Positions 1 to 64,000 of a DNA stretch of 64,000 nucleotides are shown here, piece by piece (the first letter of the stretch is position 1; the number at the start of each line of letters is the position of its first letter). The DNA is from an uncultured Pelagibacteraceae bacterium (lineage in GTDB: Bacteria; Pseudomonadota; Alphaproteobacteria; Pelagibacterales; Pelagibacteraceae). The position numbers and the translations under genes are program-made. The notes below the pieces were generated by a model. The model was not told where the DNA came from. It searched no databases and saw only the letters and a program-made list of their open reading frames with translations. The stretch spans positions 640 through 64,639 of the forward strand of contig CACHTB010000001.1 in assembly GCA_902582735.1 (NCBI GenBank). The letters are read 5' to 3'.

Positions 1-419
1 ATCTTACAACGGGTGTTTATTGGCGACCTGAGGGAAAAGAATATCTAGCTGGATCACCAATATCAGTCTTTGATGCAGATGATCTAGAACCAGCTTGGAA
101 CGATTTTGAGGAATTAGTATGGCCGGCTCTGGCTAAAAGAATTCCCATTTTTGAGGAATTAAAACTAACTGGCGGTTGGGCAGGGTATTATGATTGTAAT
201 AAATTAGATAATAATGCTGTGGTTGGAAAGCATCCAAAATACGAAAACGTTTATATGGCTTCAGGTTTTACCGGAAGAGGATTAATGCAAGCCCCAGGCA
301 TTGGAAGAGCTTTAACAGAATTAATTACAACAGGAAGTTATCAAACAATTGACATCAGCGTATTTGCTGTTGAGAGAGTTTTGCAAAGTAATGCAAGACC
401 CGAGCCTTACGTATTATAA
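1..419 (+). CDS. FAD-dependent oxidoreductase (DAO/FOXRED1-like), 3' part; 5' truncated by window
   Basis: Frame open from nt 3: GVYWRPEG...WPALAKRIP...WAGYYD...ASGFTGRGLMQAPGIG, the C-terminal motifs of the DAO family. Confidence 0.8.
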   Translation, partial: LTTGVYWRPEGKEYLAGSPISVFDADDLEPAWNDFEELVWPALAKRIPIFEELKLTGGWAGYYDCNKLDNNAVVGKHPKYENVYMASGFTGRGLMQAPGIGRALTELITTGSYQTIDISVFAVERVLQSNARPEPYVL

Positions 420-590
420 TTTCTTAATAAATATTCCTAATACTCCATTAAATATTGAGACTGAAATTATAATTATCTGTCCTTTAAATGAGTAAAAATC
501 AAAAGAGGGATAAAAACTAATTGCAATGCTTAAAAAAATGTATGTGATTAAAAAAGGTCGATAAAATTTTTTTAATTTATTAAGTAACAT
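414..590 (-). CDS. Small membrane protein, 58 aa (not in ORF track)
   Basis: Manual translation MLLNKLKKFYRPFLITYIFLSIAISFYPSFDFYSFKGQIIISVSIFNGVLGIFIKKL*; two hydrophobic segments; ATG overlaps the upstream gene's stop as TAATG. Confidence 0.6.
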   Translation of the reverse strand: MLLNKLKKFYRPFLITYIFLSIAISFYPSFDFYSFKGQIIIISVSIFNGVLGIFIKKL

Positions 591-1333
591 TACATAAAGT
601 TATATCCTATTCTTAAAGCAACAAAAATAACTAGCAATGATGTAATTAAAGCAAGAATTTTTGTTGGAAATATTTTTATATTTAAAAAATTACCTATTTG
701 ACCACCAATTAAAACAGCTACTAGTAAAATAATATAATTTTTGATTTCACTAATTTCTATATTTTTTGTTATCTGACCTAGAATTCCTAAAACTGAATTT
801 ATTAAAATAAATAAAGATACCATTATTGTAATATTTTTTGGGTTTGCTGCACGAAATAAATACAATATAGGACTTAAAAATATTCCTCCTCCAATGCCCA
901 CTAAACCAGAAACAAAACCTAACACTATACCGATAGGAATTGAAAAATAGATAGCTAAAGATTTATATGTTTTTGAGTTATTTCCATAAGATCTAAAATT
1001 AAATAACAACAAAATTCCTGCAATACCTAGAACAAAAAATAATATTATTTCAAAAATATTTTTCTCAATATTTAGAGAACCTCCTATAAATGCAAAAGGA
1101 ATAGATCCGATTAAATATGGTATAAGTAACCTAAAATTTAAATTTCCTGCTCTTATATAATTAATTGAATTTCCTGAAACTACAATAATATTACAGGTTA
1201 AAGCTATTATTGGAAAGATAGAGTATGGAACGCCCCAAAGAAGTAACAATGCAAGATAAGTAGAGCCACCACCAAAACCTACACTTGAATATATTATAGC
1301 AGTTACAAAAAATAAAATAGGTAATATAATCAT
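590..1333 (-). CDS. TauE/SafE (TSUP) family membrane transporter
   Basis: Repeated GFGGG / GIGGG motifs, ~8 TM segments. Confidence 0.85.
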   Translation of the reverse strand: MIILPILFFVTAIIYSSVGFGGGSTYLALLLLWGVPYSIFPIIALTCNIIVVSGNSINYIRAGNLNFRLLIPYLIGSIPFAFIGGSLNIEKNIFEIILFFVLGIAGILLLFNFRSYGNNSKTYKSLAIYFSIPIGIVLGFVSGLVGIGGGIFLSPILYLFRAANPKNITIMVSLFILINSVLGILGQITKNIEISEIKNYIILLVAVLIGGQIGNFLNIKIFPTKILALITSLLVIFVALRIGYNFM

Positions 1334-1342
1334 TCAATTATT

Positions 1343-1843
1343 ATGAAAGTAAATATAGCACTATTAACAGTAACAGATACAAGAACTTTAAAAACAGATA
1401 AATCTGGAAACATTCTTGTAAAAAAAATAAACAAGGCTGGTCATAATTTAGTTGAGAGAGAAATTTGCAAAGATAGTAAAAAAGATATTAAAAAAATTTT
1501 AAAGATTTGGACAAAAATTAAAAATATTGATGTAATTATTACAACTGGTGGAACAGGATTAACTGGAAGAGATATTACTCCAGAAGCAATTGATGAAATA
1601 GCAGATAAAAAAATACCAGGTTTTGGTGAAATATTTAGATATATAAGCCTATCTACAGTTGGCACATCTTCTATTCAATCAAGAGCATGTGCAGTACTTG
1701 CGAATGGAAAGTATGTATTTGCACTTCCAGGTTCTTCAGGAGGTGTAACAGACGCTTGGGATAAAATCCTTGTTCATCAACTAAATATCAAACACAAACC
1801 ATGTAATTTTGTGGAGTTATTTCCAAGATTAAAAGAGAAATAA
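1343..1843 (+). CDS. moaB: Molybdenum cofactor biosynthesis protein B
   Basis: TTGGTGLTGRDITPEA, IPGFGE, QSRA, LPGS, PCNF motifs. Confidence 0.92.
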   Translation: MKVNIALLTVTDTRTLKTDKSGNILVKKINKAGHNLVEREICKDSKKDIKKILKIWTKIKNIDVIITTGGTGLTGRDITPEAIDEIADKKIPGFGEIFRYISLSTVGTSSIQSRACAVLANGKYVFALPGSSGGVTDAWDKILVHQLNIKHKPCNFVELFPRLKEK

Positions 1844-2089
1844 TTACTTTTGGTATTTCTCTTTCCATTCAGTATAAGGCATACCATAAACGTGTTCTCT
1901 AGCATCTGGATCTGAAATTTCTATTCCTTTTTTTTGAGCTTCTTCGCGGTACCATTTAGAAAGGCAATTTCTGCAAAACCCAGCAAGATTCATAAGATCA
2001 ATGTTTTGAACATCTTTTCTCTCTCTTAAATGTTTTATAAGTCTACTAAATGCAGCAGATTGTAACTCATTCTTAATTTTTTCATCCAT
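1844..2089 (-). CDS. DUF1244-like protein (likely start MDEKIK, 81 aa)
   Basis: DVQNIDLMNLAGFCRNCLSKWY...YGMPY.EWK signature. Confidence 0.8.
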   Translation of the reverse strand: MDEKIKNELQSAAFSRLIKHLRERKDVQNIDLMNLAGFCRNCLSKWYREEAQKKGIEISDPDAREHVYGMPYTEWKEKYQK

Positions 2090-2133
2090 TAGATAAATAT
2101 AGTCTTTTAATAAAAAATATGAATTAAAAAATA

Positions 2134-2727
2134 TCAAGTAACCGATTTTTTCTTAAATATAAATTTAATAAAATCTAATCTTAAGGTTAAAAGAGTTATT
2201 AGAATTATTAAGTATATCAATGGTTCAAAAAAAATAGTCTTAGATAACCAGATAAAATGTAGAACAGCAAAAATACCAATTAAATACGATAGCCTGTGAA
2301 TTTTTTTCCAATTTTGTTTTAAGATAAGTACCATTTTTTGATTTGAGGTAATAGCAAGAGGTAACATCAAAAGCCATGCAGCAAATCCTATAAAAATAAA
2401 TTTTTTATTCAAAACATCATCAATAATCGGATCAAAATTAAACTGGTAATCAAAACCAATGTAAGTAAGCAAATGTAAAGTTCCATAAAAAAAAGCAAAT
2501 AATCCCAACATCCTTCGATATTTTATCCAAGCTAAAATTTTTGTAACATTTTTAAGAGGTGTCATTGCTAGAGACAGCAAAATAAATCTTAATGTCCACT
2601 CTCCTGTATGATGAGTTACTTGTTTTACTGGTTCTGCTCCAAGTTGATTAAATAAAATTTGATACGCTATTATTATAAAAGGAATTAAACACAATACAAA
2701 GATTGTGGGTTTGAAAATTCTTATCAT
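2134..2727 (-). CDS. msrQ: Methionine-sulfoxide reductase heme-binding membrane subunit
   Basis: TGEW, RRMLGL, PLAITS, WKKIHRL motifs; directly downstream of msrP. Confidence 0.9.
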   Translation of the reverse strand: MIRIFKPTIFVLCLIPFIIIAYQILFNQLGAEPVKQVTHHTGEWTLRFILLSLAMTPLKNVTKILAWIKYRRMLGLFAFFYGTLHLLTYIGFDYQFNFDPIIDDVLNKKFIFIGFAAWLLMLPLAITSNQKMVLILKQNWKKIHRLSYLIGIFAVLHFIWLSKTIFFEPLIYLIILITLLTLRLDFIKFIFKKKSVT

Positions 2728-2731
2728 TTAA

Positions 2732-3649
2732 TTAAAAATTTTTTCTTAAATCCATTCCATCATAGAGACCTGCAACTTCATCCCCATAACCATTAAACAT
2801 CACTGTTTTTATTCTTGGTGAGTATATATTCTCACCAATCACTCTTTCAGTCGCTTGAGACCATCTTGGGTGTGATACATTAGGATTAACATTAGAATAA
2901 AAACCATATTCATTTGGTGAAGCATTCATCCAAGACGAAACAGGCATTTTTTCAACAAATTTTATATTAACAATTGCCTTGGCGCTTTTAAATCCATATT
3001 TCCATGGCACTATCAATCTTAAAGGTGCACCGTTTTGATTTGGTAATTCTTTTCCATAAAGTCCGGTAACCATTATTGTTAATGGGTGCATGGCTTCATC
3101 AATTCTCAAACCTTCTTTGTATGGCCAATTCAATACTGGAAATCTTTGTCCTTTCATTTGATCTGGATCATATACAGATGTAAATTTTACAAATTTAGCT
3201 TTAGAGGTTGGCTTAACTTTATTTAATAGTTTGTTGAGCGGAAAACCTAGCCACGGGACTACCATCGACCAACCTTCAACACATCTAAATCTATATATTC
3301 TCTCTTCACTTGGGATCATGTTTTTAATTTCCTCAACTGACAAAGTTATTTCATTTTCAACTTCGCCATCAATTTTAATATCCCATGGCTTTGTTATAAA
3401 ATCTTTAGAGTTTTTATGTGGATCAGACTTACTTGTCCCAAATTCGTAATAGTTGTTGTAAGTGGTTGCAAATTTATAAGGAGTTATTTTTCGCTCAGTT
3501 TCAGGGGTATAAGATAAAGCAGATGTAATTATATTTTGAGAAGCGAAAGCAGTTCCAGTTACAATACCCATTTTCTTAAGGAACTTTCGTCTATTTATAT
3601 AAAAATTTTCAGGAGTTATTTCCGAAGATTTAAATTTATTCAATTTCAT
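2732..3649 (-). CDS. msrP: Periplasmic Mo-dependent methionine-sulfoxide reductase catalytic subunit
   Basis: Tat motif NRRKFLK; YNNYYEFG; RCVEGWS Mo-ligand Cys; QNGAPLRL; PWKYGFKS. Confidence 0.95.
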   Translation of the reverse strand: MKLNKFKSSEITPENFYINRRKFLKKMGIVTGTAFASQNIITSALSYTPETERKITPYKFATTYNNYYEFGTSKSDPHKNSKDFITKPWDIKIDGEVENEITLSVEEIKNMIPSEERIYRFRCVEGWSMVVPWLGFPLNKLLNKVKPTSKAKFVKFTSVYDPDQMKGQRFPVLNWPYKEGLRIDEAMHPLTIMVTGLYGKELPNQNGAPLRLIVPWKYGFKSAKAIVNIKFVEKMPVSSWMNASPNEYGFYSNVNPNVSHPRWSQATERVIGENIYSPRIKTVMFNGYGDEVAGLYDGMDLRKNF

Positions 3650-4089
3650 GTTGTTAACGAAATACCTTTAAGCCATTCACTATCTTCATTTTCATAGTGT
3701 TCCTTTTTCCATATAGGTGATCTTTTCTTTATTTCTTCAATAATAAATCTTGATAGTCGATATGCCTCATCTCTATGTTTACAGGCTACTCCTATTAGTA
3801 TGCTTTTTTCAGAAAGTTTGAGGTGACCCTTTACATGTTCAATAAAAACAGCCTTATTTTTAATTCCTAGTTTTTGCTCTGTCTCATTATAAATTTCTTC
3901 AAAACTCTTAATTACCATTGTGTCTTTTGCATCGTATGTAATTCCATTAACCTTTTTATTTTCATTATTATCCCTAACAACTCCAATAAAATAAATTACT
4001 GCACCAAATTTTTCCGATTTTAAAAAATGTTCTGCTTTGGAAATTTCAATTTTTTCAATTGAAGAGTCTATAATTTTTGCATGGAGCAT
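3646..4089 (-). CDS. moaE: Molybdopterin synthase large subunit
   Basis: GAV..F.G.VR, HRDEA, PIWKKE motifs. Confidence 0.9.
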   Translation of the reverse strand: MLHAKIIDSSIEKIEISKAEHFLKSEKFGAVIYFIGVVRDNNENKKVNGITYDAKDTMVIKSFEEIYNETEQKLGIKNKAVFIEHVKGHLKLSEKSILIGVACKHRDEAYRLSRFIIEEIKKRSPIWKKEHYENEDSEWLKGISLTT

Positions 4090-4358
4090 TAACCACCTCC
4101 AATTGGTGGAATAATTCCAATTATTTGATTTTTATTCAAAATTTGGTTTTCCTTTATTAATTGATCTTTATCTGAGCAAAATGCCGAACTTTTTATAATC
4201 TCTTTATAATTTAAATTTCCATTAAATTTATTATCAACATGCTCATAAAGTTTTTTTTTAATATCAATTAGTTTACAAGATTTTGAAAAATTAAATTCTA
4301 AATACTTTGTTTTGCTGAATTCTCTTGCAGCTCCAAACAACTCAACAGATATTTTCAT
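4089..4358 (-). CDS. moaD: Molybdopterin synthase sulfur carrier
   Basis: Ubiquitin-like size, C-terminal IPPIGGG. Confidence 0.88.
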   Translation of the reverse strand: MKISVELFGAAREFSKTKYLEFNFSKSCKLIDIKKKLYEHVDNKFNGNLNYKEIIKSSAFCSDKDQLIKENQILNKNQIIGIIPPIGGG

Positions 4359-4906
4359 TAATTAAATATTTCTTTTAAAAAATCTGGTAACCCATCTGGA
4401 TTTTTCCATAATCCTTTTTTTCCACCTTCTTTTATCAATAATTTTATATCAGAAATTTTTAAATGTGGATTTACTATTTTGCTTAAATCATAAATGGTTA
4501 TTAAAGCACTATTTACTCCCATAATTGCTTCCATCTCTACACCAGTTTTAGAATATGTTGAGACAACACAAAAGACGTCAAGTGAATAAGTTTCATCAAT
4601 CATTATAATTTTTGTCGAAATATGATCAATTGAAAGAGGGTGGCATAATGGAATAATCTCACTCGTTTTTTTTACACCCAATATGGCTGATACCTCTGCT
4701 AAAGAAATAGGATCCCCCTTAGGCATTTGATTTGATTTAATTAATGAAAAAACTTCTTCACCTACAAAAATTTTTCCTGTTGCGAGTGCTCTTCTGAAGG
4801 TTTCTTTCTTTGAAGACACATCAACCATATTATATGAATTTTTTTGGAACAATTCCTCAGCCCAATCTTTTAAATCATTTTTTTTTATTATTTTTAAATT
4901 TTTCAT
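4358..4906 (-). CDS. moaC: Cyclic pyranopterin monophosphate synthase
   Basis: MVDVS.K, KGD, IPLCHP, TGVEMEA motifs. Confidence 0.93.
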   Translation of the reverse strand: MKNLKIIKKNDLKDWAEELFQKNSYNMVDVSSKKETFRRALATGKIFVGEEVFSLIKSNQMPKGDPISLAEVSAILGVKKTSEIIPLCHPLSIDHISTKIIMIDETYSLDVFCVVSTYSKTGVEMEAIMGVNSALITIYDLSKIVNPHLKISDIKLLIKEGGKKGLWKNPDGLPDFLKEIFN

Positions 4907-5898
4907 TATCCGCCAGTTACTGATAGGTTATTAGTTAAACCAGTTTCACCAAGTTCTAAGTAATGAGATTCCTTTTTAAAATTTAATTGTTTCAAAATTA
5001 AATCTTTTAATTCTTCAGTTTGATCATCTCTTTGAATTAAGTGTCTTATATTTATTCCAGTGTTTCCAAACAAACACAATCTTAAGTCTCCTCTAGATGT
5101 AATTCTTAATCTATTACAGGATTTGCAAAAATCTTTTGAATATGGAGCGATAATTCCAAATTTCCCTTTAAATTCTGGATTTATATAATTTTTTGACGGA
5201 CCAGCATCTATTCCTAGAGCTTGTATTATCCAATCATTTTTAATCAAAAAGTCAGTGAATACATTTGAAGAAATATGATATTTTTTAAAATAATCTAAAT
5301 TGTCTCCTGTTTGCATCAATTCGATATATCTAAATTCTACTTGATTTAATTTTATGTAATTAGACCATTGTTTAAAATCTTTATCATTACTATTTACTCC
5401 TTTTAAAAGAACAGCGTTAATTTTAATATTTTTAAAATTTAGTTTCTGTAGTTTTTCAATACCATTTAAAATTTCATTTAATCGATCATGTCCTGTAATT
5501 TTATGAAACTTATTTTTATCTAAGCTATCAATACTTATATTAATTCCATCTAAACCGCTTTCCACAAGCTGTTCTGCAAATTTGTCAAGTTTATATCCAT
5601 TAGTAGTGATTACAGTTTTATTTATGCCTGAACTATTTTTTATTACTTTTACAATTTCATAAAAATCTTTTCTAATTGTAGGTTCTCCACCAGTTAATCT
5701 AATCTTACTTACTCCCAATTCTGATAAACCTTTAGCTAATCTTTTAATTTCTTCCAAACTTAAAAAAGTTCTATTGTCACTTTTGTCAATTTTGAAACCA
5801 TTAGGTAAACAATAGCCGCATTTAAAATTACATACATCTGTTATGGATAATCTTATATAGGGGAATTTTCTGCCAAATTTGTCTTTCAATAATTCCAT
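4906..5898 (-). CDS. moaA: GTP 3',8-cyclase (radical SAM)
   Basis: CNFKCGYC, FCKSCNRLR...LCL, C-terminal GG. Confidence 0.95.
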   Translation of the reverse strand: MELLKDKFGRKFPYIRLSITDVCNFKCGYCLPNGFKIDKSDNRTFLSLEEIKRLAKGLSELGVSKIRLTGGEPTIRKDFYEIVKVIKNSSGINKTVITTNGYKLDKFAEQLVESGLDGINISIDSLDKNKFHKITGHDRLNEILNGIEKLQKLNFKNIKINAVLLKGVNSNDKDFKQWSNYIKLNQVEFRYIELMQTGDNLDYFKKYHISSNVFTDFLIKNDWIIQALGIDAGPSKNYINPEFKGKFGIIAPYSKDFCKSCNRLRITSRGDLRLCLFGNTGINIRHLIQRDDQTEELKDLILKQLNFKKESHYLELGETGLTNNLSVTGG

Positions 5899-6130
5899 AC
5901 TTAGATAATCATAGTTTTATAACTAAATTCAATAAGTCTTTTTTCAATTCAAAGTTGAATTCAAAATAACACATTTACAAGATCAAATTAACAGTCTTAA
6001 ATTAAATTATTATAAATTTGGATTTAAAAAATTATTCAGTCTTCAATCTCTTTTAAATTCAAAAACGACTGGAATAAACAAGTTAATTTCGAATTTATAT
6101 ACTTAATGTACTTAACTTAGGGAGGAAATA

Positions 6131-7675
6131 ATGAGTGCAGAAGCATTGAAAGTGTCGTCAGCTCTAGACACATCTCATTTAAAAGTAAAATTTCCATTTA
6201 AAGCTAAATATGGAAACTACATAAATGGGAAATTTGTAGAGCCTTTATCAGGCAAATATTTTGATAATCCAAGCCCGATATCGAACGAGATTATCTGTTC
6301 TGTTGCAAGATCAAATGAAAAAGATGTTGAAGCAGCATTAGATGCGGCTCACGCAGCTTTTAAAGAATGGGGAAAAACAGATATTACAACTAGATCTGTT
6401 ATTCTTAACAAGATAGCAGATGTTCTTGAACAAAATAAAGACATGCTAGCTGTGGCTGAGTGTTTAGATAATGGTAAACCAATTAGAGAATGTATGGCAG
6501 CTGACATGGCTTTAGTGATAGATCATTGGAGATATTTTGCTGGAGTAATTAGAGCTGAGGAAGGCTCAGTTGCTGAAATCAGTAACTCGCAATACTCTTA
6601 CAATATACCAGAACCTTTAGGAGTAGTTGGCCAGATAGTACCATGGAATTTTCCATTGTTAATGGCAACATGGAAATTAGCTCCAGCACTTGCAGCAGGA
6701 AACTGTTCAGTTTTAAAACCAGCTGAACAAACTCCAGCTTCAATTATGGTAATGATGGAACTTATTGGAGATCTATTACCTCCAGGAGTTGTGAACATTG
6801 TAAGTGGTTTCGGTTTAGAAGCAGGTAAACCTTTAGCATCGTCAAAAAGAGTTGCTAAAGTTGCATTCACCGGTGAAACAACAACTGGAAGATTAATTAT
6901 GCAGTATGCTGCACAAAACATTATTCCAATTACACTTGAGTTAGGTGGTAAATCTCCTAATATTTTCTTTGAGGACATCATGGATAAAGATGATGATTTT
7001 TTGGATAAGTGTGTTGAAGGTTTTGTAATGTTCAATCTTAATCAGGGTGAAGTTTGTACTTGTCCAAGTAGAGCATTAGTCCAAGAGTCTATTTATGATA
7101 AATTCATGGAAAAATGTATCGCGAGAACTAAAGCCGTCGTTCAAGACAATCCATTAAAAATGGAAACAATGATTGGTGCACAAGCCTCAGTTGAGCAAAT
7201 GGAAAAAATCAAATCTTACTTAGACCTTGGTAAAAAAGAAGGTGCTAAAGTTCTAGCAGGTGGAGAAGTTGGTAAACTTAATAGTGGATTGGAAAAAGGA
7301 AATTATATTCAACCAACTATTTTTGAAGCTGACAACTCAATGAGAATTTCTCAAGAGGAAATTTTTGGACCTGTTGTATCTGTAATTAAATTTAAAGATG
7401 AAGCAGAGGCATTAGAAATTGCTAATGATACTCTTTATGGTTTAGGCGCAGGTGTTTGGACTAGAAATGGTAATATTGCTTACAGAATGGGTAGAGCAAT
7501 ACAGGCAGGAATAGTATGGACTAACTGTTACCATGCCTACCCAGCCCACTCTCCATTTGGCGGTTACAAACAATCAGGAGTTGGTAGAGAAACTCATAAA
7601 ATGATGCTTAATCATTACAGACAGAATAAGAACTTACATGTCTCTTATGCTGAAAAAAAATTAGGCTTCTTTTAA
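6131..7675 (+). CDS. aldB: NAD(P)-dependent aldehyde dehydrogenase (AldB/ExaC type)
   Basis: [40 protein letters not shown]; Shine-Dalgarno AGGGAGG just upstream. Confidence 0.9.
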
Positions 7676-7708
7676 TCAATAATATATACTGGCCCATGAT
7701 TCTAAATC

Positions 7709-8077
7709 ATGGGCCGTACTTTAAAAATGAAAGTATCTGCAACAAATTCAGCGTTAAACTTATTATCTGAACTTCAGGAGAGATATGGTGAAAAATTAAT
7801 GTTTCATCAATCTGGTGGATGCTGCGATGGTAGTGCACCCATGTGTTTTCAGGAGGGTGAATTTCCTTTAGGTGATAATGATGTAAAATTAGGAGAAATT
7901 GGGGGAGTGCCTTTTTATATGAATGGTGATCAGTATGAAAAATGGAAACATACTGATCTAACAATTGACGCTGTTAAAGGAATAGGTGGAATGTTCTCAT
8001 TGGATAATGGAACAGGTCGCAGATTCCTGACTAAATCAGAAATCTGCTTAGTTGTAGATAACGACGAAAAAAAATAA
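7709..8077 (+). CDS. DUF779 family protein (commonly follows aldB)
   Basis: FHQSGGCCDGSAPMC signature. Confidence 0.85.
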   Translation: MGRTLKMKVSATNSALNLLSELQERYGEKLMFHQSGGCCDGSAPMCFQEGEFPLGDNDVKLGEIGGVPFYMNGDQYEKWKHTDLTIDAVKGIGGMFSLDNGTGRRFLTKSEICLVVDNDEKK

Positions 8078-8081
8078 TTAC

Positions 8082-8399
8082 CTATTGTCCTGGTGGTTTA
8101 TAACCTATCTGACTTGCTTTAGTTGTAGCTTTCGTAAAGTCTATTGCCTCTAACATTGTCATATTCTTAACAGCACCTGATGCTTCAACAACTAATTTAA
8201 TTGCAGCAAAATTTTCAAACGATCCAATGTCAGTCACAACAATAAAATCATATGAACCTCTAACGATGTCCATACTATGAATTGTTCCACCAACTGCTTT
8301 TGTTAATTGTTCTACAACCGCTTTTCTATCACTTGTAGGATCCTTCATGAAACCTTGAAAAGCTTTTTCTGTGTAATTACCCATTATATATGCTTTCAT
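8082..8399 (-). CDS. GYD-domain protein
   Basis: ~105 aa, GGTI...RGSYDF motif. Confidence 0.7.
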   Translation of the reverse strand: MKAYIMGNYTEKAFQGFMKDPTSDRKAVVEQLTKAVGGTIHSMDIVRGSYDFIVVTDIGSFENFAAIKLVVEASGAVKNMTMLEAIDFTKATTKASQIGYKPPGQ

Positions 8400-8467
8400 T
8401 ATAACTCCTTTTTTTTAAAAATATTTTAACCTAAAAAATAAAATTTTGAAAATTTTTGAAGAATTTT

Positions 8468-11242
8468 TTAATTTCTTACAATTTCAGCTTGTTTTTTGGA
8501 TGGAGAAATTTCTGTTTTAAATTTATTTGATATTTTTTGAACTTGAACTGCAGAAACTTTATATTCTGCACATTTTGTCTCTTCATCTTTACCATCCCCT
8601 GTAACCATATTGACCATGTGTTCTGGAAAATGGAAAGTTGTGAATACAATTCCCTCTTTTACTTTGTCTGTTACTTCAACTTTTAATGAAACCTCGCCTC
8701 TGCCTGAGTATAGTCTCGCTATATCGCCATTATTTAATTCTCTTTCTTTAGCATCTATAGGGTTCACTAGTAATATATCTTCATCAACAATATTTAAATT
8801 TTTGGTTCTTCTTGTCATAGTTGCTGCGTTATAATGCTGTAAAACTCTACTAGTGGTAAGAATTAGTGGATACTCTTTAATATTATTTTTAATTTCTGTA
8901 GATTCCTTCCAGTCAAAAGACTTTAATCTTCCTTTTCCAAGCTTAAACTCTTTTTCATGTAAAATTTTTGTATCTGTTCCATCTTCTTTTACTGGCCACT
9001 GTAATCCAAGTTTACCTAGTCTCTCTCTAGTAATTCCTTTAAAGAACGGAACAACATCTGCAACTTCTGCTAATACTTGATCAGCATCATAAGTTGGCTG
9101 ATCATATCCAAGCTTTTGCATCATTTCAGTAACAATGACACCATCTGGTTTTGTGCCTGGTAAAGGTTCAGCGGCTTTATTAACTCTTTGAACTCTTCTT
9201 TCTGTGTTTGTAAAAGTACCGTCTTTTTCTAAAAATGTTGTTCCTGGAAGAACTACATCTGCTAATTTAGCTGTTTCACTCATAAATATCTCTTGAACAA
9301 CTAATAAATCTAAAGACTCCATTGCTTTAATTACATGCGCACTATTTGGATCAGTCTGAACAATATCTTCTCCAATAATCCATAATCCTTTAACTTCCTT
9401 ACTTATTGCTGCATCAAATATTTCTGGGATTTTCAATCCAGCTTTTGTTGGGTGGACTGCACCATATTTTTCAGCGTAAAAATCTTGAATTTTTTTATCA
9501 GCTACTGGGAAATAACCAGCACCTTGGTGAGGTTGGCAACCCATATCCGCAGCCCCTTGAACATTGTTCTGACCTCTTAAAGGATTAACTCCAACACCTC
9601 TTCTTCCTATGTTGCCAGTAATCATTGCAAGGTCTGCAATCAACATCACAGTTTTAGAACCTTGTTCGTGCTCAGTAACTCCTAAACCATGGAACTCCAT
9701 AGAATTTTTTGCTGTTGCATATGCAATGGCTGCCTCTTTAACTAATTGTTTATCAACACCAGCAACACTTGCTAGATGATCAATATCTAAACTATTAATG
9801 TGATTTAAAAATTCATCAAACCCTTCAGTTCTGTTTTCAACAAAATCTTTATTTAGTAAGTTTCCTTTAACAATGTAGTAAAGCATCATGTTTAGTACAG
9901 CAACGTTTGTTCCAGGTCTTAATCTAATATGATAGTCAGCAAGTTTAGCAATATCAGTAGTAATTGGATCAAGTACAATTAATTTTTTACCTTTCATAAC
10001 CTGTTGTTTAATTTTTGCACCAGTTACAGGATGAGCATTAGTTGGATTTGCACCAATTACTAAAAATAAATCAGCGTGATAAATATCTTCTGTGGAGTTG
10101 GTTGCTGCTCCAGTTCCAAAAGTTTGTTGCATTCCCCATGCAGTTGGCGAATGACAAATTCTTGCACAGCAATCTATATTATTTGTTCCAATTGCTGCTC
10201 TTATCATTTTTTGAAACACATAATTTTCCTCATTAGTGCATCTTGCTGAAGAAATACCAGCAATAGCATCTGGGCCACTCTCGTTTTTAATCTTTTCTAA
10301 TTTTTGCTTTATATATTCGTAAGCATCATCCCAAGAAGCTTCTTCAAATTTTCCATTTTTCTTAATCAAAGGACTTCTTAGTCTGTCTGGGTGATCATAA
10401 AAACCAAACGCATATCTTCCTTTGATACATGTATGTCCTGCGTTTACCTCAGTTTCTTTTGGGGTATCTATTGCAACAACTTTTCCATCTTTTACAGAGG
10501 TCTCTAAATTACAACCAACACCGCAGTATGAACATGTAGTTCTAACTTTTTTATCAACTTTTACAGATTTAGATTGAAATACATCTGAAATAGCATCTGT
10601 TGGACAAGTATGAGCGCAAGCACCGCAAGATACACATGATGAGTCTCCAAAGAGCATATCATTATCAGTAGTAATTCTGGACTCAAATCCTCTTCCACTC
10701 ATTGTCAAAACAAATGAACCTTGAATTTCATCACATGCTCTTACACATCTTCCACAATTTATACAGTTGTCCAAATTCATTCTCATGTAAGAGTGAGAAG
10801 TATCTTTTGGAGTTCCTTTATGTTGTTTAGGGTTGTTATATCTATGGTCGCTTATTCCTAAGTCATTTGCTACAGTTTGAAGTTCACAATTTTTATCTAC
10901 TTCACAAGTATCACAATTCATTGGATGGTCTGTTAAAACTAACTCGACAATGTTTTTTCTTAAATTTTGTAATCCCTCATTGCTTGTAAATATGTGTTGG
11001 TTTTCCCCAACAGGTGTATGACATGATGCAACTACTTTAGTTGGACCGTCTTTTTCTAGAGCAACTTCAACAGAGCAAACTCTGCAAGCACCATAAGGTG
11101 CAAGGTTAGGGTCGTCGCATAGCGTTGGTACCTTCTTTTCTCCTAAATAACTTTTTACAAATTTTAAAATGGATGTATGATTTTGCCCTATTTCATAGGG
11201 TTTTCCATCTATATAGGCAATTTTTCTTTTTTCCGCACTCAT
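8468..11242 (-). CDS. fdhF: NAD-dependent formate dehydrogenase alpha subunit (Mo/W-bisPGD, Cys ligand)
   Basis: N-terminal 2Fe-2S and 4Fe-4S motifs; CSYCGVGC; NNIDCCARICHSPT active site; PLRGQNNVQG. Confidence 0.92.
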   Translation of the reverse strand: MSAEKRKIAYIDGKPYEIGQNHTSILKFVKSYLGEKKVPTLCDDPNLAPYGACRVCSVEVALEKDGPTKVVASCHTPVGENQHIFTSNEGLQNLRKNIVELVLTDHPMNCDTCEVDKNCELQTVANDLGISDHRYNNPKQHKGTPKDTSHSYMRMNLDNCINCGRCVRACDEIQGSFVLTMSGRGFESRITTDNDMLFGDSSCVSCGACAHTCPTDAISDVFQSKSVKVDKKVRTTCSYCGVGCNLETSVKDGKVVAIDTPKETEVNAGHTCIKGRYAFGFYDHPDRLRSPLIKKNGKFEEASWDDAYEYIKQKLEKIKNESGPDAIAGISSARCTNEENYVFQKMIRAAIGTNNIDCCARICHSPTAWGMQQTFGTGAATNSTEDIYHADLFLVIGANPTNAHPVTGAKIKQQVMKGKKLIVLDPITTDIAKLADYHIRLRPGTNVAVLNMMLYYIVKGNLLNKDFVENRTEGFDEFLNHINSLDIDHLASVAGVDKQLVKEAAIAYATAKNSMEFHGLGVTEHEQGSKTVMLIADLAMITGNIGRRGVGVNPLRGQNNVQGAADMGCQPHQGAGYFPVADKKIQDFYAEKYGAVHPTKAGLKIPEIFDAAISKEVKGLWIIGEDIVQTDPNSAHVIKAMESLDLLVVQEIFMSETAKLADVVLPGTTFLEKDGTFTNTERRVQRVNKAAEPLPGTKPDGVIVTEMMQKLGYDQPTYDADQVLAEVADVVPFFKGITRERLGKLGLQWPVKEDGTDTKILHEKEFKLGKGRLKSFDWKESTEIKNNIKEYPLILTTSRVLQHYNAATMTRRTKNLNIVDEDILLVNPIDAKERELNNGDIARLYSGRGEVSLKVEVTDKVKEGIVFTTFHFPEHMVNMVTGDGKDEETKCAEYKVSAVQVQKISNKFKTEISPSKKQAEIVRN

Positions 11243-12900
11243 TAATTATCTTTTACTATATCATTTTTAATTTCATCACCAAAATACTTTAATATGTTCA
11301 TTATGGGTGTTGGTATCGCTCCACAAAGCGCACATAAGCATCCTTTTTGCATGGTAACTAATAATTCATTCAAAAGTTTAAGTGGAATTTTAGATGTTCC
11401 TTTCTTTAATTGATCAAACATTTCTTTTCCTCTGTAAGATCCAATTCTTCCAGGAAAGCATTTTCCACATGACTCTTCAGCTGAAAACTCAAATAAGTGA
11501 TGAATGTATTCAGCCATATTAAAATCTTTAGGAATACTAACAACACTCGCATGGCCTAACATAAAACCTGCTTTCGTAAACTCTTGGAAATCTAAATTTA
11601 GTTTTTCGATTTCTGATATAGGTACTACTCCACCTAAAGGTCCACCAATTTGGAATGCTTTTACATCTTCTTTGTATCCACCACCATATTCTTCAAATAT
11701 TTTTTTCATTGGTGTTCCCATATCAATCTCATAAACACCGGGATTATTAAAAAAACTATCTAGACAAACTAGTTTTGTTCCAGCAGATTTTTTATTTCCA
11801 ACTGATGAAAATTTTTCTGCTCCATTTAGTAAAATTCCAGTTGCAGCTGCTAATGTTTCTACGTTGTTAACTACAGTTGGTTTTTTGTATAATCCTTCTG
11901 TTACAGGGAATGGAGGTCTTACATCTACTTCTGCTCTTCTACCTTCAATAGATGCTATTAAAGCTGTTTCCTCTCCACAAATATAAGCACCTTGTCCAAT
12001 GCAAATATTCAAGTCAAAAGAAAATTCTGTTCCTAATATTTTTTCACCTAATAATCCTGCTTCTTTTAATGAATTAATACATCCATTAATTGCTTCAATT
12101 GATTTTGGATATTCACCTCTTATATAAAGTACTCCTTCATTGCTACCAATTACATAACCACAAACTATCATTCCAAATAACACTTTAAGTGGTTGATCTT
12201 CCAATAAATATCTATCTGAGAAAGCACCAGAATCTCCTTCATCAGCATTACAAACTACATATTTTTTTTCTGATTTTGTTTTACTACAGAAATCCCATTT
12301 CATTCCTGTTGGAAATCCTGCACCACCTCTACCTGTTAGATTAGAAGATAATAACGATTTTATGATTTCTTTTTTATCCGTTTTAATAAATTTTTCTAAA
12401 TGCTCTTCGAATTGATCAAAGTTTGATAATTTATCATCCATTAAAAAACTTGTTGTTGCAAAACTTTTTGAAAAGAATTTTTCTTGTTTTATTTTTTCAC
12501 CTTTAATTATTTGATCTATTTGATTGATGTCATTACCTGCATAATTTTCTCCATCATAGTGAAACGCATGATTTTCATAGCAATGGCCAAGACAAAACAT
12601 CTCGCCAACTTTATCGTCACCTAATTTATCTTGTAATTTTTTCTTTAAAGGTTCTTGTGTACCTGCGCACATACAAGCACTTCCATTACATACAAAAGCT
12701 TTCTTCTCTCTGTGTGAGGGTCTTAAAAATTCGTAAAAACTTTCCGCTCCGTGAATAGTTGAAACACCCATTTTGTATTCTTCGGCTATTTCCTTCATTC
12801 CTGCATCATCTTTAGAATTCAAGGATCTGTCAGATAGCTTTTGAAATAGGTTATTTTTTAAGCCTATTCTTCCTGATAAATTACTTATGTTTTTAGACAT
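11242..12900 (-). CDS. Formate dehydrogenase diaphorase subunit: NuoE-like 2Fe-2S domain fused to NuoF-like FMN/NADH domain
   Basis: CNGSAC...CLGHC, then GRGGAGFPTG, NADEGD, YICGEETAL, ESCGKC. Confidence 0.88.
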   Translation of the reverse strand: MSKNISNLSGRIGLKNNLFQKLSDRSLNSKDDAGMKEIAEEYKMGVSTIHGAESFYEFLRPSHREKKAFVCNGSACMCAGTQEPLKKKLQDKLGDDKVGEMFCLGHCYENHAFHYDGENYAGNDINQIDQIIKGEKIKQEKFFSKSFATTSFLMDDKLSNFDQFEEHLEKFIKTDKKEIIKSLLSSNLTGRGGAGFPTGMKWDFCSKTKSEKKYVVCNADEGDSGAFSDRYLLEDQPLKVLFGMIVCGYVIGSNEGVLYIRGEYPKSIEAINGCINSLKEAGLLGEKILGTEFSFDLNICIGQGAYICGEETALIASIEGRRAEVDVRPPFPVTEGLYKKPTVVNNVETLAAATGILLNGAEKFSSVGNKKSAGTKLVCLDSFFNNPGVYEIDMGTPMKKIFEEYGGGYKEDVKAFQIGGPLGGVVPISEIEKLNLDFQEFTKAGFMLGHASVVSIPKDFNMAEYIHHLFEFSAEESCGKCFPGRIGSYRGKEMFDQLKKGTSKIPLKLLNELLVTMQKGCLCALCGAIPTPIMNILKYFGDEIKNDIVKDN

Positions 12901-12912
12901 ACTCTTTATAAA

Positions 12913-13752
12913 TTAGCTTAATACTACCCTTTTTTTATTATTATAAATATTAAAGCCACTTTCTTTTACAAAACCTAATAGAGTCATGTCAAAACGTTTA
13001 GCAAGATCCACTGCGAGACTCGTAGGCGCACCCACACCAGCCATAATACCAATATTTGCCATTAATCCCTTTTGAACTAGCTCAAAATTCAACCTTCCAG
13101 AGCAGGCAATAAACTGAGCTTTTATATTAAGCAGTCCATTTTGAATTGTATGACCTAACAATTTGTCTAAAGCATTATGTCTTCCAACATCTTCACGAGT
13201 CGCTATTACCGAACCTGCTTCATCAATTAATGCACTAGCATGAATTCCACCAGTTTTCGCAAACTCAGACTGCTCATTCATCAATAGACTTGGAGATTTT
13301 AAAATTATCTCCTCTTTTATTTTTGGAAAATGCGAATCTAATTTACCATTTTTTAATACTTCAATTGAGTCTAATGAAGTTTTTCCACATACTCCACACG
13401 AGGAATTTGTTACGAAGTTTCTTTTTAATTTACCAATATCTAAATTATCTGTTTTATTTATTGTAGCTTCAATTACGTTATGTAAATTATAATCTCCAAC
13501 AGGATCACCTATATGTTGAATGCTATCTATTTCATCCATATTCTCAATTATTCTTTCATTAAATAAAAATCCTCTAATTAAATCTTCATCATTTCCAGGT
13601 GTCCTCATTGTTATAGATATATTTTGCGTTTCAATTTTTCCATTCTTTTTATATTTAAGGCGCATTTCTAAAGGTTCCTCAACAGATACAGCATCTTTTA
13701 CGATTTCCTCTTTTGAACCTTTAATTTTTGATACGTTGTATTTTATATCCAT
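12913..13752 (-). CDS. fdhD: Formate dehydrogenase accessory sulfurtransferase
   Basis: TMRTPG, SSCGVCG, TGGIHA, EDVGRHNALDK. Confidence 0.93.
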   Translation of the reverse strand: MDIKYNVSKIKGSKEEIVKDAVSVEEPLEMRLKYKKNGKIETQNISITMRTPGNDEDLIRGFLFNERIIENMDEIDSIQHIGDPVGDYNLHNVIEATINKTDNLDIGKLKRNFVTNSSCGVCGKTSLDSIEVLKNGKLDSHFPKIKEEIILKSPSLLMNEQSEFAKTGGIHASALIDEAGSVIATREDVGRHNALDKLLGHTIQNGLLNIKAQFIACSGRLNFELVQKGLMANIGIMAGVGAPTSLAVDLAKRFDMTLLGFVKESGFNIYNNKKRVVLS

Positions 13753-14216
13753 TTTTGAGGGTACTTTTTTTTTAATACAAACTTATTGATAACTATCCCA
13801 AATACTAAAATAATTATTGATCCAAGTATAATTGGACTTAACAAATAATCGTAAGAAACACTTCCAATGATAACTATAATTGGATTTCCGCCTGCAGGTG
13901 GATGAGTCACATCTAAAAGGATCATTAAACTGACTCCTAAGCCCACACCTATTGGAATAGTTATATAAATTGGAAGTGGTACAAAATTTAAAACAATAAT
14001 TCCAACAGCAGATGTTAAAAAATGACCAAAAAATATATTTTTAGGCTGTGCAAAAGGACTTTCTGGAAATCCATACAATAAAACCATTGATGATCCAAAT
14101 GAAGCAATCAAAAATAAACCAAATGTAGTTTTGTAAGTTAAATAAGTTAAAGCACCTATTGTGATTGCAGAAAAAAGTCCTGCTAGTAAAGATTTAATTA
14201 ATCGATCTTTTTTCAT
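13743..14216 (-). CDS. HPP family membrane protein
   Basis: SFGSS, SPFAQP, THPPAG motifs. Confidence 0.88.
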   Translation of the reverse strand: MKKDRLIKSLLAGLFSAITIGALTYLTYKTTFGLFLIASFGSSMVLLYGFPESPFAQPKNIFFGHFLTSAVGIIVLNFVPLPIYITIPIGVGLGVSLMILLDVTHPPAGGNPIIVIIGSVSYDYLLSPIILGSIIILVFGIVINKFVLKKKYPQKWI

Positions 14217-14217
14217 A

Positions 14218-14616
14218 TTAAGATTTTAAGGCCTTTGCCAATGTTTTGAAAGGTAACAAAAGACACTCTTTTCTTGAAATATTTTTTTTATTAAAAAGTT
14301 TTTCTAATATTTTCCACTCTTTTGGAAATTTTTCAGATGCATTTTCAAAAAAATTGTTAGCAATAGTTATAATTTCTTTTATTTTTTTAATAGATTTATT
14401 AATAGATGTTTTTGACAAAATACTTGCTGAAGCTTGGCAATAAACACACGATTTGCATTCATAAGCAAAATCAGTAATTTTATCTTCTTTAACTATAAGA
14501 CTTACATTCATTTTATCTCCACATAATGGGTTTTTAAATTTAGCAAAATGAGAACAATTTTTTAAAACTCTATGGTTTTTAGTATCTGAAGCAATTTTTA
14601 AAATTTCTAAGTCCAT
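14218..14616 (-). CDS. IscU/SufU-like (NifU N-terminal) protein
   Basis: NPLCGD, C..CQASAS, RKEC motifs. Confidence 0.75.
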   Translation of the reverse strand: MDLEILKIASDTKNHRVLKNCSHFAKFKNPLCGDKMNVSLIVKEDKITDFAYECKSCVYCQASASILSKTSINKSIKKIKEIITIANNFFENASEKFPKEWKILEKLFNKKNISRKECLLLPFKTLAKALKS

Positions 14617-14660
14617 TTATTGATCTTTATTAAAACGATATATGACTTATATTTAATTTG

Positions 14661-15260
14661 ATGAGCGAAAACAATGTTTTGCCAGTTATATTAGCTGGTG
14701 GAAAATCAAGACGGTTTGGTGGGAATAAAGCAAATGCCAAATTGGGAGACTTAACTTTAATTGATCATACAATCCAAAAACTTAAGAATAGATTTAAAGA
14801 AATTTTAATCATCTCAAATGAGGAAATTAAGAAAATAATAAGCAATGTTTTTTACTCAAATGATGTTATGGATGGACAGCTAGGACCTCTAGTTGGCGTG
14901 CTATCTTCAATGGAATGGATAATAGATAATTCAAAAAATTATAAGTGGATTATGACATTTCCTTGTGACACACCTTTTTTCAAAATCGAAATTATTGATC
15001 AAATGATGACCGCTCAAAGACAATCTAGTAAAAAATTGTTTTTTTTAAAAAGTGGTGAAAAAAGACACAATATTTTTGGCTTGTGGTCAACGGAGCTTAA
15101 AGATCAATTAAGAAAAGATTTAGAGGCAGGGGATAGAAAAGTTGAAGATTGGGCTAATAAAATTGGAACAGAAATAATTGAATTAGATCTTAAAGACGAT
15201 AATAGTTTTTTAAACATAAATACTAAAATAGATTTAGAGGAGGCGTCTAAAAAGATATGA
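14661..15260 (+). CDS. mobA: Molybdenum cofactor guanylyltransferase
   Basis: ILAGGKSRRFG, GPL.G, PCDTPF, NINT. Confidence 0.92.
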   Translation: MSENNVLPVILAGGKSRRFGGNKANAKLGDLTLIDHTIQKLKNRFKEILIISNEEIKKIISNVFYSNDVMDGQLGPLVGVLSSMEWIIDNSKNYKWIMTFPCDTPFFKIEIIDQMMTAQRQSSKKLFFLKSGEKRHNIFGLWSTELKDQLRKDLEAGDRKVEDWANKIGTEIIELDLKDDNSFLNINTKIDLEEASKKI

Positions 15261-16498
15261 ATTCTTATAAAGCAGCAATAAGTAAATTGAATAACAACCC
15301 ATTAAAAATTGGCAGTGAAATTGTCTCAATAAAAGATGCTTTAAACAGAATATCGAGCAAAGAGGTAATTGCTAAATCAGATTATCCAGCCGATGATAAT
15401 ACAGCATTTGATGGTTTTGCAGTAAACTCAAAAAAAACAAAAAATACATTTCAAAAGTTTAAAATTCTTAAAACTATTGCAGCAGGGGACAACCCTTATA
15501 TTAAAAAAGTTAACAAATTATCATGTATTGAGGTAATGACAGGTGCAATTATTAAAAAACCTTTTGATACCATTATTCCAATTGAGGATATTGAGTTTTT
15601 TCCAAGTAAAAAAAAAGCAAAATATATAATTATTAATAAAAAAATTAAAAAATCAGAATTTATTAGACCAAAAGGCTCAGATTATAAAAAAGGAAATAAA
15701 ATAATTAGAAAAGGAGAATTAATAAATCCTGCTCATATCTTATCTTTAAAAACATTAGGTATAGATAAAGTCTTAGTTAAAAAGAGAGTAAATATAGTCT
15801 TTTACCCATCAGGAAATGAATTATCTGACAAAAAAAATATACCTTCTTGGAAAATAAGAAATTCAAATACAATTTATCTAAACTCTTTAATCAAAAGTTT
15901 ACCTGTAAATTTTACTATTCAAAAAATCTTAAGAGATAAAGATCAAAAATTATTTAAAGAACAAATATCTAAACAATTAAAGTCTAAAACAGACATCCTA
16001 ATTACTTCTGGAGCCGTCTCTAAAGGAAAATTTGATTTTATTCCAAGTGTTATTAATCAATTTAAACTTAAAAATCACTTTAAAGGAGTTGCAATTAGAC
16101 CAGGAAAACCAATCATGTTTGCAAAATTTAATAACAACAAATGTTTTTTTGGTTTACCAGGCAATCCCATTTCCTCAGTTGCTTGTTTTAGATTTTTTGT
16201 AATCCCTTTGTTATTTAAATCTTTAGGTTTAAAAGTAGAAAAGCCAATATTTGCAAAACTAAAAAATAAATTTTCCAAAAAGAAAAAATTTACGAGATTT
16301 GTTAAAGGAAAATTAACCTTTGATAAAAATGGCCTTGTTCAATTTGAGGTATTTGAGGGACAAGAGTCTTATAAAATCGAGCCTTTTGTTAAATCTAACG
16401 CTTGGGGTGTATTTAAAGATGGTGTTTCAGTATTCAATAAAGGAAATTTAATAGATGTTTACTCAGCATCAGGTCTTAATGAATTTTTGATCAACTAA
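15257..16498 (+). CDS. moeA: Molybdopterin molybdotransferase
   Basis: AFDGFA, MTGA, TSGAVSKGKFD, RPGKP, GLPGNP. Confidence 0.92.
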   Translation: MNSYKAAISKLNNNPLKIGSEIVSIKDALNRISSKEVIAKSDYPADDNTAFDGFAVNSKKTKNTFQKFKILKTIAAGDNPYIKKVNKLSCIEVMTGAIIKKPFDTIIPIEDIEFFPSKKKAKYIIINKKIKKSEFIRPKGSDYKKGNKIIRKGELINPAHILSLKTLGIDKVLVKKRVNIVFYPSGNELSDKKNIPSWKIRNSNTIYLNSLIKSLPVNFTIQKILRDKDQKLFKEQISKQLKSKTDILITSGAVSKGKFDFIPSVINQFKLKNHFKGVAIRPGKPIMFAKFNNNKCFFGLPGNPISSVACFRFFVIPLLFKSLGLKVEKPIFAKLKNKFSKKKKFTRFVKGKLTFDKNGLVQFEVFEGQESYKIEPFVKSNAWGVFKDGVSVFNKGNLIDVYSASGLNEFLIN

Positions 16499-16543
16499 TC
16501 GTATTTTCTTGTCTCAAATTTAAAATAAGATTAAAAATTCGGG

Positions 16544-17449
16544 ATGCTCGATCTAAAAAATCCAAAAGTTGCAATACCAATAGTTCTTTTTGCTGGACTA
16601 TTATGGTCTTTTGGACCGTATGTTGTAAGGCATATTGATCAACCCCAGTTGGTTCCTTGGCAATATTTATTTACAAGGGGATTGGTAATATTCATTTTAT
16701 TAAATCTTTATCTATATTTTGAAGAGGGATTAGATTTTTATAAAAACTATTTTAAAGTTGGTATTTCTGGTATTTTAGGCGGCATTGGATTGGGCACAGC
16801 TATGATGACTTTTATATGGTCAATCACAAATACTAGTGCTGCAGTAACCCTTTTATGTTTAGCTGCAATGCCATTTATAACAGCGTTGTTAGGGTTTTTA
16901 TTTTTAAGAGAAAAAATTTCACTTACAGTTTGGGTGGCAATTTTAGTTGCAACATTTGGAATTGTTGTAATGGCGTTTGGAACAGGTGGAAAAAACTCTC
17001 TTCCGGGTCTTGTCTTTGGTTTAGCATCTGCTCTTGGATTTTCTGTTTTTTCTGTAACTTTGCGTTGGAGAAAAGAAACACCTAAATTTACAACAGTAGC
17101 AATTGCAGGTTTATTTTGTTTTCTATTTTCATCGATAGTGTTGATTTTAAATGATAGCCAATTTTTATCTTCTAGTAAAAATGAAGCTTTGTTTGCAACT
17201 CATGGAACTTTAGTTTGTGCAGGTTTGATACTATACTCAATTGGTTCAAAAAATATTCCTGCCGCTGATTTAACCTTGTTATCTTTGACAGAAGTAATTG
17301 GAGGAATATTTTGGGTTTGGTTACCATGGCTTGGTATCAATGAGGTTCCAGCAACAAACACAATTATTGGTGGTTTTTTTATATTTATTGCAATTTTCTA
17401 TTACAGCATGATCATGCAATCCAATAGAAGGTTTATTGGTTTAAATTAA
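16544..17449 (+). CDS. DMT/EamA family transporter
   Basis: ~300 aa, ~10 TM, P...A......LREK repeat motif. Confidence 0.85.
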   Translation: MLDLKNPKVAIPIVLFAGLLWSFGPYVVRHIDQPQLVPWQYLFTRGLVIFILLNLYLYFEEGLDFYKNYFKVGISGILGGIGLGTAMMTFIWSITNTSAAVTLLCLAAMPFITALLGFLFLREKISLTVWVAILVATFGIVVMAFGTGGKNSLPGLVFGLASALGFSVFSVTLRWRKETPKFTTVAIAGLFCFLFSSIVLILNDSQFLSSSKNEALFATHGTLVCAGLILYSIGSKNIPAADLTLLSLTEVIGGIFWVWLPWLGINEVPATNTIIGGFFIFIAIFYYSMIMQSNRRFIGLN

Positions 17450-17455
17450 TTTCTT

Positions 17456-18673
17456 ATGGAAAGACCAGATTTTTTTGAATTAAATAATGGGGAAAAAGTA
17501 AAACTTCCCTTTTCAGAAAAAGAGTACAAAAATAGAGTATCGAAACTTAGAGAAGTCATGTCGGATAATAACATGGATATGGCAATTCTAACTTCGATGC
17601 ATAACATTGCTTATTATACAGGGTTCATTTATTGTTCATTCGGAAGACCATATGGATGTGTAGTCACAAAAGATAAAATAGTTACTATTTCTGCAAATAT
17701 TGATTCAAGTCAACCTTGGAGAAGATCACATTGTAATAACGTAATATATACTGATTGGAAAAGAGATAATTTTTTAAAAGCTATTGTATCTATAATTGGA
17801 AGAAATGATCCTCCAAAAACAATTGGAATTGAAAATGATCATGTAACTTTAGATATAAAAGAAAAATTAAACTCTATATTTAGCATCGCGATTTTTAAAG
17901 ATATTTCAAAGAATTTAATGAAACAAAGAATGATCAAATCAGATGAAGAGATTTCAATAATTAAAAACGGTGCTCGTATTGCTGATTTAGGTGCTGAGGA
18001 AATTGTAAAACACATAAAACCTGGTCAATCGGAATTAGAGATTGCAATAGCAGGAAGAGATAAAATGGAGAGGGAAATAGCAAAGTCTTATCCTGATGCG
18101 GAATATATGGATACTTGGGTTTGGTTTCAGTCAGGCATTAATACAGATGGAGCGCATAATCCAAAAACAAATAGAGCATTACAAAATGGAGATATATTAT
18201 CTTTAAATACTTTTCCAATGATCTCAGGTTACTACACTGCTTTAGAGAGAACATTATTTGTAAATGAAGTTGATGATGCATCTCTAAAGGCTTGGGAAGC
18301 AAATGTAAAAGTTCATAAACGTGGATTAGAATTAATCAGACCAGGTGCAAAATGTTCTGAAATTTGTGAGGAGTTAAATAATTTATTTGCTGAATTAGGT
18401 TATCTTCAATATCGAACGTTTGGTTATGGTCATTCATTTGGAATGCTTTCACATTTTTATGGAAGAGAGGCAGGATTGGAACTGAGAGAGGATATTGATA
18501 CTGTTCTTGAAAAAAACATGGTGATATCAATGGAACCTATGATTATGATCCCCGAAGAAAAGCCTGGTGCAGGTGGATATAGAGAGCACGATATTTTAGT
18601 GATTAAAGAAGATGGCGCTGAAAATATTACTAAATTTCCGTTTGGACCTGATCATAATATTATAAAAAATTAA
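17456..18673 (+). CDS. Creatinase (creatine amidinohydrolase, M24 fold)
   Basis: YCSFGRPYG, WFQSGINTDGAHN, YYTALERT, GHSFG, GREAGLELRED, GGYREHD match creatinase. Confidence 0.88.
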   Translation: MERPDFFELNNGEKVKLPFSEKEYKNRVSKLREVMSDNNMDMAILTSMHNIAYYTGFIYCSFGRPYGCVVTKDKIVTISANIDSSQPWRRSHCNNVIYTDWKRDNFLKAIVSIIGRNDPPKTIGIENDHVTLDIKEKLNSIFSIAIFKDISKNLMKQRMIKSDEEISIIKNGARIADLGAEEIVKHIKPGQSELEIAIAGRDKMEREIAKSYPDAEYMDTWVWFQSGINTDGAHNPKTNRALQNGDILSLNTFPMISGYYTALERTLFVNEVDDASLKAWEANVKVHKRGLELIRPGAKCSEICEELNNLFAELGYLQYRTFGYGHSFGMLSHFYGREAGLELREDIDTVLEKNMVISMEPMIMIPEEKPGAGGYREHDILVIKEDGAENITKFPFGPDHNIIKN

Positions 18674-19786
18674 ATGTCAGATAAAGTAATTGTAAATAGT
18701 TGGAATGAATGGGATCCATTAAAACATGTAATAGTTGGACGTGCTGACGGGACTTGCATTCCTGCTCCCGAACCAGCTTTAGATGCAAAAGTTCCTGAAG
18801 ATAGTGATATGAGAGGTCAGTTTGGCCCAAGAACAAAAGACACTGTTGATAAAGCAAATGAACTTCTAGATAATTTTTCATCCATACTAGAAAAACGTGG
18901 AATTAAAGTTGATAGACCAACGCCTTTGGACTTTAATCAACCTACTTCAACACCAGATTGGAAGGCTGAAACAATGTTTGGATGTATGCCGCCAAGAGAT
19001 GTTTTGCTTACAGTTGGGAATGAAATTTTAGAAGCAACTATGAGTTATAGATGCAGATGGTTTGAGTATCTTTGTTACAGACCTCTATTAAAACAGTACT
19101 ATAATGAAGATCCTAATATGAGACATGAATCAGCTCCAAAACCAAGATTAACAGACGCAGATTATAGAAAAGATTATTTATCAGATAAAATTGGAGTACA
19201 AAAAAGACTTGAGTGGACTGAGCAAAAGTATTTTGTAACAACTGAGGAGGAACCATTGTTTGATGCCGCTGATATTTTGAGATTTGGAAAAGATTTAGTA
19301 GTTCAACATGGTTTTACAACAAATTTAAAAGGAATTGATTGGATTAAAAGACATTATAAAGATCATAGAGTTCATGCAGTAAATTTTCCAGGCGATCCTT
19401 ATCCAATCCATATTGATGCAACTTTTACACCAATTAAAGAAGGATTAATTATAAATAACCCTCAAAGAAGATTACCTAAAGATCAAAGAAAATTATTTGA
19501 GGATAATGGATGGAAAATTTTGGATAGTGCACAACCAGCTCATAACGAACCACCTCCACTTTGTTATTCTTCAACCTGGCTATCCATGAATGTACTTGTT
19601 CTTGATTCAAAAACTGTTTGCGTTGAAAAAAGTGAAGTTTATCAGGCAGAGCAATTAGATAAATTAGGTATGGAAGTTGTGCCTGTAGAGCTTAGAGATG
19701 CCTATGCGTTCGGAGGAGGTCTTCATTGTTGTACTGCAGATGTATACAGAGAAGGAACATTAAAAGATTATTTTCCTAAACAATAA
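18674..19786 (+). CDS. Glycine (L-arginine) amidinotransferase-like protein
   Basis: VNSWNEWDPL, PRD, FDAAD, HIDAT, WLSMN, GGGLHC catalytic Cys motif. Confidence 0.85.
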   Translation: MSDKVIVNSWNEWDPLKHVIVGRADGTCIPAPEPALDAKVPEDSDMRGQFGPRTKDTVDKANELLDNFSSILEKRGIKVDRPTPLDFNQPTSTPDWKAETMFGCMPPRDVLLTVGNEILEATMSYRCRWFEYLCYRPLLKQYYNEDPNMRHESAPKPRLTDADYRKDYLSDKIGVQKRLEWTEQKYFVTTEEEPLFDAADILRFGKDLVVQHGFTTNLKGIDWIKRHYKDHRVHAVNFPGDPYPIHIDATFTPIKEGLIINNPQRRLPKDQRKLFEDNGWKILDSAQPAHNEPPPLCYSSTWLSMNVLVLDSKTVCVEKSEVYQAEQLDKLGMEVVPVELRDAYAFGGGLHCCTADVYREGTLKDYFPKQ

Positions 19787-20832
19787 TGGCAACAATTAAA
19801 ACAAAAAGAGATAGAGTAAAATTTGCATCTGATAATGTTACAGGAGCATGCCCAGAAGTATTAGATGCCATTTTAAAAGCCAATGATGGAGATAGAACTC
19901 CATATGGTAATGATGATCTATCAAAAAGTTTACAAGATAAATTTTCAGAAATATTTGAAAAAGAAGTAATTGTTTTTCCAACGTCCTCAGGAACTGCAGC
20001 TAATGCACTCGCGTTATCTACAATGACACCTTCATTTGGAAACATTTATTGCCATAGACTTTCACATATCAATGTGGATGAGTGTGGAGCCCCAGAATTT
20101 TACACAGGTGGAGCAAAATTAGTTAATCTTAATGGAATAAATGGAAAAATTACAGCTGAGGAACTTAACAACTCAATAAGTGGAAAGGATATTGTTCATC
20201 ATACACAACCTTCATCTGTAAGTATCACACAACTGTGCGAAACAGGAGAAGCTTATAATTTAGATGAAATAAAAAATATTTCTGAAGTAGCACATAAACA
20301 TAAACTAAATATTCATATGGATGGAGCTAGATTTGCTAATGCTTTGGTTTCATTAAATTGTAGTCCAGCAGAAATGACATGGAAATCAGGTATTGATGTG
20401 CTTTCATTTGGAGCCACAAAAAATGGATGTTTGGCAGCTGAGGCAATAATATTTTTTAAACCAGAATTAGTAGGTAATTTACCTTTTTTAATGAAAAGAG
20501 CAGGGCATTTATTATCAAAAATGAGTTTTGTCTCCGCACAATTAGATGCATACATTTCAAATGATGTTTGGATAAAAAACGCTAAACACGCAAACGCAAT
20601 GGGGAAAAAACTAAGCCAAGGTTTAGAACAGCATAAAAATATAAAAATTGCATATCCAACAGATGCTAATGAGATATTTGTAAAAATGCCTAAAGAAATA
20701 ATTGATCAACTTAACTCAGAAGGCTACACCATAAACGATGATGAGTGGGATGATAATGCTGTGAGATTAGTGACAGCATGGAACACAGATCCAACTGATG
20801 TTGATACTTTTTTAAACTATATTAAATCTTAG
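19786..20832 (+). CDS. ltaE: Low-specificity L-threonine aldolase
   Basis: FASDN, GTAAN, HMDGARFANA, SFGATKNG (PLP Lys). Confidence 0.9.
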   Translation: MATIKTKRDRVKFASDNVTGACPEVLDAILKANDGDRTPYGNDDLSKSLQDKFSEIFEKEVIVFPTSSGTAANALALSTMTPSFGNIYCHRLSHINVDECGAPEFYTGGAKLVNLNGINGKITAEELNNSISGKDIVHHTQPSSVSITQLCETGEAYNLDEIKNISEVAHKHKLNIHMDGARFANALVSLNCSPAEMTWKSGIDVLSFGATKNGCLAAEAIIFFKPELVGNLPFLMKRAGHLLSKMSFVSAQLDAYISNDVWIKNAKHANAMGKKLSQGLEQHKNIKIAYPTDANEIFVKMPKEIIDQLNSEGYTINDDEWDDNAVRLVTAWNTDPTDVDTFLNYIKS

Positions 20833-21060
20833 TTAGCTTGGATTTTCCTTTAAAAATTCAATATACTTAATTACATCATCTAACTGATCATCAGGTATAT
20901 CTTTGTAACTAGCATTAAATTTACTTTTCACACAAATTGCAACATGAGCGTAGGGGTTTCTTCCTTTAGGATGATTTGGGTGATCAGGTAATTGTCCCAC
21001 CAAATAATCGCCAGCTTCCTGAATAATTTTCCAGAGTTTACTTGCGTTTTCTTTGTTCAT
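20833..21060 (-). CDS. 75-aa hypothetical protein; intact target gene of the tandem elements
   Basis: Clean ORF whose stop abuts ltaE; its first 20 codons recur at 23204-23263 and 24528-24587. Confidence 0.85.
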   Translation of the reverse strand: MNKENASKLWKIIQEAGDYLVGQLPDHPNHPKGRNPYAHVAICVKSKFNASYKDIPDDQLDDVIKYIEFLKENPS

Positions 21061-21085
21061 ACTACTTCAAACCTTGATTTATCTC
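21001..21085. repeat. Junction repeat copy 1 (codons 1-20 plus ~25 bp upstream of the 75-aa gene)
   Basis: CAAATAATCGCCAGCTTCCTGAATAATTTTCCA...; coding 60 nt are 58/60 identical to copy 2 and 50/60 to copy 3. Confidence 0.95.
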
Positions 21086-21089
21086 TTCC

Positions 21090-21110
21090 ATTTCTAGTCC
21101 TATTTCTAGT
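21090..21110 (+). repeat. Tandem ATTTCTAGT x2 (12-bp period), left end of element A
   Basis: At 21090-21098 and 21102-21110. Confidence 0.85.
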
Positions 21111-21124
21111 ATCCTATATTATCC

Positions 21125-21130
21125 TATAAT
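21125..21130 (+). promoter_or_regulatory. Putative -10 box for a leaderless endonuclease transcript
   Basis: TATAAT 6 nt upstream of ATG 21137, no Shine-Dalgarno. Confidence 0.4.
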
Positions 21131-21136
21131 TTATAT

Positions 21137-22015
21137 ATGACTATCAATAGAAGAAGAGCGCCATCAAGTAGAATATCAAGTGAAAAAAAAAGAAAGGGAC
21201 ATAAGAATGAGGATATTTTTGCCTCGTTAATAAATGGTGCGGTAATAAAAGGAACACAAAAAGGAGACGTCAAGGATAGAAACGAAAAATTACATTCTGT
21301 TAAAAGTGGGAAGAAGTGGCAAATTTTTCTTTATTCTTATTCTAGAATATCACAGAGTTTAAATTTAAATATTTTAAAATATTGTCAAGACTCCTTTCCA
21401 TCAGATTACCAAACTTATTTAAGCGATAGAGAAAAATGTATTGCATTTAAAGAAAACTATATAAAGACAAATGGAAGAACTGCTGCAAAATCGTTATCAA
21501 ATGAAGAAGTTTCAAAAAATATTGGAAAGAATTTATATGTAAGCTCTAAGTATTTTCTTAAAGATAATACTTTGAAAGTTTGTGACACGTTAAAAGATAA
21601 AACAAAATTAAGAAATTTTTATAATGAAGCCTTGTTTAATAATGATGAAGTTGATTATCTAACAATTAAAGACAATCAAAATATATCAGATAATCTTTTT
21701 TTGATATTTGATAAGAATGATGTATTAAATATATTGGTTGAAAGTACATTTGTATCAACATCAAAGGCAGGAAATGTGCCAGAGGATTTCAATGTTGATG
21801 GTCAAAAAGTGCTGATTTGTTATAAACAAGCTTCAGGAAAATCTAAAAATATTATTGAAATTGAGGTAAGAAATGAAAGTGAATCAAAGTATCGGTCAAT
21901 AAGATTTAACATGTATAGTAAAGATACTTTAAGCTTACTTAATAATCTTAACAGTATTAAATTGAATGATAATATAATTGTGTATGGGGAGGCAATTCCT
22001 AAGTTTAATTTGTAA
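21137..22015 (+). CDS. Putative type II restriction endonuclease (PD-(D/E)XK-like)
   Basis: Convergent with a C5 MTase; GH..E...KGDV...SVK fits a D...SxK variant catalytic motif. Confidence 0.6.
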   Translation: MTINRRRAPSSRISSEKKRKGHKNEDIFASLINGAVIKGTQKGDVKDRNEKLHSVKSGKKWQIFLYSYSRISQSLNLNILKYCQDSFPSDYQTYLSDREKCIAFKENYIKTNGRTAAKSLSNEEVSKNIGKNLYVSSKYFLKDNTLKVCDTLKDKTKLRNFYNEALFNNDEVDYLTIKDNQNISDNLFLIFDKNDVLNILVESTFVSTSKAGNVPEDFNVDGQKVLICYKQASGKSKNIIEIEVRNESESKYRSIRFNMYSKDTLSLLNNLNSIKLNDNIIVYGEAIPKFNL

Positions 22016-22020
22016 TTTTT

Positions 22021-23004
22021 TTAGGATGCAATCTTCATAGATTGAGATTTATAATTTTTCAATTGATCAAAAATGTTATTAAAAATAAGAGAAACAAGAT
22101 TAACATCCCATCCATTTGCCAGCATTTTGCATAATTGTTGATATGATTGATCACATAAATCTATTTTTTCATTTTTAAATCCCATTAGTTTAAAATGTTC
22201 AGTAATAGAGTATTTTCTTACCTGTAAATTTTTTTTAATAGGAGGGTGAACAACTCTCATTTTGTTGTGATGTGGTTCAAGTATAGTGATGCTTATTCCA
22301 TCTTTACGAATATTTTTATTATATAAATCAGCACAAGATGGTTCTTTTACTATAAAATCTAATTCATATAATTCTTTTAATCTTTTTATTTGTTTTTGAT
22401 TTTTAAATAATGATTGATCTGGATTTTTATCCAAAAGATCTTTAAAAAAAATAGTTAGTTTTTTTTTCTCTGGGGATAATTTGAACGTAAGAGGTAGGAT
22501 ACCTTTATAGGCATAAATCCAAACTCTTTCTCTATTTTGCGGAATTCCATAGTCTTTGGAATTCATCAATTCAGTTACAACGTCATATCCTAAATTTGTT
22601 AGTTTAGTTATAATTGTTTTTAAAGTTCTACCATGCTTGCTTGTTTTAAGACCTTTGACATTTTCAAGTAAAATATGTTTGGGTTTCTTTGCTTTGCAAA
22701 TTCGAATTATATCATGAAAAAGTGTTCCTCGGGTGTCATCTTCGCCTAGCCCCATTCCAACTTGTGAAAAAGGTTGGCAGGGAAAACCACCAGTAAATAA
22801 ATCAAAATCAGGAATATCTTTGGGTTTAATTTTTGTTATATCTCCAAAATTTTTAATTCCAGGATGATTTTTTTGATAAAACTCACTTGTTAATCTATCT
22901 ATTTCTGAAAAACCAATAACTTCAAATGGTACTTTTGATCTTTTTAATCCAAAAGATGCTCCTCCATATCCAGCAAATGCTTCAAATAATTTAATTTTTT
23001 TCAT
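22021..23004 (-). CDS. DNA (cytosine-5)-methyltransferase
   Basis: Motifs I FAGYGG, IV GFPCQPFS, VI ENVKG, VIII QNRERV. Confidence 0.93.
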   Translation of the reverse strand: MKKIKLFEAFAGYGGASFGLKRSKVPFEVIGFSEIDRLTSEFYQKNHPGIKNFGDITKIKPKDIPDFDLFTGGFPCQPFSQVGMGLGEDDTRGTLFHDIIRICKAKKPKHILLENVKGLKTSKHGRTLKTIITKLTNLGYDVVTELMNSKDYGIPQNRERVWIYAYKGILPLTFKLSPEKKKLTIFFKDLLDKNPDQSLFKNQKQIKRLKELYELDFIVKEPSCADLYNKNIRKDGISITILEPHHNKMRVVHPPIKKNLQVRKYSITEHFKLMGFKNEKIDLCDQSYQQLCKMLANGWDVNLVSLIFNNIFDQLKNYKSQSMKIAS

Positions 23005-23065
23005 TTTTTAAGAATCAATTTATTATAAATCTAAACAAAATATTGTCAGTTGTTTTATCTAATTT

Positions 23066-23086
23066 ATTTCTAGTTTCATTTCTAGT
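23066..23086 (+). repeat. Tandem ATTTCTAGT x2 (12-bp period), right end of element A
   Basis: At 23066-23074 and 23078-23086. Confidence 0.85.
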
Positions 23087-23095
23087 TTCTTGTTT

Positions 23096-23288
23096 AAATT
23101 GATGAGTCTCTGAGCGATTTATTTCAAGCTAACTTTTTAATATCCGCATAAGTACTGTAGAATAGTGTAGCTTAATGTGGATTAGGTTGAACCGCTAATC
23201 CCCCAAATAATCGCCAGCTTCCTGAATAATTTTCCACAGTTTACTTGCGTTTTCTTTGTCCATGCTACTTCTATCCTTGTTTTATCTC
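23096..23288. repeat. Junction repeat copy 2: 108-bp non-coding arm plus duplicated gene 5' end
   Basis: 23096-23203 aligns without gaps to 24420-24527 (92/108 identical); 23204-23288 matches 21001-21085. Confidence 0.95.
23195..23263 (-). pseudogene. Displaced 5' fragment of the 75-aa gene (MDKENASKLWKIIQEAGDYLGD*)
   Basis: Manual translation; 20 codons of the target gene, then GGG GAT TAG from the arm. Confidence 0.85.
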
Positions 23289-23292
23289 TTCT

Positions 23293-23312
23293 AGTTCGAG
23301 TATAGTTCGAGT
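23293..23312 (+). repeat. Tandem AGTTCGAGT x2 (11-bp period), left end of element B
   Basis: At 23293-23301 and 23304-23312. Confidence 0.85.
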
Positions 23313-23390
23313 TATCCTATAAATTCCTTTAACCCAGAACCACGATCGATAGAAGTTTTTTCATCTTAAATAATTTTTTGTTAAATAATT

Positions 23391-24338
23391 CTATTTAGTT
23401 GTTAAATTAAAATCAAAAAAAGCATTATTCTTGAATTGATAAATTTTATTTGCCATTCCACCTATAGTTAATGCATCTAAACCAATACCTTTTGTGTTGT
23501 TATACTCAATTTGAATGCCATTTGTTTCACGATCAATCTTTATATTAAACGGAACAATCCCAATAATTTTTTCTACCCCATGATTATTAGTCATTGTACA
23601 TCCATTTGAACCACTTTTAATCATATCAGTTCTTACAGCTCCAACTCCATCATGCAAAGTTCCATCAGACTCAATTAAATAAGCATCAATATTAGCATTA
23701 GATCCTTGATATGTAATTGCATGAAAACAATCCCCAAGATTTCTTGTCAAACTATTAACGCCAACAGATACTTCTTGTGCATTTGCAGTTCCTGAACAAT
23801 CTACATTTCCTTTAGCATAAGAGGTAGCCCTACTATCATAGGAGTAAAGAGTGCCTAAAGATGAGACTTTCGTTACACATGTTTTTGATGAATTTGAACC
23901 ATGAGCTTCACCAACATTCGCAACAAAATTAACAGAAGTTTTATATTTAAATACAGAGCCTATTTCAATAATTCCATATTTATAATTACCAAAAGGAAGC
24001 ACATAAAAATCATTTGTAGATCCGATTTGATTTATAATATTTTTTGTAATAGTTGCCTCATATCCATTATCATTTTTAAAAAAAGTAGAACAATTTGTTC
24101 TATCAGTAACCAATGAAGTGGTTGGACCATTTGGCTTTGAACTACATAAATCTAATCTATAAAAAGTTACTTTCTGGAGATCTGGAGTAAATACACAATC
24201 AGTAGTTCCAAATAATGATAAAGTTCCTCCATTACCTGTACATTCTGGATCTGATCTTGCTATTGAGGTCCCTGGTGCTGCAGTCGCATGAATTGTAAAT
24301 AGCAAAACAAGTACCATGGCACCTAAAATTTTCTTCAT
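23391..24338 (-). CDS. Secreted hypothetical protein, Cys/Gly/Thr-rich
   Basis: Signal peptide MKKILGAMVLVLLFTIHATA; 8 Cys; no family recognised. Confidence 0.75.
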   Translation of the reverse strand: MKKILGAMVLVLLFTIHATAAPGTSIARSDPECTGNGGTLSLFGTTDCVFTPDLQKVTFYRLDLCSSKPNGPTTSLVTDRTNCSTFFKNDNGYEATITKNIINQIGSTNDFYVLPFGNYKYGIIEIGSVFKYKTSVNFVANVGEAHGSNSSKTCVTKVSSLGTLYSYDSRATSYAKGNVDCSGTANAQEVSVGVNSLTRNLGDCFHAITYQGSNANIDAYLIESDGTLHDGVGAVRTDMIKSGSNGCTMTNNHGVEKIIGIVPFNIKIDRETNGIQIEYNNTKGIGLDALTIGGMANKIYQFKNNAFFDFNLTTK

Positions 24339-24389
24339 TATAAAATTTTATCAAATCCACTAGAATTTTCTAATTAATTTATCTATTTT

Positions 24390-24409
24390 AATTCGAGTTT
24401 AGTTCGAGT
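24390..24409 (+). repeat. Tandem AATTCGAGT/AGTTCGAGT (11-bp period), right end of element B
   Basis: At 24390-24398 and 24401-24409. Confidence 0.85.
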
Positions 24410-24419
24410 TTAAGAGATG

Positions 24420-24612
24420 AAATTGAAGAGTCTTTATGCGATTTATTTTGAGTTAACTTTTTATTATTCGCATAAGCACTGTAGAATAGTGTAGGTGAGT
24501 GTAGGATAGGTTGAACCGCTAATCCCCCAAATAATCACCAGCTTCCTGAATAATTTTCCAGAGTTTCTGCGAGTTTTCTGGCGTCATAACTACTAAAACC
24601 TTGATCTATCTC
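24420..24612. repeat. Junction repeat copy 3: 108-bp arm plus diverged gene 5' end
   Basis: Match to copy 2 at offset 1324, ungapped over the arm and the coding part. Confidence 0.95.
24519..24587 (-). pseudogene. Displaced 5' fragment of the 75-aa gene (MTPENSQKLWKIIQEAGDYLGD*)
   Basis: Manual translation; same length and frame as the other copies. Confidence 0.85.
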
Positions 24613-24636
24613 GAAATGATCTAATCTATGATTTAG

Positions 24637-24894
24637 TTACATTATTTTCTCAAGTTTCCAAGCTTCATCTTTAGCATTAAATTTTGCGTTCCAGTCTTTA
24701 GATCTTTGATCTTCAAATAAGGAATAAAATTTTTCTTCATCAGTGACATTTGCAATAAAAATCATTTTACCTTCACGAATATGTGCCCATTCAAATGATG
24801 ACGTGCATTTTGCAAGATCATCTTTAAACATACTGTATAATTCATCTGCATCTTTTTTAGTTCCTTCATAAGTTGTTGTTCCAACAAAGTTCAT
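24637..24894 (-). CDS. Small hypothetical protein (85 aa)
   Basis: Clean ORF with AAGGA Shine-Dalgarno-like sequence upstream; family not recognised. Confidence 0.7.
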   Translation of the reverse strand: MNFVGTTTYEGTKKDADELYSMFKDDLAKCTSSFEWAHIREGKMIFIANVTDEEKFYSLFEDQRSKDWNAKFNAKDEAWKLEKIM

Positions 24895-24967
24895 TGTTTT
24901 TCCTTTCTTTAATTAATTGAATTAATTTAATAAATTTTCCTTATTATTTTAGTATAATAATTAATAA

Positions 24968-25994
24968 ATGACTAAAGATAAAATTAGAATTCATATAAGA
25001 AATAATCATTGGAAAAAAGGATCTTTGCCTTGTGACTTAGAAGGCGAAAAAAATAGCAGTGTCACAAAAGATTTGTTTGAAAGTAAATTAAGCAAGTATC
25101 CTGGAATAAAAGATAAAATTTCATATTTAATTGACTGGGATGATGATAATTGGAAATCTTCAATGAAAGATGCCGATATCCTACTTGCATGGAATTTTCC
25201 AACAAAAGCTTTAAGTAAAATTGCACCTAACTTAAAATGGATTCACATTGTATCAGCTGGAGTTAATCATCTCTCTCCATTTAATTGGGTTAAAAAAGAT
25301 TTAGTTTTAACTAATAGTAGAGGAATACAAGCAAAAAAAGCTGGTGAATTTGGATTAATGAGTATTTTGATGCTTCAAAACCAAATGACAAGAATAATTA
25401 CTAACCAAAAACAAAAAGACTATGTCACTTTATTAAGTAACCCGATTGAAAATAAACATGTTGTAGTAGTTGGAACTGGTTCATTAGGAGGTTCAATGAT
25501 TAAACATATCAGTTCATTAGGTGCAAATGTAACTGGTGTTAATAGACGAGGAAGAAATGTTGATGGATGTTCGAAAGTTATTAAATTTGATAAAATTGAT
25601 AAAGTTTTGCCTGATGCTGATTTTCTATATTTAGCAGTTCCAGAAACTAATGAGACAAAAGGAATGATTAACAAAAAAAGATTAGATACCTTAAAAACTA
25701 CATGTGGAGTTGTAAATATAGGACGTGCATCTGTAATGGATTACGAGCATTTAAGAAAAAAATTAAAAAAAAATGAAATTTCTGGTGCTATTTTAGATGT
25801 TTTTTTCAGAGGAACCTATAAAAAGAAATTCCAAATATTGGGACACCCCGAATTTGGTAATAACTCCCCATATATCCTCAGATAGCAAAGGAAAGTACAT
25901 TGAAATGGTTTTAGAAAAGTTTTTAACAAACTTAAAATTATTTATTGATAAAAAAGATTTAATTAACCAAGTAGATCCTGATCTGGGATACTAA
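24968..25994 (+). CDS. D-isomer-specific 2-hydroxyacid dehydrogenase; apparent +1 frameshift at T7 run 25800-25806
   Basis: SAGVNH, GTGSLG, VNIGRA, AILDVF then SEEP...TPHISS in the next frame. Confidence 0.8.
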
Positions 25995-26007
25995 TACTTC
26001 GATTACT

Positions 26008-26313
26008 TTAAGATATTATTTTATTTTTTTCATTATCCACAATAACTGGACTTTCAAAATATGTAATTTCTGGCTTAGAGTATCTTTCAGTAATCCACTT
26101 AATTCTTTCTTCATCGAACCATTTTTTGGCGAACTCTATTTTTGTAAAAGTATAAACACCACCAGCATAGCCTTTTTCAATATCTGCTATGTAATTTTTT
26201 CTCAATAATCCTTCTACGTCTATATATAACGTAGAAGTTTCGATAAACTTTTCTTTTAGAGTTTTTAAATTAAGTTCATTAGATATTTTAAATTTAACTA
26301 ATACTGTAATCAT
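26008..26313 (-). CDS. YdhR-like putative monooxygenase (dimeric alpha-beta barrel)
   Basis: GLLRK.Y...AGGVY.F...A..W motif. Confidence 0.7.
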   Translation of the reverse strand: MITVLVKFKISNELNLKTLKEKFIETSTLYIDVEGLLRKNYIADIEKGYAGGVYTFTKIEFAKKWFDEERIKWITERYSKPEITYFESPVIVDNEKNKIIS

Positions 26314-26372
26314 TATTTCTTAACTTTTTAAATTATGTAAATGTTTACTCATCTTTTTTCAAATTTTTATTT

Positions 26373-26858
26373 TTAATCTCTAAAGTTAACAAAATCTATA
26401 GGAAGGCCAATATCTATTGCTTTTATTGCAGAAATTGCTTCCTGAAGATCGTCTTTCTTTTTTCCATCCACTCTTAGTTCTTCTCCTTGTATTTTTATTT
26501 GAATTTTGAGTTTCATTTTTTTTATATCAGCAATAATTTTTTTAGCATTTTCTTGACTAATTCCCTCTTTTAATTCACTTGTTTGTCTTATTGCTCCTCC
26601 AGATGCACCTTCAGTACTTTTAATATCAAATACTCTTGGATCTACTTTTCGCCTTATTAGATGAGTTTGTAATAATTCATTTACTTGCTTTAATTTGAGT
26701 TCATCTGGCGCAAGAGTGGTCACATTTTTTTCTTTTCTCTCTATTGTTATTTGAAGCCCTTTAAAATCATAACGATTTCCAATTTCTCTTAGACAATTAG
26801 CAAGAGCATTGTCAAACTCTTGATAGTTTATTTTACTTATCACATCAAATGAAGGCAT
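26373..26858 (-). CDS. yajQ: YajQ family nucleotide/c-di-GMP-binding protein
   Basis: MPSFDVIS, RYDFKG, GKKKDDLQ, C-terminal NFRD. Confidence 0.93.
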   Translation of the reverse strand: MPSFDVISKINYQEFDNALANCLREIGNRYDFKGLQITIERKEKNVTTLAPDELKLKQVNELLQTHLIRRKVDPRVFDIKSTEGASGGAIRQTSELKEGISQENAKKIIADIKKMKLKIQIKIQGEELRVDGKKKDDLQEAISAIKAIDIGLPIDFVNFRD

Positions 26859-26876
26859 ATTTAATATTTTTAAATT

Positions 26877-27065
26877 TTACTTTCTTTTAGCTCTAGTTTC
26901 TTCGTTTATTTGTCTTCCATATTCTCTGATTTGCATTCTCTCAATAGCCTCTGACTCTTTTGTCTTATCTTCAGCATTCTTTTTTCTAGAATAATATATT
27001 GGTAAAATAATTGATAATATTACTATAAATATAGCTAAAATAATTTGCCAAGTTTCCATGATCAT
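26877..27065 (-). CDS. Small single-pass membrane protein
   Basis: N-terminal TM helix followed by a charged tail. Confidence 0.55.
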   Translation of the reverse strand: MIMETWQIILAIFIVILSIILPIYYSRKKNAEDKTKESEAIERMQIREYGRQINEETRAKRK

Positions 27066-27100
27066 ATATTCTTACAATTATTTAAATAATCAATTTAAAA

Positions 27101-28267
27101 ATGCAAAAAACTAATTGGAATTATCCGACAACAATGTGGGTAGGCCAAGATAGAATTAAAGATCTTAGTGTTGCTTGTAAAAATTTAAATATAAATAAGC
27201 CTTTATTAGTAACTGATAAAGGTCTTGCTGGCTCAGATATTATTCAAAATAGTTTATCTAACTTAAAACAAAATAGTTTTGAGGTTATTTTATATTCAAA
27301 TGTAGTAGGAAACCCAACGGGCACAAATGTAAATCAAGGTGTTGAAATTTACAGAAAAAATAACTGTGATGGTGTCATTGCCTTTGGTGGAGGAAGTGGA
27401 CTTGATGTAGGCAAAGCTGTTGCTTTTATGTCAGGTCAAGATTTACCAATTTGGGATTTTGAAGATGTGGGAGATAATTGGACAAAAGCTAATTCAAATA
27501 GCATTGCACCAATTATTGCAGTTCCAACCACAGCAGGCACTGGATCAGAGACAGGAAGAGCATCAATTATTTTAAATGAAAATACTGGAATCAAAAAAAT
27601 AATTTTTCATCCTAAGTTTTTACCTTCCATAGCGATTTTAGATCCATTATTAACGATTAGTTTACCTCCAGATATAACCGCAGCAACTGGAATGGATGCT
27701 TTAGCCCATAACTTTGAAGCATATTGTGCTCCAGGTTATCATCCAATGGCAGATGGAATTGCGTTAGAAGGTATTAGAATAATTAATAACTGGCTCTTAG
27801 CTGCAGTTGAAGATGGATCAAATATTGAAGCTAGAATGAATATGTTGACTGCGGCAAGTATGGGAGCTACTGCATTTCAAAAAGGACTTGGCGCAATTCA
27901 CTCATTAAGTCATCCAGTGAATGCATTAAACAATATTCATCATGGATTATCTAATGCTATTTTTATGCCGTATGTTTTGACATTCAATAAAGATGTTATT
28001 GAAAAAAAAATTATAAAAATATGTGAATATTTGGAGTTTCAAAATAAAACGTTCGATGAATTTTTAAATTGGATATTAAATTTGAGGAAAAAACTTAATA
28101 TTCCTCACAAACTTTCAGATGTAATTGAATTAGAAAAAATTGATATTGATCGCCTATCAAAAATGGCTTTAGATGACCCGTCAACTAATGGAAACCCAAA
28201 AAAACTGTCATTAGAGGATATGAAGGTTATGTATGAATACAGTATTTCAGGAGAACTATTTAAATAA
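27101..28267 (+). CDS. Iron-containing alcohol dehydrogenase
   Basis: GGGSGLD, PTTAGTGSE, GMDALAH, HSLSH, HHG. Confidence 0.9.
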   Translation: MQKTNWNYPTTMWVGQDRIKDLSVACKNLNINKPLLVTDKGLAGSDIIQNSLSNLKQNSFEVILYSNVVGNPTGTNVNQGVEIYRKNNCDGVIAFGGGSGLDVGKAVAFMSGQDLPIWDFEDVGDNWTKANSNSIAPIIAVPTTAGTGSETGRASIILNENTGIKKIIFHPKFLPSIAILDPLLTISLPPDITAATGMDALAHNFEAYCAPGYHPMADGIALEGIRIINNWLLAAVEDGSNIEARMNMLTAASMGATAFQKGLGAIHSLSHPVNALNNIHHGLSNAIFMPYVLTFNKDVIEKKIIKICEYLEFQNKTFDEFLNWILNLRKKLNIPHKLSDVIELEKIDIDRLSKMALDDPSTNGNPKKLSLEDMKVMYEYSISGELFK

Positions 28268-28314
28268 TTAAGTTCTGAAATTTGTCTGCTTTTCAATTTT
28301 ATTATATTCATAAT

Positions 28315-29142
28315 TTAATAATTACTTTTTCGACTAGCACCTTTATAAAAAATTTCTTGAAGATTATAGTTTTCTTGTTTTTTAGTTTTTATGTCATCTT
28401 CATCTAATAATGATTTTGGTCTTCCTATTTTTTTATGAAATTTATATTTATCTTCTCCTCTTGCAAGCTGAACACTATTTTTTCCTATAACTTGTTTTAC
28501 ATTACTTCCTATGTAACTCTGTATAACAAAACCTATCCTTCTATCATCGCTCTTGTTTAATCCTGAGCCATGCACCGTTTTAGGATGATGTAGCGACATT
28601 TGTCCTGCAGACAGTATTAAGGCCTTTGTTTCCTGTTCAGGAACATTTTTTACTGTTTGACCTCTAGTTAAAAGATTTCCCTCATTAAATTTTTGATCAT
28701 GGTCTTTAAGGTTATCTTTATGAGATCCTGACCACATTCTCATACATCCATTCTGTTCATTTGAGTCTGTTATCGCAACCCACGCAGTAACCCAATTATA
28801 AGGCTCTAATCCAATATATTTTGCATCCTGATGATAACTTACAAATCCCTTTTCTTTTGGATTTTTTATAAATAACGTTGTTCCACAAACGAGAATATCT
28901 TTACCAATTAAGGATTGTACTGCATCTAATATTTTTGAATTATGAGTTACTTCATCAAGCAAAGGGGAGATAAGATGTGCATTGTATCTTCCTGCTTTTT
29001 CTAATTCTCCAGGCGATTTTTTTTCAATAGTTTCAATTTCATCTCTAATTTCTTTTGCTTTGTCTTTTGAAAAAATATCTATAGGTGAAACAAATCCCTC
29101 ATCCTTGTATTGTTGAAGTTGATTTGAGGAAAGATAAGTCAT
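28315..29142 (-). CDS. PhyH-like Fe(II)/2-oxoglutarate dioxygenase (likely start MTYLSS)
   Basis: YHQD, W.AI.D...NGC, HGSG.N.S..RR motifs. Confidence 0.85.
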   Translation of the reverse strand: MTYLSSNQLQQYKDEGFVSPIDIFSKDKAKEIRDEIETIEKKSPGELEKAGRYNAHLISPLLDEVTHNSKILDAVQSLIGKDILVCGTTLFIKNPKEKGFVSYHQDAKYIGLEPYNWVTAWVAITDSNEQNGCMRMWSGSHKDNLKDHDQKFNEGNLLTRGQTVKNVPEQETKALILSAGQMSLHHPKTVHGSGLNKSDDRRIGFVIQSYIGSNVKQVIGKNSVQLARGEDKYKFHKKIGRPKSLLDEDDIKTKKQENYNLQEIFYKGASRKSNY

Positions 29143-29152
29143 ACTATTTTGA

Positions 29153-29599
29153 ATGCCCGAAGTTATTAAAATTGGAATTACAGAAAAAAACAATCAAAAA
29201 ATTCAAGAGGTAAAGACAGTTAAAGTAATTGCAAATCAAGGCATAGTAGGGGATAGGCATTTCAAAGAATTTAACGACCCATTTAATCAATTATCTTTAA
29301 TAGAGTCTGAGAATATTGATTATTACAATATTAAATACGGTTTAAATATTCCATATATAGATTTTAGAAGAAATATAATTACCAAAGGAATTAAGCTGAA
29401 TGATTTGGTTGGAAAAAAACTAAAAATTGGATCTGTTGAAGTTGAGGGTATGGATTTATGTAGACCCTGCAGACATCTTAATGAATCATTAAATCAAGAT
29501 AATGTTTTAAAGGAATTTTTAAGAAGAGGTGGTCTTAGATGTCAGATTTTAACATCTTCCAGTATATATACTGGCGATAAAATTGAAGTTCTAGATTAA
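29153..29599 (+). CDS. MOSC-domain protein
   Basis: GIVGDR, FRRNI, CRPC, RGGLR. Confidence 0.85.
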   Translation: MPEVIKIGITEKNNQKIQEVKTVKVIANQGIVGDRHFKEFNDPFNQLSLIESENIDYYNIKYGLNIPYIDFRRNIITKGIKLNDLVGKKLKIGSVEVEGMDLCRPCRHLNESLNQDNVLKEFLRRGGLRCQILTSSSIYTGDKIEVLD

Positions 29600-29606
29600 T
29601 TGAATT

Positions 29607-30920
29607 TTATCCAAAAGTTTTTTGAGTTTCATTACTGCTTGAATTTTGATCTAGTGTTGCAGGTGCATCAGGATCCAACTCTAATCCTGCAGGAGTAATA
29701 GTTGCTGGTATTGGGGTAAAAGTTGAGTCTGGATTTTCAACAGCTTCTCTCACTCTCATTCTATAAATTCCGAATGCTCCGATTAAACTGTGAATTAATA
29801 TTAAAAAAACAAAAAAACCGTTTAAGCCAAACCAACCCATAAAGATAGAGCAAAGAATTGGACCACTGATTGCTCCAAATCCAAAAATTAATTGCAAACC
29901 ACCTCCTGCTGCAACAAATTTTGATTTTGGAACATAATCATTAGTATGCGCAAGGTTTAAAGAAAATAATGGAAGAGATAAACTTGTATATAATCCAACA
30001 GCTATAAAAAATATTATTTTTCTAAAGGCTAATTCATTCATGTAATAAATATTTTGTAATGGATCATTTGCGGTAAGAATTGATAAAAACGCTAAGGCAG
30101 AACTCCCAAAAGTTGTAACAACTATCACTGTTCTTCTATCATATTTATCAGATAAATATCCTATAGGTCCTTGACCAAGCACACCGGCTATTGTTGCAAT
30201 AAATAAAAGTACTGAAGTTTCCAAAAGAGATAATTTTGCAAGAGTTGCATAAACTGAAATTAAAGAAAAAAATGCAGCGTGTATTACACCAGTAAAAAAA
30301 GAACTAAAAGCCCCAAGAGGCGAAATTTTATATAATTCAGTTATACTTATTGTTTCTATTTTTTTGAATTTTGGGGCAGGTCTTTTTGTTAATAAAATTG
30401 GAACAAGTGCAATAGATAATAATACTGATACTAAAATAAATGGTTCGTAGTTTTGAGGTTCGCTGACATTTAGCAATAACATACCAATTGCCAAGCCAAA
30501 AAATAAAACCATCATGTAAGCTGAAAGTAATTGTCCTCTATTTTTATTTGTAGCTCTGTCATTTAGCCAACTTTCAGTTACCACATAACAGCTGACTAAA
30601 CTTATTCCAGTAACAAATCTACTTACTGTCCACATTATTGGATTAACATAAACAACAGCTAACAACGCACTTAAAGATGCAAGTGATGCAAAAGCTGCAA
30701 ATACTCTTATGTGTCCAACTTTTGATACAAAATTAGGAGTAGTTTTCGACCCAACAAAATAACCCACAAAGTATCCAGACATAAAGATACCGGTTGTTAA
30801 AACACTAAAACCCTCAAGAACTGATCTAATTCCCATCAATTGCATTTGCAATCCATGAGCAATCATCATTACCCCTATTCCCATAAAAAGAGCCCAGGAC
30901 TTTTTTACTTCTTTTTGCAT
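29607..30920 (-). CDS. MFS transporter (YcaD-like)
   Basis: VGHIRVFAA, ESWLN...RG, SDKYDRR; ~12 TM. Confidence 0.85.
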   Translation of the reverse strand: MQKEVKKSWALFMGIGVMMIAHGLQMQLMGIRSVLEGFSVLTTGIFMSGYFVGYFVGSKTTPNFVSKVGHIRVFAAFASLASLSALLAVVYVNPIMWTVSRFVTGISLVSCYVVTESWLNDRATNKNRGQLLSAYMMVLFFGLAIGMLLLNVSEPQNYEPFILVSVLLSIALVPILLTKRPAPKFKKIETISITELYKISPLGAFSSFFTGVIHAAFFSLISVYATLAKLSLLETSVLLFIATIAGVLGQGPIGYLSDKYDRRTVIVVTTFGSSALAFLSILTANDPLQNIYYMNELAFRKIIFFIAVGLYTSLSLPLFSLNLAHTNDYVPKSKFVAAGGGLQLIFGFGAISGPILCSIFMGWFGLNGFFVFLILIHSLIGAFGIYRMRVREAVENPDSTFTPIPATITPAGLELDPDAPATLDQNSSSNETQKTFG

Positions 30921-30951
30921 TTATATATTTACTGTCAGTTAAATCTGGCGG

Positions 30952-31827
30952 CTAAGTAGTTTTGGTTTGTGTTTTTTTTATGGCTAATAATGAATGAATT
31001 GCAATCGTAATTATGATTACAATCCCTCCTAATATAGTTTGAGTTGAGGGTTGTTCTTTAATGATTAGCCAGACCCATATTGGCCCAATAATCGTTTCTA
31101 AAAGAAAAAAAAGGTTTACTTCAGCTGCAGTAATAAATCGTGGGGCTATAGTGACTAAAACAAATGGTATGGCAACACACATAACACACATAATAGGTAT
31201 AAAAATCATATCTGTACCAACAAGCGCAAAGTCTTTAACGAAGAAAAAGGCAAATATAGCTACACATAATTTACCAATTACTGCAGAAGGGACTAAATCG
31301 GTAGATTTTGCATATCTTGCTAAATTAGCATTACAGGCTAATCCAAAAGCAGTAATTAAACCAAAAAGGTCACCGTAGAAATTACCAATACTTAATGAGT
31401 CGTAAAATATGTAAACACATGCTGTAAAGGTGATGATTATTGCAACCCAGGTTTTTTTTTCAGGTTTTTCTTTTAGAAATATTGCTCCTAATATCGCTGA
31501 AAGCATTGGGGCAAGCGCTATCATTAATAATGTATTTGCTACATTGGTATTTTGAATTGAGATTATAAAAGTAATATTACAAATCGAAAAACTAATTATA
31601 TAAAATAATCCTGGATAACCAATTTTAAACAAAGCATTAAAAAAATTTTTTTTGTAAAAAATTATAAGACCAAAAAGTACAACTAAAAAAGGAATTGCTC
31701 CTCTATAAAAAAGCATGCCCCAAGTTTCTATGTTAGATAATCTTATAAAAAGAGAATCTGGTGTTATAAACATAACACCAATAAAAGCCATTAAAGAGCC
31801 TTTTTGCTGATTTGTGAGATTTTTCAA
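30952..31827 (-). CDS. DMT/EamA family transporter
   Basis: ~10 TM, FLKEK and WLIIKE motifs. Confidence 0.82.
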   Translation of the reverse strand: MKNLTNQQKGSLMAFIGVMFITPDSLFIRLSNIETWGMLFYRGAIPFLVVLFGLIIFYKKNFFNALFKIGYPGLFYIISFSICNITFIISIQNTNVANTLLMIALAPMLSAILGAIFLKEKPEKKTWVAIIITFTACVYIFYDSLSIGNFYGDLFGLITAFGLACNANLARYAKSTDLVPSAVIGKLCVAIFAFFFVKDFALVGTDMIFIPIMCVMCVAIPFVLVTIAPRFITAAEVNLFFLLETIIGPIWVWLIIKEQPSTQTILGGIVIIITIAIHSLLAIKKTQTKTT

Positions 31828-32753
31828 GCTTTCAAACCTTTCCAGAAATAATCTGCAAGGTTTATATTTGATAAATCAAAAAAAGTTTTTAAGCCTGTAG
31901 GCGAGGTAACGTTTATATCTCCATTTAATTTTTCATCAATAAAATCAATTCCTGCAAAATATATGTCCTCTTTTATTAGGTCTTTAGCAATTATTTTTGA
32001 AATTTTTATTTCTTTTTTTGTTAATTTAATCAATTTTGGTTTCGCGCCTTTGCTCATATTACTTAAAATTGATCCCTCTTTGGGTACTCTTGAAATACAC
32101 CCACAAATCTTACCATTGATTATAAAAACTCTTTTATCTCCAAATTTTATTTTTGGTAAAAATTTTTGACACATTATGTGTCCATGTTTTTTAACAAATT
32201 TTGAAATTAGTTTTTTATGTAATTTGTTATTTACATAAATAATATCATTACCACTGTAACTATGAATTGGTTTAAGTATTATTTTTTTATATTTTTTATA
32301 AAAATGTAAAATATCTTCTACTTTTTTTGTAAATATTGTATCAGGCATAAAATTAATAAATTTCATTGAGTATAATTTTTCTGAAACATTTCTTATAGAA
32401 GTAGGATTATTAATAACTCTAACTTTATTTTTAATAGTATCTAAAATGTAGGTTGTAGATATATATTCAAGATTGAATGGTGGGTCTTGACGAACTAAAA
32501 TAAATTTTACTTTGGATAAATTAATATGTTTTTTTTTAATTATTTTAAAAAATTTTCTTTTAGAGTAATCAATTTTAATAAAACTTCCATTTGCAAAAAC
32601 TTTTTTATTTTTAATTGATAGATTTTCTGGCTCATAATAAAAGATTTTATAGCCTTTATTTTCGCCACTTTTTGCAAGAAATATACTAGTATCTGTTAAT
32701 GGATTTAAGTTATTTAAGTTATTACCTTGAACAGCAATAATTTTATTGGTCAT
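31824..32753 (-). CDS. gshB: Glutathione synthetase
   Basis: RQDPPF, RNVSEK, GDKRV, INVTSPTG. Confidence 0.92.
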   Translation of the reverse strand: MTNKIIAVQGNNLNNLNPLTDTSIFLAKSGENKGYKIFYYEPENLSIKNKKVFANGSFIKIDYSKRKFFKIIKKKHINLSKVKFILVRQDPPFNLEYISTTYILDTIKNKVRVINNPTSIRNVSEKLYSMKFINFMPDTIFTKKVEDILHFYKKYKKIILKPIHSYSGNDIIYVNNKLHKKLISKFVKKHGHIMCQKFLPKIKFGDKRVFIINGKICGCISRVPKEGSILSNMSKGAKPKLIKLTKKEIKISKIIAKDLIKEDIYFAGIDFIDEKLNGDINVTSPTGLKTFFDLSNINLADYFWKGLKA

Positions 32754-34038
32754 ATAAGTTTGCTAAATTTTCATCTTTAGAAAATTTATACAACATATGA
32801 TCTGCATTTGTTTTTTTATTTTCAATAATTCTAAATAAATGATCTATAAATTTTTCCTCGTTCAAACCTTTCTTGTTAAGTATATTTCTGTTAGTTAGTC
32901 CTTTTTTAGAAATATTTAATATTACTGAGGACCAATACAATAAATCTTTGTCCATCAGAGGAGTAGATAGTCCTTTTTTTGGGGCATTGCTGTAAGCCTC
33001 TAGAACCTCATTTATATCCCATTTCTTCACAACGTCTAAAGCTTCATCTAAATTTCCATAAAGCAGTCCTGTATTGAAAGCAGGACCAGAGCATAAACAA
33101 TCCCATCCACAAGCATCCATAGATCTTAATTCTATATATTTTTTTAACCTATTTTCTGTAAATATGGTTCCAAGATGCGTACTCAATTCTGCCTCTGTTG
33201 GTTGTAAATTTTTAATCTCATTTATTTTTCCATCCATGAAGTCCTTAAATATATATTTTTTTCCTGAAATATATTTTCCTTCAGATTGGACAAATAATAA
33301 TGGCATACCCATAATAAATTCGGCATAATTTTCAAAATTTACTTTTTCTAAAAAAAATTTAGGAAGACCACCACGTGATGTTTGTTGCCAAACATGTGAT
33401 CTGTATGAAAAGTAATTACTATTTTTTTTTTCAATAATTGATGAATTTGCAAATAAAGCAATATTAATTGGTACTAAATAATTTGCTAACCTAAACTTTT
33501 TTGAAAAATCTTCCTCAGAAGTATAATCAATATTTAATTGTGTGCCGCATGTTCTATACATCATGTCTAAACTTAATGCTCCCCCTTCAGGCATGTCTTT
33601 AGTCATGACTTCGTATCTTTGTTTTGGATTGTTTGGTATTTCTGAAAGTTTGGATATTGGATCAAATCCTGCGCTTATAATCCTAAAGTTGAGCTTTTCT
33701 AAAACTTGCTTTAACTCAAATAAATACTCATGTGACTCTGAACATGCTTCATGAATATTACTTAGTTTTGCTCCGGATAATTCAATTTGGTTTCCTGGCT
33801 CAAGTGTAATATTTTTGTCTTTTTTGCAAAGTCCAATTACTTTATCATTTTCCTTAACCGGCTTCCAACCAAACTCATAGAGATGGTCAAACATTTTTGT
33901 TATAGACGAATAATCAATTCTCTTGTTATCTTTTTTATTAAATATAAATTTTTCATGTTCAACACCAATTTTTAGATTTCCCTCTTCTTTGATGCCATCT
34001 TCAAAATATTTAATAATTTGATCTTTGTTATTAATCAT
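32743..34038 (-). CDS. gshA: Glutamate-cysteine ligase (alphaproteobacterial/plant type)
   Basis: IGVEHEK, TLEPG.QIELSG, ALFANS, RLKKYIELR. Confidence 0.92.
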   Translation of the reverse strand: MINNKDQIIKYFEDGIKEEGNLKIGVEHEKFIFNKKDNKRIDYSSITKMFDHLYEFGWKPVKENDKVIGLCKKDKNITLEPGNQIELSGAKLSNIHEACSESHEYLFELKQVLEKLNFRIISAGFDPISKLSEIPNNPKQRYEVMTKDMPEGGALSLDMMYRTCGTQLNIDYTSEEDFSKKFRLANYLVPINIALFANSSIIEKKNSNYFSYRSHVWQQTSRGGLPKFFLEKVNFENYAEFIMGMPLLFVQSEGKYISGKKYIFKDFMDGKINEIKNLQPTEAELSTHLGTIFTENRLKKYIELRSMDACGWDCLCSGPAFNTGLLYGNLDEALDVVKKWDINEVLEAYSNAPKKGLSTPLMDKDLLYWSSVILNISKKGLTNRNILNKKGLNEEKFIDHLFRIIENKKTNADHMLYKFSKDENLANLYDQ

Positions 34039-34039
34039 T

Positions 34040-35977
34040 CTAATTTTTTATACCTTTTAAATAATCATTTATCTCATTAATACTAGATATTTTCTTTGAA
34101 CATGTTTGATTTTTACAAATTACAACACCTGAATCAGTGTTATTTTCAGTGATGTATATAAATATAGCTCTATCAAAATAGTTTTTTAATAAATAATTTT
34201 GTATCTCTTTGTTATCGCCATAAAATGTAAATGAAATAGTTTCGTGATACATATCTAAAGCTTTAACAAAGCTAAACATTTGAGAAAAATTTGAGTTTAA
34301 AACTTGGTGAAATGATTGTTGAAGTATACGTGATTTTTCAGACCAGTGTTTTTCATTTGTTATGTAATATAATTTATTTATTTGGGTTAAATAAACACTA
34401 TTACCATTAGGTATATTATTATCATTTAAATCAACGGGACTAACGAAAAGATCATTTGCTTTGATAGGATTTTTTTGAAGTAGTTTTGATTTGTCATCAT
34501 AAAACATTCCCCATGCTTCAACCATGATTTTGGAAGCTTCATCTAAATATTCTTTTTTTCCCTCAATTTCGTACAAATTTAATAATAATTTTGAATAGAA
34601 AACATAATCTTCTAGAAAAACATCAATTTCTTCTGACTGATAGCAATGAAATATTTTGTCTGACATTTTCTCTTTAAGTATTTTGAACTTTTGAAAAGCA
34701 ATTTCTTTAATATTCTCATCTTCCAAAACAACAGATGCATTTAATAAAGCTGTAATTAAAAAGGCATTTTGATCTGTTTGAGACTTATCATCAAATAATG
34801 GTTTAACTCTTTTGTTTCTAATTTGAATTAAATCATTCTCTGCTCTTGAAATTATTTCTTTTTCATTTTCATCAAAATCATTATTTTTCTCAACTAGAAT
34901 ATTTTTCCCCTCAAAATTACCTTCATTGGTTATTAAGTATTTTTTGGCAAATATATCTAAATTATTTTGTAAAATTTTGGTTAGTTCATCAAAAGACCAT
35001 ATATAATATTTTCCCTCCACACCTTCACTGTCAGCATCATATGCTGACCCATATAATCCAATATCATTTACAAATTCTGTATTTATATAGTTTATCGTTT
35101 GAATTAATTTTTTTTTAAAATAATCAGATTTTGTTCTCTGATAAAATTTTGACAAAAGACTTATAAACTGAATGTTATCATAGAGCATTTTTTCAAAATG
35201 AGGAATAATCCATTTATCATCAACTGTATATCTAGCTATGCCTCCTGCCAATTGATCGTAAATTCCTTTTGAACAAATATTTTTTAATAACGTCTCTACT
35301 GGTTTAAGATATTTTTCATCCTCTGTTTTCAAATAAAAATATAACATGGCATCATATAAATAAAATTGGGGAAATTTTGGAGCACCTTTGAAACTTCCAT
35401 ATTTTTCATCTAAATATGAAATAATTTTATCTACAAAAGGTAAAAGAGGTTGATTTAAAACTGAAGATCTTTGATTAATTTTAGAAAAAATATCCTGCAT
35501 TTGTGAAGCTTGAGCAATTATTTTTTCTCTATTATCCCTATAAACATCTGAAACATTTTTTAAAACTTTTCTAAAATCAGGTCTTCCTTGCATTTCTTTG
35601 GGAGGGAAATAGGTTCCTCCTGTAAAAGGAACACCATTTTCATCTAAAAACATTGAAAGAGGCCATCCTCCTTGTGTACCTGTTAGTATTGATAGGCTTC
35701 TCTGGAACACATAATCAAGATCTGGTCTTTCTTCTCTATCAACTTTAATATTTATAAATTTTTCATTCATTATTTTAGCCGTTTCCTCATCTTCAAAACT
35801 CTCATGAGCCATAACGTGGCACCAGTGACAACTGGCATAACCAACGCTTAGAAAAATTGGTTTTTTTTCATCTTTAGCTAATTTTAAGGTTTCATTTTTC
35901 CAGGGATACCAATCAACAGGATTATTTTCGTGTTGTTTTAGATAAGGACTTTTCTCAGAGGCAAGTCTATTAGTCAT
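34040..35977 (-). CDS. YyaL/SSP411 thioredoxin-domain protein
   Basis: [35 protein letters not shown]. Confidence 0.9.
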
Positions 35978-35987
35978 ATTTAAGATT

Positions 35988-36545
35988 TTAGTGATGATAA
36001 AAAGGATCTCTTGAGAATATTTTCCTTACCATAGGTTCAAATTCTTTTAATGTCATTGACTTGTAATCTGGATCAAAAGAACATTGGTCGTAATTCTCGC
36101 AAAAATCAACAGTTGCTTGATAATACTTATGATCTTTATATCTTTCTCTAGCATTTTTATCTCCACCCAAATGCTCTGCTGAATAATAAGTTTGAAATAA
36201 ACCGTGTTTTTCAATTATCCAATGTGTTTTTTCAGATATATAAGGTCTTAATATTGATGCTGCATATTGCGAATGGTTCATTGGAGCTAACTCATCTCCA
36301 ATATCGTGCAATAAAGTTGCAACAACCATTTCCTCGCTCTCACCGTTTTTATATGCTCTAGTAGCTGATTGCAAAGAATGTTCTAATCTTGAAACTTTAT
36401 ATCCTTCAAGTGTGCTATCTAGTTTTGCAAGATAGTTTAAAATTCTATCAGCAGTTTTTCTTTCATATTCTTTTTCGTGTTTCTCTAAAAGAGCATAATC
36501 CTCTTTGGTTCCATGCTTCATTTCAGTAAAACTTACTTTTTTCAT
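35988..36545 (-). CDS. HD-domain protein (PhnZ-like diiron subfamily)
   Basis: [24 protein letters not shown]. Confidence 0.75.
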
Positions 36546-38008
36546 CAGTTATTTGAACCAGTACTTAAGAGTGATAACTGAGTAACTTTATCCCCACCTA
36601 ATTCGTCAATTATTTTTACTGGATAATCACCAGTAAAATAATGATCTGTTAATTGAGGATAATTTTCATTTCTTTTTTCAAATCCCATGGCTTTATACAG
36701 CCCATCTAAACTCAAAAATTTCAAACTTTGTGCACTTATAAATTCTTTTATTTCATCCACAGTTTTATTAGCAGCCAAAAGTTCTTTCTTTGTAGGAGTA
36801 TCTACACCATAAAAATCAGGATATTTAATTTCAGGACAAGCAATTCTAACATGCACTTCTCTAGCTCCAACATCATATAGCATCTTAACAATTTTATATG
36901 AGGTCGTTCCTCTGACAAGCGAATCATCAATTAATATTATTTTTTTATTTTTAATTACTGACAGGTTTGCATTTAATTTTAATTTTACTCCAAGGCTTCT
37001 AATTTGTTGAGAAGGCTCTATAAAAGTCCGTCCGACATAATGGTTTCTAATGAGACCTAAATCAAATTTTACTTTTTTCTCTTGGGCATAACCTAATGCT
37101 GCGGCATTTCCAGAATCTGGTACTGGTACAACCAAATCAGCATCAAAATTATCTTCTCTCGCTAATTGAGCTCCAAAATTTTTTCTATACTCATAAGCAG
37201 TTTTTCCACTTAATATACTATCGGGTCTTGAAAAATAGATATATTCAAAAATACAAGGCCTTACTTTTTTTGGAGGAAAAGGTTTTAAACTTTGTAATTC
37301 ATCATTTTCAACATAAACAATTTCTCCATTTTCAACTTCTCTTATAAATTTTGCACCTATTATATCTAATGCACATGTCTCTGAGGTAAATACGTAAGAA
37401 TTTTTTAACTTTCCAATTACAAGAGGACGAATACCAAGCGGATCTCTAACTCCAATTAGGCTGTTCTGAGTCATCATAACTAAAGCATATCCTCCTTGAA
37501 TCTGAAATATAGCGTCAATTATTTTATCGATTGTTCTACCTCTTTTTGACTTAGCAATTAGTTTAACAATAGTTTCTGTGTCTGAAGTTGTGTAAAAGAT
37601 TGATCCTTCTTCAACCATTTTATTTCTCAAAGTGATCGCGTTGGTTAAATTTCCATTATGAGCTACACCTATTCCTCCAGAATTTGTATCTGCAAAGAAT
37701 GGTTGTACGTTTCTTAAAGCAGTGCCTCCCGTTGTTGAATATCTATTATGACCAATTGCAAATTTTCCTGGTAAATTTTTTAAAACTTTTTCGTCATTAA
37801 AATTGTCTCCAACAAGACCAAATCTTTTTTCTGAATGATATTTTTTTCCATCAAATGAGACGATCCCACATCCTTCTTGACCTCTATGTTGCAGAGCATG
37901 TAAACCTAAAGCTGTTAAGGTAGATGCATCTGGAGAGTTGCTTATTCCAAAAACACCGCATTCCTCCTTGATTTTTGGACTATATATCCTGAACTTTTTC
38001 TTTTGCAT
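36545..38008 (-). CDS. purF: Amidophosphoribosyltransferase
   Basis: EECGVFG, LQHRGQE, GHNRYST, PVPDSG, IDDSLVRGTT. Confidence 0.95.
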   Translation of the reverse strand: MQKKKFRIYSPKIKEECGVFGISNSPDASTLTALGLHALQHRGQEGCGIVSFDGKKYHSEKRFGLVGDNFNDEKVLKNLPGKFAIGHNRYSTTGGTALRNVQPFFADTNSGGIGVAHNGNLTNAITLRNKMVEEGSIFYTTSDTETIVKLIAKSKRGRTIDKIIDAIFQIQGGYALVMMTQNSLIGVRDPLGIRPLVIGKLKNSYVFTSETCALDIIGAKFIREVENGEIVYVENDELQSLKPFPPKKVRPCIFEYIYFSRPDSILSGKTAYEYRKNFGAQLAREDNFDADLVVPVPDSGNAAALGYAQEKKVKFDLGLIRNHYVGRTFIEPSQQIRSLGVKLKLNANLSVIKNKKIILIDDSLVRGTTSYKIVKMLYDVGAREVHVRIACPEIKYPDFYGVDTPTKKELLAANKTVDEIKEFISAQSLKFLSLDGLYKAMGFEKRNENYPQLTDHYFTGDYPVKIIDELGGDKVTQLSLLSTGSNN

Positions 38009-38525
38009 CTTGATATTCTTTTTCATCGGGAAATTCTTTTATAAGGTACTTACTACCTTTTTCAACCATTGGAAATGTAAATGAATCCTTTAAGTTTAGA
38101 GGCCATTTTTCATAATTATAAATAATATTAGCAGCTGTAAATAAACACACTACAAACACATATGAAATAACGACTCCAAATATCATCCCAAAAAATTTAT
38201 CAATTGTTCCAATACCTGAATAGGTTACAGCTTTGCTTATTGCTTTATTAATCATTAATATTAAGAAAATTATCAATACAAATAAGCTAACTCCCAAAAT
38301 TATATCTAACACATATTCGTTGTCTAAAATATTTTCTACATATGGTTTTACTTTTGGAAAAATAAAAATTGTTAAAACATATGCTAATACCCATTTTGCA
38401 GCCGATAAAATTGATAATACAAATCCTTTAAAAGCCCCTCTAATCATTAACAAAATTGTTAAAATTATATAAGAGTAATCAAATACTGTAATTTTTTCTA
38501 AAATATCTTGAATATTATCAATCAC
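37980..38525 (-). CDS. cvpA: Colicin V production protein CvpA
   Basis: RG.FKGF, DKFFG..FG; canonical position upstream of purF. Confidence 0.8.
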   Translation of the reverse strand: MIDNIQDILEKITVFDYSYIILTILLMIRGAFKGFVLSILSAAKWVLAYVLTIFIFPKVKPYVENILDNEYVLDIILGVSLFVLIIFLILMINKAISKAVTYSGIGTIDKFFGMIFGVVISYVFVVCLFTAANIIYNYEKWPLNLKDSFTFPMVEKGSKYLIKEFPDEKEYQDAKEKVQDI

Positions 38526-40902
38526 TTATTTGAAAATGGTTTAACAACTAATAATAAAGATGGAAGAAGAGTTAGTACAGAAATCATTGCCAATAACATT
38601 GCAATCCCTGTAAATATACCGAAATAAATAGTAGGAATAAAATTTGACAATACTAAAATAGAAAATCCAAATACAATTGTAATTGAAGTATTTAATATAG
38701 CAACCCCTACAGTTGAGTGACAAACTCGAAGTGTTTTGTCGTAACTTTTAATTTTGGAAAATTCTTCCTTAAACCTATAGATATAATGAATACTATTATC
38801 AACAGCAATACCAATAGTTATTGCAGCAATAGTAATTGTCATCATATCCAATGGTATACCTGCTAATCCAATAATACCTAAAATAAAAAAAGCAGCTATA
38901 AAATTTGGAACAACCCCAATTAAGGATAATTTAATATTTCTAAATAAAATAATGAACATAATGAATATCCCAACCATTACAAAACCTAGAGTTAATATTT
39001 GAGATTTAAATAAACTTTGTAATAAGTTATTAAATAAAATTAGAACACCTCCTAATTTAAATTCATCTTTATTAAGTCCCAGTTTATTTTCTAAATCGAA
39101 ATTAATTTTATTGATTAAGTCATTCCTTCTTAAATCTTCTAAAGAGTCTTTTATTCTTAAACTTATTCTTGCCTCTGAGTCTTTTATTGAAATATAAGGG
39201 TCAACTATTTCTTTTTTAATTGTATCTGGAATTTTTGAATACAATACACCCATCTCTAGTGTTCCCAATGGCTTATTGTTATTTAGTTGAGTTGCAACTT
39301 CAATTATAGAAGAAAAAGAAAGTACTTTACCTACAGGCTCTAAGCTATCTAAATAGTTATGAACATTATTGATTTTATCAATTTTATCTTTAGTAAACCA
39401 ATACTTATCATTATTTTGATCTTCATCACCCCAATCATCCTCAAAATCATCATCAGACTTTTCCTCTTTATTTTTTGGAAACTTTAGTATTACCTCCAAA
39501 GGAGTAGTACCACCTAACTTTTCATCAATTAATTTCATGCCTTTATAAATTTCGGTATTTTTATTGAAGTAATTGATGAAACTATTTTCTACCTCTAATT
39601 TTGAAATACCAGCAACACTTAAAATAATAACAAATACAGTCGTTCCAAAAATAATATTTTTTCTATCAATTGCAAAATTACCAAGAAAATATGTAAATTT
39701 TGACCTTTGATCCTTTTTTATATTGATATTTGAGCTTTCAATAAAATTTAACAAAGTTGGTAGTAGTGTAAATGTGATTATAAAAGATGTAAGCAATCCC
39801 ATTGTCATCATCCAACCAAAATCAATGATTGGTTTTATTTCACTAAAAATTAAAGATAAGAAAGCGCAAATAGTTGTAAGAACAGTATAAAGTATAGGCC
39901 AATACATATTACTTGTAGTCATTACTATGATACTGGTTTTTGTTTTTTTTGGAAATTTTTTTGAGAGTTGAAGAAATCGAGTACTCATATGAATATTCAT
40001 TGCCATTGTAAGGATTAGCATCATAGCTATAAAGTTTGAGGATATAACAGTGACTTTCCATCCAACTAAACCTAAAAGTCCCATCATAATTATTACTGAA
40101 AAAAAACAACTGCTTATAGGAACAATAATCCAAATTAATTTTCTAAAGACAAACCAAAGTGTTGCTATAATAAAAATTAATACTCCAAGCCCAAATACAA
40201 TAATATCGTTTTTTATAAACGTCATCATGTCATCTGCAATCATGGGAATACCACCCAAATGAATTTTACCAATATTATTAAAATTTTTAATTACTTCTCT
40301 GATCTCTAAAATATTTTCATGATTTTGTTTTTTGATCAGATCTTTATATGTTTCTAGCTCTTGCTTGTTTTTAAATTCTTTGTTTTTTTCTTTGGGTTTT
40401 AGATAAACAATTATTCCACTAGTTTTCCCATCTTCACTTATTACAAAATTTCTAAATACTGGACTATTTTTAATTTCTTGAAAACCTCTGATTTTATCAA
40501 CATCATTATCTTTTAATGATCTAAAATTTTTTAATCTTTCTAAAAGAGGTTGATCTGTACTATTAAGAAGAGGTATGTCTAAAAGAGTGATAACATTATG
40601 AACCCAATCTAATTTCTGAATTTCTTGTTTTAGTGTTAGTAAATTTGTGATGGAATTAGGTGAAATCATTTCACCATTTGGAGTATAAGTTAATACTAAA
40701 AATTCTTTTGCCCCATATCTTTCAGAAATTTCATTTAGGTATTTTAGATCTGGATCACCTTCAATAAGAAGAGTATCTGATGATGCATCAAGCCTAAAAT
40801 TTTTAGAAAAATAACCAAAAAAAAATTAAAGAAATTAAAAGGAGAAGAAAAAACAAATTTTGGTTTTTCAATAATATTCTTTTGATAAAAATTAGCTAAC
40901 AT
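38522..40902 (-). CDS. MMPL/RND family transporter; 5' end interrupted by apparent homopolymer frameshifts
   Basis: Two RND halves, GIAVDNSIH; N-terminus MLANFYQKNIIEKPK... joins if A runs 40848-40853 and 40817-40825 are each 1 nt shorter. Confidence 0.8.
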
Positions 40903-40927
40903 TCAGTATTAGCTTATATATTTAAAA

Positions 40928-42346
40928 CTAGTTATTTTGAATATCTTTAAATTTGGTAAACATAGCCTCAAATTCCAGCATTATATTACCAGTTGGACCA
41001 TGACGTTGTTTACCTATAATTATTTCAGCTAAACTTGACACTTCATTCATTTTTGCCTGCCATTCTGCGTGCTCAACAGTTGCAGGTCTTGGTTCTTTTC
41101 TCTCTAAGTAATATGCTTCTCTGTAAACAAACATTACAACATCCGCATCTTGTTCAATAGAACCTGATTCTCTTAAATCAGCTAATTGTGGTTTCTTATC
41201 ATCTCTTGCTTCAACTGCCCTAGATAATTGAGACAGCGCAACAACTGGAACCGATAACTCTTTTGCAAGCGCTTTTAAACCTTGCGTAATCTCTGATATT
41301 TCTTGAACCCTTCCATCTTTAAATTTTGATGCTTTCATCAATTGAATATAATCAATAACCACCATATCAAGCCCATATAATCTTTTTATTCTTCTTGCTC
41401 TATTACTTAGAGCTGCAATTGAAATTGCTGGAGTTTCATCAATATAAAGTGGCAATTCAGATATATCTTTTGAGGTTTCAATAAATTTATCAAATTGCTC
41501 CTCCGATATTCTACCTCTTCTTATATCATTAGATTTAATTCTAGATTGCTCAGCAAGAATTCGAGTTGAAAGCTGTTCTGATGACATCTCTAAAGAAAAA
41601 AAAGCTATTGATGACTTTTTTTCCATCATCCTGCATTTTTTTTTGCGGCATAGAATGCGATATTTGTGGCTAATGCGGTTTTCCCCATTGATGGTCTTCC
41701 TGCAATTATTATCAAATCAGATTTATGTAATCCTCCAAGACGATCATCAAGATCTGTTAAACCAGTAGGTACACCGACAATTCCCTCATCATTTTTATAT
41801 GCACTTGAAGCCATTTCAATTGTTTTTCTCATCGCTTCATCAAATTTGATTAATGAATTACTAAAGGAACCCTTTTCAGCTAAATCAAATAATGATTTTT
41901 CAAAATTCTCGATAATTTTTTGTCCATCATTATCCAAATCGTTTAGTTTTGCAGTATCAATTACATTTTCCGATATTTTAATTAATTCTCTTTTTACAAA
42001 TAAATCATATATTAATTTTGAATATTCAATTGCTTGCCTTGAGGATGTTGAAAACTTTGTAACTTTAACAAGATACTCAGGCACATTTAATTCATCTTTT
42101 TCATTTTCAAAATAATTTTTAAGTGTAATTGGATTTGCCAACATTCCACTATAAATTAACTTTTCCATCGCCCCAAAAAATTTTTTGATGCATTGGATCA
42201 TAAAAATTTTTACTAACAATTATCATATTTATCTCATCAAATATTTCGTTTGACAGTAAAATTGATCCTATAACCGATTGCTCTGCTTCAATATTGTTTG
42301 GGTTTTCTTCCAGTTTACCTTTTATAATATTAAATGATTGAGACAT
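40928..42346 (-). CDS. dnaB: Replicative DNA helicase, split into 3 ORFs by apparent homopolymer errors
   Basis: P.NIEAEQ, GRPSMGKT, FSLEM, DYIQL, SQLSR, LRESGSIEQDAD, KQRHGP. Confidence 0.93.
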
Positions 42347-42413
42347 TATAAAATCCTATTTAAAATTAGAGTATTTACAATATCAAATAAGAACTGGGGA
42401 AAAAAATGTATAA

Positions 42414-42872
42414 TTATTTTATTTCTTCCTGAGGAAAAACTTTAACTATTATTTGAGTTTGCACATCAGAGTGTAGATTTATTTCAACTTTAAATTCACC
42501 TAGAGATTTTATTTCTTTTGAAGGCTGAATATTAGAAGGATTTATCTCTACATTTTCCTTTTCATGAATTAACTTAGAAATTTCTGTTGGTTTCACAGAT
42601 CCGTATAATTCTTTATTTTCAGTACTCAGTTTTTTTATTTCATAAGTTTTATTTTGAATTTTTTCTAAAATACTTTTAGCTTCTTTCTTTTTATCTTGAT
42701 CTTTTTTATTTAGCTCTTGTTTGATTTTTTCTACCTCTTTAATATTTTCTTTTGATGCAAAAAGTGCTTTTTTTTTTGAGATTAAGTAGTTTCTTGCAAA
42801 ACCTCTCTTAACGTCAATTATTTCTCCAATTGATCCTATTTTTCTTACATTTTCTAAAAGAATAACTTTCAT
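42414..42872 (-). CDS. rplI: 50S ribosomal protein L9
   Basis: MKVILLE, GFARNYL, LYGSV. Confidence 0.95.
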   Translation of the reverse strand: MKVILLENVRKIGSIGEIIDVKRGFARNYLISKKKALFASKENIKEVEKIKQELNKKDQDKKKEAKSILEKIQNKTYEIKKLSTENKELYGSVKPTEISKLIHEKENVEINPSNIQPSKEIKSLGEFKVEINLHSDVQTQIIVKVFPQEEIK

Positions 42873-43141
42873 TATATTAATGCTAAATTTCTAGCCCTTT
42901 TAATTGATAGAGATAACTCTCTTTGTTTTTTTTGACTTACTGAAGTTATTCGAGACGGAAGAATCTTTCCATTTTCAGATATATATCTTCTTAGCAGTTT
43001 AATATTTTTGTAATCAACCACCGGTGCACCTTTTCCAGAAAGAGGGCATTTTTTTTTAAATTTATATTTATTATTTTGAAAAACACTTAATTTTGAAAAA
43101 TTACTTTGTGATCCTTTTTTTTTGTTATTCCTTTTCTTCAT
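42872..43141 (-). CDS. rpsR: 30S ribosomal protein S18
   Basis: [28 protein letters not shown]. Confidence 0.95.
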
Positions 43142-43497
43142 TATTTTTTAATTTTTTTATCTATCTCTTTATCTTCAGTATTTTTTTTGAAATAATCTGT
43201 ATCTAAATCAAACTTTTTAACTTTAACTGTTAAATATCTTAATAAATTTTTATCAATTTTTTCATTTTTTTCCAGCTCAGAAATAGTTTTTCCATTAGCT
43301 TTAATTTTAAAATGCAAGTAATTACCTTTTTTATTTTTCTTTATGAAATATGAAAGGTTCATTAAACCCCAGTTTTCGAGTTTGACTATATCGCCTTCAT
43401 TCTTTTCAACTATTTTAGAGTATTTTTCTTGAAGTTGTTTCAACTGCGATGGGCTAGTGTCTTGCCTAGCTATAATTGTGTGTTCGTAAAAGTTCAT
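43141..43497 (-). CDS. rpsF: 30S ribosomal protein S6
   Basis: YEH.IIAR, ENWG...LSY.IKK. Confidence 0.93.
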
Positions 43498-43581
43498 ATT
43501 TATTCTTTTAAAAATGTGAGGATATACTATTATTAATTTTTAATTACAATACTAAAAATACAATATTTACTTATATAATTA

Positions 43582-44502
43582 ATGTTTTCTGTTTTATTTC
43601 CTGGTCAAGGTTCTCAGTCTCCAGGTATGGCAAAATCTTTCTATGATAACTTTGATTATGTTAGGTCTTTTTTCAAAGAAGCAGATGATTTACTTAATCA
43701 TTCAATAAGTAAATTAGTATTAGATGGCCCTAAAGACGAACTTGATCTTACTGAGAATACTCAACCAGCAATTTTTCTGGTAAGTTTTAGTATTTTTCAA
43801 GTTTTAAAAAGAGAAACTTTATTTAATATTAATGCAGCAAATTATTTTGCCGGTCATTCACTCGGTGAGTATTCTGCTTTAGCATGTGCAGAATCTTTGT
43901 CATTTTCTCAAACAATAAAATTGTTAAAAAAAAGAGGCAATGCAATGCAATCAGCTGTCCCAAAAGGTCAGGGTGGCATGTTAGCGGTTTTAGGATCTGA
44001 TATTGAAATAATTAATGAAATTTTAGAAAAGAATAAAGATATTTTTAACTGTTATGTAGCTAATGATAATTCAGTCGGCCAAATTGTGATTAGTGGTAAT
44101 AATAAAGATTTAGAAAAATTTTCCATTGAATTAACATATAAAAAAATAAAAAATATAAAACTCCCAGTTAGCGCCCCGTTTCATTGCAAGCTAATGAATA
44201 ATGCAACAAAAATAATGGAAGGAGAAATATCTAATTTAGAATTTAAATCTCCAAAAGTTGATATTATTTCTAATGTGACATCAGAACCAGTCAATGAGAT
44301 ATCTACCATAAAAAAATTATTGATAAGTCAAATAGAAAAACCAGTTAGATGGAGAGAAATAGTGAATTATATAATAAACAAAAATATAAATAAATTTATA
44401 GAAATTGGTCCTGGAAAAGTACTCTCGGGATTAGTAAAAAGAACAAATAGAAATGTAGAACTTATACAAATTAATGATTTAGAAGATTTAAAAAAGTTAT
44501 AA
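43582..44502 (+). CDS. fabD: Malonyl-CoA:ACP transacylase
   Basis: FPGQGSQ, GHSLGEY, VSAPFH, EIGPG. Confidence 0.95.
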   Translation: MFSVLFPGQGSQSPGMAKSFYDNFDYVRSFFKEADDLLNHSISKLVLDGPKDELDLTENTQPAIFLVSFSIFQVLKRETLFNINAANYFAGHSLGEYSALACAESLSFSQTIKLLKKRGNAMQSAVPKGQGGMLAVLGSDIEIINEILEKNKDIFNCYVANDNSVGQIVISGNNKDLEKFSIELTYKKIKNIKLPVSAPFHCKLMNNATKIMEGEISNLEFKSPKVDIISNVTSEPVNEISTIKKLLISQIEKPVRWREIVNYIINKNINKFIEIGPGKVLSGLVKRTNRNVELIQINDLEDLKKL

Positions 44503-44506
44503 ACTA

Positions 44507-45244
44507 ATGATAGACTTAAAAGATACTAACGTTATTCTTACTGGAGCTACAGGAGGTATAGGTAATTCTATTTTAAAAAATTTAATTTTAACTGGCGCAA
44601 ACGTTTTAGCAACAGGTACAAATGAAAGTAAACTCAATTATATTAAAGAAAAATATAACAATGTTCAAACAGAAAAATTTGACATATCAAATCATTCAGA
44701 GATTGAAAATTTCATAAATAAAGCAAATGATAGTTTAGGTGGCAGAGTTGATGTATTAATTAATAATGCTGGCATAACAAGGGATAATCTTTCAATCAGA
44801 ATGAAAGATGAGGAATGGAATAAAGTTATTGATATTAATTTAACCTCCACATTTCTCCTGAGTAAAAGTGTAGTTAAAAAAATGCTAAAAAATAAAAAAG
44901 GAAAAATTATAAATATTACATCTATAGTTGGTCATACAGGTAATATCGGACAAGCAAATTATACTGCTTCTAAAGCTGGTGTGGTTGCAATGTCTAAAAG
45001 TTTAGCTCTGGAATATGGAAAGAAAAATATAAACGTAAATTGTATCTCTCCAGGCTTTATATTAACTGAAATGACTGATAAAATTAATGATGATTACAAA
45101 GAAGTTTTAAAATCCAAAATACCTATGAATAGATTTGGCGACCCAAATGATATTGCAAATACAGTCATTTTTTTATGCTCTAAACTTTCGGATTATATTA
45201 CTGGTGAAACAATTCATGTTAATGGCGGCATGTATTTTAGTTGA
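44507..45244 (+). CDS. fabG: 3-oxoacyl-ACP reductase
   Basis: TGATGGIG, NNAGITRD, YTASK, VNGG. Confidence 0.95.
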   Translation: MIDLKDTNVILTGATGGIGNSILKNLILTGANVLATGTNESKLNYIKEKYNNVQTEKFDISNHSEIENFINKANDSLGGRVDVLINNAGITRDNLSIRMKDEEWNKVIDINLTSTFLLSKSVVKKMLKNKKGKIINITSIVGHTGNIGQANYTASKAGVVAMSKSLALEYGKKNINVNCISPGFILTEMTDKINDDYKEVLKSKIPMNRFGDPNDIANTVIFLCSKLSDYITGETIHVNGGMYFS

Positions 45245-45290
45245 CAAAATCAACAAATTATTTATTAACGACTTAACTTAAAGGATATAA

Positions 45291-45530
45291 ATGTCAGACG
45301 ATATTTCAAGTAAAGTAAAAAAAATAGTTGCAGACCATCTAGGAATTGACGAAGCAAAAGTAACTGAAGAGTCAAGTTTTATCGATGATCTTGGGGCAGA
45401 CAGTTTAGATACTGTTGAATTAGTAATGGCTTTTGAAGAAGAATTCGGGTCAGAGATCTCAGATAGCGACGCAGAAAAGATTCTTACAGTAGGGGATGCT
45501 GTAAAATTTATAGAGAACAAAGCGAATTAA
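45291..45530 (+). CDS. acpP: Acyl carrier protein
   Basis: [20 protein letters not shown]; AAGGA Shine-Dalgarno. Confidence 0.97.
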
Positions 45531-45543
45531 ATTTTAGTATTAA

Positions 45544-46173
45544 ATGTCCGGAAATAATGAGGGGATAATTGTAATATTATCATCTCCATCAGGGGCTGGC
45601 AAAACAACTCTTGTAAAAGAAATTTCAAAAAAAAATAATTTCAAAATTTCTGTATCACACACAACCAGAAAGCCACGTTTAAACGAAACAAACGAAAAAG
45701 ATTATTTTTTTGTTAGTGAAACCAAATTTAAAAATTTAATTGCTCAAGACATGTTCTTAGAGTACGCAAAAGTATTTAATAATTATTATGGTTCGTCAAA
45801 AGATAATGTATTTAAACATCTAAATAAAGGTGAAAATATGATTTTTGATATAGATTGGCAAGGAGCTCAACAAATTAAAAATAAAAAACTAACTTACAAA
45901 ATAATTACAATATTTATATTACCACCTAGTAGAGAAGAGCTTTATAGTAGACTTTTAAATAGAGATAAAAATAATAAAGAAATAGCAATGGAAAGAATGA
46001 AACAATTTAATGATGATGTATTGCATTGGAATGACTATGACCTAGTTGTTATTAACGATGATTTAAACAACTGTTATAATAAAATAATCAAATTTATTGA
46101 TGAATTTGACAATAGTAAAGAACATTACCAAAAAAAATTAATATCTAAACATGTAGATTTACTGCTGAATTAA
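45544..46173 (+). CDS. gmk: Guanylate kinase
   Basis: [25 protein letters not shown]. Confidence 0.95.
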
Positions 46174-46953
46174 TTTTTCATAAATTAAACATATTTTATA
46201 AAAAGTGTCTTTAGTGAGGTTTTGAGGTCTCAAATTAATATTTAAATTTAACTCTTTAACTACCTTGTTTGGGTCTTTAAAAAGAATATTAAGTGGTTTT
46301 TTTATCATTTTTCTTTTTTGGTTAAAAAAAATATTAGTAATGTACTCTAAATTTCTAGAGTTTTTAAATTTAACAAATTGCTTTTTTGGTTCAAAAACTA
46401 ATAGGGTGCTTAAAACTTTAGGTTTTGGAAAAAAACTAGATGGATCAATATCCATAATTTTTTCTATATTCAATTTCCATGATGAAAATATAGATAACCT
46501 TCCATAGTTTTTAGTATTATAATCTGCTAAAATTCTATCAGCAACTTCCTTTTGAAACATAAAGACAAGTTTTTTATATTGAAATTCTTCTTTATTATAA
46601 TGAATAAATTTAGTAAGTATTTGGCTTGAAATATTGTAAGGAAGATTTCCAAACACAACTAAATTATTATTAGTTAGAACTTTTAGTTCGAATTTTAAAA
46701 TATCTTCATTAATAACTTCAACTTTATTTTTGAATTTCTTATTTAATAATCCAATTAATCCACTATCTTTTTCAATTAAATATAATTTTTGTGGTTTTTT
46801 TAATATAAGAAATTCAGTTAGTTTTCCAGTGCCTGGACCAATCTCTAAAATGTAATCTTCTTCATTAATACATCCAGAGTTACATATTTTTTTTACTACA
46901 TTATCGTCTACTAAAAAATTTTGTCCTAAACTTTTTTTAGGAATTATCTTCAT
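46159..46953 (-). CDS. rsmA: 16S rRNA adenine dimethyltransferase
   Basis: [26 protein letters not shown]. Confidence 0.95.
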
Positions 46954-47903
46954 TAAATATTATCTAAAAATTCCATAGCACAAAAAATTGAAGCTGGGTC
47001 TGATTTATTTTTACCGTACATTTCATAATTAGGTCCATGATCTGGTGAAATTCTGCAAAAGGGCAATCCAATAGTAATATTAATTGCGTTAAAATTAAAC
47101 AGTGTTTTTAAAGGTGTTAAAACTTGATCATGATACATTCCAATTACAACATCATACTTATCAATATTTTTTTTTATAAAAAAAGTATCTGCTGAATACG
47201 GTCCATTGATATTAATTTTTTTTTTTTTTAAAAAATTTATTGCTGGAATTATCTCCTTAATTTCCTCTCCTTCTTTTTCTATAGTCTCACAATGTGGGTT
47301 TAATCCTAAAATAGCGATTTTTGGTTTTTTTTTTAAAAAATTCATATAAAAATTATTTATACTGGTAGTATTTTTAATAATTTTCTTTTTTGAAATATTT
47401 TTTGCAATAAATTTTACAGGCAGGTGAGTGGTTATTGGAGATACAGATATCTTTTTATTATAAATTAACATCACAGAATTTTTCGAATTAGTATTTTTAG
47501 CAAGATACTCAGTAACTCCTAAATATTTTTTTTTTAAAAAACTTTTCTTTTCTATTGGACCATTTAAAAGTGCAATGTTTTTATTCTTTTTTAATATAGT
47601 TAAACTTTTTTCAAAACTATCTGAGATGTAAGATGATATGTAATTTTTTTTATCTTGTTTATTAATTTTAATATTAATAATATTCACTTTATCGTTTATT
47701 GCTTCATTTATATTTACAATTTCTCTAAAATTTTTTTTGTAATTATTTATTCTTGCTTCTTTCTGAATTATTTCTTTATTTCCAATTAAAGTAATTTTTT
47801 TTATTTTTTTTCTTTTATTTTTTGATTTTAGATACTTAAAAAAAATCTCTAAAAAGACACTTTTTGGTTCAGCCGTAACTACAAGCACGTGTTCAATAGT
47901 CAT
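46953..47903 (-). CDS. pdxA: 4-hydroxythreonine-4-phosphate dehydrogenase
   Basis: TTHLP, GLNPH, MYHDQ, SPDHG. Confidence 0.9.
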   Translation of the reverse strand: MTIEHVLVVTAEPKSVFLEIFFKYLKSKNKRKKIKKITLIGNKEIIQKEARINNYKKNFREIVNINEAINDKVNIINIKINKQDKKNYISSYISDSFEKSLTILKKNKNIALLNGPIEKKSFLKKKYLGVTEYLAKNTNSKNSVMLIYNKKISVSPITTHLPVKFIAKNISKKKIIKNTTSINNFYMNFLKKKPKIAILGLNPHCETIEKEGEEIKEIIPAINFLKKKKININGPYSADTFFIKKNIDKYDVVIGMYHDQVLTPLKTLFNFNAINITIGLPFCRISPDHGPNYEMYGKNKSDPASIFCAMEFLDNI

Positions 47904-48807
47904 TAAAAATAGTATTTTTTTTTAGTTTTTTAAAATAGTTCATTGAATAACTATTCAATTGTCTATTTTGCTCATATAAAATTTGTTTTTTTATCTCTTT
48001 ATCTATATCAAAAGTTTTTTTAATTTCTTTTTTTGAATTTACCATTAAAATTAAATTACCCTCGGGTAACTTAATAGGATCTGTATATTTTCCAATGGAC
48101 AAAAATGATATTTTCTTTTGAACTTCTTTGGAAAGGTTGCCAATACTAACCCATCCAATTTTTCCACCATTTGATGCCGAATCTGAAATACTAAATTTGG
48201 TTGCAGCATTTTCAAATCCAAACATGTTAATAAAATTTCTAATTTCATCGTAATCAACATCATAATCAAATAATATTTCTGATAATTCCACCTCGTACAA
48301 TTTTTTTTGATTTTTAAAATATTCGTTTACTTTATTAGCGATCTCACTTTTATCGATTTTGACTTTTTTGTTGAATTTTTCATAAATAAGCACATTCCAA
48401 AGTTTTTCGACTAAAATCTTCTCTTTAATTATATCGTACTTTAAACCTTCTTGATTTAGAAAATTTAAATACTCAGTCTCATTTTTAAATCCTAAACTTA
48501 AATATTGTTCTTTAATTAGTTTTGCCTCAAGATCTATATTTTTCTGGATTTTAATAAATTTATCAACTTCTTTTTTTTTGATTATTTCTTTTATTATTGA
48601 ATTTTTAGATAATTCTAATAATTCTAATTCGCTTAAATTTCTTAACTTTTTATTAATTAAAAACAAATACTTAATTTGGTTATCTAAATCGACATTCGTA
48701 ATTATTTCGTTATCAATTTTACTGATTATCCTTATTTCAGTTGCAACACATATTAAATAAGAACAAAATAAAAATATCAAAGTTAAGACCGATTTTTTTA
48801 TAAACAT
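47893..48807 (-). CDS. surA: SurA-like periplasmic chaperone/PPIase
   Basis: EIITN.D, FS...SASNGG.IGW; lptD-surA-pdxA-rsmA order. Confidence 0.8.
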   Translation of the reverse strand: MFIKKSVLTLIFLFCSYLICVATEIRIISKIDNEIITNVDLDNQIKYLFLINKKLRNLSELELLELSKNSIIKEIIKKKEVDKFIKIQKNIDLEAKLIKEQYLSLGFKNETEYLNFLNQEGLKYDIIKEKILVEKLWNVLIYEKFNKKVKIDKSEIANKVNEYFKNQKKLYEVELSEILFDYDVDYDEIRNFINMFGFENAATKFSISDSASNGGKIGWVSIGNLSKEVQKKISFLSIGKYTDPIKLPEGNLILMVNSKKEIKKTFDIDKEIKKQILYEQNRQLNSYSMNYFKKLKKNTIFNDY

Positions 48808-51188
48808 TATTTAAAATCAGTTGCTTGTGGTCTTAATTCCGCAAAAGGAATAAATCTTAGGTAAAATAATAAACTTTTGTCTGGCAGCAGACTCCCATCC
48901 CTATAAAATCTTTTTTGATATTCTACAGATGCAATTAAGCAGTCAGTTTCGTATTGATACAATAGATTGTAGTATTCCGTAAAATCAGTTTTTAAATTTT
49001 TTGTAGTATTGAACTTTATTTTATTTTCTTTGCTTAGAAAAATGCTAGTTGTATTACTAATAGTTTCAACGTTTCCAATATAATTATCTTGCGACAAATA
49101 GTTAAAATCAGTTTCTATGAAGTTCAGGCCCAATTTTGTTGATATAGACTGATAATTAGAGTTTTTAAGATCTCTATCATAGGAAAAATTATAATTTATA
49201 TCTAGAGTTTTGATTGGTTTATAATTCAAATAACCTACAAAGTCAGACCTTGTTTGATCAAGTCTGCTCTTAGAAGGCAAATTATTATTTCTCTTATCAC
49301 TAATTGAGTTAGCAATTGCAAATTTGAAAATATCTGAGTTATTTTGGTCATTTATATTATACTCAACTCCAATAGCAACCGATCTACCCTCTTCTATATT
49401 TCTATTAGATCCAATTCTATTTAAAGAAAAGATATTATCATATGTCAATCTCAAATCTTTTCCAGATAGATTAGTAGAATTGTTTGGGCTTAATCTTGCT
49501 GCTAAAATTGGCTTTAAATATTTATTGTAATATTTTGTTTTTTTAATTAAAGGAAACTCGGACTTAAATAATACTGACTGATATAAATCACTATTATCGT
49601 CATCATCACGTGCATTGCTTGTAAATGAATTATCATGTTTTAATAATAATTGATAATTATTTTTAAATCCTTTCCTTGAAAAAATAGCATTTGAATTAAA
49701 TAAAAAATCATTTGTAATGACTGCTTGGTAATTGTTAGTGTTATATTGTTGTTGATAACCAGAGCTTTTAAAATAAAAATCACCATTATAACTTTCATCA
49801 ATCTCAATTTTTTTATTAAAATTATAATTTGGAAAAATATAGCGAAACCTATCGCTTTCCCTAGACGACAAATCCTCATATACAATAAAATCATTTGTAA
49901 ACGATGTATTTTCATCAATTTGGTTATTAATATAAAATTTTGATGTTAATAAACTTTCATTGTCAATAATGTCAGATGATCCTGATAGATTGTGTAATTT
50001 TAAATATTCATCATTCGTAACACTTTGATATTGTACATTGTAATTATTTCCACTTTTAGTCTTTCCTACTGATTTTGCAAAGAAATGCGAATTGGTATTT
50101 TTTCCGTCATTATTATAACTAAAGTCAGTAATAAAATTTGAATTTTCAAAAGCTTGTCTATATTCAGATTGTAAAATAAATTTATCATCAAGATAAATTC
50201 TTGGTTTAAAAGTAAAATCTTTGTCTAAACTTATAGCATTAAAATATGGAATATTTATCCAACTTCCATAATTATTAGAACTCCCATATGTTGCTGGCAA
50301 GAATCCAGACTTCCTTTTAACTGATGGATCTGGGTGACTGAAAAATGGAAAATAAAAAATTTCTTTATCAAATAACTTTAGCCAAGAATTTTTATAATTA
50401 AATGTTTTTTTTACTTTATCATGAGTAAACTCCTCTGTTTCTAGCTCCCATCCAGGACATGATTTATTCTCAGTATTGCACGTGGTAAAAACAGTCTTAT
50501 AAATTTTAGTTTCCTTGTCGTTTGAAGTTGCCGATCTACCTTTTAATATCGGATCATTATTCGGATTACCAAAATAATTATCTATAAATTCAATTTTTAG
50601 TTCTTTTCCAAGTATCTCTTTATTAATCAAATTAACTTTAGAATTTTCAAAAAAATAAATATTATTCTTGGCATCTATAATATTTATTTTTTTTGATGAT
50701 ATGATTTCATCAATTAGATTTAATGTAAAACTATCTTGAATGTTATATACATTACCTTGATCATCATTAATTGTAGTTTCATAGTTTGAATAAATAATTT
50801 GTAAATTCCTATTGTAAAACATATTTTTTGATAGGATTTCATATTTATCATCAATTTTTATTTTTGTTTTTCCTTTTGTATTCAATATATCAGTATTTTT
50901 GTTATAAATAGCATTATCAGAGGTTATTTTTAAATTTTGCAAATTATCAAAAAATATTACATTCCCTATCAAAGTGATTTCTTGTTTATTTTTATCATAA
51001 ATAGAATTATTTCCTTGCAAGAGTAATTTTTTTTCTTTTATAATTGCTTTTGAATTAACAGACTTAATAATATTATTATTATTATCTAAAATTTTTATAT
51101 TGTCAGAATAAATTTCAATATCTTCAGCGTACAAATTTATATTTACCAAAAGACAAAACATTGAAAATAAAAAAAAATTATTTTTCAT
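48807..51188 (-). CDS. lptD: LPS assembly outer-membrane protein
   Basis: FTTC...CP.W, PDPSVKRKSGFL, Y..DC; operon context. Confidence 0.88.
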   Translation of the reverse strand: MKNNFFLFSMFCLLVNINLYAEDIEIYSDNIKILDNNNNIIKSVNSKAIIKEKKLLLQGNNSIYDKNKQEITLIGNVIFFDNLQNLKITSDNAIYNKNTDILNTKGKTKIKIDDKYEILSKNMFYNRNLQIIYSNYETTINDDQGNVYNIQDSFTLNLIDEIISSKKINIIDAKNNIYFFENSKVNLINKEILGKELKIEFIDNYFGNPNNDPILKGRSATSNDKETKIYKTVFTTCNTENKSCPGWELETEEFTHDKVKKTFNYKNSWLKLFDKEIFYFPFFSHPDPSVKRKSGFLPATYGSSNNYGSWINIPYFNAISLDKDFTFKPRIYLDDKFILQSEYRQAFENSNFITDFSYNNDGKNTNSHFFAKSVGKTKSGNNYNVQYQSVTNDEYLKLHNLSGSSDIIDNESLLTSKFYINNQIDENTSFTNDFIVYEDLSSRESDRFRYIFPNYNFNKKIEIDESYNGDFYFKSSGYQQQYNTNNYQAVITNDFLFNSNAIFSRKGFKNNYQLLLKHDNSFTSNARDDDDNSDLYQSVLFKSEFPLIKKTKYYNKYLKPILAARLSPNNSTNLSGKDLRLTYDNIFSLNRIGSNRNIEEGRSVAIGVEYNINDQNNSDIFKFAIANSISDKRNNNLPSKSRLDQTRSDFVGYLNYKPIKTLDINYNFSYDRDLKNSNYQSISTKLGLNFIETDFNYLSQDNYIGNVETISNTTSIFLSKENKIKFNTTKNLKTDFTEYYNLLYQYETDCLIASVEYQKRFYRDGSLLPDKSLLFYLRFIPFAELRPQATDFK

Positions 51189-52257
51189 TAATTCTTACCC
51201 CTCCTAAAATACAAATAAGAAATAAAATTAGATGTGGTAACCAGATTGATAAGGCTATTGGAATTGTTTCATTTGAACCAAATAAACTAGAAAAATAATT
51301 TATATAATAAACAAATACAGATACAGACACTCCTATAATTATTGTAAAAAATTTTGTTTTTATAAAAGTAAAATTCATCATTATTAATAATCCTAAAATT
51401 GTCATTAATAAATAAAATATAGGTAAGCTATATAGTTTATTCAAATGTACCTTGACATCAGTTGTTGAATATCCAATTTTGGAGTAATTAGAAAATAGTA
51501 GGTTTAATTGATAAATATTTAATGAATTAAGATTAGAAAATAAATTTGAAATTATTTCTCCATCAAATGATGATGTATAATCTAATTTTTCGAATTTTTT
51601 GCTGCCTGAAAATTTATCGATTATTTTTACGTTATATAATGACCAGATTTTGTCCGAAATATTGGCATTTTTTGCAGTAATAATGTTTACTTTATCACTT
51701 GCTGCAATAGACTGAGTTATTGTTACCTCTTCAATATTATTTTTATTAAATTTTTTTGCATGAATTATATTAGATGACGTGCCAATCTCTTCTTTGATCC
51801 AAAGCCCATTTTCATTTACTACTGCTAGGTATTCATTTTCAGACGAAAATTTATTCTTTAAGTTTAAATAATGATTTTTTAAATTTGAGGAGAAAGTGTA
51901 AAAAATTAACAATATAAATGCTCCACAAAGTAGTGTTATAAATGACAATAAAGATAAAACCTTTAAGTTGTCAATACCGTGATTTTTGAATATTTCTATT
52001 TCATTTCTTTCGTTTAGATGAATATAAAAAAATTTTACTGAAATTAAAAATATAAATGGAAAAAGTTCAAATAATATAGATGGAGAATTAAGAAATGTAA
52101 GTAATATCGGATATTTGATACCAACATCATAATTTTCAAAAAATTTTATTTCCTCGAAAAAATTTAAAACAAAACTTAATCCTAAAAAAATTAAAGATAT
52201 TAATAATAAATATTTTACGAAAATTGTTGAAATATATAATTGATATTTTTTAAACAT
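51178..52257 (-). CDS. lptG: LPS export ABC permease
   Basis: YjgP/Q topology, NE...K.HG, GLWIKE. Confidence 0.75.
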   Translation of the reverse strand: MFKKYQLYISTIFVKYLLLISLIFLGLSFVLNFFEEIKFFENYDVGIKYPILLTFLNSPSILFELFPFIFLISVKFFYIHLNERNEIEIFKNHGIDNLKVLSLLSFITLLCGAFILLIFYTFSSNLKNHYLNLKNKFSSENEYLAVVNENGLWIKEEIGTSSNIIHAKKFNKNNIEEVTITQSIAASDKVNIITAKNANISDKIWSLYNVKIIDKFSGSKKFEKLDYTSSFDGEIISNLFSNLNSLNIYQLNLLFSNYSKIGYSTTDVKVHLNKLYSLPIFYLLMTILGLLIMMNFTFIKTKFFTIIIGVSVSVFVYYINYFSSLFGSNETIPIALSIWLPHLILFLICILGGVRINEK

Positions 52258-53375
52258 TATAAATATTTTAATTTAAAATTTGTTTTAAAAAGAATTGTTA
52301 AATAAAATATTACAACGAAAATTATAGGAGCGAATAAAATCAGCAAATCATTTATTAAATTTTGTATAACGAACTTAGATCCTATTTGTGAAATAATAAT
52401 AAATAAAAATCCAGTTAAGAATATAAAACTTTTGTAATATTTAAAATATTTATTTGATTTTGGTTTTATTAGTAGACTTGATGATATAAGTGATAGAATT
52501 AAAATATAAAAAGGTATTACAACTCTTTTATAAATTTCCTCCGTGATAGAATTAATTTTTCTAGGACATACTTTATTATTTTTTTTTTGTTTTATATAAA
52601 AATCATAAACACAGTTAAATAATTTTAAAGTTTTTTCTTGTTGTACTTTTTGAATTGTGACTGTTTTTGTTGAAAAATTTGAAAGATCATATTCAGTTTC
52701 CTTAAAATTCATATTGTAAAAATTATTTTCATTAGAATTAATTATACTTCCATTAAATAATTTAATTAAAAATTTATCCTCTATTTTTTGAATTTTTCCA
52801 CTTTCAGCTACAATTATTTTTGATGAGTTGTTATCTATTTTTTCATTTATATATATTTTCTTTATATTTCCGTTTTGATCATAACTATCTGTAAAAATTG
52901 TTAAATTTTTAAAAACATTTATAAATTTTTTCTCTGTTATCAGTGAGGGTAAAAAATCGACATTTGAATTTTTTAAATAAATTCTACTAAGGTTTTGGGT
53001 TAAAGGGACCAGATAAAGGCTCAAAAATAATTGCATAATTATAAATAAAATTGATAATTTAAGTACAAAATTAATTACACTTATTTTTTTTATACCATTA
53101 GTCCAAAAAACCAAAATCTCATTATTTTCCTCATATTTGTTTATTATGTAAAAACATGAAATAAAAAAAACAAATATTAAAATTCTACTAAAAATTTTAG
53201 GCAAACTTAAAATTGAATATAAAAAATAAACTCTCAAACTGTGACCATCCTCAGATACTATATCTAAGAAGTTTACTGCCTGTATTACCCATATTATTAA
53301 AGTAATACTTAGGGATGCGGCTATAAAAAAATAAATAATGTCTAATGAAAGTTTTCTGAAGAGCAATTTAGTCAT
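52257..53375 (-). CDS. lptF: LPS export ABC permease
   Basis: YjgP/Q topology, NEILVFWTNG; upstream of lptG, divergent from pepA. Confidence 0.75.
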   Translation of the reverse strand: MTKLLFRKLSLDIIYFFIAASLSITLIIWVIQAVNFLDIVSEDGHSLRVYFLYSILSLPKIFSRILIFVFFISCFYIINKYEENNEILVFWTNGIKKISVINFVLKLSILFIIMQLFLSLYLVPLTQNLSRIYLKNSNVDFLPSLITEKKFINVFKNLTIFTDSYDQNGNIKKIYINEKIDNNSSKIIVAESGKIQKIEDKFLIKLFNGSIINSNENNFYNMNFKETEYDLSNFSTKTVTIQKVQQEKTLKLFNCVYDFYIKQKKNNKVCPRKINSITEEIYKRVVIPFYILILSLISSSLLIKPKSNKYFKYYKSFIFLTGFLFIIISQIGSKFVIQNLINDLLILFAPIIFVVIFYLTILFKTNFKLKYL

Positions 53376-53429
53376 TGAAATTATAATTTTTATAAATATA
53401 CAACAATATCTATTAAATAATTTTAAAAT

Positions 53430-54854
53430 ATGAAGTTAAAATTAAATTTTGCAAGTACAATTCCAAAGTTGGCGGTAAAAAATGAGCTAATTTTTATTAA
53501 TAATAAAAATTTTAAGCATAAAACACTAGATCTAAAAGAGATTATAGATAATGAGTTGTTCAAAGAGCAAAAAATTGTACAGAGAAATCAAGATAAAAAA
53601 AACTTTATTTTAATAAATTGCATAGATAAAAAAAATTCATCAGATTTTGAAAATATAGGGTCAAACCTTTTTGAATTTCTATCAAAAAATAAGATTGAAA
53701 ATACTTTTTTTAGTTTAAGTTTACTTAATATCACAAATGTGCAGATCGAAAGAATTTTACATGGAGTAACTCTAAAATCTTATTCTTTTGAAATTTATAA
53801 AACAAAAAAAAATATAAAAAAATTTATAAATATTAATATTATTGGTAAGAGTAAAAAAAGTATTTTAAAAACCAAATTAGATGCTCTTGCCGCAGGTGTA
53901 TTCTTAACAAGGGATTTGGTTTCTGAACCAGGAAATATTTTACATCCTGATGAGTATGCAAAAAGAATATTAAAGCTAAAGAAGTTGGGAATCAAAATTA
54001 CAGTTTATGATAAGAAAAGATTAAAGAAAATGGGATGTGGTGCTTTGTTAGGCGTAGGTCAAGGAAGCATTCGGGGCTCTTATCTTGTTACAATGGAATG
54101 GAAAGGTGCCTCTAGTAAATCCCAACCTTTAGCTTTTGTAGGAAAAGGAGTTTGTTTTGACACCGGCGGTATTTCATTAAAACCGGCGAAGTTTATGGAG
54201 GATATGACATATGACATGGCAGGTTCAGCAGTCGTAGTTGGCTTAATGAAAAATTTTGCACTTAGAAAGGCTAAAATTAATGCAGTTGGTGTAGTCGGTC
54301 TTGTTGAAAATATGCCTGGAGGAAATGCTCAAAGACCAGGAGATATAGTTAAATCCTATAGTGGAAAAACCATTGAAGTATTAAATACTGATGCCGAAGG
54401 AAGATTAGTTTTAGCAGATGCCCTAACTTTCACAGAGGAAAAATTTAAACCTAATTTAATTATAGATCTTGCAACATTAACAGGTGCAATAATTGTTTCA
54501 TTAGGATCTGAGTATGCTGGATTATTCTCAAATAATAATAAGCTTTCAAAACAATTATATGAAGCAGGTGAAAAAGTAGAAGAAAAAGTATGGAGAATGC
54601 CACTTCACAAAAATTACGACAAATTAATTAATTCTAAAAATGCAGACATGCAAAACATTAATTATATTGGTGGAGCAGGATCAACCACTGCTGCTCAATT
54701 TCTTCAAAGATTTATACTTAATAAAACACCTTGGGCTCATTTAGATATAGCTGGGATGTCTTTTTCTAAATATGCAGGAGCATTGAATTCTGGAGGTGCA
54801 ACAGGGTATGGAGTTAGATTATTAAATAAATTTGTAGAGGAAAACTATGAGTAA
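53430..54854 (+). CDS. pepA: Leucyl aminopeptidase (M17)
   Basis: GKGVCFDTGG, DMAG, NTDAEGRL, ATLTGA, HLDIAG. Confidence 0.95.
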   Translation: MKLKLNFASTIPKLAVKNELIFINNKNFKHKTLDLKEIIDNELFKEQKIVQRNQDKKNFILINCIDKKNSSDFENIGSNLFEFLSKNKIENTFFSLSLLNITNVQIERILHGVTLKSYSFEIYKTKKNIKKFININIIGKSKKSILKTKLDALAAGVFLTRDLVSEPGNILHPDEYAKRILKLKKLGIKITVYDKKRLKKMGCGALLGVGQGSIRGSYLVTMEWKGASSKSQPLAFVGKGVCFDTGGISLKPAKFMEDMTYDMAGSAVVVGLMKNFALRKAKINAVGVVGLVENMPGGNAQRPGDIVKSYSGKTIEVLNTDAEGRLVLADALTFTEEKFKPNLIIDLATLTGAIIVSLGSEYAGLFSNNNKLSKQLYEAGEKVEEKVWRMPLHKNYDKLINSKNADMQNINYIGGAGSTTAAQFLQRFILNKTPWAHLDIAGMSFSKYAGALNSGGATGYGVRLLNKFVEENYE

Positions 54855-55257
54855 TACCGAACAAACACTTTCAATCATTAAACCTGATGCTGTGGAAAGA
54901 AACCTACAAGATGAAATAAAAAAAGAATTTTTAAATAAAGGATTTGAAATTAAAAAAGAAAAAAAAATTCATATTTCAAAACAAGAGGCAGAACAATTTT
55001 ATAAAGTGCATGAGACTAAACCATTTTACAATGAACTATGTTCATACCTTTCTTCGGGCCCTATAGTGGTTATGGAATTAATAAGAGAAAACGCCGTTTT
55101 AGAGAACAGAAAGTTAATGGGTGCAACAAATCCTAAAGATGCTGATGAAGGAACTATTAGAAAAAAGTATGGTATTTCAATAGACAAAAACTCAGTTCAT
55201 GGCTCTGATAGTCCTGAGAATGCCAAAATAGAGTTAGACTTTTTTTTTAAAGACTAG
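54847..55257 (+). CDS. ndk: Nucleoside diphosphate kinase
   Basis: IKPDAV, GATNP, GTIR, NSVHGSDS. Confidence 0.96.
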   Translation: MSNTEQTLSIIKPDAVERNLQDEIKKEFLNKGFEIKKEKKIHISKQEAEQFYKVHETKPFYNELCSYLSSGPIVVMELIRENAVLENRKLMGATNPKDADEGTIRKKYGISIDKNSVHGSDSPENAKIELDFFFKD

Positions 55258-55833
55258 ACTTTTAAAAAATTTTTCAATTGCAGCTGGATAAAGTTTATGT
55301 TCAATCTTCAAAACTTTTTTAGCTAAAGTTTTTTCAGTATCATTCTTCAAAATTTTTACTTTTTTCTGTAATATTATTTTTCCAGAATCTAATTTAGGAG
55401 TAACAAAGTGTACCGTTGCTCCTGAGAATTTATCTTTATTTTTAATTGCTCTTCTGTGAGTATTTAAACCTTTATATTTTGGCAATAAAGAGGGATGAAT
55501 ATTTAAAATTGGATTTTTAAACTTTTTTATGAAATCCAATGATAAAATTTTCATAAAACCTGCCAAACAAATTAAATCGATTTTATTTTTTCTTAGGTAT
55601 CCTAATATTTTATACTCTGCTTGCTTTTTTTTTGAATAATTTATTACATGATATTTAATCATATTTTTTTTAGCCAACTCTAAACCTTTTGAAAGTTTAT
55701 TATTGGAAATTATTAGATTAATTTTAATTTTAGATTTTTTTTTCTTTGAGTAGTTAATTAAGGAAAGTAGGTTACTCCCTCTTCCGGAAATAAAAATAGA
55801 AATATTTAAATTTCTACCAATTAATTTTTCCAC
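55234..55833 (-). CDS. purN: Phosphoribosylglycinamide formyltransferase
   Basis: SGRGSN, LAGFM, NIHPSLLP, LDSG. Confidence 0.95.
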   Translation of the reverse strand: MEKLIGRNLNISIFISGRGSNLLSLINYSKKKKSKIKINLIISNNKLSKGLELAKKNMIKYHVINYSKKKQAEYKILGYLRKNKIDLICLAGFMKILSLDFIKKFKNPILNIHPSLLPKYKGLNTHRRAIKNKDKFSGATVHFVTPKLDSGKIILQKKVKILKNDTEKTLAKKVLKIEHKLYPAAIEKFFKSLVFKKKV

Positions 55834-56836
55834 TTAAATTTACTTTTTTTTTATTTTTTGAAATTTTTCCTATTATATAAGGTTCATATTTCTTATTAAA
55901 ATTCAATTTTACCTTATTGAAGTTTTTTTTATTTATGATTAAACAGAAACCAACCCCACAATTAAATGTTCTTAACATTTCCATATTTGATACTCCTGAG
56001 TTTTTAAGCCATCTAAAAATTTTTTGAGTTTTAATTTTATCTAAATCTATATTCGCACATAAATTATTTGGAATAACTCTTTTAATGTTATCTTCTATTC
56101 CACCTCCAGTTATATTTGCACAACCATTGATAAGATCTTTGTTTATTAATTTAATAATTTCTTTTACATAAATTTTAGTTGGTTTTATCAATTCTTTCTT
56201 GAGATATTCATTTTTATTTATTTTTATTTTCTTAACTTTTAAAACTTTTCTAACAAGTGAAAAGCCATTAGAATGTATACCACTTGATGGAATGGCTAAT
56301 ATTAAATCATTATCTTTTATTTTATTAATTAAAATATTTCTTTTTTCAACTAAACCAACGGAAAAACCTGCAAGATCAAATTTACCTGGTGAATATGTAC
56401 CAGGCATTTCAGCTGTTTCTCCTCCTACAAGATTACAACTTGATAACTCACATCCCCTGACAATACCTTTAATAATTTCTTTCATTTTTTTTAAATTTAT
56501 TTTGTCTGTTGAAATATAATCTAGAAATAAAAAAGGTTTTGCACCCTGAACAATTAAATCATTTACACACATCGCAACAAGATCTATGCCAATTGTATTA
56601 AATTTTTTAATTTCATTTGCTATCTCTAATTTTGTTCCTACCCCGTCTGTGCTAGTTACAATGTGAATGTTTTTGAAGTTTTTTGGTATTCTTGAAATTG
56701 CCCCAAATCCACCAATATTCTTAAAATTAACACTTTTCTTTGTTTTTTTTGTTAAATTTGAAATGAAATTTACAAATTTATCAGCATTCTTTATGTTTAC
56801 TCCACTATTTTTGTATGTGAGTTTTTGCGAGTTCAT
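55814..56836 (-). CDS. purM: Phosphoribosylformylglycinamidine cyclo-ligase
   Basis: TDGVGTK, AMCVND, GGETAEMP, HSNGFSL, TFNCG. Confidence 0.95.
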   Translation of the reverse strand: MNSQKLTYKNSGVNIKNADKFVNFISNLTKKTKKSVNFKNIGGFGAISRIPKNFKNIHIVTSTDGVGTKLEIANEIKKFNTIGIDLVAMCVNDLIVQGAKPFLFLDYISTDKINLKKMKEIIKGIVRGCELSSCNLVGGETAEMPGTYSPGKFDLAGFSVGLVEKRNILINKIKDNDLILAIPSSGIHSNGFSLVRKVLKVKKIKINKNEYLKKELIKPTKIYVKEIIKLINKDLINGCANITGGGIEDNIKRVIPNNLCANIDLDKIKTQKIFRWLKNSGVSNMEMLRTFNCGVGFCLIINKKNFNKVKLNFNKKYEPYIIGKISKNKKKVNLSGKINW

Positions 56837-56848
56837 AAATTATTAAAA

Positions 56849-57922
56849 ATGACTATATCTAAAAAAATATATAATTATCTATACATTCTTTTTTTAGTTT
56901 TAATTATTGTTTTTAGTGAGTTTTCCACAAATTTTGTAAAGGCTAAAAATTTTGTAATTAAGGATATAGAAATTCAAGAAAAATATGATTTAGATTTTGA
57001 TAAAATAAAGGTAGTTGATAAAGCCTTCAAAAAAGCTTTTGAAATACTAATTTCAAAAATTTTACAAAGTGAAAACAGAAATATTTCTAAATCCATTAAC
57101 ATTAACCAAATCAAAAGTTTTGTAGAAGGTTTTTCATTGAGGGAGGAAAAATTTGTAGATGATAATTACCAAGCAAAAATAAATGTGGATTTTAATAAAA
57201 AAGATTTAATTAGTTATTTTAATTCGAAAGGGATTATTACATCGTCAATAAATCCAATTGATGTCATGATATTACCTATACTGATAGATTTAAAAAAAAA
57301 TCAGATATTTTCATATTCAAATAATCCTTTCTTTCTAAATTGGAACTTAATTAATAAAAAATTTCATCAAATAAATTATGTTTTACCCAATGAGGATATT
57401 GAAGATTTTTCAATAATTAGAAAAAATATTAGTGATATAGAAAATTATAATTTTAATGAAATATTTAATAAATATAATTTAAAAAATAGAATTTTACTCG
57501 TTTTATTAAATCAAGATAACAACCTTAAAGTTTTTTCTAAACTGAATTTAGAAAATAGTGAGATGTACATAAATAAGAATTTGAAAGATTTTAATATGAA
57601 AAACTTAAATCAGATAAATGATGCAATTTTGGGTTTAAAAAACGATTATGAAAATAAATGGAAATCATTAAACAAAATTAATACGTCTATAATACTTAAT
57701 ATCAGATTATCCATAGATTCGAATAATTTTTTACTATCAAATAATTTAGAAAATTATTTAAATGAAGTAGATTTAATTTCAAATTATAAAATTGAAGACT
57801 TTAATAGCAAGCAAATTATATATAAAATAGTATTCAATAGTACCCCAGATAAGTTTTTAAAAATTATGGAAAATGCAAAATTTAAAGTTGATACCTCCAA
57901 AGATATTTGGAAATTACAATGA
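56849..57922 (+). CDS. Exported hypothetical protein (DUF2066-like), between purM and hda-like gene
   Basis: N-terminal hydrophobic segment; position matches the usual purM / DUF2066 / hda arrangement. Confidence 0.6.
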   Translation: MTISKKIYNYLYILFLVLIIVFSEFSTNFVKAKNFVIKDIEIQEKYDLDFDKIKVVDKAFKKAFEILISKILQSENRNISKSININQIKSFVEGFSLREEKFVDDNYQAKINVDFNKKDLISYFNSKGIITSSINPIDVMILPILIDLKKNQIFSYSNNPFFLNWNLINKKFHQINYVLPNEDIEDFSIIRKNISDIENYNFNEIFNKYNLKNRILLVLLNQDNNLKVFSKLNLENSEMYINKNLKDFNMKNLNQINDAILGLKNDYENKWKSLNKINTSIILNIRLSIDSNNFLLSNNLENYLNEVDLISNYKIEDFNSKQIIYKIVFNSTPDKFLKIMENAKFKVDTSKDIWKLQ

Positions 57923-58575
57923 GAGAACTAAACCAATTATTACTTGAATTTGATCATGATATTGAATTTAACGAACATGATTATTGTGTATCAAATAGTA
58001 ATTATTTAGCCTTTAATTTAATTCAAAATTGGCCAAAATGGGAAAGAAAAATACTTAATGTTTCGGGAGATACATTTTCAGGAAAAACGCACCTGGCCAA
58101 AATTTTTCAAGATAAAAGTAATGCTTTATATTTGGGTCACAGTGATATTAAAGAAGAAGTGTTCAAAAAAATTAAGTTAAATGAATCTATTGTTATTGAT
58201 GATTTTGAAAAAATTAAAAATGAAAATTTATTATATTCTTTATTTAATTTGATTTATCAAGATAATAAGTACTTACTAATTTTATCTAACAGAGCAATAA
58301 GTGAGATTAATTATAGTCTTGATGATTTAAATTCAAGAGCAAAAAATTGCATATTTGCGCAAATTGAAAATCCCGATGACGACTTAATTTTTGCAATTAT
58401 TGTAAAAAGTTTTTCAGATAGACAAATCAAATTAGAAAAAAAATTACTAGAATTTATTATAAAAAGGATAGACAGATCTTATGGTAAAATTTACGAATTT
58501 ATATATAAGGTTGACCAATTAAGTTTGAAAAAAAAAAAACCTGTTAATTTGAGAACAATAAAAGAAATACTGTAA
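57919..58575 (+). CDS. Hda/DnaA-like AAA+ protein
   Basis: QL.L, SGKTHLA Walker A, DL.SR, PDD, IDRS. Confidence 0.82.
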   Translation: MRELNQLLLEFDHDIEFNEHDYCVSNSNYLAFNLIQNWPKWERKILNVSGDTFSGKTHLAKIFQDKSNALYLGHSDIKEEVFKKIKLNESIVIDDFEKIKNENLLYSLFNLIYQDNKYLLILSNRAISEINYSLDDLNSRAKNCIFAQIENPDDDLIFAIIVKSFSDRQIKLEKKLLEFIIKRIDRSYGKIYEFIYKVDQLSLKKKKPVNLRTIKEIL

Positions 58576-58576
58576 G

Positions 58577-60361
58577 TTGAATAAATATAGAACACATACA
58601 TGCGGAGAACTAAATATCTCTCACAAAGGCAAAAAGATTATTTTATCTGGATGGATTAATAAAAAAAGAGACCATGGCAATCTCTTATTTATTGATTTAA
58701 GAGACAATTTTGGAATTACCCAGTGTGTTGTAGATAATGACAACGAACTATTTAATAGAATAGAAATCCTTCCATTAGAAACTGTAATAAAAATAACAGG
58801 GGAAGTAATTGAGAGAAACAAAGATACTGTTAATGAAAATTTATCAACTGGCGAAATAGAAATTTCAATTAATGATTTTGAAATTCTTGGGCAAACAAAA
58901 GAACTTCCTATGCCAGTTTTTTCAGATCAAGAATATTCAGAGGAAATTAGACTAAAATATAGATTTTTGGATTTAAGAAGAAAAAAAATTCATCAAAATA
59001 TTATCCTAAGATCAAATGTTATTTCTTTTATTCGATCAGAAATGAATAATTTAGGATTTTTAGAATTCCAAACACCAATTTTAACATCCTCTAGTCCTGA
59101 AGGAGCTAGAGATTTCTTAGTTCCAAGTAGATTAAATCCAGGAAAATTTTATGCACTGCCTCAAGCTCCCCAACAGTTCAAACAATTAATAATGGTATCA
59201 GGCTTTGATAAATACTTTCAAATAGCACCGTGCTTTAGAGATGAAGATGCAAGAGCTGATAGAAGCCCAGGTGAATTTTACCAATTAGATTTAGAAATGT
59301 CATTTGTTGAACAGCAAGATGTCTTTGATGTGGTGGAAAAATTGATGGTTAAAGTTTTTAAAAATTTTTCAGATAAAAAATTACTTTTTGAGACTTTTCC
59401 AAAGATTTCCTATTTAGACACTATGTTGAAATATGGATCAGATAAACCAGATTTAAGAAATCCACTTATTATTTCTGATATTACAAAATTATTTGAAAGG
59501 GATGATATAAGTTTCGAAATATTTAAAAATTTAGTTAAGAAAGGTTCTATTGTAAGATCTATCGTTACTAAAAATACTAAAGATAAACCAAGAAGTTTTT
59601 TTGATGGTATAGATAAGTGGGCAAAGGAACAAGGTTCATCTGGTCTTGCTTATTTTACTTTAGAAAAAAATGATATAATAACAGCAAAGGGACCAGTTGG
59701 TAAATTTTTTTCAGAAGAGTCTCTAGTAGAATTGATGAAAATCACAAATGCAGAGATAGGGGATACAGTTTTTCTTTCTTGTGGTAAACAAAAGGAAGTA
59801 GAAAAAATATTATCAATTGCTCGAACAAAGATAGCAGAGGAGCTTAAAATTATTAAAGAAGATTATTTTGCGTTCTGTTGGATAGTGGATTACCCAATGT
59901 TTGAAATAGACGAACAAACCAAAAAAATAAGTTTTAGCCACAATCCATTTTCAATGCCACAAGGAGATATTAAAAACTTAGATTTAACAGACCCTCTTTC
60001 TTTAAAAGCTTTTCAATATGACATTGTATGTAATGGGATCGAGTTGTCATCTGGAGCCATTAGAAATCATGTGCCAGAATTAATGTATAAACTATTTGAT
60101 ATAGCTGGTTACTCTAAGAAAGATGTTGAGGAAAAATTTAGTGGAATGATAAATGCATTGAGTTATGGCGCACCACCGCACGGAGGTATTGCCCCAGGTA
60201 TAGATAGAATAGTGATGCTCTTAGCTGACGAAAAAAATATTCGAGAAGTTACTATGTTTCCGATGAATCAAAATGCTCAAGATCTAATGATGAATGCACC
60301 ATCTACAATTAGCGATGATCAATTAAAGGAATTAAACCTCAATGTTAAAAAAAAAACCTAA
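58577..60361 (+). CDS. aspS: Aspartate-tRNA ligase (TTG start)
   Basis: YRTHTCGEL, RDHG, LPQAPQ, FRDED.R, PPHGG.A.G.DR. Confidence 0.96.
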   Translation: MNKYRTHTCGELNISHKGKKIILSGWINKKRDHGNLLFIDLRDNFGITQCVVDNDNELFNRIEILPLETVIKITGEVIERNKDTVNENLSTGEIEISINDFEILGQTKELPMPVFSDQEYSEEIRLKYRFLDLRRKKIHQNIILRSNVISFIRSEMNNLGFLEFQTPILTSSSPEGARDFLVPSRLNPGKFYALPQAPQQFKQLIMVSGFDKYFQIAPCFRDEDARADRSPGEFYQLDLEMSFVEQQDVFDVVEKLMVKVFKNFSDKKLLFETFPKISYLDTMLKYGSDKPDLRNPLIISDITKLFERDDISFEIFKNLVKKGSIVRSIVTKNTKDKPRSFFDGIDKWAKEQGSSGLAYFTLEKNDIITAKGPVGKFFSEESLVELMKITNAEIGDTVFLSCGKQKEVEKILSIARTKIAEELKIIKEDYFAFCWIVDYPMFEIDEQTKKISFSHNPFSMPQGDIKNLDLTDPLSLKAFQYDIVCNGIELSSGAIRNHVPELMYKLFDIAGYSKKDVEEKFSGMINALSYGAPPHGGIAPGIDRIVMLLADEKNIREVTMFPMNQNAQDLMMNAPSTISDDQLKELNLNVKKKT

Positions 60362-61192
60362 TTACTTTTTACCTTTTAGATTAATTCTAATATCTGATAG
60401 ATCGACCAATTTTCTTTTATAATCACTTCTTACAAATCCCTTACTTGTTATATCTTTAACTAGCTTTAAGAATTGATTATGATCTTCAGAGTTTTCATTA
60501 TTTAAATCATCTATTTTTTCTGATCCTCCAATAGTCGGAGTGTGTGCAAGATCTTCCCTGTTAAGATAAGATATTGCCAATTCTCTGAATATGTAATCTA
60601 AAATTGAACTCGCACTTAAAATTCTATCATTTCCATGAACTTTTCCTGATGGTTCAAATTTTGTTCCTACATAAGCATTTACAAACTCATCGAGAGGAAC
60701 CCCGTACTGCAGACCCAAAGAAATTGCTATTGCAAAGTTATTCATTAGAGCTTTTACTAACTCACCTTCTTTGCTTGTATCAATAAATATTTCACCTATT
60801 TTTCCATCCTCATATTCGCCAGTATGAAGATATACTTTATGATCACCTATTGTAGCCTTTTGAATATATCCTTTTCTTCTGTCTGGCATACTAAATCTTT
60901 TTCCAAGTCTTTCATTTAAATTCCTTTTAAAGTTTTCATCTATTTTATTATCTATTTTTGGAGCATTCTGTGAAATCGGAGTACTAATTGATTTTTCAAT
61001 AATATTTACTTTATTATTGTCTATTTTTTCTAAATTTTTTGTTTTTCTATTATCAAGTTTAACGTCCAGTATCTCAAATTTTCCTTCATCATTTTTTTCT
61101 AAATTTTGTAAGTTTTTCTCATTAACATTATCTAAATAGTGACTTACTTTAAAACTACATGTGTAATATGTCTCAACTAAATATTTTGCCAT
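60362..61192 (-). CDS. Stand-alone C-terminal (TSCPD-like) domain of class II ribonucleotide reductase NrdJ
   Basis: [28 protein letters not shown]...[10 protein letters not shown]...FEPSG...[11 protein letters not shown]; no catalytic barrel. Confidence 0.8.
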
Positions 61193-61299
61193 TAAATTTC
61201 CTTATTAAAATTGAATCGTCAGAAATTATGTATATACAAATTAATGTTATAGTCTAATTTAATTTTTACAATTTAAAATTGAAAATAATTGATTTTTTT

Positions 61300-61659
61300 A
61301 TGTTGACATTTTTTAAAGAAATTTTCACTTGGTGGAATGGTCAGACACTGGGAACCAGACTGCAAACATTTTTTTTTGGAAAGTTGGTTGGTGAGGATGA
61401 ATTAGGGAATAAATATTATCAAAATAAAAAAGGTAAACGGTGGGTAATATATAATGGTGAGGTTGAAGCATCAAAAATACCAAATGATTGGTACTCTTGG
61501 ATGCATCATACAAATAATAAAATTGAAAATTCACATAATTTAAAAAAATATAAATGGCAAAAAAACCATTTACCAAACCAGACAGGGACAACAAACGCTT
61601 ACAACCCAAAAAATAATAAAAATGCAACTGAAAAAAAATATAAATCTTGGCAAGGTTAG
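61300..61659 (+). CDS. NDUFA12 (complex I 17.2 kDa subunit) family protein
   Basis: GEDELGNKYY, RWVIY, EASKIP..W..WMH, H.PN.TGT. Confidence 0.9.
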   Translation: MLTFFKEIFTWWNGQTLGTRLQTFFFGKLVGEDELGNKYYQNKKGKRWVIYNGEVEASKIPNDWYSWMHHTNNKIENSHNLKKYKWQKNHLPNQTGTTNAYNPKNNKNATEKKYKSWQG

Positions 61660-62029
61660 TTTTGTTATAATTTTTATTTTATTTTTCCAAATAATTTTCT
61701 TAAAGGCAAATACAGAAACTAATATATACGGTGAAAAGTTCGCAGAAATATTAGTTTTAGATAAAGTAAGTTCTAAAACAACAAAGTTAAAGTTAACAAT
61801 TGGAGAAGAGTTATTTTTTCAAAATTTAAATATAAATATTCTAAAATGCCAAAACTCAAAATTTGATGACGATCCTGAAGTAACAGCATTTATGCAAGTT
61901 ATTGATTTGAAAAACAAAGATAAGGATGAGGTTTTTGTTTTCAATGATTGGACATTTGCATCCAGTCCATCAATAAGACCCTTTGACCATCCTGTATACG
62001 ACATATGGTTAAAAAAATGCTATTCCTAA
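61622..62029 (+). CDS. DUF2155 family protein
   Basis: LDKVS, F..WTFASSP...FDHPVYDIWL..C. Confidence 0.85.
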   Translation: MQLKKNINLGKVSFVIIFILFFQIIFLKANTETNIYGEKFAEILVLDKVSSKTTKLKLTIGEELFFQNLNINILKCQNSKFDDDPEVTAFMQVIDLKNKDKDEVFVFNDWTFASSPSIRPFDHPVYDIWLKKCYS

Positions 62030-63363
62030 ATTAATTTTTCTTTATCAAGCCAACTTACATTAAAGTCAGAATTAATAAATTTTTCATGATTTAATAAAGT
62101 TTTATGTAAACCTATTGTAGTGGTTATACCCTCAATTACGAATTCATCGAGAGATCTATTCATTCTTTGTATTGCTTCTGTTCTATTTCTTCCATGGCAA
62201 ATTAATTTACAAACCATGCTGTCATAATAGGGAGTTACCTTATAACCCTGAAAAATTGCACCGTCTACTCTAGTTCTAAAACCAGAAGGCTGGTGACACA
62301 TTCCAATTAATCCAGGTGATGGTTGAAAATTTTTACTTGGGTCTTCAGCATTTATTCTGCATTCAATAGCATGTCCTCTTGGATTAATATCATTTTGACT
62401 TAGTGCTGTTTCACCTGTGTAGGCTATGTTAATTTGTTCTTTGATTATATCTATACCAGTAACCATTTCTGTTACTGGATGCTCAACTTGAACTCTAGTA
62501 TTCATTTCTAAAAAATAGAATTTCCCTTCTTCATAGATGAACTCAACAGTGCCTGCACCTTCGTATTCTATTTGACTTACCATCTTTACGGTTTTGTCAA
62601 ATAAATCTGATCTGATTTTATCCGTTAAAACTGGGCTTGGGGTTTCCTCTATTAATTTTTGATGTCTTCTCTGTACTGAACAATCTCTTTCATGCAAGTG
62701 AACAGTTCTATTTTTTCCTGATAATACTTGAACCTCAATATGTCTTGGGTTTTGAAAAAATTTTTCAATATAAACTTCATCATTTCCAAAAAATTTTTTT
62801 GCCTCTAATTTTGCTGTTAAAAATAAATTCTCAAAATCTTTTTCATTATTTACTATTTTCATGCCTTTTCCACCACCGCCTCCTGCTGCTTTTATTAGAA
62901 CCGGAAAACCTATATTTTCAGATAATTTTTTAGCTTCTTTAATATCTGAAACACCACCTTCTGAACCATCAATAACTGGTAAACCATATTGTTTAGCAAT
63001 TTTTTTTGCTTGAATTTTATCTCCCATTTTACTTATCAAACTTGAAGATGGACCTATGAACTTAATATTATTATCTTCAAGGATTTTAGCAAATTCAGCA
63101 TTTTCAGATAAAAAACCATATCCTGGATGTACGGCTTCAGAATTTGTTAATTCTATTGCAGACATTATTGCTGGAATGTTTAAATAACTATTAGATGGTT
63201 GATGAGGACCAACACAAATACTTTCATCTGCTAATCTAACATGCATACTATCTCGATCAACATCCGAATGAATTGCAACTGTAGATATACCCCATTCTTT
63301 GCATGCCCTGATAACTCTGACTGCAATTTCTCCTCGATTTGCAATCAGAATTTTTTTGAACAT
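62026..63363 (-). CDS. accC: Biotin carboxylase
   Basis: IANRGEIA, HPGYGFLSEN, GGGGKGM, ERDCSVQRRHQK, EMNTR. Confidence 0.97.
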   Translation of the reverse strand: MFKKILIANRGEIAVRVIRACKEWGISTVAIHSDVDRDSMHVRLADESICVGPHQPSNSYLNIPAIMSAIELTNSEAVHPGYGFLSENAEFAKILEDNNIKFIGPSSSLISKMGDKIQAKKIAKQYGLPVIDGSEGGVSDIKEAKKLSENIGFPVLIKAAGGGGGKGMKIVNNEKDFENLFLTAKLEAKKFFGNDEVYIEKFFQNPRHIEVQVLSGKNRTVHLHERDCSVQRRHQKLIEETPSPVLTDKIRSDLFDKTVKMVSQIEYEGAGTVEFIYEEGKFYFLEMNTRVQVEHPVTEMVTGIDIIKEQINIAYTGETALSQNDINPRGHAIECRINAEDPSKNFQPSPGLIGMCHQPSGFRTRVDGAIFQGYKVTPYYDSMVCKLICHGRNRTEAIQRMNRSLDEFVIEGITTTIGLHKTLLNHEKFINSDFNVSWLDKEKLI

Positions 63364-63364
63364 A

Positions 63365-63793
63365 TTAATTTAAAATTGCTATAGTTTGTCCAAACTCAAC
63401 AGGCTGACCATCTTCAACACAAATTTCTTTTATCGTTCCATCCATAGGGCAGGGCACATGGTTCATAGTTTTCATTGCCTCAACAATCATTATTGTATCA
63501 CCCTTTTTAATTTTTCTTCCTTTTTCTGCAAATTTTTTACCTCCTGGTTCAGGTGCTAAGTATGCAGTACCAATAATTGGTGACGTAATCTTTGTTCCAT
63601 TTATTTCAGATGACTTTTTTTCGGATCTTTCTATTTCTTGTTTTGATGTACTTTTTATAACAGGAGTTGAACTTATTGCTTTTGTTTTTGAAACTTTAAC
63701 TTTTAAATCTTTATCAGTATATTCAATTTCTGTGAGATTAAATTCATCCAAATAATCAGTTAACTCTTTAATAATATTTTTATTTATTTTCAT
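63365..63793 (-). CDS. accB: Biotin carboxyl carrier protein
   Basis: EAMKTMN biotinylation motif. Confidence 0.95.
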
Positions 63794-64000
63794 TTTCTAA
63801 AAGCTCTTGCATTGAATTTATGGCCGAAATATAGCCATTTATTCCAAGTCCACAAATAATTCCAGTTACAACACCACTTATCATTGACTTATGTCTAAAT
63901 TCCTCTCTTTTATAAATGTTTGATATATGCACCTCGATTTTAGGTTTTTTAAATACATCTAATGCATCTCTTATAGCTACGGATGTATGACTGTAAGCTG
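63780..64000 (-). CDS. aroQ: Type II 3-dehydroquinate dehydratase, 3' part (truncated by window)
   Basis: Manual translation [13 protein letters not shown]...[16 protein letters not shown]; aroQ-accB-accC order. Confidence 0.9.

Follow-up and report, generated by a model that had tools for sequence, protein, structure and literature searches.

Arrays of small cargo units are known from integrons, whose promiscuous cassettes enter with a fixed polarity and bear a single attC site each. The SXT/R391 elements, which are large, conjugative and integrase-encoding, insert at prfC into the 5' end of this protein gene, deliver a replacement 5' end and form tandem arrays. According to the available part of the account, CIMEs are devoid of integration genes, keep attL and attR and accrete in tandem, and they are portrayed as conjugative or mobilizable elements that have decayed and are moved in cis (PMC5704250). 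Islands without an integration module are also reported, in the accessible sections of the study, for ssrA of Dehalococcoides (PMC3146451). In case of the Tycheposons of Prochlorococcus, all 937 elements counted in the portion of the preprint at hand encode an integrase, and tRNA genes are the targets (bioRxiv 10.1101/2020.12.28.424599). The Pelagibacter-associated VEIMEs possess a tyrosine integrase and no capsid genes; approximately 20% lack an identified integrase, for which the authors propose borrowed integrases, and the excerpted text gives neither an att-site anatomy nor a target gene (PMC9618062).

In the window, i.e., the whole stretch of 64,000 nucleotides analysed here, the 5' end of a 75-aa Pelagibacter gene occurs three times in direct orientation and bounds two units, A (2203 bp) and B (1324 bp) (Table 1). 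The positions of the three copies (21001, 23204, and 24528) and both spacings agree with the preliminary description. Across the 60 coding bases, the copies are identical at 58, 50, and 48 positions in pairwise comparison. As also described before, only the copy at 21001 leads on into the body of the gene. After the same core, TATTTGG on the minus strand, the remaining two change over to a common arm and reach a TAG stop at codon 23. This non-coding arm is indeed shared by A and B, but its length had been underestimated at 108 bp (92/108 identical), since it extends over approximately 150 bp (118/150). Two short direct repeats and then GAGATAAA make up the block that terminates each left arm, and a similar block is situated at the other end of each unit, 84 bp before the core. 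Due to the position of the latter block, the element-supplied right end comprises approximately 110 bp instead of the 85 bp assumed earlier. The repeats are unit-specific, with ACTAGAAAT at both ends of A and ACTCGAACT-like repeats at both ends of B, and the block pattern is found four times in the 988-kb genome, each time inside the array (0 to 2 occurrences in 20 shuffles). A reading of the repeats of B as LexA boxes was abandoned, given that they differ from unit to unit and agree with the helper arms described below. A search of the genome for a dif-like pattern yielded nothing informative, no tRNA was found within 6 kb of the array, and no Rfam match was obtained at 20500-25200. Due to the eroded block upstream of the third copy and the fact that the adjacent 85-aa gene is flanked by blocks in three relatives, this copy probably does not represent the 5' end that the host had originally. 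An older third unit likely contributed it as its right end, with the 85-aa gene as the likely cargo of this eroded unit.

Table 1. Coordinates of the target gene, the unit ends and the cargo genes in the window.
Feature	Position	Strand	Basis or remark
Target gene, 75 aa, conserved in SAR11; codons 1-20 from unit A	20833..21060	-	reading frame, homologues
Core TATTTGG, attR of unit A, putative 7-bp crossover region	21000..21006	-	sequence comparison
Right end of A (attR): replacement gene 5' end and repeat block 21078-21110 (ACTAGAAAT twice, then GAGATAAA)	21000..21110	-	
Cargo of A: 292-aa protein, putative restriction endonuclease by position	21137..22015	+	no family match
Cargo of A: C5 cytosine DNA methyltransferase, 327 aa	22021..23004	-	family match
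Left arm of A, cassette type: 10-bp-period repeats, cassette-specific 65-nt middle, block 23054-23086	23054..23202	-	
Junction core (23203-23209, plus-strand numbering) and right end of B: truncated 22-codon gene-start copy, block 23281-23312	23203..23312	-	
Cargo of B: 315-aa protein, signal-peptide-like N-terminus (by eye)	23391..24338	-	no family match
Left arm of B, cassette type, repeat block 24378-24409	24378..24526	-	
Core (24527-24533, plus-strand numbering) and distal truncated 5' copy, eroded block; likely right end of an older third unit	24527..24637	-	
85-aa gene, likely cargo of the third unit	24637..24894	-	flanked by repeat blocks in L032, L045, and L116

Of the restriction-modification pair previously assigned to unit A, the methyltransferase is confirmed. 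Since the 292-aa partner matched no family in Pfam, PHROGs, PADLOC, and NCBIfam, the term restriction enzyme is based on its position. The cargo of A is present without that of B in two metagenome runs, and it occurs outside the cassette system in two genomes (G419 and G243). Neither in the units nor elsewhere in the window was a tyrosine or serine recombinase found, in accordance with the preliminary description (the source genome is 68% complete). No integrase gene is located beside the array, and the only PF00589 match of the genome is situated on another contig.

At all 50 loci with an identifiable gene body, the target gene has an intact reading frame. A structure model of the 75-aa protein comprises three helices, with a domain of SaPI2 Stl as best PDB hit (Z 7.0, rmsd 2.9, 64 aligned); this likeness was discarded, because the score is below what a helical bundle requires. 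Comparison to viral proteins returned ORF6C and regulator matches, all with E>0.29, and no match among GenBank phages; the faint similarity to the ORF6C domains found in phage regulators is considered a lead only.

Relatives of both units are widespread. The cassette arm was detected in at least 50 of 400 genomes of the genus (E<=2.4e-10, one draw), a lower bound obtained with two candidates scored per genome. Except for one, all 80 complete units lack an integrase, and they range from 0.2 to 6.8 kb and fall into 58 cargo groups; an empty 217-bp form is the smallest frame. None of 89 representative cargo proteins belongs to a recombinase family. Restriction-modification systems, TRAP transporters, peptidases, and dehydrogenases are among the cargo types. 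Thus, the alternative cargo between the same ends and the empty-site alleles anticipated from the array alone were both encountered among the relatives. A phosphonate C-P lyase cluster is situated in the same hotspot in one genome.

The expected larger, integrase-encoding relatives exist as well. Elements of approximately 9 kb, with an integrase and a primase-helicase, bear the same ends as the cassettes and are referred to as helpers. L152, a contig from a viral collection, is 9070 bp long and apparently circular, with a 29-bp terminal repeat. Its right end, core and arm are directly followed by the gene of a 568-aa tyrosine integrase, and further genes encode a RusA-like nuclease and a primase-helicase. 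Matches to capsid, terminase, and conjugation families were not obtained for L152. With integrase and replication genes and no capsid genes it resembles phage satellites, a likeness that applies to the helper and not to the cassettes. A complete relative of 8976 bp (L235) is integrated between the two halves of the target gene, and another helper (L180) is located at the chromosomal site. The integrase family comprises 348 matches at E<=1e-20; no match was found for the integrase in GenBank phages or for its profile among PDB sequences, and two arm/junction patterns gave no match in viral contigs. At >=58% identity, the integrase occurs in 3 of the 400 genomes, one of the three copies being intact, and in seven single-contig genomes arms are present and an integrase of >=58% identity is absent. 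Cassettes outnumber helpers by about 6:1 among metagenome arms, a count that includes duplicated contigs, to about 17:1 among genomes, where loci were picked by a cassette-arm query and are thus biased toward cassettes.

For the comparison of ends, the arm profile was built after 11 non-arm or partial rows had been dropped, and 8 arms whose distance from a contig end was too small were left out of the classification. In 111 of 136 cassette-labelled arms, core and anchor are spaced by 148 bp, the remainder being mostly shifted by about 10 or 20, and all 12 helper arms have a spacing of 148-149 bp. At the right end, core and block are 84 bp apart in 74 of 75 cases. The blocks at the two ends of one unit agree at 19.7 of 25 positions on average, vs 12.9 after shuffling (maximum 14.4; 71 units). 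The terms arm-type site, excisionase site, and IHF-like, as applied to these arms, are presumed analogies to lambda-type att sites. A single branch (100/100) of the arm tree separates cassette and helper types, with L280, which was moved from the cassette to the helper type, counted among the latter.

The units might be ordinary decayed islands of the CIME kind, which lost their genes, the integrase included, in place and now move only along with an intact neighbouring element or through homologous recombination. Cassettes do adjoin integrase elements, which are stacked behind them in L222 and L083, and in G125 and on contig C43 a phosphonate cluster is preceded by a helper-type arm remnant that lacks an integrase. 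Recombination could make use of the homology between the 60-bp gene copies, and many ends are eroded: 26 of 71 units deviate from an 8/9 block match, and due to these mismatched or eroded blocks many units may be dead. The cores at the two ends are unequal in 28 of 80 units, chiefly in the last two bases, so that a tolerance of mismatches or a later exchange is needed. Free circles, as expected by the preliminary description, were found for none of 68 testable units, metagenome loci showed no terminal repeats, and eight metagenome runs contained no convincing circle joint. One candidate in run X1 (“goes back 1319”) lies mid-arm with 5 foreign letters and was read as a mosaic arm.

Independent decay, however, predicts helper-type middles, whereas 133 of 136 cassette-labelled arms have a separate 65-nt middle at unchanged spacing, which is missing in helper arms and was not found in the helper sequences searched. 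Gene scraps are predicted as well, yet tblastx of the 79 integrase-less units against two helpers gave no match (0/79). Moreover, individual units have passed from one species to another; they are delimited at the core and stand beside different neighbours. Between G361 and G175, a 2.0-kb unit shows 97% identity, with only 82% and 72% in the flanks; between G209 and G231, a 2.4-kb unit shows 99.8%, with 77% and 74% in the flanks. In both pairs identity falls off at the 7-bp core. The cargo of the 2.0-kb unit recurs at another locus in G200, where both ends were swapped in concert. We therefore regard decayed islands as an unlikely explanation; a single ancient decay and subsequent spread may have taken the place of repeated independent decay.

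A host tyrosine recombinase that works in the manner of integrons or Xer-exploiting elements, with the core or the cassette middle as its substrate, would also account for genomes without helper. A PF00589 match is present in 50 of 60 genomes, mostly one protein of approximately 325 aa, and the cassette middle contains a conserved imperfect inverted repeat. Since the cassettes keep the core, blocks, and exact spacing of the helpers, which occupy the same site, since the borders of the units are at the core rather than in the middle, and since the host recombinase gene is located on another contig with no arm nearby, this explanation is very improbable. Misassembly or a chance local duplication is hardly credible, although the source genome is a 56-contig draft and no metagenome contig bridges both units, because the three gene-start copies differ, the same architecture occurs in single-contig genomes, and a 2143-nt metagenome contig, from a run that is possibly the source sample, covers 2032 bases of unit A with 17 differences.

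With good confidence we thus assign A and B to a widespread family of SAR11 cassettes without an integrase, whose ends duplicate the attachment arms of the satellite-like helpers and which are likely moved as circles into the 75-aa gene by the helper integrase in trans. This integrase likely moves cassettes between species. A helper that enters the cell or is induced would provide integrase and excisionase. The cassette would then leave as a circle with an attP of right end, core, and left arm, and it might travel with the helper in phage particles or vesicles, the least supported step. Recombination at the 7-bp core (codons 19-21) would leave a 22-codon stub, and codons 1-20 of the cassette would restore the gene. 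Because the restored gene would be the next target, units would stack, the newest adjoining the gene body: the 85-aa unit, then B, and then A. Insertion of B before A, as proposed earlier, is the simplest reading; the structure is compatible with other orders. Cargo may be re-framed by joint replacement of both ends, simplest in the circle, where they would form one piece of approximately 290 bp. It is tempting to speculate that a single lineage of gene-free att frames (down to 217 bp) shuttles SAR11 genes as parasites of phage satellites, hence “satellites of satellites”, with the 65-nt segment as helper replication or packaging signal and cargo gained by whole-attP swaps in circles, a tentative and rather doubtful extension.

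Cassettes would work in analogy to cis-mobilizable elements or integrase-less satellites. As in the CIMEs and ssrA islands, to the extent covered by the available accounts, integration genes are absent, attL and attR are retained, as judged from sequence, and units stack at a regenerated site beside integrase elements. Unlike the CIMEs described there, cassettes have a conserved arm type of their own with full arm architecture, outnumber the helpers, and seem to be transferred one at a time; the helper is of the satellite-like kind, and no conjugation gene was matched in it. The helper plan (tyrosine integrase, primase-helicase, approximately 9 kb, no capsid) and the site-specific insertion leading to variable islands in a streamlined marine genome resemble the Tycheposons as far as portrayed, but A and B, unlike the helper, encode no integrase, and the target is a protein-gene 5' end. 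The association with Pelagibacter, the tyrosine integrase and the lack of capsid genes are shared with the VEIMEs, which are defined, in the part of the account available, by concatemers inside virions (PMC9618062); VEIME datasets may contain these elements. Insertion into a 5' end with its replacement and arrays are shared with SXT/R391, whereas A and B are without integrase or conjugation machinery. Polarised entry and arrays of small cargo units recall integrons, but each unit has two long att arms and regenerates the entry site. The family was rightly regarded as undescribed in the literature searched, in which no description was found; the principle is known from CIMEs, tandem accretion, and integrase-less marine satellites.

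The origin of the very large flexible gene pool of SAR11 is an open question that the cassettes address, at one locus and not for the whole pangenome. A 2025 study reported, for 61 islands, no canonical mobile elements and one integrase (PMC11796062), and in a 2026 preprint hardly any canonical mobility functions are found and the mechanism behind recurrent variable loci is unresolved (10.64898/2026.10.07.757358). These surveys sought mobility genes, of which cassettes carry none. With a named site, a scannable sequence signature, a candidate integrase, and a candidate excisionase of approximately 94 aa, mobilisation in trans becomes directly testable. If “satellites of satellites” proved true, sister families at tRNA sites would make up a sizeable share of the SAR11 flexible genome. 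If the integrase acts in trans, SAR11, supposedly poor in mobile elements, could gain and swap single genes.

The window covers positions 640-64639 of contig C1 in the source genome, G000. A repeat search of it recovered three copies of the target-gene start, spaced 2203 and 1324 bp, and two copies of the arm. As in the preliminary description, the gene body is present only behind the copy at 21001, and the other two copies run into a shared arm. These two reach a stop at codon 23, and the arm measures approximately 150 bp instead of 108 bp. The arm terminates in a block of two short direct repeats and GAGATAAA. This block is unit-specific and has a counterpart at the opposite end of each unit. 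The source genome (a draft of 988 kb, 68% complete) contains four such blocks, exclusively within the array, compared to 0-2 occurrences in 20 shuffles. As noted before, the window yielded neither a tyrosine nor a serine recombinase. An identical structure results from insertion of unit A into the attR of unit B or of unit B into the attL of unit A. Since the restored gene is a copy of the unoccupied target and the eroded remnants, among them the 85-aa unit, are situated on the far side, the order originally proposed, B before A, is preferred but not proven.

Homologues of the 75-aa protein carry names from Candidatus Pelagibacter, and 23 of 36 genomes from the same genus contain a match to the target-gene region. 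Full arms were observed at just 2 of the 20 loci fetched from this search; thus most of these sites are empty or eroded, which provides the empty-site alleles expected for insertion. Wherever the body of the target gene was located (50 loci), the gene is intact. A single protein query detected it in 6 of 300 class genomes, all of 1.2-1.6 Mb. Third-position conservation in the 50 intact genes reaches 0.77 over codons 2-20, compared with 0.59 over codons 25-75, a pattern predicted if the gene start is repeatedly overwritten by elements.

Among 400 genus genomes, the arm was matched in 85 at E<=0.001 and, by our count, in 50 at E<=2.4e-10. Forty regions fetched around the stronger matches yielded, including the window, 46 complete units, and a metagenome scan added at least 34. 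Integrase-less units (n=79) range from 217 to 6847 bp (median 1981 bp), and 58 cargo groups are distinguished among the 77 that exceed 400 bp, in agreement with the predicted alternative cargo between the same ends. Restriction-modification genes (type I and others), a TRAP transporter, peptidases, lyases, and dehydrogenases are among the cargo with family matches. No recombinase family was hit by any of the 89 genome-derived cargo proteins chosen as representatives.

Larger relatives with the same ends that encode an integrase, as anticipated, do exist. L152, a viral contig found by a target-protein search with a match limited to residues 1-20, is 9070 bp long and has a terminal repeat of 29 bp. 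Its right end, core, and arm lead into a 568-aa tyrosine integrase gene, the first codons of which contain the repeat block of the arm. A primase-helicase and a RusA-like nuclease are also encoded; no L152 protein matched a capsid or terminase. The integrase of genome G200, 66% identical to that of L152, matches an arm-DNA-binding domain weakly, with a score short of the Pfam cut-off. A complete relative is integrated in the target gene (L235), L180 is situated at the chromosomal site, and two cassettes are stacked with an integrase element in L222. The 112 full arms from metagenome and viral loci, a tally in which duplicate contigs are still included, comprise 15 of helper type, 89 leading into other DNA, and 8 too close to a contig end to classify. 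A close integrase occurs in only 3 of 400 genomes (intact in G200, partial in G106, broken in G199) and relatives of 27-38% in five more; no integrase relative was found in the source genome.

The arms of cassettes and helpers can be aligned gap-free; common to both are the core, the repeats with a 10-bp period, and the terminal block, with cross-type identities of 0.71 and 0.68 in the common portions. In the 65-nt middle, which in helpers holds the integrase start, identity is 0.40 across types and 0.74 among cassettes, and one other middle sequence is common to 133 of 136 cassette-labelled arms. Left-arm spacing is 148 bp in 111 of these 136, most deviants being approximately 1-2 helical turns off, and right-end spacing is 84 bp in 74 of 75. 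Repeats match between both ends of one unit far beyond shuffled pairs. Due to their own common middle, fixed spacing, and matched end repeats, the cassettes look functional and not merely decayed, as far as sequence can indicate. By analogy to lambda-type att sites, the arm elements would presumably serve as arm-type sites for integrase and as sites for excisionase and a bending protein. Counting against movement are poorly matched repeat blocks in 26 of 71 units, a core differing between the two ends in 28 of 80, and the fact that no cassette circles were found among the 68 testable units, metagenome loci, or metagenome runs.

Transfer between hosts is indicated by a 2012-bp unit 97% identical in genomes G361 and G175 (flanks 82% and 72%) and a 2358-bp unit shared at 99.8% identity by G209 and G231 (flanks 77% and 74%). 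In both pairs the drop in identity lies no more than a few bases from the core, a border more in keeping with site-specific insertion than with homologous replacement. The first cargo resides in G200 at a different locus, with both ends of another variant, yet mutually matching; most simply, this concerted change would reflect exchange in a circle. Several units occupy secondary sites, where the flank mirrors the gene-body half-site, and the cargo of unit A occurs without that of unit B in metagenome runs X7 and X14. Observations at further loci are compiled in the table; those at tRNA-Leu point to a possible sister cassette family.

Coordinates of the target gene and of additional loci
Feature	Location	Observation
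Target gene	window 20833-21060 (-)	75 aa
2-Hydroxyacid dehydrogenase	window 24968-25994	split over two frames (305 + 65 aa; relatives 339-341 aa); either frameshift or sequencing error
Tyrosine recombinase	G000:C4:30346-31056 (source genome)	conserved, one per genome; scores far below XerC/XerD cut-offs
Orphan gene-start copies	G000:C43:2088-2188; L105:6691-6802 (G125)	with short helper-type arm remnant before phnM
Phosphonate C-P lyase cluster (G125)		~15 kb, inside hotspot, flanked by two gene-start copies
Array starts at second recurring site	L083:8185; L084:8477; L091:10928	three arrays beside 180-aa gene; flank mirrors gene-body half of normal target
Empty 217-bp unit	L086:11107-11331 (G171)	arm and gene-start copy share one repeat block; secondary site with duplicated core
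Unit A cargo at tRNA-Leu	L312:7202-7463 (G419)	91% identical, behind same-kind repeat block, inverted
Repeat block at tRNA-Leu	L294:4454-4643 (G211)	distant integrase nearby

The cassettes fall outside integrons, SXT, and, as far as the preprint defines them, tycheposons. The helper resembles tycheposons (bioRxiv 2020.12.28.424599) and Pelagibacter VEIMEs (PMC9618062; PMC11876622), and the cassette units work in a manner like cis-mobilizable elements (PMC5704250) and Dehalococcoides ssrA islands that lack an integration module (PMC3146451). The initial view that this is not a described system was upheld within the literature searched, where no description of the site or family was found in main-text passages, including those of SAR11 genome papers. 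In its journal form, the tycheposon study is reportedly broader. This fuller study and the VEIME datasets could contain the cassette family. The principle itself is already known from cis-mobilizable elements, to which the integrase-less units may be akin. The locus is a genuine tandem array of integrative cassettes that lack an integrase; these cassettes are most likely the non-autonomous partners of a family of satellite-like elements.
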